Below, in pieces: positions 1 to 64,000 of a stretch of 64,000 nt of DNA (the stretch's first letter is position 1; each line of letters starts with the position of its first letter). Origin of the DNA: Podarcis tiliguerta (lineage: Eukaryota); the NCBI GenBank assembly GCA_965153285.1, contig OZ229119.1; one strand, 5' to 3'. Both the position numbers and the translations under genes were made by a program. The notes beneath the pieces are model-generated. The model worked only from the letters and a program-made list of their open reading frames with translations. It made no database searches and was not told the DNA's origin.

Positions 1-774
1 ATCAAGCAAAATTTTACTTAAACTACCTGATGATTCATCATCAAGTTCTTTCTCCATGTCCGTTGTGCCTTTCTGAGCTATTATTTATAGAATATTTAAC
101 GAGCCTGGACTCCATGTGCTGCTGCTGCTGTGAATGCTATTGTACTGTAAATTACTGTTTCCTATTCGTTTCTGATTCAGTATAGATTGCAGTGACTCAT
201 CCTTCTATTTTGATTGATGCTCTTTAGCGGCTGCACTAAAAGTCACGTTTTGTCACCAGTAATGCCTTGGTATTATTGGAATAAGACTCCTTTCCTTGAG
301 GGTGGGGGAAAACCCTTTATAGTTAGGCAATTTAAGAATAATTTTCTTTTTTCCTCCCCCCCCCCCCCGTTTTTTCCTCTCCCCCCCACACACTTTTTTT
401 TTCTCTCAACAGAAGACTGGCATGCCAAATTGTTTGCAAATTATGTGTCTGTAAATATCACCTTTTGCTCATATTAATTTTGCATGACTCACAACTTTGC
501 AAAGTATTTTGGCTTTAGACATTTGACACTTGCTGTTCTATATTTTTCAGAAAGTCTGCTAAACTTCGGGTAAATTTATTCGGGTAAATGGCTAGGAGTC
601 CAGGTTGCCCAAGGTTCACTCAGCTTGAATGAGAGGGGTTTTAAACTTAAGCAAATCCTAAAGGTATCAGAAAAAAATGAAAGGGGGAATGACCTAAAAA
701 GGAGCATTTGGCTTTAGGGTAGGAGTGCATTGGTAATGGTGCTGGAAAAAGAGAATTGTGGGGGATTACCTTGG

Positions 775-1045
775 AATCGCAGAAGCCTGCTGCAACAGAC
801 GAAGCACCTATCTAATCCAGCAACCTGTTTTCCACAAGGGTCAACCAGTTGTCTTTGGTTGTCCTCAAGGAGGACATGAGAGCAAGAGGACTCTCTCACT
901 GCTGTTTGCTGGCAACTAGTGTTCAGAGATATCCTCCCTCTGATCCTGGATACAGCCTGTAGAGATGTCGACTGCTGTTGTTAGATTTATTACCCAACTT
1001 TCATCAGAAGATCCATGGACAGTTTACAAGAGTAGCCATTGATAT
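775..1045 (-). mobile_element. Old CR1 LINE 3' end fragment
   Basis: Diverged match to the segment also seen at 7365-7510 and 20000-20160 (catctagtccagcatcctg...cacagtggcc...gagcactctc), the reverse complement of a squamate CR1 3' UTR; boundaries approximate. Confidence 0.55.
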
Positions 1046-1117
1046 TAAGTCTTTGCAAAAGTACTAAATGTCAAGTGACAGAAAAACATCCAGTTTTAAT
1101 TGGGATGGAAGATACCA

Positions 1118-1470
1118 TATTGTTGTTGCTGGCATCCATCTGCCTCAAGAGACAATGGAAGAATGTGCCATTGGGGGTAAAGTCAAACCGTTGGAGAGTT
1201 ACAGTGCCTGCTGTGGCTGTAGGGACCTTTATGGGAGAGACATGTTTTATTGTAGCTGGGGCAGATGAAGCTCACCGTCAATCGAAAGGTTGTTGGTTAT
1301 GGTGGAGCGCAGGTGGAACAAATTGCCACCTCAAGAGCATGGTCATCAAAGCTGATGATGCATCTTGGCAACGTCTTGACCCAAGATTTTGGTCTTCATC
1401 AGGCTGGTGGTGAGGCCGAACTCCATGCAGCCTTGGGCAAAATGGTTGAAGAGTCTCTGCTTCTGCATCT
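1118..1470 (-). mobile_element. RTE-clade LINE remnant: RT fragment joined to C-terminal Cys/His motif and 3' UTR
   Basis: Minus strand translates QRLFNHFAQGCMEFGLTTSLMKTKILGQDV and TITNNLSIDGEL (post-catalytic RT region), then FICPSYNKTCLSHKGPYSHSRHC (decayed RTE C-terminal Zn-finger-like motif). Ends gatggatgcca followed by a (caa)n-like tail. Confidence 0.8.
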
Positions 1471-2021
1471 GCAAACTGTTTTCACTCTAGAGTTTCGGAA
1501 CAAATCTCTGTTCTGCCATAGACTCACTGTTAGTGGGAATCACAGTACTAGGGCTGTTGACCATTTGTGACATCTACTGCAATAATTGTGATCAACCAAG
1601 ATATGGCCTCTGAAGCACTTACTGGTAGTATAGATATAATTAACATAATTTCTGTGTTTGTTGGAAAGTTTTCATTTGTGAACGTTGTTCTGCAATTTCT
1701 GTTTCCCATTCAGTGCTGCACATGCCACACTCAGCGTAGGTGGAGGTGAGATGCACTTTTACATGGCTAATTATACACTTCACCTTAACTACACACTTTG
1801 AAAGACGGCACAGTCTAATTGCAGATCAGTGTCTTTATTTTGTCAAGGTCTGTACATGAAAAGTTTTGGAAATAAGTAGGCAGCCTGTTGTAGGAAGCAA
1901 AGGTGTAAGCCCTTGATATCAAACAATAAGGGAAGATTCCATCTGCCAGTCCCCAACTAGAAAAATGATACAGCAGAATATAGATGTTATCCATTTCTAA
2001 ATACCAGTTATGCCTTTATTT

Positions 2022-2444
2022 GTGTACGTTTCCGAGCACAATTCAAAGTGTTGGTGCTGACCTTTAAAGCCCTAAACGGCCTCGGTCCAGTATATCTGAA
2101 GGAGCGTCTCCACCTCCATCGTTCTGCCCGGACACTGAGGTCCAGCTCCGAGGGCCTTCTGGTGGTTCCCTCACTGCGAGAGGCCAAGTTACAGGGAACC
2201 AGGTGGAGGGCCTTCTCGGTAGTGGCGCCCGCCCTGTGTAACGCCCTCCCATCAGATGTCAAAGTGATAAACAACTACCTGACATTCAGAAGACATCTGA
2301 AGGCAGCCCTGTTCAGGGAAGTTTTTAATATGTGACATTTTAGTGTATTTTTCATCTTTGTTGGAAGCCGCCCAGAGTGGCTGGGGAAACCCAGCCAGAT
2401 GGGCGGGGTACAAATAATAAATTATGATGATGATGATGATGATG
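2022..2444 (+). mobile_element. L2-clade LINE, 5'-truncated, young (ORF2 C-terminus, 3' UTR, (GAT)n tail)
   Basis: ORF 2048-2335 LVLTFKALNGLGPVYLKERL...RTLRSS...RAFSVVAPAL.NALP...FRRHLKAALF is a typical L2 ORF2 end. 3' hairpin ggaagccgcccagagtggctggggaaacccagccagatgggcgggg; CpGs retained. Confidence 0.9.
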
Positions 2445-2736
2445 AGCTGTTCCTTTTCTCCCTCAACCACACACACACACACCACATTGCCATCAATGTT
2501 ATTAATGGCTCCTTAGTTGAGATACAGAGTTTTTTTCTGCTACCACATCCCCATATTTGTGCAACAGTACTCCACAGTATTGCAAAAATAAATAAATTCA
2601 TAGTCCTCTGTTACATACTGGGTGATATTGAATGTTAACCATACTCAGAAGGAACCCATTTGAAGCAAGGGTTCTACTCATTTGAGTATTGCCCATTTGT
2701 TCTCTTTACAGTGTATATTTTGATTGCTTCTCAAAA

Positions 2737-2820
2737 GCCATAATCCTATGCACACTTGCCAGGGAGTAAGTATCACTGAACTGAACGGAACTTACCGTAC
2801 TTATGAGTAGACATGCAGCA
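2737..2820. repeat. Short (~85 bp) imperfect-palindrome interspersed repeat
   Basis: aatcctatgcacac...gagtaagt...acttac...gagtagacatg; related copies near 5882-5970, 16684-16752, 42668-42750 and 47886-47970. Confidence 0.6.
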
Positions 2821-3021
2821 GTCTGCTAGCACAATGGAACTTCTTTCCTTCCTCTTAGCTGCCGAGTCTTGGTGACCCTTGGAAAAGGCTTTGGATGTGG
2901 TGCAGGGAATGCAGCTTGAGAAGGGACTTCACAGAAACACCACCTCCATGGGGTGGCCTTTGAATTTAACTCAATGCATTTGGTGGTCATTTCTTTCTAC
3001 TTTAAAAGACCCCGTGTGAAG

Positions 3022-3151
3022 CAGGGTTTGGGAACCTGTGGCCCTCCAGATAACTGCTGGACTCCAACTCCCAGGCAACATGGCCAGTGGTTAGGAAGGA
3101 TGGGAATTGTAGTCCAGCAAAATCTGGAGCACCACAGGTTTCCTACCCCTA
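3022..3151. mobile_element. Short hAT-type MITE (~130 bp, foldback)
   Basis: cagggtttgggaacctgtgg ... ccacaggtttcctaccccta imperfect TIRs; internal inverted arms ccaga..ctggact..aactccc / gggaattgtagtccag..tctgg. Confidence 0.75.
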
Positions 3152-4380
3152 CCAAAAGTTAATTGGAAAGCAGCATACCTGAAAGCAGCATAATTGTATT
3201 ACTGTATTATAATAAATGAGAAAGTCTCATATCCAAGCATTTGTGTGTTAGAAGATTTGACCGTGCCTAGCAAGCCATAAATACTGGTGATGTCACTTTA
3301 TTTCTCTCCCTCCACCTCTTTCTTAGTGTGAATAGATTCCAGAAGAGCTAATTAAATTCTTAATCTGATCCTAGGCTGTGAGAAATCTCTGCTTGGATGC
3401 ACATGATTAAGTTCGTCGTCTATGCGATTTCTCTCTCTCTCTCTCTTTGATTGTGTGATTTCAAGTTTCCCATTACTGGAGGATTTTTAAATTGTTGTCT
3501 AAATCCTTGTCAAAAGGAGCAGCCACTTGAAAATAGAGACTGGCAAAAGGTACTCAAAAACAAAACAAGGTGAGGGGTGTTTCTGTGTGTTCACTGCAGG
3601 TCCAGCTGATGATTCGGAGAAAGAAAATTCCTCCAGCTTCTAGCTAATTAGCTGTTGATTTAAACTCTTTCTGGCACAGGGCACTGTGTTTTGCTCAGTG
3701 TAGGATCTCGGTAACTGGCAGTATCAGTAAGAGCTTAGAGAGGGGAGGGGGCAGAAGCTATTATCATCTGTTGAAAAAAAGACTTAACATTTATGTTATT
3801 TTTGTGGTGCATCTCCTCAGAAAGTAGGGCATCTGCAGAAGGCATTAGCTGTGGCTCTGGCATTATAGTTTGTCAGCTGGTCACTTTCATATTTTCTAAT
3901 TGAGTTCCTCCACCAATGGGGAGGCAGGAAGCATGAGAACTTGCCCTTTAAAATGGCAGCTTGTTAGTTTGTCTGTGTTTTGATCTCTTCTGATGAGAGT
4001 GCAAGGTTTTGTTTCTAACAGAACTACAGGGCTCACAACAACAGATTTATCAGGTTTTTAAAATGTTTCTCAGAAGCTGAAGGTCACAGTTGCTGATTAG
4101 ACTTCATATTTGTGTTCTAGCAGCCAGCAAATGAGTTGACCTGGGTGGAAAGTGTTGCTGAAAAAGGGCAGGGCACATGCTTAGCAGTGATAGGATCTGC
4201 TGTGATATCAAAAATAGCATGAAATTGATATGCATTCTGTATATTGGCCTGCATATATTTATGGACTCCAGCATATGTGCGTTGAGGTAAAGTCTATGGA
4301 ACATCTAAGCAGGAAGGTCTGTAATGTGTTCCAGCTTGGCAATAAAGTTTGTGTGTGTGTTCTTGGGCAATATCCAATTA

Positions 4381-4403
4381 GTGTGTGTGTGTGTGTGTGT
4401 GTG
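4381..4403. repeat. (GT)n microsatellite, followed by (AC)n(AG)n
   Basis: Read directly. Confidence 0.95.
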
Positions 4404-4953
4404 TAATTAGGATACACACACACACAGAGAGAGAGAGAATTGTGTGCCATTTTACAATAAGGCTTGCAAAAGAAGATCACAATCCTATACACATAGACTT
4501 GCAGGTGTGTACTTCTGAGAAGACTTGTTTAGCCCTGTTTTGTAAATGTTGAGTGATTGTTAATATTGCTGCTGTTATCCTAGAATTTACTAGCTGCTTA
4601 TTGTAAACAGCAATGCAAGAGGGAAATGAAATGCAGAAGTTCCTTTGACCTCAATGTATGAACAAGGTGTTGTAGAGGTGAATTGTTACCGCAGATGTTT
4701 ACAATTCCTCCTCCCAACAGTGGGTATGAGTGCATGTGAAATGATGGAGAGACTTAGGGCTGTACAATATTAACCCTGTGAAAGTAGAGGAAACTGAGGT
4801 TTAATTTTTAGCTTACATCAACAATACTCTAAAGCATAATAATATCTCTGTCTAATTTTTCCTTACTACTAGTAGTTGTAATAATAATGAATCCTTCACC
4901 AGAAGGTTCCAGGGCATGTGGCAATAATTGAAAATTCAGTATTAAAAACAGTT

Positions 4954-5185
4954 GAAAGAAGAAGAAGAAGAAGAGTTTGGATTTGATATCCCACCTTTCA
5001 CTCCCTTTGAGACTCCTTTCCCTTCCTCCCCCACAACAAACACTCTGTGAGGTGAGTGGGGCTGAGAGACTTCAGAGAAGTGTGACTGGCCCAAGGTCAC
5101 CCAGCAGCTGCATGTGGAGGAACGGAGATGCAAACCCGGTTCCCCAGATTACGAGACTACCACTCTTAACCACTACACTACACTA
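4954..5185 (-). mobile_element. tRNA-derived CORE-like SINE (Squam3-like) with (CTT)n tail
   Basis: Minus strand has box A gtgtagtggttaagag, box B-like ggtttgcatctcc, CORE-like gctgggtgaccttgggccagtcac, and a (ctt)n tail. Confidence 0.8.
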
Positions 5186-5881
5186 GACTACAAATTCACA
5201 GGAATGGGGTGGGTCCTAAAACACACACATATCAGGTGTCAAAGGCCAGGATAAAGAAGTGTGTCTTCCATATTTGTGCATGTATATAAATAAATGATAG
5301 GAAACTGAAGATGCTGAGAAATGCTGTTTTGTGCTAGTGTAAAACCATAACAATATTTAGTTTGCAGTGCTTAGATCATTGTACTGAGGAAATTATTATC
5401 ATTTATAAACATAAAAGTAGCTGCTAAAAAAATTAAAAGCTTTACTTTCCCTGTATATCAGATAAGGCATCAGATGTTGTCTCCATTAACATTCTGCAAG
5501 ATCATTTGCAAAAGAATAGCCACAGAAAATGTGCTGTACAGCACATCACATTCCTGTCATAACAAAACATTTATGTTCTGAAGACCTGTTCTATTTGAGC
5601 TGTGATCTTAGTTGAATGCTGCATCAGAAATCCAGGGAAGCGAAAAGGAAAGCACAATAGTGAAATGAAGCAGATTTTGCATGAATATTAGGAGTCATCA
5701 AAATGTAGGATGCAGCGTGTGTTCTGTGATTTTCATTCAGAATGGCAGCTTCACCTTCACACTGATAAACCAAGATAATGTGATAATCTGGACATGTACC
5801 CACCTGGGAACTTAAGCCAAAGCTGCTGGGGGGGGAAACATACTGCACAGTTTTGAATGGTTTACTCTCATCCATGTAATG

Positions 5882-5970
5882 TAGGCTGCAGTTTAATGCA
5901 TGTGTATCTGGGGATAAGTCCCACCAAACTCAGTTGGACTTCTGAGTAGACAAGCACAGGATTGAACTGT
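5882..5970. repeat. Short palindromic interspersed repeat (same family as 2737-2820)
   Basis: ataagtcccacc..actca..ggactt..ctgagtagaca.gcacaggattg. Confidence 0.6.
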
Positions 5971-6833
5971 TAAGTGCTTAATTTTAACTGGATTGTGCAC
6001 AAGTATATTTTGAATTCCATCTGTTGATGCAATATGCTGTGTGTCCACTTAAAGGAATGATATGATGCTATTGACCTCTTGAGAGCCTTGAGACAGAAGG
6101 CTTGCTCAGTGGAGGTATGTTTTCTGAACTGAAATACATCTGCTGCTGTGGTTCCTACACTTTCACAATTTCAGGTTGTATTTTGGCAGTTCATGGTAGA
6201 AAAAGAGACTCTGTATCAGCCTCCTCTGGGAAGTTCTCTGGGCAGTTCTGCTATAGATGGTCAAAAGGTTTAGTCTGTCAATTGTTTAAAAATAGCAACA
6301 ACAAAAAATCCTCCCCTCACCCAACACACTGAATGCTGAACTGAAAAGAGGAATTTAAGAAATAGCTTGGGAAGAAAGCCAAGAGAAGATTTCTGTTTGA
6401 AAGGACTGTGAGTTCAGTTCCAGTACTGAAAACAAATTACTGAGGTGGACATTATGAGCTCAGAGGTACCCAATTCCCATATTCTAAGTGGATGTTCATC
6501 TTGTTGAGTCACTGTTTTAAAGTCTGCTCTGGTTGGTAGACCTGAGATTTTCTTCTACAAAACAAAATAGATCCTGTAAGTCTGAAGTCTGCCCAGCCCT
6601 GAACTAAACTATGTTTTAAAAGCAGTTCCTTACATAATTTGAATTTATAGTAAAACTGATAAATGATGACCTGAGTCTCAGCCCTGTGTCCAGCATTCCT
6701 TGAAGGTGGGGAAGCCACCATCAGGCTAAGAGGCCTATTATTTGCAGCTGTACCATGAAATAAGCCCTACTGTGGTTTTCTTCTAAGGAAAGTGTGGAGA
6801 GCATTGGAGCTTGTAAGTGCTGAAAGAGCCTTT

Positions 6834-7019
6834 GGGAAGTGTCATAGCTCAGTGGTAGAACACTTGCCTTGCATGCGGAAGGTCCCAGGTTGAATTCCTG
6901 GTATCTCCAAATAGGGCTGCAGGAGACTCCCTTCCTGGAACCCTGGAGAGTCAGTATAGACAATACTTAGTTAGATGGACCAATGATCTGACTCCGTGAC
7001 ATAGGAACAGCTTCCTGTG
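6834..7019 (+). mobile_element. tRNA-Ala-derived SINE with CR1-like 3' tail (Squam2-like)
   Basis: Head tagctcagtggtagaac..ttgcatg..ggtcccaggttgaattcctgg (A and B boxes, TGC anticodon); tail tagacaatact..tagatggaccaatg.tctgactc. Confidence 0.85.
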
Positions 7020-7364
7020 AAAAATCTCAAATTTGATTCGATTCTACCAGGACAGGAGGGAAAATTACAGACAGAATGAATGTGTGCTGTGCTTCTTTCT
7101 GGGGCCTGTATTCTAGGTTTATTGGGACATCTGCTGCTTGTGATATAGACAATGATGTTTTAGAGTCACAGATGTGTGTTATGTATGCAAAGGAGTAAGC
7201 AGAGGGAAGAACAGAATGTGGTTCACTCTACACATTACATGGAGTTCCATTTCATTTTCATCTGCACATTAAAAAAACAACAACAAACCAGCCACGCCAG
7301 CATGGGAATAGGAGTGGAGAAAGCGTGGGGGGAGAGAGGCTGCTTAACCTAGTTAAGCATAGTT

Positions 7365-7510
7365 TTGCTAGATCAGGCCAATGGCCCATCTAGTCCTTTA
7401 TCCTGTTCTCACAGTGACTGAACAGAAAGCTGTAGGAACACAGCAAACTTGGCATGAGCACAACAGTTCTCTGCCCACATGTCATTCTCAGCTGCTGATA
7501 TTTAGTGGCG
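7365..7510 (-). mobile_element. CR1 LINE 3' end fragment
   Basis: gatcaggccaatggcccatctagtcc...tcctgttctcacagtg, shared with 20000-20160. Confidence 0.7.
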
Positions 7511-7952
7511 TGGAACATTTTTACCCATTGTAGGAAAGACAAGGAGACCCTGACTCTTCTCCTCTGTGGGTGAAAAGGAAGTTCAGGGAGGATTATTTTG
7601 ACCTGGAAAAATGTCTGGGAGAGCAAGTGAAAAGTAGCCAATCTCTAACCATCTTTCATAACCATCTAAAGCAGGTTTTATTTCTATTTTTTAAATGGAG
7701 AAAAATAACACATAACTCCATCTAACGCATAGTTTGCGTCTGAGAGTGGCATTGTTATTTCATACACCGCTCTTAAAAACAAAACAACATGTAAACAACT
7801 TTGTCCCCTAAAATAAATCATTGTTTTTGCAAGGTTTTGGTGTTTTGTTTTTTTGATAGGGTAAGATTAGAACATCTAGCTGGTTTGCCTGCATTTGGTC
7901 TCATTAGCTACATTTTGCACAGATTTCAATCTTCTTTTATTTCATTACCCAG

Positions 7953-7975
7953 AATTATGCATCGTTATAAGTAAG
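7953..7975 (+). other. Candidate 23-nt microexon (18 nt if the upstream GTAAGG donor is used)
   Basis: tcttcttttatttcattacccAG|aattatgcatcgttataagtaag|GTAAGT: pyrimidine tract, CAG acceptor and a perfect consensus donor in unique DNA. Confidence 0.35.
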
Positions 7976-10149
7976 GTAAGTTCATTCTGTATCCCAAGGG
8001 ACTTGGATACACGTGTTTCAGATCTGCAAAAGCTTGTAAAAACATAGGTCACATTTCATAATAACATGTATCATGTTATTGTAAAATTGATCTTACTGAC
8101 AGTAAGATTTGCTTTAATCCAACCAGGGAGAACCAGAAATTGGAGCAGGATTTCACATGTGGTTCCTCTCAGCTTCCAGCAGTGGTAGCATGTTATTATT
8201 TACTGGATTGTCTTCATATTATTGTAACAAAGGCATGGCACATGTATGTATTTTCAGGGACCACCTTGTTCTCCATACAGTGCCTCAGGGGCCAGGAGTG
8301 AGTTTTGCCACATGAAATGATCCCCTTCAAAATTCACCATTTCTCTTGCAAAGGTCAACTATCGGCTATTAAGAACTTCACTCATGGAATACATGTATTC
8401 AAATATAGCTGGGCTATTCCATGCAAAACTGAAAGAGATTAAAGTGCAATCTTTGTAGAAGATGTAGAAGACACTCTGGCAGCTACACTCAGTGGGCCAA
8501 CCACACAGTATGTCAGGGTGTGTTTACTGTCCACTTTGCCTGTCCTGACTTCCACCTGATGACTCTCAGCTTGATTATAACCAGAGGTTCTATTCCAAAA
8601 CCACCACAATGCCCAAACATAGATCGTGTGCAAGTCAGCAGCTCTATCAGAGCCCTAAGGTTCATTGGCTAGGCATAAGCTAAGTCATTGTCCCAACACG
8701 TCACACACACTCTGAACTCCCAGTCATTCACACAGTTGGTGTCTTGAGCCTTGGGCAGATTTTTCAAGTGGGATGGATCGACTCTTGTTGGTACAGCCAT
8801 AGCTATATCCTTGAAGGTGGAGGCACAGATGCTCAGTATCTGATCCAGCCACTGGGCTCCTTCCCAGGATCCAATTCTACAGACTTTGTTGAATAATTCC
8901 TCCTCTTCTGACTAGCCTTGCCAAGACACCCTGTTCACGACACTACCTGGGATGATATATGTTTGTGCATATTGTGTGAGAAATAGGAGAGGGGAGAAGG
9001 AGGGATGAGCTGATTAATGAATGAAGAGAAAGCTGGTTGGTTGGGAGGTGTCATTGGGATGTGTGTGAGAGAGAATGTGTGAATGTAGAGGGGGTAAAGA
9101 GGGAGGGAGGGAGGGAAGAGTGTCTCCATTCACTTTGGCTCTGATCACAAATAAACATTTTCCTGATACAAGCCTGGATCAGTTCCCTCAGACAGAAGGC
9201 ATTTCTGAGGTTTCCTTCCAATTGTATTCTGCTACATCAATGGAAAACCTGAAAATTGGGCTCCAGAGACTGTCTAGTATAGTGCAAGGAGCTGGTTTCA
9301 ATGAAATGGAGAAGCCTCATGCATGCAAATGTTTGCTGCTAAAGCAGTAGTGGCAGCGTTCTGTGGTGCTGCACAGATGCCCTCCTGATACTACTGTCTC
9401 AGGTTTTTATGTAGACAGGGCTGGGCAGTGAGGTCATAATCCCACAATTGCATCAACACAACAACCACCTTAGGAACCTGCACATCTCTGTCACCACCAC
9501 CATCCCACCCAGGAAAGTAGCAAGGACTCCATTGTTGGGAGGGCAGCTCTGTGGCTGTATGCCACTACATGAGCAGCTGCTGCTTGAAAGAGCTTTTTAG
9601 ATTTAGCTGACATAAATGAAAGGTAGCAATATAACATCAATGGAAGATAACCATTCAAGTTAACTGCCTACAATGACTAAGATGTGGCCCAAAGTAAAGA
9701 TTTGCTCAGTGAATTAGCATGTGAATTGAAATTCTTTTTTTCAAAACACTACTGGTGTTTCTTTCCTTCAGAGAGACTTTATCTTAAACACCTCTGAGGC
9801 TCTTGGATCCCTGTGGTTTGGAATCAGAGAAGACTCCGTATCAATCAAAGCATGGTAGTAAAATGACAGCTTCATGTAATTTTAGTGATACCCATTCTCT
9901 CCAGTGAGCATGATGAATGCATGATCAAGTAGTTAAATGCATTTAATCTATTGACTGGAATGTCCTTATCAAGTGGCAGATAAGGTCTGTCTCTTGTATT
10001 ATGGCTGGTCAGGCAGTTCACGATATACTTGGGTCAGCCATAAAGGCATACAAAGAAAATGGACATCATTTATGTATCACTTTTATGGTACTAACAAGCT
10101 ACTTCGCAAGCTGGAAATAAATGTCCATGTTGGACCACTGGGGCAGTTT

Positions 10150-10315
10150 CTCCATCTAGTTCAATATTGGCCACTTCAACTGGTGGCCTCTTTCCATGGT
10201 CTCAGGCACAGAACTGTCGCTAGACCTGGAAACAGAGACCCTATACTTACAAATGCCAAGAATCTTGAACTGTGCATGCAAAACTTGTGCTGTATCACAG
10301 AGCAGCAGTGCCTCT
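10150..10315 (-). mobile_element. Degenerate tRNA-Ala-derived SINE
   Basis: tccatctagttcaatattg... and tgcatgcaaa..tgtgctgtatcacagagc match the reverse complement of the 6834 copy. Confidence 0.55.
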
Positions 10316-11503
10316 TGCCAGGGGCACCACTAGGGCCAGAGCCCCACCGCCACCAGCAGCAATACTATACTGGCCAACAGTCTCACTTAGCAGTTAGCTG
10401 TTGGGCAACTTCCTAATGCAGCAAATGGTTTTGGAATTTTTGAATCAATGGAGACATTTGCTGTTGCTGCTGTTGTTTCTCTATGAGGAATTGAAGACTA
10501 TTTAGACACCACTGCTTCCTTGCCCTCACTGCCACCTCCTTTTACTTCTATCAGCTTGCACTTCATCACTCTCAATGTTTTCATGGTTCATTTCCCATAG
10601 ATGAACTTCAGCCTTCTTGTATCATGAACAAAAAATGCTGTGGCATCTGCCTTTGTGTTTTGACATGGTAGTGCACATGTTACTTGAAAGCAAATCTGAC
10701 TTTCTTTGGTTTCATTTTCATTTGCATTCTATATTTCATTTTTATACACAGGAGTAACCCCCCCCCCCAATAAACAGAAGGGCTATACCTGAAGTAACAA
10801 AACATATCACTATAAATTTGGGCTCTCTAATGTGGTGCCTGCAGCACTGTCACTCGCTCAGAAACCCCTCTTGGCACCTATCAATTTTTTAAAAATGAGG
10901 GATTTGTGCTTTTGTTTTGGTTGGAGGGCTTGTATGGGTTTTTTGGGGGGGGTTTGGGTATGGGTCTTTATCTGGTTTTTATGGGGGGCATGTGACTGTT
11001 AGCCTGCTTTGGGGTATAATTTCTGAGTATCACCAGTTTTTCTTCTGTGAAATAAATTTTGTGGTGCCCAGAACAGTTTCTTCAATTTCTGCATGTACCT
11101 CCTGTGATAAACACAGAAGCAAGACATCATTGCGGTTGTACATTGAATGGTTCTTTTAATGATTGTAACTAAATATTTATTCTATTTTTTAACATGCCTT
11201 GCAATAGCTGATACCCAAACAGCATATAGTACAAGTATCACATTTTAAAATATCAAAAGATATAATTCAATACTCAAAATTTCTGTTGGCTAATCAAATT
11301 GTTCCTTAATCCATATTGTTTTAAAAGTACTTCTTGCTAGTTGTAGACAACAGCATTCATGTGCAAACAGTGCATAAACCCAAATGGCTGCCATGTGTAG
11401 TTTGGTCATAAGTATTTGCATTAAAAAAACAAAACTAAAAGGAGGAGTTAGCAGTCAGAGTACTCCCTCATGAATTAGCTCTGGAATGTGCCTAATGATG
11501 GTA

Positions 11504-11745
11504 CAGTGGTACCTCGGGTTAAGTACTTAATTCGTTCTGGATGTCCGTTCTTAACCTGAAACTGTTCTTAACCTGAAGCACCACTTTAGCTAATGGGGCC
11601 TCCTGCTGCTGCCACGCCCCCGGAGCATGTTTTCTGTTCTCATCCTGAAGCAAAGTTCTTAACCCGAGGTAATATTTCTGGGTTAGTGGACTCTGTAACC
11701 TGAAGCGTATGTAACCTGAAGCGTATTTAACCCAAGGTATCACTG
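11504..11745. mobile_element. Tc1/mariner (Tigger/pogo-like) MITE, 242 bp
   Basis: TA|cagtggtacctcgggttaagtac ... gtatttaacccaaggtatcactg|TA (20/23 TIR match, TA TSD); siblings at 30899 and 49058. Confidence 0.9.
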
Positions 11746-14700
11746 TAGTCTATATACTAGAGTGTTTCCATTCAGTTCCACACAAAGTTCATAGGCTGAG
11801 CTGGGTCAGACATTCAGAATACTTTGTGTCTGCATTCATGTACAGAGCAAAATATGTCACATTAAATCATAGTTAAAAGCAAACTCTGAACTGGCAGTGT
11901 GTTAGTGCGAACTGGTGAAAAGTTCCTGCTCTACTTCTCCCTTGCTCCTGCTGCTGTTGTACCACTGGAAAACAAGCCAAAACATGACTTGTCCCGATTG
12001 CAGAACCCAAGATTCTTCTTTTGGGGGCAGAACCACAAGTCTGAGTCTGGACATTATGAAGAGTCAGATTTCTAGCTTGTTGGTGCAACAACAGCAGGCA
12101 TAGACAAGGAGCACAGCAGCATTTCAGCAGCGTTCACTGACCTATTCACATTAAACCATAGTTTGTTTTAGTTTGTGGTTTATTATGAACCAGGCCAATG
12201 TGCTGTCTGGGGCATCCATTGATATAGCTGCAGCTTTCTGGTGGCATTTTTTGAGACTGTGGCAACACATTTTTCAGCTGTTTCGATCTCGGTAATCACT
12301 CTGGCAATGCTGGGTATCCTTGGATGATATTTTGCCTTTGGCATTTGAATGAGTTCATGGAGCAAACAGGGAACATCTTGTGGATAATATTTTATCACTC
12401 CTTGAGCATTCTAGATCCCATGAAGAGCAATACGGGAGCTGGGCTGTGCACCAATACACCACTTCTCCTGATATCCATGCTTACAGAACAAATATCTGCA
12501 GGAGAGTGTCTTCAAGTCTACAGTCATATTTACAAAGGCTTTTTCATGATCTGGAGCCATTTGTGCATTTGGATACCAGGCGAGGGGTTTCTTAGCACAT
12601 GTGACATTAGAGGCTACTACCATTGCTTTGCTCTTCATGGGAGCCAGAATGCCTGAATGGGGCTTTTGGATGTCTGAAATTGCCTTAAAGGACTTCTGCA
12701 TTGTTAGATAATGCGTCTCTTCTAGAATTGTTCAATTGCTGTCAGTGAGAATACTGTGGATTTGGGGTACTAGGGGTAAAGCTTGCTCAAGTTAGTTGTA
12801 ATGGAATTACGAACTGTGTCTTTTAATTCAGGTTCTTACATCTTTAAATATTCAGAAACAGTAAATGAATTCCACAATGCTGACATTTTATAGTATTAAT
12901 AATGATTATATTAATTCAAGTTAATTATGTCCAGACACTCAGAATCATGTATAACTAATTGAATCTTATTTTCCCTAGAGTGTTTCAAGTGGTTGCAGAC
13001 AACTAGTGATTAGATGTTCAAAAAAATTAGAAGTTGCAGTGTATTTGGGTAGGTAATGGCAGCACAGACTTTCATGCTACAAGTCGAATCCTGAGATCCA
13101 TATGCCTAATGCTCAACTGAATAGGCACTAGTGATTAGTTATTTCTGGGATGTAAAGATTGTCTGTATGTCTGGTTCCTCTATGTATTAAGGATTTTAAT
13201 CTGAGGCGTTTATTTTCCAAATATAAATTTATGACTAGATTAACAGTGAGTTTAGTTATCAGCCTGCAACATTTGTGTCAAATTCTTTTTCATCTTTATG
13301 CTCCTTTTGTCAGTCACCCCCTAGTGTCAGGCATCTTCCTAAACTCATATATGCTCTTTATTCATTGACCAAATATAAGGGCGCTGTGAGAACATTTAGA
13401 ACAACTCCTAAAAATAAGGCACTAGACATCCAGCAATTCCTATCATTATTTCCTTGTTGTGTTCTTCAAGCATTTAAGTATTTGGAGGCATCCCAGAAAA
13501 ATACACTTTGACTAAATCCCATTGAAAGCAAAGTAGAACTTGGTTGCCACTAATAAGCCGCAAGAGACTTACTCATCATAATTAACTTCTGCTGGGTTCA
13601 CAAATCAATGCAACCCTATTTGCATTAGTGGGAGTCTTTCCAGGCCAAAGTAGATGTGGTATAGTGCCCAATGCAGTTAGCTTCTTCAGAGGGGGATTTT
13701 TCCCCAGGACCACAGCAGGAGCAGAAAGGATCAAAATCCCCCTCTTAGCCTGCTGCGATTGCAGCAATTCAGCTTCCAATAGTTGCCATTTGCTTTAAAC
13801 CTGCAGTTTAAATGCAAAGCATGCTTTAACATCACATCTCTTTTGGCCCTCAATATTGGCTGGAGTGGTAGTGGGAGCCCTGTGAATGGACTTCTTAAAT
13901 TTCAGGTTTTATATGCCAATGATCTCCCTTCATAATATTATTTACAAGTAAATGCATTGCAAAACTGAGATGTACATGTCCATAGCTATGTACTATTAAA
14001 GTTAAAGTTTTGAATAAAGCATATCCTTAAGGTCTTAGTCCAACTCTGCCGCTGCAATTATAGAGAGAACTCACTTAAGTAATTAACACTCAGTAAAATA
14101 ATTAACTGGGGGGGGAAAGATCTACACTACGAAGTCAGACCTTGGCATATTCTTACTTTTCTATCCTTGTTTCAGCACAAATTTCTGTTTTCCTTTTCTA
14201 AGTGTTTTGAGAAAATATGGTTATTTTCTTTTATCACTTACTCAATATCCCCACCCACTGAAAACAAACGTTGAGTACTGAAGGTGTGTGATCATGGAGA
14301 TAATGAGCATTAATTTGCATTCCTCTTTTGCGGTCATCTGTGTTCCTTTTAGCTTCTTCTGGGACATATTTTATGAACATGACAGGGAGTTAAATAAGTC
14401 ACCCGTGTTTCAGCCTGGTCTTGCCGATAAGTCTTCCTCATTTATATACAAACTGGCAAATGTTTTGGGATCTGAACATGAAGTCCCCTTATGAACGATA
14501 GTGTGAAGTGCTGCACACACACCTAATTGTGCTTCAAATCCTCAGGCAAAGTGTTACTAAGCAGATTATTCACACGTACCCTTAAGCTATAAGAAGATGA
14601 AGTGAAAAGCAGAAATGTATGGGTAAATAAGTATTTAAGTTTGTTGGCACCATGACAGATAGATGTACAGAAAGACTTGCTGAATTTGACGTGCTACTGC

Positions 14701-17700
14701 CCAGATTTAAAAATGCATTGTGACGTACACCCCAAACTCTGAGCGGTGAGAGACTTCAAGGGTGCCAGCTCATATTTCAGATCACTGGAATGAAGGTAAC
14801 TAGAAACTGTAGTTTCTCTGTGATATGTGGTTTTTTTATACTTATATGCAAGCTGGGATTGAGATGGAAGGGCTCACAGCATCAACACTCCTAACAGATC
14901 TTGCTCCCCCATTAGGTTTCATAGTTGTAGGTTTGGACTTTGCACAAAGAGCAAGTCTGTGTCTTCTGTGTCTTCCCACCTTCAGGTGAGATTAGCCCCT
15001 AGCCTATTGTTCTACCCCCTAGGAGGGTTAGAAGGGAAGGGCCTGCTCCTTCCTTCTGGAAGCATCACAAGCTAGTTATTTTTATGGCAACACATGTGTA
15101 CTTGACCAACTTTAGATATGAAAAGGGATGCTTAGCAGGCTTGGCTAGGGCAAATAATTTAGATTGGTTTGATCACTTCAGCAGCTCCATCTGCTACAGA
15201 ATTCCATCTAAAGCCATAAGCTTGGAGGGGACCCCAATATGGCATTCAAACCACCACAATCCATTATATAGCAGTATATAAGTTGCAGAAGCTGATAAAT
15301 TTGCACATGTTTTTCCTTGCTTGTGCTTCTTTGATATCCTGGATACCAATCAAGTGTGAAAAAAGGCAAAGGGAGGAGAGAATCCAGATGTTTTATGATT
15401 GATCCAGCACAGGGATAACTTTTCGACTGACCACCAGTTGGCTCACTCACTGGTTTCTCCCTTGAACGTGGCTTTTGAGAACAGCTGGCTTGTTCCTACT
15501 GGATTCTCAAAGTGCATCTGCAAAGAGGTTTTTATGGGAGTCAAGTGCAGGGCAACCTTACCATGGAGTGACTTGAAACAGTGCTTTCAAGTGACAGATT
15601 TCAATGTGGTGCTATTTTCTTACCTCCAGCTTCCCTAAAAGTTTAACCAGTTAATGTTACTGCATTGACAGAAGGCATCTATCCACAGAATGGGAAAGGA
15701 AGCAATCTTTCGGCAATTCCTTCTCTCCGCTGCCCCCCCACCCACCCACCCACCAAACTTCTCTGAAGTGCCAACCATCTTTCTGGAGCAATTTGGGAAA
15801 AGGGTGAATGTGGCTACATGGGGGGAGGAGATATAACAGAAAATTGTCTCCAAACCTATTCTGCTGATGGTTGACTTCCATCAGCAATGTGACACCCAGT
15901 GGATTTCAGTCTTGGAAAGGGAGTGCCAAGTCTAGACCAGCAGACTATATCTGTAATATAGTTGCACTCTTGGTCCTGCATCCATTTGTGGTGCAAATGG
16001 GAGCAACTGTACAGCAGCATTGGGCTGTTTGTCTACATTACATTGTCTGCAGGTTCATGCAGACAAACAGCCCAACATTATTTGCATGCATTTCACCTGC
16101 ATTTACTAGGATCATTTCCCACATATCTTTTGTTTAGCTCTGAAGCATGAGAATCTCCCATTATCTGTATCGCTGTGCAAATATCTACCCATATGTAGCC
16201 AATGTGTTGAATTTCTCACAATACTAAGAATGCCAAATCTATTCATGGCAATAATTGCACTGGCACAGAATCTGTTTGGTCCCTGTGAGATTCTTAAAGG
16301 AGACTATTCCATGAACGGCCTTAGGTTTTTTGGGAGGTGGGGGTGGGCGGCGATCAGCCATTTAGCCTCAACCTCAGCCTACTTCAACTCATTTCAGAGA
16401 TCCAACAGATAAGGTACAAGACCAAAGTAGCTCTGCAGAATATTTCTGTTCCACAGAGGATTTCACCTTGATCTCAATAGACTGATGAAAAGCTCGTGCA
16501 ACAGTTCAGCTCTTTTTTCTGACTTTAATGATATCATTTGGAGTGAATGTGGTCTATGATGACAAACACTGCAGCTCATTAAAATGTGGTCCCCAACTGT
16601 TCTTCTGTCTAGCAATTTTATAAATTACTAATGAGAATTAGATTTACATCCCCCCGTTATACTTAGATTCTCCACTTACACTGGAATCCTATGTATGTTT
16701 ACACAAAAGTTTACTAAGCCAATAGAACTTTATCCCAGGAAAGTGTCATAGCAGGGGTGACTAGTGGCTAACTTGTTGGCCATATTCAGCCTTGGCCAAT
16801 GCTTTAGGGTCCATATGCCTACAGCAGATATGAGCAAACCTGGGTGCAGCTGATCCATTCATACATGACAGAGGGAGAGAGTTCTGCCACCTTGCAGTCC
16901 AATACACTCTTACCAATGGGACTTCCTTCTGTATAGACACGTCTAGAGTTGCACTCTTGGTAGCCTACAGACCTGTCTTCTTTGAATAAAAATGCTGCAA
17001 TGTGCAGAGGTTGATAATGATGAATACAAAACCTTCAAACACTGTAATAATGACGATGACCACAGCAATCATTCATGACTAGGTGCAAAATGTCAAAATT
17101 GGAAAGAATTGTATCTCATGTTGTATCCTTAAATAATGTGACATTACATCTTGGTGTGTTTTTTAAAGTGCAAATGCTTATCTGTTTGAGACATATCACA
17201 TCCCTACAAGAGGTCTAAAAGTTGTAGTACTTTCCCCGATTTAATTATCTTGCACTTTCCAGATGCAGTCTGTCTGCTATTGACATGGGAAATTTCATTT
17301 TGTTGCAATATCTTTCGCGTGTGTCTCCTTGATATTGATAACAGTTGCTTGTGTTGGTGCTTATCTCCTTTTTAATTCTGAAAATGTAATAAAGAAAGGA
17401 AATACAAGTAGCAGCTAGATGCTGTGGTTAGGCAGACAGCCTTCAAAGCCTTGCATCAAAATCAAGTTAATACTGAGGGAAACATAGTACGCTTCTTGTA
17501 GCTTAAGTTTTTCTTTTATTATTTTCATACGCCGCTATCTTGAGGCAACACAGTTCACAAGGCACTGTTTCAGCATGCCGACAAAACAAACCATGGTCCA
17601 AACAATAAGGAAATGAAAGAGGTTCCCGTGGGATTCCCTGTTACATTTCCGAGCAAGTTTTTGGAATGTATGGTTAATTATCACATTTGTCTACACTGTG

Positions 17701-19319
17701 ATTCTTTCATGCACATTTATGTTTGGATTCATTTCCTAAACAAAACATCCATACTTAATCATGCAGTTCAGTGGGGCTAATCAGAATGGTGGCTCAGTCA
17801 CACTGAAATCATTGGGCGTGGAAGGGCAGGATGCTTTGCAAGTGTTCCACAACAAAATTACGCACAGGTGGCAAGTTGGTGCACGGACCTCTTTTAATAG
17901 GTGTGAATTTGATTTTTGCATTTCTTTAGAAAATGGAAGCAGTCAAGATTTGAGCAAGGGCAGCCCACTCTATTACATTTCATTTTGGCCACACTCTGAG
18001 CAAATGTTGCTGGGCAAAGTCGTTGCAAGGCAAAAGGAAAACAGTGTTCTGTATGAGCAGTGGCTTTGAGTTGACATCTTTGGTATTTCTGTGTGTGTTT
18101 GGGCCATGAAAAAGACTTTGTTTATTGCTTTGTTCTATGACTGGACAGCAGGTGGGACAATCAAGCACATCTGGTATGTTGGCTTTGTAAGGAGAGGTTT
18201 TTTGTTTTTTTTTAGTTCGCTGTTATCTCCCTGCAAATAAAAAGGTGAGCAGGTGCAGGCAGGATGGAACATTTCCTTTCTTTAGCATAATTTGAGCTAT
18301 TTCAGCTGAGAACAAGAAGGCTGTAATGAATGGAATCCCTTTCTGTGTTGAACAGACTGGACGTTGTATCATCACACACCCCAGGTGCAAAGGTATAAGT
18401 CTCCACATACGGGCCTTTTTTCATATGACATGGTAAACCAAACTTGGATTTCACAAGACTGCACAGGTTTGCAGCTGCTTTGCTTCTCCCTGGTCTGTTT
18501 TGCTGCCATGCCAGACTAAGTGGCTTAGCGTGCTGTGTGAAGCAGCTGACAGCTCAGGCCAATGAGAAGAGGGACATTTTAGAAACGTTTTAGAAACAGT
18601 TGTAGAATTTGCAGGAACAAGTCAACATGAGTTGAATAAACGTTTATTGTCATTTGGCTGCTCTAGCCCATGGGTGATCAGTTTTTACTCAAAGTAGACC
18701 CATTCAAATGACTAAACCTGACTTGGAGTAAATATGCATGCAACATTGTACATTTGCATATAACATGAGATAATTGGTCATATTTTTAACAGAATGGGGA
18801 AGGGGAACCTCACTGTTCATTAGGAATAAAAAATGAATCATATTTTGGGAGGAGGGTGGAATCTGTATGAATAGCCTTGACATTGAAATATTCAGAAAAT
18901 TCCATCCCTACCTATCACATCTGGCTGCTTTCTACATTTCATTACTAAAACAATAAGTTCTCATCTTTCAGTTTGACCCTGAGAATCAGCTTCAAAACAT
19001 TTTTGTCTCTTGGTAAGGTTAAGCAGACTGCTGGCTCATTGTATTGCCTCAATTAAGCAAAAGACATGTTGAACAGTCTTCTATGGGCACGAGTTAAGGC
19101 AAACTGGCCTCACATGTGGACACTCTAAAGCTAGTTGAGAAAGGGGATCATCCCACTTGTTGGCGTGTTGCTGCTGATGAAGCCAAATTGCATACAGTTG
19201 GTGAGGCATTTATCGCTCCCTACCCCCATAGTGTACAAATTGTAAGAGAAAGGAAGAGGAATGCCGGCCCCAAAATGCCCAGGGCTCACCAGCTCCACTT
19301 GCTGTTAGCATTTTTAAGT

Positions 19320-19500
19320 AGAATGGCAGGCCTAAATCATTCATAATCGGGTGGTGTCACCTTTAAATGGTTAATTCTCACAAAAGATAATGCAACTTAT
19401 TAATGGTGATTGACAGTTTAATTAGGGCTTCCCACCCCCCTTTTTCACTTATCATTTGTGTGCTTGTCTTAGCAATTGATGTTCGGTCGAGAGAATAATC
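19320..19500. promoter_or_regulatory. Candidate developmental enhancer / conserved non-coding element
   Basis: Unique AT-rich block with a perfect PBX-MEIS/PREP decamer TGATTGACAG (19407-19416) next to TTAATTA, plus further TAAT cores. Confidence 0.5.
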
Positions 19501-19999
19501 CTTAAAAGGTTGGTGTCAGGAGTTGAGAAGGCATGAGAGCATAATGCTGCTCTCCATCTTTTGCCATCCCTACAGCTGACATTTTACCTTTTCAGCTTTT
19601 AATAACCATGGCTTCTTTCGTTCCACACCACTGGGTTTACCTGCATCCAGATACTAGCTGTGTTTCCCCTTATATTCATTTTTAACAAGTGTCCACTCAA
19701 GCAGGACAATGGAGATGTAAATCAATTACATGGCTATGACCAACAACCCCTCAATGGCAGTTAAGTGGCGAGTGCTGGATTTAACAAGCTTTGCTTGAAG
19801 ACCTGATATTATGTGGCATAACAACACTGCAGTGTCCAGCCAGTTTTGTGGACTGGGCATAGCTTTAGAATGAGCAATGCTATCTCTCGACTGGCATCGC
19901 TGCATTTACAAGGCATTAAAATGGGACCTTTTTTAGAGGGATAAGAGATCATAGAGTGGCTCTTTGAATCTTTTGATCATTTTTGAGATGGTGTTAAAA

Positions 20000-20160
20000 T
20001 AAGAACATGAGCCTGCAGGATCAGGCCAGTGGCCCATCTAGTCCAGCATCCTGTTTTCACAGTGGCCGACAAAATGCCTGTGAGAAACCAGTAAGCATGA
20101 TTTGACTACAAGAGCACTCTTTCTTCCTGCTGTTCCCTGCAGCTAGTTTTCAGAAGCATT
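20000..20160 (-). mobile_element. CR1 LINE 3' end
   Basis: taagaacat tail followed by ggatcaggccagtggcccatctagtccagcatcctg. Confidence 0.75.
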
Positions 20161-20469
20161 TAAATAAGCAAAAGTCCCAATACCTCCATGTTGAATGTTA
20201 GATGTGCAGTAAGTATCATTGCCATTATAAACTGGTGATATCCCAAACCAATTAAAAAAGAACCCATTTACTCAACTCCAGCCTGTTTCGGCATTCCCAA
20301 CACAGTTGTAATTTCATGGTAGTGATGAGTAGTCTGTAGCTGCTGGCACTGCCTCCAGATCTTTCTCCCCTGCCATCCACATACTGGAGGGTGTGTGTGC
20401 CTCAAAAGGGATGGCCACTGTTCATGCACAGGTTCTTACCTTTATTTGGAACTCTGAGCATGGACGTCC

Positions 20470-20930
20470 AGAGCACCTAATGTGGTGCTTTCCAGATGTT
20501 GGGAATCGCATTGTCCATCAGTCCCAGCCAGTGTAGCCAATGGCCAAGAGCAGGGGTCAGCAAACTTTTTCAGCAAGGAGCTGGCCCACTGTCCCTCAGA
20601 CCTTGGGGGGGGGGGCGGACTACATTTTGAAAAAATAAAATAAAATGAACGAATTCCTATGCCCCACAAATAACCCAGAGATGCATTTTAAATAAAAGCA
20701 CATGTAAAAACGCCAGGCAGGCCCCCAAATAATCCAGAGATGCATTTTAAATAAAAGGACGCATTCTACTCATGTAAAAACACACTGATTCCCAAACCGT
20801 CCACGGGCCGGAGTTAGAAGACGATTGGGCTGGATCCGGCCCCCGGGCCTTAGTTTGCCTACCCATGGTCAAGAGTGATGGGAGTTGTAATCCAGCAACA
20901 TCTGGGAGAACATGATCTTTCCTACCCCTA
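20470..20930. mobile_element. Short hAT-type MITE interrupted by a second hAT element
   Basis: Removing 20551-20875 restores ccagatgttgg...ccatca.tccc..cc...tggccaagag|tgatgggagttgtaatccagcaacatctgg, the family seen at 3022 and 35054. Confidence 0.75.
20551..20867. mobile_element. hAT (Charlie-like) non-autonomous element, 317 bp
   Basis: TIRs caggggtcagcaaact / agtttgcctacccatg (13/16); 8-bp TSD gccaagag / gtcaagag; internal ~50-bp direct repeat containing ccagagatgcattttaaataaaag. Confidence 0.88.
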
Positions 20931-21559
20931 GACTTTCATATGCAGAGTCAACTTTGCAGATGTTCTCCCATCTGTGCAAGTGATGAGCAGACAAATATGG
21001 TGGGAATGTGACAGTGGGCAGCACATCTAGTAGGCACAGTTCCACACCCTTGCCCACCACATACGGCTATAGCTATGTTCACAAGAATGTCCAAATAGAG
21101 CTTGTCAACATGGTATACATCCCCACAGATGATTCCTAACAGGCTCTCTCTGCATAAGGTAAATTTATATTTGCCATGATCCAAGTTCTTCATTCTTGCA
21201 TCAATGTAAAGTCAGTAGCCTTTAGAAAAACAACAACTGGACTTCAACTCCTGTCAGCCCCAGACATCAGAATAAGTGATCAGAGATGATGGTGGGCCAC
21301 AAGTTGCCCATTGCTGATTTATGATGTTAGAAGTTAAAAAACCTGAGTATATGAGATAACCAAGTTTACAGATGAAGCATCATTACCCAGGCAGTCTCCA
21401 CACTTGATGACGGGGCAACAAAATGGCAGACAGGAGTATGTCAATGTTAAAGTAATGCACACTGGAAGAACCACAGAAATAATGAAACTTCATATTCTGA
21501 ATTGGCTGTGACTGCTCAGGGGTGGGGGGGAAGATTGTTTCTAGTAGGAGGCACACTGC

Positions 21560-21755
21560 AAATGTCAGCTCTGAGCTGCATCAGTGAAAAGACAAATTCA
21601 GTGCTAGGAATTATTAGACAGGAGACTGAAAGCAAACAGCAAGTGTCACCATGCCATCATATAAATCTGTGGTGTACCTAAGTTTGGATTACTGCTTGCA
21701 TTTCCTCTGCTCTTTCTCTCAAAACAGGATGCTGTAGAGCTGGAGAAATCACAGC
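21560..21755 (+). mobile_element. Degenerate CR1 ORF2 fragment
   Basis: aaattcagtgctaggaattatt..., tataaatctgtggtg...ttggattactgc and gtagagctggagaaa encode decayed NSxLGII / YKSxV..LxYC / VELEK motifs. Confidence 0.7.
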
Positions 21756-21819
21756 AGTCCTCCCTGGGGAAAAGAAAAAAAAGACTAAAGAGCAGAGCTA
21801 AATCTTTCTCCCCATTTTT

Positions 21820-22330
21820 AAATGTTATTTACTTATTAACCACTTGGATATTTACAAAACATCCCAAAGTAGTTTACAAAATATTTATTGCATATGCAAT
21901 AAAACAATATACAAGCAGCAATGAACTACAATTCCATACCTTCACAGTGGCCAGTAATGCTTAGGTGAACAAAGAAAAAGTCTTCAGCATATGGTGGAAA
22001 CATAAAATTTTTGTTACATGCCTTATTGCTATGAGGAGTATGCTGTAACTCTAAAAGCCCTAATCTGGTTACCTGAGTGGCTGATTTCAGAAGCATGTGG
22101 CAACACTTGGAGGGCCTCTTTGAATTATCTCAGTCTGGTTCGTAAGAGAGAAGGAAGTCTCCCAAGGAACTTCTGCATGAAATGCACCTTTAACTCATCT
22201 TCTGTGCACACTTTCCATGTTTTGTTTCATGGGGCAGATTGCAGGGGAAATGCATATCCAGTCAGTCTGCACGTGCTACAGGCATCAAAATTTTGCTGTC
22301 ATGAAAATCTGAAATAACTAGCTCATCAAG
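21820..22330 (-). mobile_element. Old L2-like fragment lying between two CR1 pieces
   Basis: ttatttacttatt tail, caaagtagtttaca and gaacaaagaaaaagtcttcagc..ggtggaaac resemble the reverse complement of an L2 3' end. Confidence 0.45.
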
Positions 22331-22469
22331 GAGCGAGGGACCAGATCTGCCTCCAGCTTTCTAAGTGCAAGAAGATTTTTATATAAAAGAGTATTTGTAC
22401 CCTACTGCTACTGCACTCTCGAATGGTGTAAGCTCAACAGTTAGGGATTGTACCCAAGGATTTTTATGG

Positions 22470-22685
22470 CTCTAAAGAGGAACATGACCACGCTTTATAA
22501 AAGTATGAACAGCATGTAGAGAAAAAATGAGATAAATTGATTTCTTTTGGAACATTGGGTCATCCAGTCAAATTGTTTGGCAGTACATTTGGAGCAATGA
22601 AAAGAAAGTATGAAGTATTTGGCACAGGATGCACCAGTGGACAATCTTGTATGCTTTTTAAAAGGGTGTGTGTTGGACTATCAAT
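22470..22685 (+). mobile_element. Degenerate CR1 ORF2 end (continuation of 21560-21755)
   Basis: ctaaagaggaacatga..tttataaaagtatga; gggtcatccagtcaaattg...aaaagaaagta; gctttttaaaaggg. Confidence 0.6.
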
Positions 22686-24119
22686 AAAAGTTTACTCTTC
22701 CTTTTAACCAGCCACATACACCATTTCATGCCCCCCCCTCCCTCACTCCGTTTTCTGCCTCCTCCTTTAGAGTTAGCATCCCCTAGTCCCTGATTATGTG
22801 CAGTTCTTGTTGCGTTGTTTCCCCCTTAGGGTTTGGATTCCCCCCCCCCCCCCCCGTTGAAGGGGTGGGTTGTATTTTTGCAAATCTCTTGGTTCCCCTG
22901 AAGTCTGCTGATCCCTCTGTCTTGTGTATTGGATAAGCTGTTTGGACTACATATAAAACAGCAGCCACAGCCATAACATTTGCTTGTTTGGGTTGAATTA
23001 GCTCAGTCTGAAAGTGTTGTTGTTGTTTGTTCTCGCACATATCTCAGGATTACCCCAAGTTTGCTGATACTTCTACAGCACTCAGGAGAAATTTGCATTT
23101 TTAAGAATTCCATTTTCTTTCTACTCTGTGACCTCTCTGCTCCAATCTGTAATTCAGCTTCTGCGCCACTCTGTATAAAATAAGCTCAAGGTTTCCCCAA
23201 TCAATATAACAGGGAATCTAAAAAAGTTTATAACTTTTTGCCAAAGTGGATGAAATTTAGAGGAAGACGAGCCTTCTCTGCCAAGAGAATTAATCTTGCA
23301 AAATTATTTTTGTCCAAGGCATACTTTATTTTAAAAACAAAAACAATTTTCTGTCAGAATTTTACTCAATTTGCAGGCATGGTCAGCTCACCCCCATGGT
23401 CCTTTCAGAATGATACCTGTAGTGGTTCTCCCACAAGGGCAGACTTAAATCATTTTGGTGTAGCTACAGTAGGGATCATATGGGGAAGGGGTGGGAAAAG
23501 GAGTATGGAGAGGATTCTCTATTGACTTGCATAGGGAAAGGAGGTGGTAGACTTTTGCTTCCAGGGTCGTTTGGAGTTGGGCCTCTGTCCTTCCATAGAT
23601 TTTTTTGGGATACAATGGCAATCTCTCCATTGACTTGCATTGGGGAAAACATAGATCCACTTAAACACACGCACGCACGCACACACCAATTTTAATCCCT
23701 TCCCCCAAACATTGTGAATGGAGTGCCTTGGGAAAACAATTCACTGTGATTGAAAACTAGACCTGTCCATCAAAATGAAATAATTTGTAAAAAGAGACAT
23801 TGCACATACCTTTGTAAACCAAGAAAACTTTAATTAAAATATTTTTTTTTTAAAAAAAAAGAAAAGAAATATCCTCCCACCTCTCTCCAACTCCCCTCTT
23901 GATCCCTGTCTGATTTCCTAGTTGGCTTGGTTTTGGCAGCACATTTTATAAAAAGCCAGAGGCTCAGAGCCACTTAGAAGCTTTGGGAATTAGTGGTCCA
24001 CATTGAGACTCCTTGTTAAGGGTGCAATGCTGCTTGGAAACATGGGGACATTCCCCGAATCACCCCAGTTTGCCTTGTAACTTGTCCTGATGCACACCTC
24101 CAGCTGACATATGGTAGAT

Positions 24120-24185
24120 GATATATAGATATAGATATAGATATAGATAATAGATATAGATTATAGATATAGATATAGATATATA
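24120..24185. repeat. (ATATAG)n microsatellite
   Basis: Read directly. Confidence 0.9.
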
Positions 24186-25213
24186 TTGCACACATTCTAC
24201 TTACTCATTAGTACAATGCCTATGGAGGACAGACTTATCAGCAACTTAATTGTCATGGTTTAAAGACATTCTCAATGTTCAGAGGCAGGAAATCTCTGGA
24301 TATATATGCTGGAGACAAATAACATAGGATGGCTTGAAATGACCATGCTGTGTTTGTGAACTTCCCAGAGACATATGGCTGGTCACTGTTGGAAACAAAG
24401 TGCTAGTTTGGATCTGATCCAGCAAGGTAATTATTGTGATCTTAAGCAGAAGGTTTTTGTTTGTTTGTTTGTTTAAAGATAGATGAATGACTAAGACAAA
24501 AGCAAAATGATTGGAAACTGTGACCCTGAAATTCGCTTTCCCAAAGGCATACAAAACTGCAGTAAGTAGTGCTCTGGAAGCAAGCCATTTATTTAAGTAG
24601 GGCTACTCATATATGCCACTCAGAATTAGGAAGGAAGGTCCATTTAAAGAAGAAGTCATTCTTGCCAGCAAATAATAAACTCAGTGGGGAAAATAAATCT
24701 ATGACTCGTTAACGTTACAACACAAAGTGTTCATTAACTTCAGCAAGAGGTGATTCTGAGGGAAAGTGTTACTCTCTTCCAACGTGTTAAATAAGCAATC
24801 ACACTAGGCAGGTGGTGGGCAGAGATCTATGTGTTTCCACTAGTCAACAGGTAATTTCCTGGTGGGAAATAAGATATGTTTCTCCCCCAGATAGTCAGAT
24901 ACACAATTTGTTATGCTAGATTTATAACTGTAGTGAGTTATTTGGTATGCTGGGACCAGTTATCAGACTTGTATAGCAACAAAATTGTGCCTGCTTATAA
25001 TTATATAATGACTATTGCTCCCAGACTAGCTTTAAATTGGTCTGGCCATTTTATTGTGTTGTTGTCCTCATATAGCAGTTTTACATGCTCACCCTCATGC
25101 TAAGCAATGTGTGACAGCTGTAGTTGTTGCTCTAGCCAAGATCTGAAGGTGTGGGGGGGGGGGTGTTGGAGGATATGGAGTTATGTGTTCCTCAAGCCAA
25201 GGAGATAATAACT

Positions 25214-25354
25214 GTACAACATTTAGAAGACATCTCAAGGCAGCCCTGTATAGGGAAGTTTTTTAAAATGTTTAATGTTTTATTATGTTTTAATGTATGT
25301 TGGAAGCTGCTCAGAGTGGCTGGGGCAATCCAGTCAGCTGGGTGGGGTAGCAAA

Positions 25355-25399
<45 letters not shown>
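25214..25399 (+). mobile_element. L2 3' end with (AAT)n tail
   Basis: agaagacatctcaaggcagccctg...ttggaagctgctcagagtggctgggg matches 2285-2410. Confidence 0.85.
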
Positions 25400-25400
<1 letters not shown>

Positions 25401-27019
25401 GGACGTTCCTATTTTCATCAGAGGAATGTTGCAGTGTGAGCAATATGGTAGGTGATTCCTAAGAATAATAAAACAATACATTTTTATTTCAAAGATTAAG
25501 GATTAAGCATGCCAAATCTAATCCTCTCAGAAAACAGATGTTCAAGTTATTCAGAATTTCATGGTTTTTATTTTTATTTTTATCAGCTCCAGCTCCCCAC
25601 CTCTAGTCTGGAATTGGTTTGTTTCTCACCATCTATTTCAAAAATGATGCAGCTATGCTGCAGATGATAATGCGTGGCCCTGAACTCCTGCCACTAGCTT
25701 ATTCAGTTTAAATTGGGTATGTCTAGATGTGCATCACAGCTCACTTAAACCACATACTCAATTTCATATTCACACTGTTTTGCAGCTAAATTGATCGCAG
25801 CCTCCAATGTGAGGTTTTATCTACCATGTTCCCATTTCCAGGATAAAGGCAAGTAGTAAAGATTAATGCTAAAGGAGACTTGGAAGCTAAATAATTAAGT
25901 ATGTTTGTGTCGTGTTTTTTGTACTATCCAGAATTAATTAGGACAACATTCTTTTAATCAGTCTATGGCACAATGTCCTGTTTCTATTTTGTGCCTAAAG
26001 TCCCCCCACCCCCGAGATTCCCCCCCCCAAAAAAAAACCATCATCATTTGCTCTGAGGATTTCTTAAATTGTTTCCCAGCAGCACATTTTAAGTATGCAT
26101 GTTCCTACATTTAATTCTAATCCATTGCTTTTAACTATTTTTAATTGTTGTAACCCACTCAGAGACCTGCTGGTGAGGGTGAATAATAATACCAGTAGTA
26201 GTAGTTATAGTAATAGTAATAGTGCTGCATTTAGGGAATGCCCTGAAGTGGCCAATATGGCTTTAATTGTGTTGTTTCATTTGGATCTTATGGTCTGGTT
26301 CCATGGCATTGCAAATGACAGTGTGTGCTGCTTCAGCATGAATTCAATCTGGTCCCTTAGGAATGAGGTGGAGCTACATTTTTGCCTGCTCCAGCGTGGT
26401 CCTCTTTTGAGTAGTTTTATATAAGCATACCTGTTCCCCTTCCCTCATTGGGGATGCGTTTGGAATTTGATCCTTAGGATGCTATTCTGAAATTATTGTA
26501 GCATCTTGGATGCTACTTCAGAATGGCTGCTTCCTCTAGTAATGATTTTGATGGGTGGCCACATTGTAGAATCAAATGATGTGAGTACTTTGCATGCTAA
26601 CACCACCTCTTCCATAGTGCAGAGTTCCTGAGTCTCTTACATGTTGCCACACATAATATCCATCCTTCATATCCTTTTTACCTCCCCCACCCCAAGAATC
26701 TTGGCAGTGTTTTCCTGACATCTCTGTCTTTATTACTATATGACAGCTATTATTATGAGTGATGTTCTGCTAGTCTTTCAGAACACACTTCCTTTAAAAT
26801 GTACTGCCAGAGTTAAAAGTATGCTTATTTCACTTACTTTTTGGTAAATACTTAGCACTGTGGATGTTTTCACTGGAAAATATTTTAAGCATCCTTGATC
26901 AAATAGCAAGGTACAAATTAAATATATAAAATTAATGAAGTTTAAGTAATATGAGCTCAAAAAGGGGGGAAATCTATTGGTCTGCCCATGTATCTAATTA
27001 AATAATTAAATAATTAAAT

Positions 27020-27030
27020 TATTATTATTA

Positions 27031-27061
<31 letters not shown>

Positions 27062-27148
27062 TCCCCCACCAGATCTGGCTGGGTTTCCCCAGCCACTCGG
27101 GTGGCTCCCAATAGAATATTAAAAACACGATAAAACATCAAACATTAA
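27020..27148 (-). mobile_element. L2 3' end
   Basis: atctggctgggtttccccagccactc is the reverse complement of the L2 hairpin; (att)n/(ttta)n tail. Confidence 0.85.
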
Positions 27149-28330
27149 GAGCTGTACTCAGTATAGGAAGCTATTGTCATGGAGTGAATTATTGGAAAAC
27201 ATCTGGTTGAGGAACTGCCCATGGCTGAGTTAGAGAAAGGTAGACAAGGAGCCTCATTAAGGAGTTTATGCATGGAGGGTTGAACCTTTGACTCCTTTTT
27301 AAAAAAAAATAAGACCCAGGTATTCTCTCAATCTGGCGCTAAACAGATCTGAATGGTGTCAATAGAATTGATTTCAGTGGAATGACTTTCCAAATTACAG
27401 TGCTTAGAATTGGCATATTAGTCATATGTGTTCTAATGAGATATGAAGTGAGATGTTGATGTCAGCAAAAGGTACAGACAGCATGGTGTAGCCAGGAGGA
27501 ATATGTGAACAGCTGGAAGAAGCTGGCGAAGAGAGCAGTGCATATCATAGTCACTAACTGGGAACAAGAAAAGTCAGAACTGGGAAATGTTTACACTAAA
27601 TATTGATAGCTGCTTTCATTGCAAAAATCTATTCCTCTAAAAATGGCTAGGGTGTGAAGAGGATTTGAAGTGAGAATGCAAAGTGGAAAACAGATGTCAC
27701 AATGGTACCTGAGAAATTTTTGCAAGACAGGAGAAAGTGCACCATAGGGAGAAAGGAATGGAAATTCCAGCAAACGTTGAGAAGGCAAATCAATCTGAAA
27801 TTGGATTCCCTGAACCTGGTGCGATATAGACTATTTGGCCTGTGGTATGCTATCATTACTTTCAAGTCACAAATTGGCAGCCATCATTCTGAGTACAGAC
27901 AACAAGTGCAAGAGAAGAAATGTTTCTAGGCCATCAACTCTTGAGCAGCAGGTTTCTTTTAAATTGTTCGGCAACACAGAGTCTTGACAGTCTTCAGATT
28001 CAATGCAGACTGGGTTCCTTGCTATGTATGCCTGAGTTTCTAATGAACATGCTTGAATGAGTAGACCTCTTGACTCCCATTAATGCTGCACATCACACAT
28101 TTGTGATGAAGATAAGCACTGATTCACCTGGCATATCTAGCTGCTACTTAAACATAACATCCTGCTTATCAGCAAGCCCAATAATATTATTGCTGAATAC
28201 TAAGTACATGTCAATCCACTTCTTAACTTTCTAGCTCACAGCTGCTCCAATTACACAACATGATAGCTTGGAGGTGGGGGTGGGGAAAATCCCTCTTTTA
28301 CTATTTTTCAAAACTCTGACTGGTACTCTG

Positions 28331-28944
28331 TGGTGCAAAAGTTGGGGAGAAAACACCACTTTGAGATTGGCTGCTGAATCAGTGCCAGCAGAGGTGCCAG
28401 AAAAAGGGGTGCAGCAGGAGACATGTGAGACATGTGAGAACATGAAGGAAAAGCTTTGTGTGTGCAGGCACCAGAACAACAACTGGTTCCTGCTTAATGA
28501 GGTGAGATTTTGCTCCGTGGGCACCCCAAGATGGCCTTGCAGAGTGGAGACCACTTCCTTTACTCCAGCAGCAAGGGTGCCATGGGTTTGGGGGGAGAGA
28601 GCCACTGAAAGGGTATCTGCCTTTGTTTGGGCCCATGAAGCATTCAAGAGATGTTGGGAGTAAGCAGAGAGGGGAATTCCTAGTTCCCAGTTTGGGTGGG
28701 CTGGACCAGCTGGTCCTAAAAAAGTGCTCCCAGATGAAGACTTGTGGCAGGACTTTTGTAGTTTGCAGGACTTTTGCAGTTTGAGGCAGGGGGTGAAGTG
28801 GTTTGGCCCAGGGGCAGCAAGAGGAAGAAAGACAAAGAGGGAAGCAATACTCTCTTGTGGTGATTATGCTGTAAACCCCTCCATTGTAGGCTCATTGAAA
28901 CCCTGGAATTGTGCACCACTTGGAGATTGGGGTGGCATGCAACA
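28331..28944 (+). mobile_element. Probable solo LTR, related to 48635-49407
   Basis: 3' end aaaccctgga..cac..ttggagattggggtggcatgcaaca matches 49361-49407; 5' end tentative and TSD not recognisable. Confidence 0.55.
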
Positions 28945-29015
28945 GTTTCTTATTACCCAGTGACAGAAAGCATGTTTCCAGTGAAGCTTGGGTCCAGAAG
29001 ACTTTCACATGCCAT

Positions 29016-29017
<2 letters not shown>

Positions 29018-29054
<37 letters not shown>
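29018..29054. repeat. (TG)n microsatellite
   Basis: Read directly. Confidence 0.95.
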
Positions 29055-29056
<2 letters not shown>

Positions 29057-29518
29057 GGGGAAGGATATTTTTATTAGGCAGGGGATATCCCTTAGGGGTC
29101 CCCCCCTTTTTTCTACTTCTACTGTCAGTTTTCATGAGGCATGCTCCCTCTTGCTTTTCAGTAGTCCTGTTGTGGTTGCATAGCTACCACAAACCCACAT
29201 CTGACTTCATTATCAGTATATACGACACAGGTTTTCAATCTGCATTATTAACTTTATAAGGACATTTCAGAAGTTAATAATAATTGTTTTCATAATTGGT
29301 GTGGACCACCACTTTACCAATGGTTTGCTAGGTGTTGTCCTAGTCAAGGTTGCCCTTCAGTTAGTAGATTGTCTTGTGGACCAGAGGGAAATCGGTTGTT
29401 GTTCAGTACTGTGAATCTTGTTTGTGCACCAGAGTTTTTCTTTTACTTTTTCTTGCACAAAAACCCTAAACTACTTTTTAAGCTCAGGTCGTGGTCATTA
29501 TATAACTGTAGTAAAGTG

Positions 29519-29686
29519 CCATATTTTTCTGTCTATAAGACTTCCCATGTATAAGACACCCCCTATTTTGGGGGGCTCAGATTTAAGAAAATGGGAAGAG
29601 ATGTATCCGTGTATAAGACACCCTCTAATTTTTGACATTATTTTTTAGCAAAAAAAACCCCTAGTCTTATACACAGAAAAATACGG
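29519..29686. mobile_element. Tc2-like Tc1/mariner MITE, 168 bp
   Basis: ccatatttttctgtctataagac / gtcttatacacagaaaaatacgg|TA; internal repeats of tataagacaccc. Confidence 0.85.
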
Positions 29687-29739
29687 TATATTGTTCCTGG
29701 ACCCAAATGTGGTAACAGATGGATGCAGCCCACAGATAG

Positions 29740-30300
29740 GGGAAATCACAAGAGGGGGGGAAATCAAATACAGATTGATTTATAGGCAATGGATTCAGCA
29801 AATTACCACCCAACAAATATATTATCTTGCTATAATAGTGAGTTGTCTGCAAGTTATGCTATCATTCTTTAAATTCACAGACTGTAAATATAAAAACAGA
29901 TGCAATGAACTCTGAATTATTTGATCGAGTTCAACGGATCCTGCAGTGTTCGGCAGCCATTACCAGTGTGAGTCGTGGAAAATAAACCAGTTGTGGTTCC
30001 ATTTCTCCAGTGTCGTATGAACGGCGGCATTTTTGACCTTTTGTCACTTGCTTTGGGTGAGACACTTCATCAAACACCAAGCTGAAATTGAGATAAATTA
30101 AGTCATCTGCTCTTCCTCTCTCTGGTAACTTGGTTACTCCATCAAATAATGTAAATGCTTTGGGACTATAGACAGTCTGTAATTACTTGACGTTTGTTCT
30201 CTGTGTGACTGTCTTCTGTTGCATTAAAAAAGTGCTTAAAATTGACTTTATTTTATGCAGTAATCAAAGTGCAATATTATGTTCAATTTCTAGGATATTT
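29740..30300. promoter_or_regulatory. Candidate conserved non-coding / enhancer block
   Basis: Unique sequence, PBX-HOX octamer TGATTTAT at 29776-29783, local CpG retention at 29920-30030. Confidence 0.35.
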
Positions 30301-30669
30301 CCATAATGGAAAAAATAAGACCTGTGGTTTTTCAGGATCCTTTCTTCCTTGTGACAGTTATCTAAGGTCACCTAGCACACTGTTGGCACAGTATAAGCGC
30401 ATGATAATAGCAGTAATGTTTAAAATGTTTCCTTAAACACAATTTTGGCCTTTTGTAGAACTGTTCCTATTTAAACAGCTGCTGTATTTTCAGCTGTGTT
30501 CCTTTTGTCCTGGGTATAATTGCAGGGATGTTTTCAGTACAAGGCCTGACATAGGAGATGAACTTTGAAAGTAAACAGAAATCCAGTTTGCAAAGCTAAA
30601 ATAATCAATTTAAATTTTAATTAGCAGCAGCAACCTGGGCTTATGGTAGAGTTATATATTTTATGTTTC

Positions 30670-30673
<4 letters not shown>

Positions 30674-30712
<39 letters not shown>
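30674..30712. repeat. (TA)n microsatellite
   Basis: Read directly. Confidence 0.95.
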
Positions 30713-30715
<3 letters not shown>

Positions 30716-30898
30716 TCATTTGTTTTATACAAAAATATATAATTAAATCTTAACCTCCTAGATACACCATATTTTTTCTTGACACTTGCACTAGGATCCT
30801 AACAATGTTTACTCAGATGTATTATTTCCAGGTTTCATGCAACATTCTCCCTGGTACCTGTGCACAGTCTTGGGCTGAACTACTCTGAACACTCAGTG

Positions 30899-31140
30899 CA
30901 GTGGTACCTCGGGTTACAGACACTTCAGGTTATAGACGCTTCAGGTTACAGACTCCGTTAACCCAGAAATAGTACCTCGGGTTAAGAACTTTGCTTCAGG
31001 ATGAGAACAGAAATTGTGTTCCGGCAGCACGTTAGCAGCAGGAGGCCCCATTAGCTAAAGTGGTGCTTCAGGTTAATAACAGTTTCAGGTTAAGAACAGA
31101 CCTCCGGAACGAATTAAGTACATAACCAGAGGTACCACTG
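30899..31140. mobile_element. Tigger-like MITE, 242 bp, inverted relative to the 11504 copy
   Basis: cagtggtacctcgggtta ... taaccagaggtaccactg|TA; body is the reverse complement of 11504-11745. Confidence 0.9.
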
Positions 31141-34100
31141 TAGAAGTAAGTCTCATGGCAGACAGTGAGGTGTTTATTTATCGTTAGAAATATGTTTTTT
31201 ATTCATTTCATCCCGGCAGCTTATAATAAAATTTCTTTTTTTAAAAAAACAAAACACTCCAATTTATTTTCAAACATTAATTTTCATTTACCAAAATCAA
31301 TTTAATTAAGGACAAAACTACATAGCTCATTTTGCATTAAGCATCTCCGAGGCCAACAGAGAGTGGAAAAGTCTCTCTGGGGTGTGATTACCACCACCAC
31401 CACCCCCGCCTACCAGGACGAGGTCATAAAGCCTAACCTATCTCACAATGTGGTGAGAATAAAACAGAGAAAGAGAAGAATCATATCCCCCCTCCTGAAC
31501 TGTTTGGGTGAAGGGTGGGTTAAAAGGGCCTAAATAGATAAATATGGCTTTAAAGTTCAAAACCAGCACCTTGAATGTGGCCTTGGAGCTAACAGGGAAC
31601 CAGGGCAGTTGACAAGCAGTTTTTCAAATATACTCTGACCTTACCAATGCAGTTGGCAAATTTGTTGCTATAGTCAGGGCCAGATTAAAGATTGGGCTAA
31701 TCAGTGATAGCCTGAGGACAACTCAGATTCAGATGACAGAACAGCTGTTGACTTGAGAGGAAGCCCTCAACACCTCTTCTACGTTGTCCTGACATGGCAG
31801 TGTGATTCTCCCATGGTTGTCAAAGTTTGAGGATGATTCCCCTAAAGCTACTCCTACTCCACAGCCACACCAGAGGATGCAGTGGTAGAATCAATTATGG
31901 ACCATTTAAACTTGGCATACAGCTCTCTCAAGGAAGTGGAGCCACCAAAAAGGGAAGGCCACGGCAGCCTCTTTAAGTCTTCAAATGCCTCTACTCATTG
32001 GTGGGGGCAACATTTTCCTCAGTTGGCAGGAGGAAACCCTGTAGGAACTGGTTTGGAATGTCAGAGGCTCTGGCAATCAACCTGCCTTAGAAGAACACAA
32101 TACATATTTTTTCATCTGAGGGATGAAAAAATCTAGTTCCCCAACTATAGTTTCCCAGCTAGGTGACCATTAGCCATTCCCAGATATTCCTGTAAAGATG
32201 GGAGGAAATTCGTACAAATGGCCATCTTCTGTCCCTTGCAGAGTACATATTTCATGCCTTTTCATGCCAAAGTCCAAGGCAAAAAAAGAGTTTGAAAAAA
32301 TGAGTGTGGTAGGTTATCTTTGTGTAAACATTTTCATTTTGACTTGAATACAGTTATTAAATAAATACCTTGACTTTATGCTATATTTATATATTAATGC
32401 AGTATGTGACACATACTATTTAGGCCCTTACTTTCTTTTATCCTTGGTTCCCCTATATATTTTACCTGAGTCTAGCTATAGTATGCAGTGGTTCATGCTT
32501 CAAAGGGATTTAGAAAGCAGTTTCTTATTAATGCATCACAGCAGTCAATGACTTGAGGTTACGAAGACAGCAGACCTTCCATGTTGTTTCATGATGTTGC
32601 TGAAGTTTGTAATTTACAGTTCAAAACAAGACACTCAGGAACACTTGCGGTCAATCCAAGGTAACATTGCATCTCTTCCTTAGCTCAGCTAGTAATCTGA
32701 GCCACAGAAGCTCCTTCCCTCCTTCCTTAAGTCACTCATTTTCTCACTTCCCAAAAGCCATTTACTCCTCCCATCCTTTCTCCTTGCCTGGCTATGGCTG
32801 CAGCAACAAAAATGGTGAAGTTTCTCCCTTACTTCATGCATGGATTATTGGTTACCGCTGCTGGAGCAGGAACACCAGTGATCTTAGGAAATGCCTCTAA
32901 TATGAAGAGAGGGGAGACTTGTGATAAGAAGTTTGAATGGCTGTGGAGGTGGAAGATGGGGACTTATGGAACTGGATGATATTAAACACACCTGAGGTTA
33001 GCTGCACAGTCTTCTGCCTACTTCCAGGAAAGTGTTTAGGACTTTTGCTCTAGTGCTGTTTATTATACTTCCGCTCACAGATCTTAGTAGTCACTCCACC
33101 CACATTTTTGTTTAGCAAAGGTTGAAACAGTGTGCTTTGCCAAATTAATATGAAGTTCCTAAACCTATGCTGGATGCTCCTGTGCTATGCAAATATAAGG
33201 GCACAGCCAGTTGCCAAACATATCCAACTGCAAAATTCATGTTTGCAATGATAGGTGAAAAACCCAGCTTTGCTAAAACGAAAGTCAACATTTATATTTT
33301 ATAGGATCTTTGCTCTAAATGAAATGCTTAAATCAACACCTCCTTATTGCAGCCTTTATTGATATAACTTTATGATGGAAATAAATAAATCCTTTTCTGA
33401 AAATAAACATTGGAATAAAAGAAAATTGTATTTCTTTAGAAAAGGGTTTTGATCTATAACCCTTTATTAAGTTGGTTTTAAAGAAAGTTAAGCCTTACTT
33501 GCAAGGGATTTGGAAGAGACAATTGAGCGAATAAAAATCCCTTATGCCCCCAATAGGGTACAATTAGAAGCCCTGAGAATGAGGGAGGAGTCTACACTGT
33601 GGTGTCTTTTCATATCAGTATTGCCTAAGACATTTTGCTGCCTGTAGGAAGGACCCCTGTTCCATATTCAGAAGCCCAATTTAACTGACTGTTGACTCTT
33701 ACTTCAGCTCTGGTGGTAGGATAGCAGAGGGCAGTAAGCTAGCTTAAGGGGTACAGAGCAAGCTGTGTGACACACACACAGCTGTGCCCTCCCGGAGGCA
33801 ACTGCTTCTCTCTACCTAATAGTAGAGCCTGCCTTGTCTCCTGGAAGCTGAGCTGAAGCTAACATAGACAGGAACCACAAGCATGGGCTCCCAGGTGTCT
33901 CACATTATCCTGGTAGCATGGAAGCAAGGCATGTTGCAGCAGCATTCAACCTGCCAGCATGAAGAAACACTGAATGGGTTCTATCAGTGGGCGCAACATG
34001 TAGAGTATTCATTTGATGGAACTCCTACTGTTCCTACTGGATGTATCTTTAAAACCATTTATTTGTTGGACAGGTTGGATGGTTCCTGACTGTTCACTAT

Positions 34101-34227
34101 TTGCAGATGGGCTTCAATCACATGCAAGGAAATTCAAGTTATGCAATTAAAGTTGATTTGGTGCTCTTGTGCAAAAAGCCCACTTCCTCCAAAAATGGGA
34201 TTTTTTAAATGGGAAAACACACCAGAA

Positions 34228-34610
34228 CAGAGCTTTCCAAACTCTGTGTTGTGACACATTAGTGTGTCAGCTGCAGTGTGTAGCGGTGTCGCATGAACGC
34301 TTCCCATGCTCCTCCTGGGGCTGGAAAGGGGTTAGTTTAACCTCCAGTTTGCTAGTAAAACTGAATTACTGTGTCACAAAATGATGCATGTCTAAAATGT
34401 GTGTCACCCAGTGGCGTAGCGTGGGGGGTGCAGGGGGGGCCGGCCGCACCGGGCGCAACATCTGGGGGTTAGGTTTAGGGGGCGCAAATGCACGGGTTAG
34501 GGGGTGTAAATCCACGGGTTAGGGGGCGCAAATTACTTGCCTTGCCCCGGGTGCTGACAACCCACGCTACGCCACTGGTGTCACCAACATGAAAAGTTTG
34601 GAAAGCTCCG
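34228..34610. mobile_element. hAT MITE hosting a nested insertion
   Basis: TIRs cagagctttccaaact / agtttggaaagctccg (15/16). Confidence 0.8.
34409..34577. mobile_element. Young hAT (Tip100-like) MITE, 169 bp
   Basis: Perfect 17-bp TIR cagtggcgtagcgtggg / cccacgctacgccactg; perfect 8-bp TSD gtgtcacc (34401-34408, 34578-34585); CpG-rich. Confidence 0.93.
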
Positions 34611-35053
34611 CACAGGACAGTTTAGGATGGTTGCTTGACACAACATCATTTAAGCTCCCCTCAAATAAATCAGAATGAATACTCAGTGAAGAGCTGGCAT
34701 CACCTTGCCTCACGACAAACTTTGGGCAAACAAATCAGGATGAATGTGCAATGAATAGGTCATCTGGAAGTGACTGGCATCTGCATATTTATTTAGTACT
34801 TAATTAAATTCAGTTTAGCCCTTTGCTTTGGTTTACACTCCTCTGTCCATTAATGCCACATAATAGCAAAAATTGTTGCTTGCTTTCTGTGATCTGTTAC
34901 TACATGTGACATTCCCCGTATGTGATAAATGGTGTTTCTATTATTGTTGAGCATCTCAGTTTTATGATTAATTCTTATTAATAAAATTATAAACCTGTGA
35001 CATGTACCTTAAAGATGAAAATTTATTGTGGAATGTGATTTCAGGATGTACAG

Positions 35054-35189
35054 CAGGCTTCGTCAACCTCGGCCCTCCAAATGTTTTCAGACTACAATTC
35101 CCATCATCCCTGACCACTGGTCCTGCTAGCTAAGGATCATGGGAGTTGTAGGCCAAAAACATCTGGAGGGCCGAGGTTGACGAAGCCTG
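35054..35189. mobile_element. Young short hAT MITE, 136 bp
   Basis: Perfect 26-bp TIR caggcttcgtcaacctcggccctcca; flanks atgtacag / gtctacag (6/8). Confidence 0.9.
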
Positions 35190-35764
35190 GTCTACAGCCT
35201 ACTTTGTCAGATTCATTGAAACGTTCTGTAAGGTGGAAGAGATATATTGGTACAATTGAAGGAAATAATTTGCACCTCCTTGTAAGCAATGATGATGCTG
35301 ATGATGACAATGATGATAAATTTGCTCCATTAGTTGGATGGCACATAAACAGAACAACAAGATGATAGATCCCTGCTCTAAGAAGCTTAGTTTCTAAAAT
35401 TGAACACAGAGGAGGTATCAGTGGGGAGTAAATGTGAAGAATGCATTTAGTTTGGTTGAATATAGACATAGTTTTAGTAGGGTATGAGGAATAAGGAATA
35501 CTGCCAAATTCTTCATGGAAAATGTTAGTTTTCAGTCCTGCTATACAGAAACTTGACCTCCAATTTCTCAAAAGATTTCCTCCCCTGTGAACGAGGCTTC
35601 TATTTTTTTTCTCTCCTTCATTTTCTGTGAGCTTTCAGATTTCTTCAGAATTTTACTGGATGTGAGCTTGCTTTATTATTGCGAGGTGGCTAAGAATGGT
35701 GTTTGTTTCCTTTCTTTGAACATTTCTCAAGCACCGTAAGATCTGTGCATTCACTGATTTTGTT

Positions 35765-35918
35765 TCCATCTACTTCAGTATTGTCTACACTGACTGGCAG
35801 TACCTTTCCAGGGTATCAGGCAGGGGCCTCTCCTAGCTCTATCTGGAGACAACAGGGATTGAACCTGGGACCTTCTGCACACAAACAGATGCTATACCAC
35901 TGAGCTACAGTACTTTCC
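35765..35918 (-). mobile_element. tRNA-Ala-derived SINE
   Basis: agtattgtctacactgactggc...gattgaacctgggaccttctgc...taccactgagcta. Confidence 0.85.
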
Positions 35919-37522
35919 CAAGTTCAGGACTGGATTTCTGCTGGATCGAAGAGTAGACAGGAGGCCAGTAGATGTATTTAAGAGAAAGCACAGTAAACAT
36001 GAGAAGTCTGCAATCTTATTTGAGTGTGGAGACCGATTCCCACTTTTGCCACATCATGTCCCTAGGCCTTATTGACCGCAAATGCATCTGAAAATCAGCA
36101 AAAGGTTTCTACAATACCCTCCCATGTTTAGGGATCTGTGCCCTACATAGCTATTTTTCTTGCTCAACGGTCTCCTATTCTGGTTCACCTATAACCTGCT
36201 TTTTCCTTTATTCTGCATTTGTCACAACATCTTTTCCCAAACATCTTCCAAATTCTGCAAAAGCACAAGTATTACATAGCCCATGAGGCATTCATAAGGA
36301 ACTTGTATATGCATGTGCATAATAGACATATTTACATACATAATTTTGGCTTCGTTAAGTTATTTTGTATGTAGACATTGAGCTTTTTTTAAAAAAAATT
36401 GTCTCAGAGCTTGGGTTCCCTTGGCATATGGAGTTGGGATTTCTTTGGCAGGCTGTATGAATAGCCCTGCATGGAATACTGCTGGGTGGATAATACCTTG
36501 TCTCCTTGCTGTGCAATTGACGGAAAAAAGTTGCCTCTTGTGGGACTAGTAGAGAAATACAACAGACAGTGACATTATTATTTTAAGATTATTTGTTTGT
36601 ATTCTAATGATGCACAGACTGTGCACAGTTTGGGGGCTAGGCAGCCAATATAGAAATGCAGAATGAGGAAGGCTGCTTATTTAAATTGGCTCTGTTCCAA
36701 TTCTGAACAAATTACTGTTGTCTGTATTGAGACATTTAAATTAGTTTTCTAGTGTAGCATTATATAGTGGTGGTTTTCTATACCTTTATTCTTGCAAGTT
36801 ATTTCTGATATATCCAGATAAGACTGAGGTTCTGTTTATTGTGACCTAAGGCAAACATTGCCTCCATGGATGGGAGGCAGGGGTGTCCGTGCCAGTCCTG
36901 CCCCCAATGTCCCTATGTGCATCTACCCACTGTGGCCCCAACTTTCCTCATGTTGAGTGGTGAAGGTCTGCGTGGGGTTTTTACTCAAGTTTGCTTGAAC
37001 ACTATTACAATGCCTTGTGTGATCAGGCACTTTATAGGGCAGAGGGTTCTACTCGCATTTGCCTGAATACAACATCTTGTTCAACTGGGGAACCTGTTTT
37101 ATGAAGTCCCCTAATGTGTAGATGATTCTGCTTGCTTTGAATCAAGTAAAAGCATCCTGCAAACCTTAACATCAAATTATTGAGGCAATGCACATAGGGA
37201 TGTGTGCCTGTGGAGACAAATGTTCCCACATTTAAACATTGCATGTTCTGGCAAAGACCTCCTGAGAACTCAACTCAGCAGCTTTGGAATGGTGTTAAAT
37301 CCAGCTCACTATATGTATGTCGAAATGTATTCCATAGCATAAAGTATTTTTAAGCAAGTTCAGTCACCAGCTACAGCTCTTCTCAAAAGAACCTAATCTG
37401 TCCACAATTATTTATACCCATCCAGATTCGTTTACAGTAGGAGTACCTTTGGCTATGTTGACTAAGGCGACCTGGAGCTGGAATCCAACAACATCTGCAT
37501 TGGCTACCCTTGGATTACAGTA

Positions 37523-37694
37523 CAGGCAACTCCTCATTTTGCACATGTTCAATGCACATGCAACTGTGCACACCATTTTGGGCACCAGAAGAGGGCAGGA
37601 CAGGGTGGGGCAGAATGGTGGTGAGGTGAGCTTACACATGCTTAGTTGACCTGGAACATAACCCCTGCATAACTGTGGGGTGAGGGGTTGCCTG
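37523..37694. mobile_element. Tc1/mariner MITE, 172 bp
   Basis: TA|caggcaactcctca ... tgaggggttgcctg|TA (13/14 TIR). Confidence 0.8.
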
Positions 37695-40459
37695 TAATGC
37701 ACTCTACATTGTCTACGAAGACTATCTAGAAATGTCAGCTGGTTCAAAACACAGCTGCAAAATGGTTAACTGGAACAAGGGAGAGGGAACTTTTATTGTC
37801 AACACTTAAATTACTTCGCTGCCTACCAGTTTGTTCCCAGGCATGATAGAGTTGTACTGGTTTTTTACCTTAAAAGCTTTAATTATGTGAAGAACAACCC
37901 CCTCTCTGTTAGAGGCCTAGGTCAACTTCAGAGTTGAGGTGGGTGACTACCAGGGATGGAGTATTCTCAGTGGAGTTGAAAAGTTGGGTGCAGCAGAACT
38001 GCATTCAGCTGGTGGAATTCTGCTTTCGGGGTTTTTATGTGTCAGCTAAAAACTGTTTCCCCTGCCTGCTTGATAAACGTAATTTAATTAGATGTCTCTA
38101 TTCTTCCTGGCATTTATGTACCACCCAAAGGGATTATAAATCTAATCCATATCAACCTCTCCATGGATTAAAACTGTTCTCTGTGTAGCTTTCCCACTAG
38201 ATACTGCATAGACATCTACAAGGAAGGGGTCAATTTTGGCTCTAGTGCCTCAGATCTGCAATACCACCCCCCAAAAATATTCATCTGGTGTGGACACCAT
38301 TATCCTGTAGGGACCAGACAAAAAAAAACACATTTGTATTCACATAGACATTTTAAATTCCATCAGTGGCCTATATTGCTGCTTGCTCTTTTATTCTGTT
38401 GTTTTATTGCATTGTATTTCCCCCCACTATGTTTTACTTTTATGGTTTTGATGTGACCCATCCTAGAACTGGGAAATGAAAGATGATTTGTGAACAAATA
38501 AAGACATACCTGTTGCTAAAAGCCTTGCTTTTGTATTATTTGTAATTTATTCTATTTGGTTTCTTGTTTTTGTTTTAGAAACTGAAAACTCTTGATTAAT
38601 CGAGTACTGCTGTTTTATTGTGGGTGTGTTACTGATTTTGTGCATTCTTTTTGTTTGCTTTTATGGCAACTGAGCTGTGAACACCTTTGGAACTGCCACT
38701 GAAATGTGAGGATCAATGTTTAAAATAAATACTTCAAGCATTCCCATATTTCCAATGTTCAGGCTGTGAGTGTCATTCCCACATAGCCAAAACAGGCAGA
38801 GAGGTTTCAGCAGGCTTTGGGGAACCCCAAAGCTCACATAAATACTATCAATCTTTAGCAAGTACAACTTAAGCAGGTGCAGGGGTGAGCTCCCAAACAG
38901 TGCAGTGAAGACTTGAGTGTGTTCTGTGGCCACAGAATGCTGGCTGGGGTCAAAACTGGGGACAATGGGAACACAATGGAGAGGCTGGAATTCTGAACAG
39001 CGAGCACTTCATGCCACAACACTTTGTTGCAGCTCCCACTTCTAACATGGGAATAACAATACGAACTAGCATAGAGCAGCAAAGCGATTGCTGCATCAGA
39101 AGCCCAGCTGCCTCTGGTTAGCTGATGGTGGGTTCTGCCCTCCGTTTTATTTTGATTTTGCTTTGATTTTGAGTGTTATATATTTTCCTTTAGAGCCTCT
39201 CTGGGAGTCTCTATATTAAGCTGTATAAGCTAATGTGAAACTGACAGAAAGACCAGTTTTAATGCCGCAATATATGGCGTGAATCTGGGCCACGAAACAT
39301 AGCTGCAGTAGCCACTGACTTGCTTTTTGAAGGAGAGAAGAAGCCTAACTTGGCCAGCAGGACAAAATGTCCCAAATGTTGCACTGTCTGAGTTTGCAGA
39401 CTATCTCTATACAATGTTGCTGAGAAATTGAGATTAGGGGGGAACTGTCTGCATGTCTGCATACGCCAAGGATGATAGGAGAAATTCATTAAAATGGTTG
39501 TGTTTTGTAGTTGAAGATATTTACTGCAGCAATATAAGTGTCAAACATGACAGTCAACTTCAGAAAGTGCCCTTGGTGATTTATTGATGCACAATTTTAA
39601 ATTTCCTTTTTACAGAAATTAAAATGAAGGGCTTCCACTCTTCAGTCCACCCTTATCAGATGCTTTCCCCTTTTGCAAGTTGCTGAATTGTAATTTTTAG
39701 GTACACTTGTTCTACCTAACACACATCTGAAAAGCCTTTAAAAGGTACTGGAAAAAGCAACAACTCTGCTCAGTGAAGTCCCAGACAGAAATAAATACTC
39801 ATAATCCATGTGGCTTTGCAACTCACACTCTTTTGGATGGTTAAAATGGCACATATTTAATTATTTTGATGTTTTCCTAACTTGCCTTTCATCATAAAGC
39901 CAAGCCCAGAAAAAGGTAATTTTTAAAAAAATGAGTTAGACCACACCAGTAGCAATCATAAAACAGGGACTGCTAAAACATCAAACAAATCAAGCGAAAC
40001 ATCAAACAAATACAAAACATTAATACAGCGTAAATCAGCAGAGCAGCTGGCTCAGAGGTCACCAACCTTTTGGGAGTCTGGGGAATTGTTTGCAAACTGG
40101 AGCTGCTGTCATGGGTACCCCATCCTCGCTGGAACCTGTTCTGTTGGCTTCAACAGAATTCCAGAGGGTGCCATTGTGGGTGCCAGAGGTGGAGACTAGG
40201 GAAGCCCTTTGCAGGCACAGGTGTGACTCTGAGTGCTGCATTAGTGACCCTTGCCAGTCCTACCTGTGGGTTGGGTGTGTTATACAGGTGGGGAATCACA
40301 AAAGAGAGAAGGCCCTTTCCTGGGTTACCATACAGCAAATCTACAGCACAACCGGACAGGACTCTCTTCTGATGAACTCAGATCGTTCTCTTATGGCAGA
40401 AGATGTATTCAAGTATTTAGGTCCCAATTTTTATAAGACTTTATATGTCAATAGCCAGG

Positions 40460-40680
40460 AATGGCTAGGAATGTCAGAATATAATCAGGAAGAACGAGTT
40501 TCAAATCCCCAGTCAACCATGAAGCTTATTGGGTTATCTTGGGCCAGTTACAATCCCTCAACCTAACTCATCTCACAACCTTATTACAGGATACAGTGTA
40601 AATGGGGAGAATCAGGTACACCAACTTGAGCTCAATGGAAGAAAGGTGGGATATAAACATAATAGTCAACAGATAAATAA
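40460..40680 (+). mobile_element. Old MIR/CORE-like SINE
   Basis: gagtttcaaatccc (box B), gggttatcttgggccagttac, cctaactcatctcaca, gtgggatataaa. Confidence 0.6.
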
Positions 40681-43440
40681 TATTGGGCACATTGAATTTG
40701 GCTCTTTAGCCAATCAGCACACAGTGCTCTTCTTTCCAGATCTGCATTATTTTATCTTAATACTTTGAACCACTCAGCAACGCACTCACTACATTTTGTA
40801 CTAGCTGCAGCTAAGAAGCCCCACAAAGAACACTGTTAGTTAGCAAGATGAGAAGTTACCAGGGCATGTGTCACTGTGGCACAGCTGTGAAGCAGCCAAA
40901 GATGTCAGAAGGCACTGTTAGACACTGAAGATCCCCTCCAGTGAGTACACTGACAACATATACACTCTTTCAAGGGTAGTGCAACTCTGTCTAGAACATG
41001 CCATGTACCTGAGAACCACCAAGACCTAAGACATTTGTCTTGTTGGAACCTCCCCAGGCTAAATGGCATTGCATCAAGCCATTGTTACCCCAGATTTTCC
41101 AATGCATTTAGGGGAGTTCAACTCACACCAGTGTGAGCTGGCCAGATGAAATTATAGAGCTTGTGTACCTTTAATAGTTGGGTAGAAAGCTGGGTAGAAT
41201 AGTTCAGCTGAAAGTCTGAAACTATTAAAGATGCACAAGCCCTGTCCCCTGTTCCCTTGACCACCCTACACACATGTACATGTACAACCAGTCAGGAAGT
41301 CCCAACACGCCAAGGATAGAGTAACAGTGTTCGGGGCTTAAATTCAGTAGGCTAGCGACACCAAGGGAACAGAGGAGGGAAAAGAGAATGTAGCTGCTGG
41401 ATGCAAAGATGAGGGAAGAAGACATGGTATGTATAAGGAAGCAGCGTGAGTATGTATCTACTCAGAAGTAAGCTACATTGAATTAAATGAGATTTACTTC
41501 TACGGAAATGTACATATAATTCAAGGGGAAGAAACAAGGATAAATAGGCTGATTCAGTGTGCTGCTTTAGAGGATCTTTAAGATCTGCAAGACTTTGAAC
41601 ATGTGGAGTGAATATTATACATGTGCCTGTCTGTCTGTCTGTCTGTTTGTTTGTGTGCATGCTGCTGTTTGCCCATAGCAATTTTGTGTGTTTGCAAAAT
41701 GGAGAGAAGAGTCACAGGCCAGTTGAAAAGCTATTACCTGGAATTGACAAATGCATGGAGCTGGGCTTGTAAAACCTTATTTTTGTCCAGTAAAAAGATT
41801 AATGAGACGTTTGAGAAACTGATTCTCTGTGCTGAGGTAGAGTGTATTCCAGCCTCTAGATAATACAGAAATCAGTTATATTTGCTAAATTTCTCTTTCC
41901 TGCTTTTCTCAGTTATGGATAGCGCCGATTGCTGTTGTTTTATAGCTTTGGTTAATGTGTTTGCAAATTGCAATGAAGGCATCTGAGGAAATTACTCCAT
42001 ACATCAGTGGAGACAGAAGAAATGGGTTTCTAGTCTGCTTGTGTGTGTCACTTGGGTACAAATCAGTAGTTCTTATAAGGTGACTAAAATTAGGTATAAA
42101 TAAGTATGCTTTAAAGGTCCTAATACTGTAAATAAATAAATAAATAAATAATCCCAGTATACACAGAAAGGTTAAATAATGTTTAAGTTAAACACACCCA
42201 TAATGATTAAGAAATGCTTTTGAATAGACTTGATTCATTAGTGGAACCATTACAATCAAAATATTTGCCATATGTATATTAATATGGGGGTGGGGGGCTT
42301 TGTATGAATTTTGTTAAATATGGGACATGCCTGCATAGAATCTGGCACTGAAGTTGCTAATTGCTAATTAGCATTTAAGAAGCACTCCTGTTAGATGCCC
42401 TCTGGTAATGCCTAGTCAGTGATGAGGATTTTATACTAAACACAACTTGAGAATGTCTCCTTTTTACAATTTTAGGAAGCCTTTGTTGTTAGCTGTGTTG
42501 AAATTTCTGCATGTTGGTCTTATGATATGACAAGAGTCTCCACTCAACTTCTCAAAGATTTGGAATTCCTATTAAAGAAGAAGTAATTGGGCACCTAACT
42601 AGTTCCAACACGCAAAATATATTCATACAATGAAGTTAGCAGTTAAAACCTAGGATCAAGATACTGGGGCCACAATCCTTTAATCAGTTACCTGGGACTA
42701 AGCCCATTAAACTCAATGGGACTTACTACTTAGCTGAAATGTATAGAATCATAGAACTGTACTCTAAGGGTCCTAGGTACCCCAAGAGTCATCTTGTCCA
42801 ACCCCATGCAATGCAGGAACCTCAACGCAGTCTCCCATCCAGATTGAACCTTGCTTAGCTTTGCAAATGTGCTAGCAGTTTTATTGCTGGTCTGCGCTAT
42901 TAGGCAGAACTTGGGAAGTCATGTTAAACTGGATTGCCTGTGAGACAGAAGCTGCAGTGGTTCCTCCTAAACCAAGTGGTGACTCACTTCAAAGGTGAAG
43001 AATCTTGAAGGACCAGATTCTGCCCTAAGTGTCACCCACACTCTTTGTTTAGCAGCTGAGGCCTCACACTGGATGCTGCTGTTGAACGAAGCATATAACA
43101 TGGCTCTCTAACTGTAACCCTGTAGGCAAAAAAAACTAAGACCTGGCTTTTTAAGAAGGCACTTTAGGAAGGTGATTCTTAGTTCTGGAATTTGTGCTCA
43201 GCACCAAAAACAATCTCATAGCATGCAAAGCTCTCTGCATGAGGCCACATGGCCTAACTCTGTGGAACCAATTGAGAATCCACCATGCTATGGAATAATT
43301 TACCTTTGGAGTGTGTATATTCTGATTTAAAGGTGTTTCGTCACAGCCGCATCAATAGTACCTGTAAACTAGTTTTGATGGTTGTGTTTTGCTGTAAGCC
43401 ACTTAGCTTCTTTCCTTTTATTCTTAATAGCTTTCTTTGA

Positions 43441-43472
<32 letters not shown>

Positions 43473-46227
43473 TTTTATTTCTATACTGCTTTGTATTTTC
43501 AAGAAAAGAATCTCAAAGCAGTAGTTTACAACCTACATTAAAACATCAAATAAAACAATCCAAAATAAAACATTACTGAAGAAAGTCAGATATACTGTAA
43601 AAGTATGACATTCAAAGTAACATGATTAATAGGATAAGCACAGAACATCTCTGCTGCTGTTGCTGCCAATCCTATCTATGGTGGTTCATGGTGGTGGCAG
43701 CTGTGGAAGTTGAGGCTCGATGACCTGGGTCTGCAATAAGAGACATCAAAGATGATGAAGATAGAGGGATACTCTGTATTAAAGGAACCAGTGTTGTCCT
43801 TGGTGGAATATAACAGGGCTCTATAAAAACAGCTCAGCCACATGATTACATTGCTGAGGGACTACCTATTACAGAGTTTCATAGGTGAATCGTTGGCCTA
43901 TGTTAATGCATTGTTGTTGAAAAGTATTTAAGATCAGACTGTTGTCAGCAGGAAAGATTAGCGGAATTTCAAAAGCCATTGTACTTGCTGTAGCTTCTTC
44001 CGGATAAAACAACTAGATATCGAGCTTTTTCACACTCACCAAATTAGTATACATGCAAATTAGTATACACTGGTCAAACTAGTATCGTTTAAATGTAAGA
44101 CAGACTTGTATAGACATTGTGTATACATTTGACCATATCAAATGTGCAAAAGTTCAGTATATAGAATGGACCAGTCAGGAAAGTCAGAAGTGAGAAGGGT
44201 GTGATTGGATGAGGGATGAAAGCATGGTTGTCTGAATAGTTATGATTTCAGTTCTGTAATTTATTTCAACTCAAACGGTTTAACATATAGTAATGCAGCA
44301 TTATATTTTAGAAGGGTAAAAGGGGGGAGTAATTTAATATTTTATTGCTGCATGTTACAAAAACAGTAAAAGGAGAGCGGCCAGCTTTATTTATAGCCAT
44401 TCTTGTCAGAATTTTGGATTAATTTATGTCTGTAAAATACATAGTGACATTTAAGTGATGTTAACTTTAATTTGTTTTATGGGGATCAAAATGAAGTTGT
44501 CAGGTCTTGTGTTAACTGTTGCTGATTAATAGTTTTATAAAAGTTAATACCTTGAATTGCCAGCTTTACAGTGTTGTAAAAACATTCCCCCCCCCCCATA
44601 ATCTAACCAAGGCAGGGTATCAGGATTTGCGCTGGGTACATTTCATGAAGGTTCACTAGCAGCTGTAATCTTCCTGCAGATTGTTTTAGCTTACTGAAGG
44701 TTATGTTAACCTAGTGTGTTTTGAAACACTTATTACAATATATGTCTGTGTAAGATAATAAATCAAATAAATGAGAGTGCTAATAATATCATTATAAACG
44801 TCTTTCAAATATCCTTTTCAACCACTTTGTCACAAAACTGGCATACCCTATTACCATTGTCTTACCCTAATACCACTGGTTATTTCCTTAATTGTTGACA
44901 TACCCCAAATTCCCAGAAACGAAACATCTTGGACACAATTCAGTTGCCATTAAAGTGCTATTTTGGCCTTTATTGCGTGGGGATGTCTGCAGAGGGGAGA
45001 CTCCTCTTTGGCCATGATCAGGGTTCCCAGACCTGCAGGTGAGGAGTGGGGGCAGAGCCTCAACACACAACACAAGGGGGAACAGGACAGGGCAGCAGAG
45101 GCAGGCACTCACCCCTCCATGCAATTACAGTCACATGAAGGCAGGGCATTCCCAAACATGGTTTGCAAAATACATGTTCCAAATCTGAATGTTCATTCCA
45201 ACCCTTTACATTAACAACTAATAGCACAATGGGTCCAATATAATGAATTGAATTAACGTTTTTCAAGTGTGGACTTCCAGATTTTTGGGCACATATTTCT
45301 TGGCATATTTTTTATCATTGTTGAAATTAGTTTTTGAGTATAACCCCTTGCTGCTCTCCCTGTGTGTCTGTCTGTTTCTACTGAGTGCCATTTTCTACTG
45401 TTGCCTGAAGAGTGCCATAAAGACACTGTCTCCGTGCATAACATGCATTAAACTGCCTCACCAGTAATTGACTCACAGTCCTCTCACCTTCCTTTGAAAA
45501 CCATAACATCTGGATACTAGGAAGTATATGGAATTGGAGCTATAGTTTTGAATGTCAGGATAAAAGGAGACTTCGGATATCTGTTCGGGGACCCAGTATA
45601 AAAAGGTCTTTGTGCAAATGTAGAGTCCTCTCTTGATTTCTGCTTCAAAGGATGGTTTGCAACGCTTTGGTCTACTTGTTGTCTATGCAGTGTATTTGCT
45701 TTCAGCTGAAGTGCTGTAAGAGAGAATGATTTTGTGGGTAAATAAAAGTGTCACAGTGAAGTAATTAACAGTTTTCTCTCCTGAAAAGAGAGTCTTGTGA
45801 TGCCCACTGATTCCTGTGATTGTTTATTGATCAAGGAGTTATGATACTGAGCCAAGCGTTGTCATGGTTCAGTTATCAGAGTAGTACGTTGTCAAATGAT
45901 GTGCTCTTTTGACATGGGATCAAACTGAGAATGAAACAGAAATTGTAGAGGGCTGTAAATCCATCAACCTGAGCCAAGGGGAGCTAGAAGCCTCCCAGAA
46001 TTCTTGTCCTTGACAATGTTATGTGTGTTCTGTCTGCAAAATAAGGTAGCTAACATTTAAATCTCTGAAATAAAGGTGAAAAGAAACAGAATAGCATGCT
46101 ATCATCTTCTGTTGCTAAAACAATGTTTACATCTAACTTGGTGGCAACTGTGGCCTAAGCAGAAAGAAGGGATTTGCTCTCAGTTGAAGTGGTTGATTCA
46201 GATATTTCAGAAATAGTGCAGTGGCTC

Positions 46228-46385
46228 ATAGGAACAGCAGAAGCTGCCTTATATAGAGTGAAACCATTGATCCATCTAAGTCAGTATTGTCTACACTGAC
46301 TGACAGCAGCTCTCCAGGTTTTCAGAAAGGAATCTCTCCCAGATGTCAGGAATTGAACCTGGGATCTTCTGCATACAGAGCATAT
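46228..46385 (-). mobile_element. tRNA-Ala-derived SINE
   Basis: cataggaa..agctgccttat...ccatcta.gtcagtattgtctacactgact...ttgaacctggga.cttctgcat. Confidence 0.8.
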
Positions 46386-46753
46386 TCCATGGTCCATATT
46401 CCAGTTGATCCATCATAGATGAAGCAACGAGAAGAGTAAGAAGGATGTTCCACTGTTGTTTAAATAGTTTTATTTATTAACAATATTTACAGGCTTAGCC
46501 ACCTCAGCCATTTAGACTAGATTCAGAACCTTGAGGTTTGGTTTGGATATTGTGGGAAGCTCTTTCCGTTTTGATTCCCCCGTCCCCTTTTTAATATACT
46601 AATTTCTTCTCGGGATTTTGTCATTCTGTTTTCTGCCCTTGAGCATTTTGGTTTTCTCAGAAGCAATGGTCTTAATAATCAAAACAATTCTCTCATCACC
46701 TGATCTGAAGGGGACAGAAACAATGTTGTCCTGCTTTCTACTCTCTTTTGCTT

Positions 46754-46887
46754 TTGCCCTGTTTAGGGAAGCTTTTAATGTTTGATGTATTATAGTATTT
46801 TAATATTTTTTTTGGAAGCTGCCCAGAGTGGCTGGGGAAGCCCAGCCAGATGGGCGGGGTATAAATAATAAATTATTATTATTATTA
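46754..46887 (+). mobile_element. L2 3' end with (ATT)n tail
   Basis: gccctgtttagggaag...ggaagctgcccagagtggctggggaagcccagccagatgggcggggtataaataataaa. Confidence 0.88.
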
Positions 46888-47416
46888 GACGGTGCCAAGT
46901 ATCTAGCATAGTATTGTTCACACTACGTAAGTTAGTAGCAGCAGCTCTTTAGATTTTCAGAAAGGGGTAGTTCTCAGCCCTACCTGCAGATGCCAGGGAT
47001 TATACTTGGGACCTTTTGCAAGGAAAGCACGAGTCCTCTAAGTTGTCCCTGCATTTTTTCTCTCTCCCTTGCATCCTTTGTGGCACTGTACTACAAAATA
47101 CTGTGTATCAGTATTTTACTTCCCTTCTGTCTGCTGCTGACCACAACTGCTATTGTGGCCAATGTTGTCATCAAAGCCCAAGATGAAAGCTATTTAGACC
47201 CCTCAGGTGCTTTTAAATTTTAGTTTCTTGTCATGTTAACAGCAAATTCCCGAGTTCAGGGAGCGGTGACCTGAATGGTGGCATTTTGACTGTAATCTCT
47301 GCTTGCTGACTGCTGCTCCAAGAATAAAAATTTAAACCGCAAGATTTAATGAAATCCCTCCGGATTAAGTGCTCAGTGTGCTGAGGAAATTGTGTTATCA
47401 ACCTTCCCTCTGTAGT

Positions 47417-47540
47417 AGTAAGCATAAGGTTTGGTTTCTCAGTAGGAGAGTGTCCAAGAGAGACAACTCCGAGTCCATCAATAATTTACATTTTTGTTAC
47501 TTACCAGCCCGGTATTTGGGATTTTGTTGCCATAGCAATC
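47417..47540. promoter_or_regulatory. Copy 1 of duplicated module with an RFX X-box-like site (47526-47539)
   Basis: Aligns to 48405-48519; GTTGCCATAGCAAT. Confidence 0.55.
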
Positions 47541-48404
47541 TATCTGGGCCTGGGCAGTGTTTTAAGTGGTGGTTGTATAGGGATTCACAGCGTGTGCTTT
47601 AAACTCCTGTGTGCCAAAGTAATCCACAGATCTGTGCTGCAGTTGATTTGAGATGCTGTTAAAATCATTGCTCATGGTTGCAAGGCACCTTACATCTATG
47701 GAAGATTTGAATATAGTTAAGGGTGTTAAAGTTACAGAGCAGCCAAGGTTTTATTTTTTTAGTTTTATTTTTTTAGTTGATGATATACTTTGCTAACAAA
47801 TCAATATTTAGTATGAAAGAATGTGTTGCTGGGGAAAACAAACAGATGATGGTGTATTGATTTAAGATTGATTGTGCATTTAAGAGTGCACAATCCTATG
47901 CACTCTTCACTCAGAATTCCCACTTTGCTTAATGGACTTGCTCCTAGGTATATGTGCATAGGATTGCAACTTCAAACTGCTTTGGATTTGATATAAATCA
48001 TAAATTTGTATTAAAAACAGTAATTTGGCTCTGCTACAACATGCATTATATATCATATGTCATGGTTCACATTTATATAATATAATTATGATGTGTTGTC
48101 ATGCAGGGGTGGTGAGCCCACAAGCTGAATCAGGCCTGGCAAGTCATCGGAAGTGGCCCACCAGCCCCCATGCAAATGTGCTCTTTTCTCTTAACACATT
48201 CCTGTTTTCTGAGTACCATCAGCCTCCCAGCAGAGGCGGCACACAAGAAAAAGAGGTGCATTTGCAAGGTCAGGAAAAGCCAACTTTGCGAAGCATCTTC
48301 TGCCTGATTAAGGTGCTTAGCTGAGAGGAGATGTTCCTCTCTGCCCAGCCCAGTTTTTCTTCGAAGTGTTGAGGCAGTTGTTTGCTCCCCCCCCCCCCCA
48401 TTTC

Positions 48405-48521
48405 AGTAAGCATGAGGTTTGGTTTCTTAGCAAGAGAATATCCAAAAGAGACCACTTCGGCCAATCAATAATTTGCACTTTTGATTCCTGGTATTTGGAA
48501 TTGTGTTGCCATAGCAACACA
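48405..48521. promoter_or_regulatory. Copy 2 of duplicated module with a consensus RFX X-box (48505-48518)
   Basis: GTTGCCATAGCAAC inside the near-palindrome TGTGTTGCCATAGCAACACA. Confidence 0.6.
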
Positions 48522-48634
48522 TTTGCTGCCTCTGCTCTTCAGACAGAAAGCTCTAATGGTAAGAGCCATTGAGTCTTACCCTCCATTACAGTGACAGGGG
48601 CAGGAATATTGCCTCTGCTCTTGAAAGACTGTAT

Positions 48635-48892
48635 TGTTATGAGTTGGGGTGGGTCAGTCTGGAAGATGCCCCGAGTCTCTTCCAGTTCTTGGGATCCTGT
48701 ATCTATGGGAGTAGAATGTATAAGAACAAGCTTGCTGAACCATTTCCTCTATTAAGGCTAGCTGGTTAAGCACCATAATTAGCATCACCAAAGAAGTTGC
48801 TCTATGCTACAAGACAAAAGAGTGGGCCTTTCTCTCTTCCCCTAGCTGCTGTGTAGGAGAACAGTAGCCAGAGGTGTGAGAGAGAGGGAGAG

Positions 48893-48935
<43 letters not shown>

Positions 48936-49407
48936 ACCTCTGTGCTGGTCTGTGCTAGACTTTGAGGCTCCCTTGGCAACCAAATGGGGAAGCAAGGTCT
49001 GCTGGGGTCTTAATTCTCTGAGCCCCACTCCCTCATATTATGCTCAGGTTGTATATACAGTGGTACCTCTAGTTACGAACTTAATTTGTTCCGGAGGTCC
49101 GTTCTTAATCTGAAACTGTTCTTAACTAGAGGCGTGCTTTTGCTAATGGGGCCTCTTGCTGCCGCTGCGCCTCCGGCACACGATTTCTGTTCTCATCCTG
49201 GGGCAAATTCTCAACTCGAGGTAACTCTTCCAGGTTAGCAGAGTTTGTAACCTGAAGTGTTTGTAATCTGATGCAGTTGTAATTAGAGGTTCTATTGTAT
49301 GTGTAAATAAAACCGTATATTCCTTCATTCCAAGGAAACCGAACCCAGGGTAAGCACTGGAAACCCTGGAGTCTCTCACTGATTGGAAACTGGGGTGGCA
49401 TTTAACA
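48635..49407 (+). mobile_element. Solo LTR with nested Tigger-like MITE and a (GT)n tract
   Basis: gtat|TGTTA ... TAACA|gtat (inverted termini, perfect 4-bp TSD); AATAAA near 49306. Confidence 0.8.
49058..49297. mobile_element. Tigger-like MITE (older copy) inserted at a TA inside the solo LTR
   Basis: TA|cagtggtacctctagttac ... gtaattagaggttctattg|TA; body matches the 11504 copy. Confidence 0.85.
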
Positions 49408-51719
49408 GTATTCTCTGAAGAGCAGAGACAGTAATTTCCCACTTGCATTGGGCTGGGAGCACAGGAACCTCTTCCCCCAGCCCAGTACAACAATGGGGAT
49501 GAAATCACTATTTCTGCCCTTCAGAGACAAATCTTTCTGCACCATATGGGTGGTGAGTGTGTGTGCAAGTGTCTGCATGATTGTCTGCATAAGTGTGTGT
49601 GCGCATGTTGTTATGAAGGTGAGTGTGCATTGTGAGGTGGCAGTGCCTGTTTCGGCAGTGCCCACTGTCACTTGACCATGCCTACCACTGGCAAGCAACC
49701 TTTGGAGGCTTGTCCTCTCCCTTCCTGGGGAAGGAAGCTTATGTGGAACATATCACCTTCAGCCCGTGTTGAGTGTTGGTGTTTGGAAGGATCTGATCCT
49801 CCAACTTCTTAAAATATATACCTGTTGTTGTATTAGACTTCTGCGTGAATGAAACAGTAGGTAGGGCAGTCCCTCTTTGTAATCAAGACAAGAGTTTGGA
49901 TGTTCTCCAATGGGTGTGGATAGATGCAAAGGGAATTTTGACTCTGTGTTATTGTTGGGTGTCTTGTTTGATGCTGTATGTAAAATTCCATGTTATTTGT
50001 CATCTGTTATTCCAGTTGCAACAGATCTGATAGTGTATTAGATCTACCACCTTGTCTTTCTAGTTCAGCTGTTGTTTGGCTCTTTGAGCAGTGTTTGTCT
50101 GTGTCAGGGATACTCTTCAAGCATCTCCCAGATCAAATCTCTGTGAATTCCCTCCCCTCACCCCACTGATTCCTCCGAGTAAATTAAATAGAAGATGCAC
50201 GTTATTTACATGATTGCTTCAGGGTCTCAAGGGAATCTTTTCCAGATACCATTTATAAAAAATGTACAGAATATGCTCTGAAGTATTATTGCAAAATGCA
50301 ATCTGGCATAGCTAAAATCATTTTATTCTATTGGTTTTGCTAATGGATTTTGATTTTTAAAATAATAATAATAACTGTTTCCTCTGAAACAATATTGAAA
50401 TGAAAACCAGATCTTGCAGGACTAGTTGACAGATGCTGTAACAGCAGCTGGGAAACACAGTCGTCATTACCAGAGCACGTTCCCCATGCTCGAACCCACA
50501 GGATCCATAGCCATGGATGAGTGAGTTAATGTTCCAGCACATTATATAAAATATTATTTGTTTAAGGCTAAGACATATAACGCAAATGGGTTTTTGTTCT
50601 GTAAAATAATGTTGCATCTTCCTTTGCCGAATCATTTCTCATTTTTCTTGTTTGATTTCTTCATTATATATGTAAAATTCTAGAAGTAACTGCTAGGAAG
50701 TATATAAGCAGATTTATGCCGCTGTACTTGCATTTATGTACATTCATTTTCACCATTCCTATTCCACACTGTTGTTGCTAATATCTAATCAAAAAGGTTT
50801 CTCCATTTTATACAGAGAAGACATTTCTCTTCCTAGCCTTTCCCACATCTCTCCTTCTGTCTTACCCTCAGTTGTAATAATCACAATGTCAGTTCTTTAA
50901 AAAATGAATAAGAAGAAAAATCAACAGGGGCTCTTATTGGCTCCTGCCATATCAGTAAATATCCGCCCAGTCTTTGAACAAACTCCCTGAGACATGTCCA
51001 TGTTCCATTGGGTACCAGGACTGGATACACACACACCTTTCATTATGAACAGTGGAGAAATGCAAAGTTTCTCTCTGTGAGTGAGCACAATGGTGGCTGA
51101 TATAGGTTTCCCTTTTTTCCTTGAGGGCAGGGGGAGAGGGAAACATGCAAGGACTATTTTGTGGTTTTGCCTCTTCACTTTTATATATGACAGCCATTTT
51201 GTGACCTGCACTTTTTCAAAATTTTAGATGTGGCCATTGATCTAAAAATGTTGATGACTCCTGCCACAGAGAACTTGAAAGGCAGGGTATAGATTGGTAA
51301 ATAATCAATAATAGGCCTTCTACAAAATTAGCTAATGACTTGGATCTAGACATTGTTTCTGCTGGCAGGAGCATCCTTTGAGAGTTGTACTGATTTCCCT
51401 TCTCTCTCAGCATCACCTCCCACACAGTGTCCTAAAACTGTGCAAGAGATGGTACTGGGGGGGGGGGGGATCAGCAAAATTCACTCCACACCCACTCACA
51501 CTCCTAGCAAGATCCCACTTCTGAGTCAAAAGCCTTCTTTGGAAGGAAGTAGCTTTTCCATATGTGGAAGGCAAAATCTGAATCCAACTCAGTTAGCGGT
51601 GATTTATTTATCTTACGAACATCTGTGTTATTTTCGTGACAACGCATTTTCAGTCACGTATAATATTAACGAGTGCAATTCGCAGCACTTTGTCACACTG
51701 TAAAATTCTCTCGTGCGAG

Positions 51720-51900
51720 ATGTGGTGGTGGCTGTCCACTTTGGATGGCTTTACAGCAGGATTAGACAAATTCGTGGAGGATCAGTCTTATCTGTAGCTA
51801 CCAGCCATAATTGCTAATGTTCTACTTTCACTACCATAGGCAGTATGCCTCTGAATGCCAAGAGGGGAATGACAAATGGGGAGACTGCTGTTACAACTAC
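51720..51900 (+). mobile_element. CR1 ORF2 end / 3' UTR fragment
   Basis: gatgtggtg..ttggatggcttta..ggattagacaaattc.tggagga...gcagtatgcctctgaatgcca. Confidence 0.7.
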
Positions 51901-52469
51901 TTCCATGTCCTGTAGGGAATATCTCCCTCATACATGGAGGAGTATGTACCCTGTTGCATGTTGATCTGCCATCCAAACTCACCAAGTTTTGTCTTAGCAT
52001 TTTTTGCTTCCTTCCAGCTATAGCCTTACACCCAGTTTTCACAAGCAGCATTGACATGGGAAATTTAGCAGCTATCTTCGCATACTGTGATATTGAGAAC
52101 AATGAGCAGTTCTCATAGTGCAATGATTTGTGATATTAACACATGGGGGACAGTGCTGTTTTTAAAAATCACATGCTCCACAAAACCTATAAAAACAGCT
52201 CCAGGCTTTGTGGTGATTTCATAGTCTAAAAGTGGGATCGACCTAGGACTATAAGTGCTTAACCTCCAGCGCCCATTTGAAGCATCAAAGGGAAACAGAG
52301 GTAAATAACATCAGGATTGGCAGCCAGTACGTAGCATCGGGATTGGCCAGGCCTTGTATGAAAAGTAGGGGCCTAGAGAGGTACCCTTGCCTGGTCAACA
52401 GAGGACTCTCAGTCTTTCAGGTTCTATCTTCTTACAACTTCCAGTTCACTTCTCACTCATCTGCCTAAC

Positions 52470-52641
52470 ACTGAGTTAGACCACTAGTAGATCTATACCA
52501 GTATTGTCTACACTGACTGGTAGCAGCTTTCAAGGGTTATAGATGTGGATGTGCCCAGCCGTACCTGGAGATGCTTGGGGATTGAATCTGGGGTTTTCTG
52601 CATGCAAAGAACATGCTCTACCACTGAGTCACAGCCTTCCC
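52470..52641 (-). mobile_element. tRNA-Ala-derived SINE
   Basis: cagtattgtctacactgactgg...ggattgaatctggg..ttctgcatgcaaag..catgctctaccactgag. Confidence 0.85.
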
Positions 52642-52785
52642 CACTCTAGACCAATTCTCCCTTAGGAGGATTAATGTCATGGCTGTATCATGTCAAAGAT
52701 AGTAGATCTAATATAGCTATATTCCAGAATACTCTGATCTTATTTTTAAAACACATTGTCATGATATCCTTTTCTCCCCTTACAG

Positions 52786-52841
52786 AAACGTGGACATCTG
52801 ACAGAAAAAGAGAGGAGGCATCAGAATCCACATTGTAAACA
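52786..52841 (+). other. Candidate 56-nt internal exon of an unidentified + strand transcript
   Basis: ccttttctccccttacAG| purine-rich body |GTAAGT; only the phase-0 frame is open (KRGHLTEKERRHQNPHCK); peptide not recognised, so it may be UTR. Confidence 0.45.
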
Positions 52842-53287
52842 GTAAGTTTGTTCTCAGTGCCTTCTGAAACTGAATATTGTATGACATTTGCTTCTTTTCC
52901 TTGACCAGTCTGTTCTTTCTTTTACCAATATAAGAAATTAGTCTGGTAAGCAATTTCTGCCCTCTCTTAAAACTCAATTTCATTTCACTGGAGTGGACAT
53001 TTTATTCATTTATCCTATAATCCTCTTAGATAAAAAACCAAGATAATCCATGCAATGTATCTGTGCTGCATCACATAGGGACATATCATTAGTGTTTTCT
53101 CGACTAGGATGATTTGGTGCAATAATATTGGTTAGGAAGCCACAAAATAAAAGGAATGGCAAATCATATTTCTGCTTTTTGGGGGGTGCCTTTACGTATT
53201 TTTCATACAGTGCATGACAGTGTATTCCTGGCAAGTGGAGCAGAAATGGGAAAATCCTACAATTGCTTTGATGTTTAGCTGGTGCTT

Positions 53288-53659
53288 GCCATTGTATACC
53301 TGAAGGAGCGTCTCCACCCGCATCATTCAGCCCAGACACTGAAATCCAGCTCCAAGGGCCTTCTGGTGGTTCCCTTACTGTGAGAAATGAGGTTACAGGG
53401 AACCAGGTAGAGGACCTTCTCAGTAGTCATCTGCCCTATGGAATGCCCTCCAATCAGGTGTCAAGGAAATAAACAATGATCTGACTTTTATAAGATATCT
53501 GAAGGCAACCCTATCTAAGAAAGTTTTGAATGTTTAATGTTTTACTGTGTTTGATGTTTTAATTGGGAAGCTGCCCAGAGTGCCTGGGACAACCCAGTCA
53601 GATGCATAATGTATTATTGTTATTGTTATTGTTATTGTTATTGTTATTGTTATTGTTAT
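53288..53659 (+). mobile_element. L2 3' fragment with (ATTGTT)n tail
   Basis: Colinear with 2085-2410 (ctgaaggagcgtctccacc...gggccttctggtggttccc...ttacagggaaccagg) but more diverged. Confidence 0.9.
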
Positions 53660-53766
53660 CCATGGCGCCTGTGAGCCAGAAAGATGCATGTTGATGGTGC
53701 TGGGGAACACTGTATTTCACACTGCAACAAGGGCAAGAGATCTTATTCGGGTCTCAATTCTCAATA

Positions 53767-54017
53767 CAGTCGTACCTTGGTTGTCAAATGCCTTGGTACT
53801 CGGCCGTTTTGGCTCCTGAACACTGCAAACCTGGAAGTGAGTGTTACAGTTTGCAAATGTTTTTCGGAAGCCGAATGGCCAATGCAGCTTCTGAGGCTTC
53901 CGATTGAGTGCAGGGAACTCCTGCAGCCAATTGGAAGCCACGCCTTGGTTTTTGAACTGTTTCAGGAGTCAGATGGACTCCCAGAATGGATTAAGTTCGA
54001 CAACCAAGGTATGACTG
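53767..54017. mobile_element. Tigger-like MITE, 251 bp (second family)
   Basis: TA|cagtcgtaccttggttgtcaaa ... ttcgacaaccaaggtatgactg (20/22 TIR). Confidence 0.85.
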
Positions 54018-54088
54018 CACATATGATCAGCTTCCAAGACAATTTTGGGAAAGGAGACTTGCATAGGCTTCTAAGTCATCACATGGAT

Positions 54089-54382
54089 CAGGTATAGGGA
54101 GCCTCAAGCCCAAGGCCACTCTCCTTCTTTGCCTTGCTTCATATCCCACTTGAGAGTTTTTGCTTAGCTGGAATATGTCTTTGAACTCCAACAATGCCTC
54201 TTACCCTCCTGGATGGAAGATAGAGAGGGCTGTGTGTAGAAAGCAGCCTGCTGTACAAAGGTATGATTTACGTTAAATGCGCCCCCCTTTACTCTGACCC
54301 TATTCACACACAGGTGTATTCCTATCAGAAGCTTGCCCGGAAGGAATGCAGCCCATTGGCTGAAAGAGGTTCCCAACCCCTG
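54089..54382. mobile_element. hAT non-autonomous element, 294 bp
   Basis: caggtatagggagcct / aggttcccaacccctg; TSD acatggat / atatggat (7/8). Confidence 0.75.
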
Positions 54383-55166
54383 ATATGGATGAACAATTGG
54401 GATGCAAAGTGATCTGAAAATGTGTAGATGATAGTATTGCCTCAGGATCATGGTTTTTAGCCTAAGACCTCTTAGAGTTTTCAGCAAATTCCCACTGCTG
54501 CATTGTGGAAACAGTGTGTTTTTGAAATGGGCAGATGGTAGCATACCTGTGTTTGAATCTTTCTCTCTGTTTTATACACGTAATCAAAAATCCCCCCGTT
54601 TTAGCTTTCTTTAGCAGCTGGCATGAGCACCCTGAACTCATATCAAAACCATTCAAACGGAATCTGAATGTATTTATATACATGAAGAAGAAATTAATCA
54701 ACCTTTGTTGGTGCTCCAATGAATACAATCACCCTTCCTCCTTCAGGCAGAATATAATGATGAGAAACCTTTTCATAGCATCCATCAGTGAATTTATCAG
54801 TCATGGCATTATGATTATAGAATACAAATGTTCTAACCATGAATATATAATTACAGAAATGGAACTGTGCAGTGTCCATTTAACACATGTAATACATAAT
54901 TTATTTAGTTCACTGTTTGGACTCAATTCTTGGAAATGTAATGTAAACAGAATTACCATTTTCTAATTTTTAAACAATAACTTTATGACAGAGTTTGGGA
55001 ATACTCAACTAGCAGCAGTCAGTTTGCTTTAGGGGACAGGTAAATTGCAACACAGCAGGTTTGTCTATCAGCCGCATTTCTCCAATTAATATAAATGTTG
55101 AGCCTTCTTGAATAAAGGTACTCAAAGGAGTACGTCTTTCCTAAAATGTATAACATGGATCCTGCA

Positions 55167-55301
55167 TAGGGCTGCCATAGTCTGGAAATTTCCCAGACAT
55201 AGCCAGGATTCGACAGTTGGAAACAGTGTCCGGGTGCAAATCTCTGAAAGCTCAACAACTTTTGTGTCCAGATTTTCACTTTTTGAAATATGGCAACCCT
55301 G
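55167..55301. mobile_element. hAT (Blackjack-like) MITE
   Basis: tagggctgccata / tatggcaaccctg; flanks atcctgca / ttcatgca (6/8). Confidence 0.7.
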
Positions 55302-55835
55302 TTCATGCAGAACATTGTATCATTTTCAATTACTGTTTTACTTCATGAAGTTCTATAGAATGCATAGCAAATATATCCCTCCCTCCCCCCAAAAAACCCT
55401 ACCCTGCAACTTCAAGTTCAAGCACTTTGATCCTGTCTGTTTTCTTTTGAAAGTAATGGATGGAAGAGAATTATTAACTTGGAGTGTGAGTTGAAAACAT
55501 TGGGTTTTGCCACATGGAGAAATGTTGGAGGCTATGTTCACCACTGCTAAACCATATCAGCACGGATGTTGGAACTGAAAAAGAACTGTTGTGCAGAAGC
55601 AGCAAGGCAGCTGGTATCTCTTTCTCTCTCTCCTTGCAGAATTGCTTCCTTCCCTTCTGGCATAGCACAACGGAGTGAAATCAACCATGGGGGAAGAGAA
55701 TGTCTGGAGGGTTTCGAGTAGAGCAATGCATTAGGAAGAGCTATGGCTCTGCTCCACTGACTTTGCTCATCTTCAGATGAAGCCCTCAGCATATTGTCTC
55801 TGATGTTTCATTAACTGAATTAGGGGTGTACAATC

Positions 55836-56270
55836 TGTAAGGAGCTCATCCTACACTTGAGTAAGGATGTAAGGAGCTCATCCTACACCCGACTGGCATG
55901 TTCTCTCCCTCCTGGTCGATCGTTCGGGAACTTCAAAAGCTTTCTTCAGCCCGAACATCACAGTGACTGATGTCAACAGACATCAGCACACTTAGGGATC
56001 CACAGGGTCTTCGCAGCTTGCGTAACAGACCTCATCAACTCAGCATTTTGGCTAATCTACTTTATTTACGTATAAACACACATGGAGCACTGCAACATGG
56101 CTCCCTCAGACAGCAAAGAGAGAGAACAAAGGACAATAGTCCCAGTTCACGGAACACAGTAACACAAACATCCTGTCTCTGTCACTTCCCACACCGTGGA
56201 GTCAAAACATACACCGTCATGTGATAGACAAAAATCCCATGGCTGCAATCACGGAGCAGGAATACTAACA
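55836..56270 (-). mobile_element. Solo LTR, 435 bp
   Basis: Minus strand TGTTAG...TTACA; flanks caatc / caagc (4/5 TSD); AATAAA on minus strand near 56061; CpGs retained. Confidence 0.65.
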
Positions 56271-56819
56271 CAAGCAACAAAGCCCCCACCTATCCACAAG
56301 TGGGAGATAGATTTTAGCAAAGTGGAAGTGACCATAGCCAGTTGCATTGTGAGCAGCAGGTGTCCCACCCTTTTGCTCTTAAGCAACTGTAGCCCTCATT
56401 TTATTTGCAGTCGTCACTTCCATGTACACACATCTGCAGCCTCAGATATGCCCCCACTGTGTTGTTTGATATTGTGAACTGCCTTGAAATTGAAAAATGG
56501 GATATACATATTCAAATAAATGAATATGAGGGCAATTATCTCCTTCTGCACATGTCTATTGATTATAACAAGAGCAAGCAAGCCCATTAAAATTGATGGA
56601 GTAGCCATATTGACTAAGGCAGGTGTTAGCTCTTTACCTTCAATGTCATCATAAGAAGACAAACTGATGGACTTTTATTCTCATTATTATTCTTTAAAAT
56701 TCATAAGCTTTTTGTGGTTTTGGCTTTGATATTTTCAAAGATCATAACCCCGTGGCTGTGGAGGAGGCTAAACTATTGCAATACCCCTTGCTGAAGAGGT
56801 GTCTGTTCATCATCCTCAC

Positions 56820-57010
56820 ACAGTTAGCTGTTATCAAATTTCACCTGCCATGACAGTTATTTTGGATTATCATACAATTGACAGCTATGATGGTTCATAA
56901 TGGCTGTCTAGTTAATGACAGTTTCCTCCATCATTCATGTATTATAAAGATAAATTTGTGTAATTTGACAAATCGGGTTATTGTTCAGATTAACAATTGG
57001 CTCATGAGGA
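56820..57010. promoter_or_regulatory. Candidate enhancer with clustered MEIS/TGIF sites
   Basis: TGACAG at 56851, 56879 and 56916, all in the same orientation, in unique DNA. Confidence 0.4.
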
Positions 57011-59074
57011 TGATGCTGGAACAATGGACTAGGTCTCATTTCAGCCAGCTGAAATAAATCTCATCCCAGCCCATTGAAAATAACAGTAATATGAGCAGTT
57101 TCACTCCATTACTTCCAGAGAAATTGAATTCCTTTTTTTCCAACCTTGCAGATTCATAGAATTACAGTAGATCTTTTATTCTTAATTTTCTTTGGAAAGC
57201 TGTATGCTAATATTTTAGGTTCTAGTGCGTGCGTGCAATGAGATGGAAATGTCTGAACACATTTTGAGTCCATTTCTATTTAAAATGCAGTTGAAAAGCT
57301 TTGAAAAAGCAAGTTAGTTGACTTATGAAGGTTGTGTTCTAGTAAAAGAGGGGAAATTGCTTAAAACTTAAAACCAGCATGAATTCACTCCTTAGAGGTT
57401 TGCTTGAGAAGAACTCTTGATCGGTGTGGTCTGGGGACTAGGGCTGAATGCTTCTTGTACCTTTGGAAAACAGCATGTGGCAAAGTTAGCTTTGAAACTG
57501 GTCTTCTGAGTACATTGTTAATTACTAACGGCAGGAAAGAAATTTAACACAAGGTCTCCTGGGACATGTTGTTTTAGATTGCCACTTAACTGGGCAGATT
57601 CTTTTGGAAGAAAGCATATTGTGAAAGTGCTTTGGACTCTTCTATTTCCCAGAAGATCATCCACAACCACCTTGGAAATCTTGAGGATGATTTTTAATTT
57701 ATAGGTATCAGGGGTCTTAAGATATAACCACACAGGGATATATCCAGCACAGTATTACTAACATGAATATATACTAAGTTGTGTGTGGTTCCAGTTGTGC
57801 ATTATTGTGTTTCACTGTGTTTGTTTGACACTACAACCAGAGTAGCAGTGCTTTTTTCAGACAGAAAACCTAAGACATGGATTTACATTCTGCAGTTCTC
57901 TGACATGTACTAGTTATTCAACCTAATTTTGCAAAATGGTCCTGTCTACAGACTTCCCTGGGGACTTCAATTGCCATCTATCATCTTAGCACCTTGATAG
58001 ATTACTCACCATTATTTAATTTATCTTCAGATTCTTCTTTGTTAACAAACAAACACAGTGCACCCCCAGTGTCCCAGAAGTTGGATAATCCTTTGCTGAA
58101 TGGTTGGTAATACTTTGTCTCAAGTTATAATTTTGTGTGTGAAGGCTATGGCCCTGATCCAGCAATGGATGTTCAGCATACGGAATAAGGTTTCTACAAA
58201 TGATTCATTCTCATCTGTTCTTGCTAAAGGCTGTTGCAGCAGCACAGCACGGCTTGTATCTTAAGGCAGTACAGACTGTTTCTCAATTCATGCAAGTAGT
58301 AGGACATCAGTTTTTCTATTTGTGCCAAGCACGCGAAGTGGCTTAAGAACAAAATAAAATATGAGGCATGCTTATCTCTTGGCTGCTATATCAGGAGGAA
58401 ACTGATGCATTCTCCTTAGCCAGCTACAAGTCAACCCGTAACCTGTGGCCCTTCAGATATTACTGGCCTCTGGCCGTCATCATCCTGAACTGCTGGTCAT
58501 ACTGCCTGGAGCTAATTAGGAGTTGCAGTCCAACAACATAAACCCAGAAGGCCAAAGGTTATCCACCCCATGCTCTAAGCAGTGGCCTGAAGAGTAACTT
58601 TTTTTAGGTGCTGTTTCACAGGGGGTGGGAATAAAAGGAAGTTGTCATTTTAGGATGAGTCTTGTCTGTTTCTGGTTCACTTTTCACATGCTTAAAAAAA
58701 CACATCCAATAATTCTTTCCATTTCCAAATTAACCTGTGAGTTTGTAGAAATTATTTCATGTGGTAATACATTCCTGTGTAAATAAATAAATAAATAAAT
58801 ATTTACATGTGAGTTTTCTCTCAAGATGCACATTTAATGCAAAGTTTGAAACAGTTGAACTGACCAGAACTTCATCACAGCATTACACTGGTGGCTATTG
58901 GGGAGACAGGCAAACTGATGAGATGGCAACTATTAACTATTGCTGCTAATAATGGATTTTATTACATAAACAGTAGTGTGTCTCTGACATGTTTTGCCAA
59001 CCCGCCAAAAAACACTGACACCTGGCGGTTTATACCCACAATTAGACCCTTTGATCCACACCCAGTATAAAGTA

Positions 59075-59325
59075 CTGCCTTGCATTGGCCCCAATAGAGC
59101 ATCATTTAAACGACACTGTAAATGCTGTAACTCCACATATTGCCCCCCCTGCCCCCCGCCCGGCTGCCTTAGTGCTGGCAGTGTAATTGCAAATATTAGA
59201 GAACTGAACTTTGTCTAAATTATCTGGCTATAGCACACATTACCACAGATCTGTTTGAAGAGTTTCTGTGTGCAGCTGATTAGACACTCTAATGAGAGTG
59301 CCATAAAACCCCGTGTATTGTGTTT
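59075..59325. promoter_or_regulatory. Candidate conserved non-coding element
   Basis: Unique block with several TAAT/ATTA cores, posterior HOX/CDX-type GCCATAAAA near 59300 and E-boxes CAGATCTG/CAGCTG. Confidence 0.4.
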
Positions 59326-60145
59326 CTTTCTTTTCTTCTGGAACATTATGTCTTCAGTTGTCAAACAGCTATAACAAACTAAAGCTTAAATGTTCAACTG
59401 AAAGAAGCAGTAGCAAATGACTCATTTTTAGTATTTGGAAAAGGAAGGAGAATACATTTCTTGAGACTTAACGCTCTGGATCCAGAAACTCTCACGGGAA
59501 GCACACGTCCACCATCTTGTTTCAAAAGGCCTTTGGATCCTCAATGCTTCTCTAATCTCTTTTTTTAAATTCTCATGTTCTTGTTTAAGGGCTTAATCTA
59601 TTGAGGTTTTATGATTTAGATTTTGAATTTTGTTTATATATATATATTTATCATTGTTAGCAGCTTTGAGACCTAGCTGATGAAAAGCAGGATACAGAAT
59701 GTTGTGATGCTTGCCACCGTGAATGACTTTCAAGTTAGCCATACTCTTCATGAATCTGTCTATCAGTGGCCTACAGCTCCCATCAGTCAGCATGGTCAAT
59801 GGCCAAGAATGACAATTGTTGTTAAAATCAGGTTCACCAAAAATGGTTCAGTCAAACCACCCTCTCACAAAATTATCTTATATTTTCAAGGCAGTCATTC
59901 TAAACAGTTCTGTGCCGCGTTCCATGAGAGTAAGCCCCAATGAAAATTAGTGGGTCACCCTGGGGTCCTTCAGGATGAACGGTAGGATAAAAAAAGGAAA
60001 AATCATAAGATAAATCTTATAGCTTGTCAGCCATTAGCTGCTATCTTGCCCCATAATTTGGCATGCATTTTCATGCACATGTATTTTCAGAGCACGCATA
60101 CACACTAGTTAAACATGTGCTTGCCTGCAACTCTCAATTTCCTAT

Positions 60146-60627
60146 CATCACCTTGCCAACAAAGGTTCGTATAGTAAAAGCTATGGTTTTCCCAGTAGTG
60201 ATGTATGGAAGTGAGAGCTGGACCATAAAGAAGGCTGATCGCCGAAGAATTGATGCTTTTGAATTATGGTGCTGGAGGAAACTCTTGATAGTCCCATGGA
60301 CTGCAAGAAGATCAAACCTCTCCATTCTTAAGGAAATCAGCCCTGAGTGCTCACTGGAAGGACAGATCGTGAAGCTGAGGCTCCAATACTCTAGCTACCT
60401 CATGAGAAGAAAAGACTCCCTGAAAAAGGCCCTGATGTTGGGAAAGATGGAGGGTACAAGGAGAAGGGGACGACAGAGGACGAGAAGGTTGGATAGTGTT
60501 CTTGAAGCTACCAGTATGAGTTTGACTAAACTGCGGGAGGCAGTGGAAGACAGAAGTGCCTGGTGTGCTCTGGTCCATGGGGTCACGAAGAATCAGACAC
60601 GACTAAACAACTAAACAACAACAACAA
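60146..60627 (+). mobile_element. RTE-BovB LINE, 5'-truncated, with (CAA)n tail
   Basis: ITLPTKVRIVKAMVFPVVMYGSESWTIKKADRRRIDAFELWCWR...SLEGQ..KLRLQY...RRRGRQR...KLREAVEDR.AW.ALVHGVTK is the characteristic BovB C-terminus. Confidence 0.95.
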
Positions 60628-60724
60628 GTATTTGCTTGTGTTCTAAAATAAAAGAAAAAGACTCGGTTGAGATAGCTCATGGCTACTAGTGCTTTTGCAG
60701 TGCTTTTCTCGCTTGATTCAATTA

Positions 60725-61907
60725 CCGTATTTTTCGCCCTATAGGACGCACCGTCCCATAAGGCGCACCTAGTTTTTTGGGGGGGAAATAAAGGGAAAAA
60801 ATTATTTCCCCCCCAGGCGCGGGGTTGGGGAAGCCCGAGCTTCCCCCGACCCCAGCCCCCAAACAGGCAGCTCTCTGCAAGCCGTGGGAGCCCAGTGCTG
60901 GCTCCCGCTGCTAGCGGAGAGGTCCGCGAAGCCTGGACGCGCTGAGCTCAGCGCGCGCAGGCTTCAGCATGCAGGCAACTCTCCGCCAGCAGCGGGAGCG
61001 CTCCCGCTGCTAGCGGAGAGGTCCGCGAAGCCTGGACGCGCTGAGCTCAGCGCGCGCAGGCTTCAGCATGCAGGCACCTCTCCGCCAGCAGCGGGAGCGC
61101 TCCCGCTGCTAGCGGAGAGGTCCGCGAAGCCTGGACGCGCTGAGCTCAGCGCGCGCAGGCTTCAGCATGCAGGCACCTCTCCGCCAGCAGCGGGAGCGCT
61201 CCCGCTGCTAGCGGAGAGGTCCGCGAAGCCTGGACGCGCTGAGCTCAGCGCGCGCAGGCTTCAGCATGCAGGCACCTCTCCGCCAGCAGCGGGAGCGCTC
61301 CCGCTGCTAGCGGAGAGGTCCGCGAAGCCTGGACGCGCTGAGCTCAGCGCGCGCAGGCTTCAGCATGCAGGCACCTCTCCGCCAGCAGCGGGAGCGCTCC
61401 CGCTGCTAGCGGAGAGGTCCGCGAAGCCTGGACGCGCTGAGCTCAGCGCGCGCAGGCTTCAGCATGCAGGCACCTCTCCGCCAGCAGCGGGAGCGCTCCC
61501 GCTGCTAGCGGAGAGGTCCGCGAAGCCTGGACGCGCTGAGCTCAGCGCGCGCAGGCTTCAGCATGCAGGCACCTCTCCGCCAGCAGCGGGAGCGCTCCCG
61601 CTGCTAGCGGAGAGGTCCGCGAAGCCTGGACGCGCTGAGCTCAGCACGCGCAGGCTTCAGCATGCAGGCACCTCTCCGCCAGCAGCGGGAGCGCTCCCGC
61701 TGCTAGCGGAGAGGTCCGCGAAGCCTGGACGCGCTGAGCTCAGCGCGCGCAGGCTTCAGCATGCAGGCACCTCTCCGCAAGCAGCGGGAGCGCTCCTGCT
61801 GTTTGCGGAGAGGTCCGCGAAGCCTGCATTCGCCCCATAGGACACACCCAGATTTCCCCTTCATTTTTGGAGGGGAAAAAGTGCGTCCTATAGGGCGAAA
61901 AATACGG
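60725..61907. mobile_element. Tc2-like Tc1/mariner non-autonomous element (1183 bp) with internal tandem array
   Basis: Perfect 27-bp TIR ccgtatttttcgccctataggacgcac (60725-60751, 61881-61907); TA TSD on both sides; no transposase ORF. Confidence 0.95.
60902..61826. repeat. 99-bp GC-rich minisatellite, about 9.3 copies, two palindromes per unit
   Basis: Unit starts at 60902, 61001 ... 61793; interior units identical; 71/99 GC; 12 CpG per unit. Confidence 0.97.
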
Positions 61908-62700
61908 TACTCATCACTATGAAAAGTTCAGATGCATTTTAACAGCCCCAGGATGGTTGACCATTAGCATTTCACAATGAACCCTGTACAGTTAAACAGT
62001 TAACAGCATGCCTTCCTGAAAAAAGCAGCTGCTTTGATATGCTGAACAAAGACCTTCACTCTTTCTATCTGGTCCAATGAGTCTGAGAAGTTATCAGGCT
62101 AGGAAAAAATCTTTTGGTGTTCAAAGGCTCTGTGTTTTCTCTAGCCTGGCTTTTTAGCAGCAAGAGAAAAAGCAGGGTATATTAGTGAATTGCCATGGTC
62201 CAGAAAGGCATGGAGAGTGGCTTCATCCCATCAACTGCAGCTTCAGGCAAATGACTCACCTTGCATGCAATAAAATGTACTATAAACATGAGTGTACAGG
62301 AGTATATAAACATCTCCCTCTTCCTAGACAGTCACTACATTGAGCTAATACATTGCTTGCAAGGAAATGACAGTCTGAATTACAGATTTGCATTAGTTAC
62401 TTGGTGCATCATTCCAGAATATTGCAAGTGAGCATGGATACATTTTGTGGCAATGCTTCTGTGCAAGATTCCTCCTGACCCCATTGGATTTTTTCCCAGT
62501 TATGTATATAAGACACAACTTTTTGGGTGAGGGTGGAATCTTTTATTATCATTGCCAAAGTTAACGAAACATCTGACCACGCAACTTTACAAATTTGCTT
62601 TGAATGTTTTATGTGGGGTAGTAAAATCTATGAGAGCAGTGTTGGAGCAAACAGTACTTTTTGCAAATCATAGTAACTTAATAAAAATAATAGTCTAGTA

Positions 62701-63036
62701 CAGGGGTTGGTAACCTAAGGCCCATGGGCCACAAGTGGCCCATGGGGTTGTTTAACCAGCCCATGGACCCCTGCTACCCATTCACGGACCCCCCCCCCGC
62801 CCTCTCGGTCAGCTCCCATGCACCGTGCTAAACCGGCACGGAGCAGAGCAGGGACCTCCTTCCATGATGCTGGCAGGCTTTCCATTGGCTGCAGGAAGCT
62901 CCTGCAACCAATGGGAAGCTGCGCACGCCTCCTCCATGCCAGAAGGGGCTCCGGAAATAGCGTTTGCACCCTGGCCTACTGCGGCATCTGCAGGACTGTG
63001 AACCAACTCAAGCCACAAAAACTTTGCTGACCTCTG
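62701..63036. mobile_element. hAT-type non-autonomous element abutting a truncated short hAT MITE (63037-63150)
   Basis: caggggttggtaacct ... actttgctgacctctg termini with ggccc-rich subterminal repeats; TSD unclear. Confidence 0.7.
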
Positions 63037-64000
63037 GTCCTCTAGATGTCATTGGATCCCAATAACTGTCAGCCTCAGCCAGCATGGCCAATGGTCAGGA
63101 ACAATGGGTGTTGTAATCCAACAACATCTGGAGAACACCTATGCCCTAGCATGTTCCCTGCACCTCTTTTCAAGTGTGGATTCTTTAAAACACACCCCCC
63201 AATGTGAATTTGGTGAATCTGAAATTTGCTTGCAAGCTTAGACTTACCATTATGCAGAGTGTGGCAGCTACCTCAGGGCTCAGTTGCTAGAGAGCTGGGG
63301 AAAAGTGGGGAGGATGTACACCTCCAAGCCGCTGATGAGGAACTTTTCAGCCTGAAGGCCTACATAGGCTCACCAGACAAATTTGGGCAATCACACCCTC
63401 CCTTCCTGGGGCTGAGGTGAGCCTAACATTAGGTATAGGAAAGATCAAGTTGCAGATTGAAGCTTGAAGCCACAGCAGCTGCAAAGGAGGAAGAATTGGG
63501 AGCGCGTTCTTAAGTGTTGCCCTGCACAGTGAAAGACAAAAAGGTTCAAATTCTAAACCTGCCATGTTTTGGCTGCAAACAAAAGCTATGCACCCCCTTC
63601 TTTCTTTGCTTCCCTGGCATGAATTCAAGCTAGGAATCTTCCTTTGTAGTATTGGCTTGAACTTTCAAAACCTGATCTTGTATGCTATCAAGTGGGTGGG
63701 TGACCCTGAGCTTCTGTCAAAGTGGCATGTGGATACGACCCTTTGGCTCAATCCAGTTTCACACCTCTGCCCTAAGCTAACCTGCTGCCCTCAAATGCAG
63801 TGGAGGTTGTTTCATTGCTAGTGTTGAATTGAGATTTAGTTGCCTGCCCAGTCAGCTTTTGTTTGTGGAATGGGGTCACCACCATGCCCTTTTCCTCAGG
63901 CCAAGCCTGTTTGCTTTCCATACACGCTTACATTTTAAGCAACTAAGTAATGGGTGATTTGATAATGTGCAGAGAACTCCTCTAACTTCTTATCAGTAAA

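What the first reader, a model, noticed from the sequence alone, without database searches (positions are those of the whole stretch)
60725..61907. Young MITE carrying a tandem array of double-palindrome 99-bp units: a mobile CpG island / satellite seed
Seen: perfect 27-bp TIRs and a TA TSD enclose 9 full units plus a partial one. Each unit has a 46-bp palindrome (acctctccgc-c-agcagcgggagcgctcccgctgct-a-gcggagaggt, one mismatched pair) and a 38-bp palindrome (gaagcctg-ga-cgcgctgagctcagcgcg-cg-caggcttc), so 84 of 99 bp can pair. The array could extrude about 18 hairpins, with many alternative registers. It is 72% GC with 12 CpG per unit inside CpG-poor DNA. Established: MITEs with internal tandem arrays that seed satellites are known in other animals such as Xenopus and Drosophila. 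Inference: this is an active lizard family whose hairpins drive unit expansion during gap repair and which drops ~1-kb CpG-island-like, dsRNA-forming cassettes into introns near enhancers.
Basis: partly seen in the sequence, partly recalled or inferred. Interest (0 to 1): 0.85.

Follow-up and report, generated by a model that had tools for sequence, protein, structure and literature searches.

The report
Young lizard MITE with palindromic minisatellite
A 1.2-kb non-coding cut-and-paste transposon landed recently at a TA site in a wall-lizard-type genome, and its GC-rich central hairpin has grown into about nine near-identical 99-bp palindromic repeats; this kind of element is known in frogs, clams and flies but I found no description of it in lizards.

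Summary
There are perfect 27-bp TIRs (none expected by chance), a TA duplication and a 99-bp x 9.4 array at 99% identity. Each unit holds a 46-bp and a 38-bp palindrome and 12 CpG. The array is 71% GC with CpG o/e 0.94, against 41% and 0.19 for the rest of the window.

New here: contigs from three other lizard genomes (coded organisms A, B, D) cross the site with exactly 1,185 bp missing and a single TA left. So this is a true, lineage-specific or polymorphic transposon insertion.

Summed depth over the termini is roughly 10^4 times single-copy depth, and over the unit 10^2-10^3 times. The array's accidental ORF matches only four "hypothetical proteins" of Podarcis lilfordi on four contigs, each with the same 33-aa (99-bp) period. 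Arrays of this unit therefore exist elsewhere, in an independent assembly.

The array's left edge grades into the MITE's own diverged central hairpin, which favours growth in place over capture.

Not tested: hairpin-driven gap-repair expansion, dsRNA output, CpG-island behaviour, the Tc2/pogo assignment, TIR-free satellites and read-level array length. Tandem-repeat MITEs are known (Xenopus miDNA4 and Xstir, clam DTC84). First readers noted sibling elements elsewhere in this genome; those notes are unchecked.

The parts
60723..60724 (.). Left copy of the TA target-site duplication
   Evidence: The empty-site joint 60722->61908 leaves a single TA.
60725..60751 (+). Left 27-bp terminal inverted repeat; it contains the 8-bp palindrome CCTATAGG
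   Evidence: 0 mismatches to the right TIR, 0 matches expected by chance.
60752..60768 (+). Second, degenerate direct copy (13 of 17) of the 17-bp TIR core CGCCCTATAGGACGCAC; possibly a second transposase-binding site (inference)
60778..60815 (.). Left subterminal hairpin made of a G-run and a C-run, with 14-bp perfect arms
   Evidence: 14-nt inverted match, 60778-60791 against 60802-60815.
60866..60976 (+). Diverged first unit. Its left hairpin arm is about 80% like the unit and carries a 9-bp loop insertion; its last 76 bp are identical to the unit. This is the array's left edge, grading into family backbone.
   Evidence: Loose-end consensus of other copies at 60861.
60977..61768 (+). Eight homogeneous 99-bp units. 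Each is a 46-bp palindrome, a linker, a 38-bp palindrome, then a 12-bp tail containing GCATGC.
61769..61826 (+). Last, partial unit (58 bp) with 4 differences. It carries the A...T state at palindrome positions 11 and 36, the state that is fixed in organisms B and D.
61829..61899 (.). Right-end foldback: an inner copy of the TIR core (61831-61847, 15 of 17) lies inverted relative to the right TIR
   Evidence: (74 nt, 73% complementary).
61881..61907 (-). Right 27-bp terminal inverted repeat
61908..61909 (.). Right copy of the TA target-site duplication
60884..61840 (+). 318-codon open frame through the array. It is an artefact of 99 = 3 x 33 with one stop-free frame, not a gene.
60300..60625 (+). 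Context: very high-copy retroposon tail of BovB-tail / Sauria-SINE type (named from my own knowledge), ending 99 bp upstream of the insertion site
   Evidence: summed depth 5-19 million against about 90-117 for single-copy flank.

Best explanation
This is a non-autonomous cut-and-paste DNA transposon (a MITE) that uses TA targets, as the Tc1/mariner/pogo superfamily does. It inserted recently into unique DNA, 99 bp downstream of a SINE tail. Its backbone is about 260-290 bp: two arms that carry the 27-bp TIR plus extra copies of a 17-bp TIR-core motif, around a GC-rich central hairpin. A 99-bp segment made of that hairpin plus a second palindrome has multiplied in place to about 9.4 tandem copies. 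I infer that the multiplying happens by replication slippage, unequal sister-chromatid exchange, or template switching during double-strand-break repair, and that the near-complete self-complementarity of each unit favours all of these. Unit number would then differ from copy to copy, and whole arrays would be carried to new sites when a transposase supplied in trans moves the element. The high CpG content is most simply explained by youth: there has been no time for CpG decay. Shown here: the anatomy, the insertion (from the empty site), the family's abundance, and arrays of the unit elsewhere. Inferred: the expansion mechanism, the source of the transposase, and ongoing activity.
For: Perfect TIRs and the TA duplication. 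The joint 60722->61908 skips 1,185 bp (the 1,183-bp element plus one TA). It was seen in contigs of X1 (organism A, depth 54), X5 (organism B, 1,945-bp contig, depth 84) and X8 (organism D, 1,115-bp contig, depth 117). Their flanks differ from the window by 6/375, 15/390 and 12/390. The empty site is clean, with no excision footprint, so it is the state before insertion. Summed depth over the termini is 1.1-5.4 million against about 84-117 for the single-copy flank, and over the unit 24,000-260,000. That suggests roughly 10^4 ends and 10^2-10^3 units per genome. Interior units are identical while both edge units are diverged, the usual signature of in-array homogenisation. The first unit's left arm aligns to the unit at about 80% with a 9-bp loop insertion. 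Other family copies continue past 60861 with a related hairpin arm (loose ends). So the hairpin belongs to the backbone. Four P. lilfordi predicted proteins on four contigs carry the same 33-aa period. There is no transposase or any other Pfam domain.
Against: No autonomous partner was seen, so the superfamily rests on the TA duplication alone. The filled allele was not shown in any run other than the assembly itself. No long read was laid, so the count of 9.4 units rests on the assembly. The origin of the second (38-bp) palindrome is unexplained. The depth sums are not true copy numbers, as the tool itself warns.
Confidence: 0.82

Rival explanations
1. Pack-MITE reading: the array or its unit was captured from a host CpG island or from a pre-existing minisatellite, as proposed for Xenopus miDNA4, rather than growing from the element's own interior.
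For: The 38-bp palindrome has no counterpart in the backbone sequence at the array edges. First readers noted MITEs with 'captured' CpG-island cargo elsewhere in this genome (unchecked).
Against: The 46-bp palindrome's left arm is present in diverged form in the backbone and in other subfamilies. Depth falls gradually, not abruptly, from the TIR into the array. The unit's translation matches no real protein or exon.
Confidence: 0.1
2. The array length is an assembly artefact and the true element has one or two units.
For: No long reads were laid. Short-read contigs cannot resolve identical 99-bp units, and the middle of the array shows depth 0 only because of how multi-mapping contigs are placed.
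Against: Assemblers usually collapse such arrays rather than inflate them. Two private substitutions (60978, 61646) mark individual units. The window has no N. An independent assembly (P. lilfordi) holds runs of at least 4 consecutive units.
Confidence: 0.05
3. The element is a functional, exapted cassette at this locus: a CpG-island promoter or enhancer, or a source of dsRNA or small RNA.
For: It meets the sequence criteria for a CpG island. Either strand would fold into very stable hairpins. Family ends occur in RNA on both strands.
Against: The insertion is absent from three related genomes, so it is not conserved. RNA depth over the array is only about 1-30, and 64% of laid RNA reads run on into unrelated sequence, meaning other loci. 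All Rfam matches are generic hairpin hits far below gathering scores. High CpG is expected from youth alone.
Confidence: 0.06

Closest known systems
miDNA4, a Tc1/mariner MITE of Xenopus tropicalis that carries a satellite monomer or a variable array (Scalvenzi & Pollet, as summarised in PMC12628747 and PMC9659126)
   Same: A vertebrate Tc1/mariner-type MITE with an internal tandem repeat, present as one to many copies. It was proposed as a route from MITE to satellite.
   Different: No sequence relationship was tested. The miDNA4 repeat is described as flanked by AT-rich microhomologies and possibly captured. Here the unit is 71% GC, about 85% self-complementary, and appears to derive from the MITE's own central hairpin.
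DTC84 / pearl-type tandem-repeat MITEs of bivalves (PMC3879986)
   Same: Flanking arms act as a 'cassette' around up to 5 core repeats. Each repeat has a palindrome, proposed as a hotspot for changes in array length. The elements are high copy.
   Different: DTC84 has a putative AA duplication, short inverted repeats and a linked microsatellite. Its palindrome is a small part of the unit, and its unit variants are ordered. Here there is a TA duplication and 27-bp perfect TIRs, the unit is almost wholly palindromic, and the interior units are identical.
Xstir/Xmix MITEs of Xenopus (Hikosaka & Kawahara 2004, via PMC12628747) and Tetris of Drosophila virilis (PMC4079207)
   Same: Tandem repeats derived from MITE or foldback-element sequence, with stem-loop formation invoked in their expansion.
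   Different: In Tetris the repeats build the long TIRs themselves. Here the TIRs are short and the array is central. The superfamilies and target sites differ.
SINE-derived satellites in scaled reptiles (PMC10702118)
   Same: Interspersed repeats that give rise to tandem arrays in squamates.
   Different: Those derive from retroposons (SINEs), not from a DNA transposon.

Membership tests
MITE of the Tc1/mariner/pogo (TA-target) superfamily | Terminal inverted repeats | tested here: met
   27 of 27 identical, none expected by chance.
MITE of the Tc1/mariner/pogo (TA-target) superfamily | TA target-site duplication, with a single TA at the empty site | tested here: met
   TA on both sides. The empty-site joint skips 1,185 bp in X1, X5 and X8.
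MITE of the Tc1/mariner/pogo (TA-target) superfamily | No transposase gene; small backbone | tested here: met
   The only ORF is the array's stop-free frame, with no real Pfam domain. The backbone without the array is about 260-290 bp.
MITE of the Tc1/mariner/pogo (TA-target) superfamily | High copy number of homologous termini | tested here: met
   Summed depth over the termini is about 10^4 times the single-copy flank in three genomes. This is a rough figure, not a calibrated copy number.
MITE of the Tc1/mariner/pogo (TA-target) superfamily | Autonomous partner with a DDE/D transposase and matching TIRs | not testable with these tools
   No access to the whole genome. None in the window. None among the scan's notes.
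   No reference TIRs or Dfam/Repbase were available. The TIR string is absent from the searchable literature.
Tandem-repeat-containing MITEs | Tandem array between TIR-bearing arms | tested here: met
Tandem-repeat-containing MITEs | Unit number varies among family copies | tested here: inconclusive
   Four P. lilfordi loci show 2 to 5 or more units of the same period, but their TIRs could not be read. An unchecked scan note reports a 786-letter sibling with 99-bp units.
Tandem-repeat-containing MITEs | TIR-free satellite arrays of the same monomer ('satellite seed') | not tested
   Needs a genome-wide search.
CpG island | At least 200 bp, GC at least 50%, CpG o/e at least 0.6 | tested here: met
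   About 1.1 kb, GC 0.68-0.71, o/e 0.91-0.94.
CpG island | Unmethylated in the germline; promoter-like chromatin | not testable with these tools
   No methylation data.
Foldback (FB-like) elements | Long terminal inverted repeats built of subrepeats | tested here: not met
   The TIRs are only 27 bp. The self-complementary array is internal: 67-77% complementary to itself, and the whole element folds at -588 kcal/mol.

The most novel reading that the evidence does not exclude
This copy is one product of a still-active lacertid TA-MITE 'chassis' of about 10^4 copies. Its central hairpin repeatedly seeds new, almost wholly palindromic, CpG-dense minisatellites, and these lengthen in place and are then transposed. 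That would make the family a genome-wide generator of CpG-island-like foldback DNA in an amniote, with possible roles as fragile sites, satellite seeds or dsRNA sources. Palindrome pairing might be maintained across subfamilies: positions 11 and 36 are A...T in organisms B and D but C...A here.
Probability: 0.3. Interest if true: 0.65.

Novelty: new member of a known kind. Interest (0 to 1): 0.42.

Why it matters
Recently active DNA transposons are uncommon in amniotes. This locus comes with its own empty site in relatives, which gives a ready genotyping marker and an upper bound on the element's age. The family offers a tractable vertebrate case for how a MITE's internal hairpin becomes a minisatellite and perhaps a satellite. 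It also shows how transposition can scatter kilobase-sized CpG-rich, cruciform-prone DNA through CpG-poor introns and intergenic DNA. On the practical side, the arrays have already produced spurious 'hypothetical proteins' in the Podarcis lilfordi annotation (CAI5785754.1, CAI5796585.1, CAI5764505.1, CAI7935575.1), and they would be called as CpG islands by standard criteria.

Tried and rejected
1. Other family copies in the window: none. The TIR was searched at up to 3 mismatches and both arms by blastn.

2. Rfam: 49 hits, all generic miRNA or sRNA hairpin matches far below gathering scores (for example MIR1437 at 78 bits against 168). Rejected as structure-only noise.

3. Pfam on the array ORF: a SAP-domain 'hit' at E = 9e-6 with 0 individually significant stretches. 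It is a sum of weak repeats and was rejected.

4. Coding gene or captured exon: rejected. The only relatives are four repeat-derived P. lilfordi hypothetical proteins.

5. The TIR 23-mer in the metagenome, viral and prokaryotic genome collections: 0 hits. This gives no evidence either way on horizontal transfer.

6. Literature searches for the TIR and unit strings, and for lacertid or Anolis MITEs with arrays: nothing specific. Anolis TcMar-N families exist (PMC3014272) but no sequence comparison was possible.

8. The bacterial promoter/terminator scan is irrelevant to a vertebrate.

9. ORFs of 110 aa or more across the window: the ten sent to Pfam gave no hits, so 'intronic' could not be confirmed.

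10. The joints 60623-60627 -> 60722-60723 have short sides and unknown letters between them. I read them as other loci where a SINE tail lies near a MITE end, not as variants of this locus.

Full report
OBSERVATION. The region reads exactly as described. A 27-nt sequence beginning CCGTATTTTTCG lies at 60725-60751 on the + strand and at 61881-61907 on the - strand, with no mismatch. These are the only two matches in the 64-kb window at up to 3 mismatches, and 100 dinucleotide-preserving shuffles gave none. TA lies immediately outside both ends. Tandem Repeats Finder reports one array at 60901-61826: period 99, 9.4 copies, 99% matches, no indels.

In the register that begins with ACCTCTCC there are eight full units (60977-61768). 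Six are identical, and two carry one private substitution each, at 60978 and 61646. They are preceded by a diverged unit (16 of 99 positions differ, all in its first 23 nt) and followed by a 58-bp partial unit with four differences. The unit holds a 46-bp palindrome with one mismatched pair and a 38-bp palindrome with two. It has 12 CpG. The array is 71% GC with CpG observed/expected of 0.94; the rest of the window is 41% GC with 0.19. One unit, taken as single-stranded DNA, folds into the two predicted hairpins at -44.9 kcal/mol, z = -6.2.

This follows because an array of near-palindromes is itself 67-77% self-complementary.

IT IS A TRUE INSERTION. I laid Logan contigs of three whole-genome runs from three coded organisms, plus one RNA run, on 60300-62300. 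All three DNA runs hold a contig that joins 60722 directly to 61908. That skips 1,185 bp, which is the 1,183-bp element plus one TA, with 3 ambiguous letters at the joint.
- X5 (organism B): a 1,945-bp contig at depth 84.
- X8 (organism D): a 1,115-bp contig at depth 117.
- X1 (organism A): a contig at depth 54 with 40 nt on its shorter side.
The flanks of these contigs differ from the window by 15/390, 12/390 and 6/375.

The empty site carries a single TA and no footprint. It is therefore the state before insertion, not an excision product. This confirms the TA duplication and shows the insertion is younger than the split from these lineages or haplotypes. I could not show the filled allele in any run. 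Whether X1 is heterozygous cannot be read from the output.

THE FAMILY. The single-copy flank sits at depth 84-117. Summed contig depth at 90% likeness or better is 1.1-5.4 million over the two termini, and it falls stepwise inward to 24,000-260,000 over the unit. The tool warns that such sums are not copy numbers. As orders of magnitude they suggest about 10^4 related ends and hundreds to a few thousand related units per genome. Most family members would then carry a different interior.

Unit variants differ between genomes. At palindrome positions 11 and 36 of the unit (window 60987, 60913, 61012), essentially all contigs of organisms B and D read A and T. That makes the 46-bp palindrome perfect. 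The window's homogenised unit reads C and A, a mismatch. Organism A holds both states, and the window's own last, edge unit has A...T.

The array happens to be open in one frame, because 99 = 3 x 33. I used that frame as a handle. Two searches of 5.8 billion predicted proteins returned only four entries. All are 'Hypothetical predicted protein [Podarcis lilfordi]', on four different contigs (CAI5785754.1, CAI5796585.1, CAI5764505.1, CAI7935575.1). Each contains the same 33-residue period, with five consistent substitutions per unit. They hold 2 to 5 or more copies, interrupted by stretches that are other reading frames of the same unit.

So arrays of this unit exist at several loci in an independently assembled Podarcis genome. 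It also places the window in or near that genus. First readers of this scan have flagged many sibling elements in this same genome, including one with 99-bp units, one with 118-bp units and a 2.1-kb array. Those notes are unchecked leads and I do not count them as evidence.

ANATOMY AND ORIGIN OF THE ARRAY. Outside the array, the left arm (60725-60865) carries three features:
- the TIR;
- an adjacent degenerate direct copy (13 of 17) of its 17-bp core;
- a G-run/C-run hairpin with 14-bp arms.
The right arm (61827-61907) carries an inner copy of the core (15 of 17; the family's majority letters make it closer still) that lies inverted relative to the TIR. The right end can therefore fold back on itself.

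The homology of the first unit extends left to about 60866. There the sequence aligns with the left arm of the 46-bp palindrome at about 80% identity, with a 9-bp insertion in the loop. Other family copies that leave the alignment at 60861 continue with a related sequence, 24 of 29 positions with one indel (loose ends). The central hairpin is thus part of the family backbone, and the array looks like a multiplication of that hairpin plus a second palindrome. Identical interior units with diverged edge units are the usual signature of homogenisation inside an array.

Among about 110 CpG in the array I see only one CpG-to-CpA change in the full units (61646) and one CpG-to-TpG change in the edge unit. 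The 'CpG island' character therefore needs no explanation beyond youth.

MECHANISM (INFERRED). A transposase supplied in trans recognises the TIR and the core motifs and moves the element by cut-and-paste into TA. Unit number changes in place. The likely routes are replication slippage at hairpins, unequal sister-chromatid exchange, or template switching while a break is repaired from a sister copy. From my own knowledge, break repair is known to expand and contract tandem repeats in yeast. Palindromes as hotspots for array-length change were proposed for DTC84 (PMC3879986), and stem-loop models for Xstir (PMC12628747).

EXPRESSION AND FUNCTION. Raw RNA reads of a related organism (G) cover the family's ends at depth about 20-170 on both strands, but the array at only about 1-30. 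Most reads are only 90-95% alike, and 64% run on into unrelated sequence, so they come from many other loci. This shows only that family members sit inside transcribed regions. Rfam gives generic hairpin matches only, all below threshold. I found no exon or domain-bearing ORF in the window.

COMPARISON AND NOVELTY. MITEs that carry internal tandem arrays are well documented:
- Xenopus miDNA4, a Tc1/mariner MITE with a satellite present as one to many monomers;
- Xenopus Xstir/Xmix;
- bivalve DTC84 and pearl elements;
- Drosophila Tetris (PMC12628747, PMC9659126, PMC3879986, PMC4079207).
In squamates, SINE-derived satellites are described (PMC10702118). I found no paper on a lacertid MITE of this type, and neither the TIR nor the unit string occurs in the searchable literature. 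Dfam and Repbase could not be queried, so an uncurated entry may exist.

I file this as a new member of a known kind. Its distinctive points are a unit that is about 85% palindromic and CpG-dense, apparent birth from the MITE's own hairpin, very high family abundance in an amniote, and a documented empty site.

LIMITS. These were not tested: array length at read level, an autonomous partner and the Tc2/pogo assignment, TIR-free arrays, methylation, small RNAs, and polymorphism within the source species. Organism names were coded by the tool.

Noticed in passing
window 34409-34577 (TSD at 34401-34408 and 34578-34585): A second, unrelated MITE of 169 bp. It has perfect 17-bp TIRs (CAGTGGCGTAGCGTGGG), an 8-bp target duplication (GTGTCACC, hAT-like), and a GC/CpG-rich interior with a 22-bp unit repeated 2.7 times (TRF score 97). 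This is another small transposon with an internal tandem repeat in the same window.
   Followed up: partly
window 60300-60625: A retroposon tail ending in (AAC)n. It has a BovB-tail / Sauria-SINE look (my own knowledge). Its summed depth is 5-19 million against about 100 for single copy in three genomes, and it is abundant in RNA reads on both strands. This copy differs from the family majority at 12 or more positions.
   Followed up: no
window 62700-63010: A GC-rich patch (GC 0.62) that starts with CAGGGGTTGGTAACCTAAGGCCCATGGGCC. This looks like the terminus of another interspersed repeat. It is not related to the MITE.
   Followed up: no
Podarcis lilfordi proteins CAI5785754.1, CAI5796585.1, CAI5764505.1, CAI7935575.1 (P0001-P0004): Four annotated 'hypothetical proteins' consist of 33-aa repeats that are translations, in several frames, of the 99-bp MITE unit. 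They are most likely annotation artefacts.
   Followed up: partly
window 60913, 60987, 61012, 60937 (unit positions 36, 11, 36, and position 10 of the 38-bp palindrome): At paired palindrome positions, related genomes carry states that pair (A...T, G...C) where the window's unit is mismatched (C...A, A...C). Organism A holds both states. This may reflect subfamily structure or selection for pairing; it is unexplained.
   Followed up: partly
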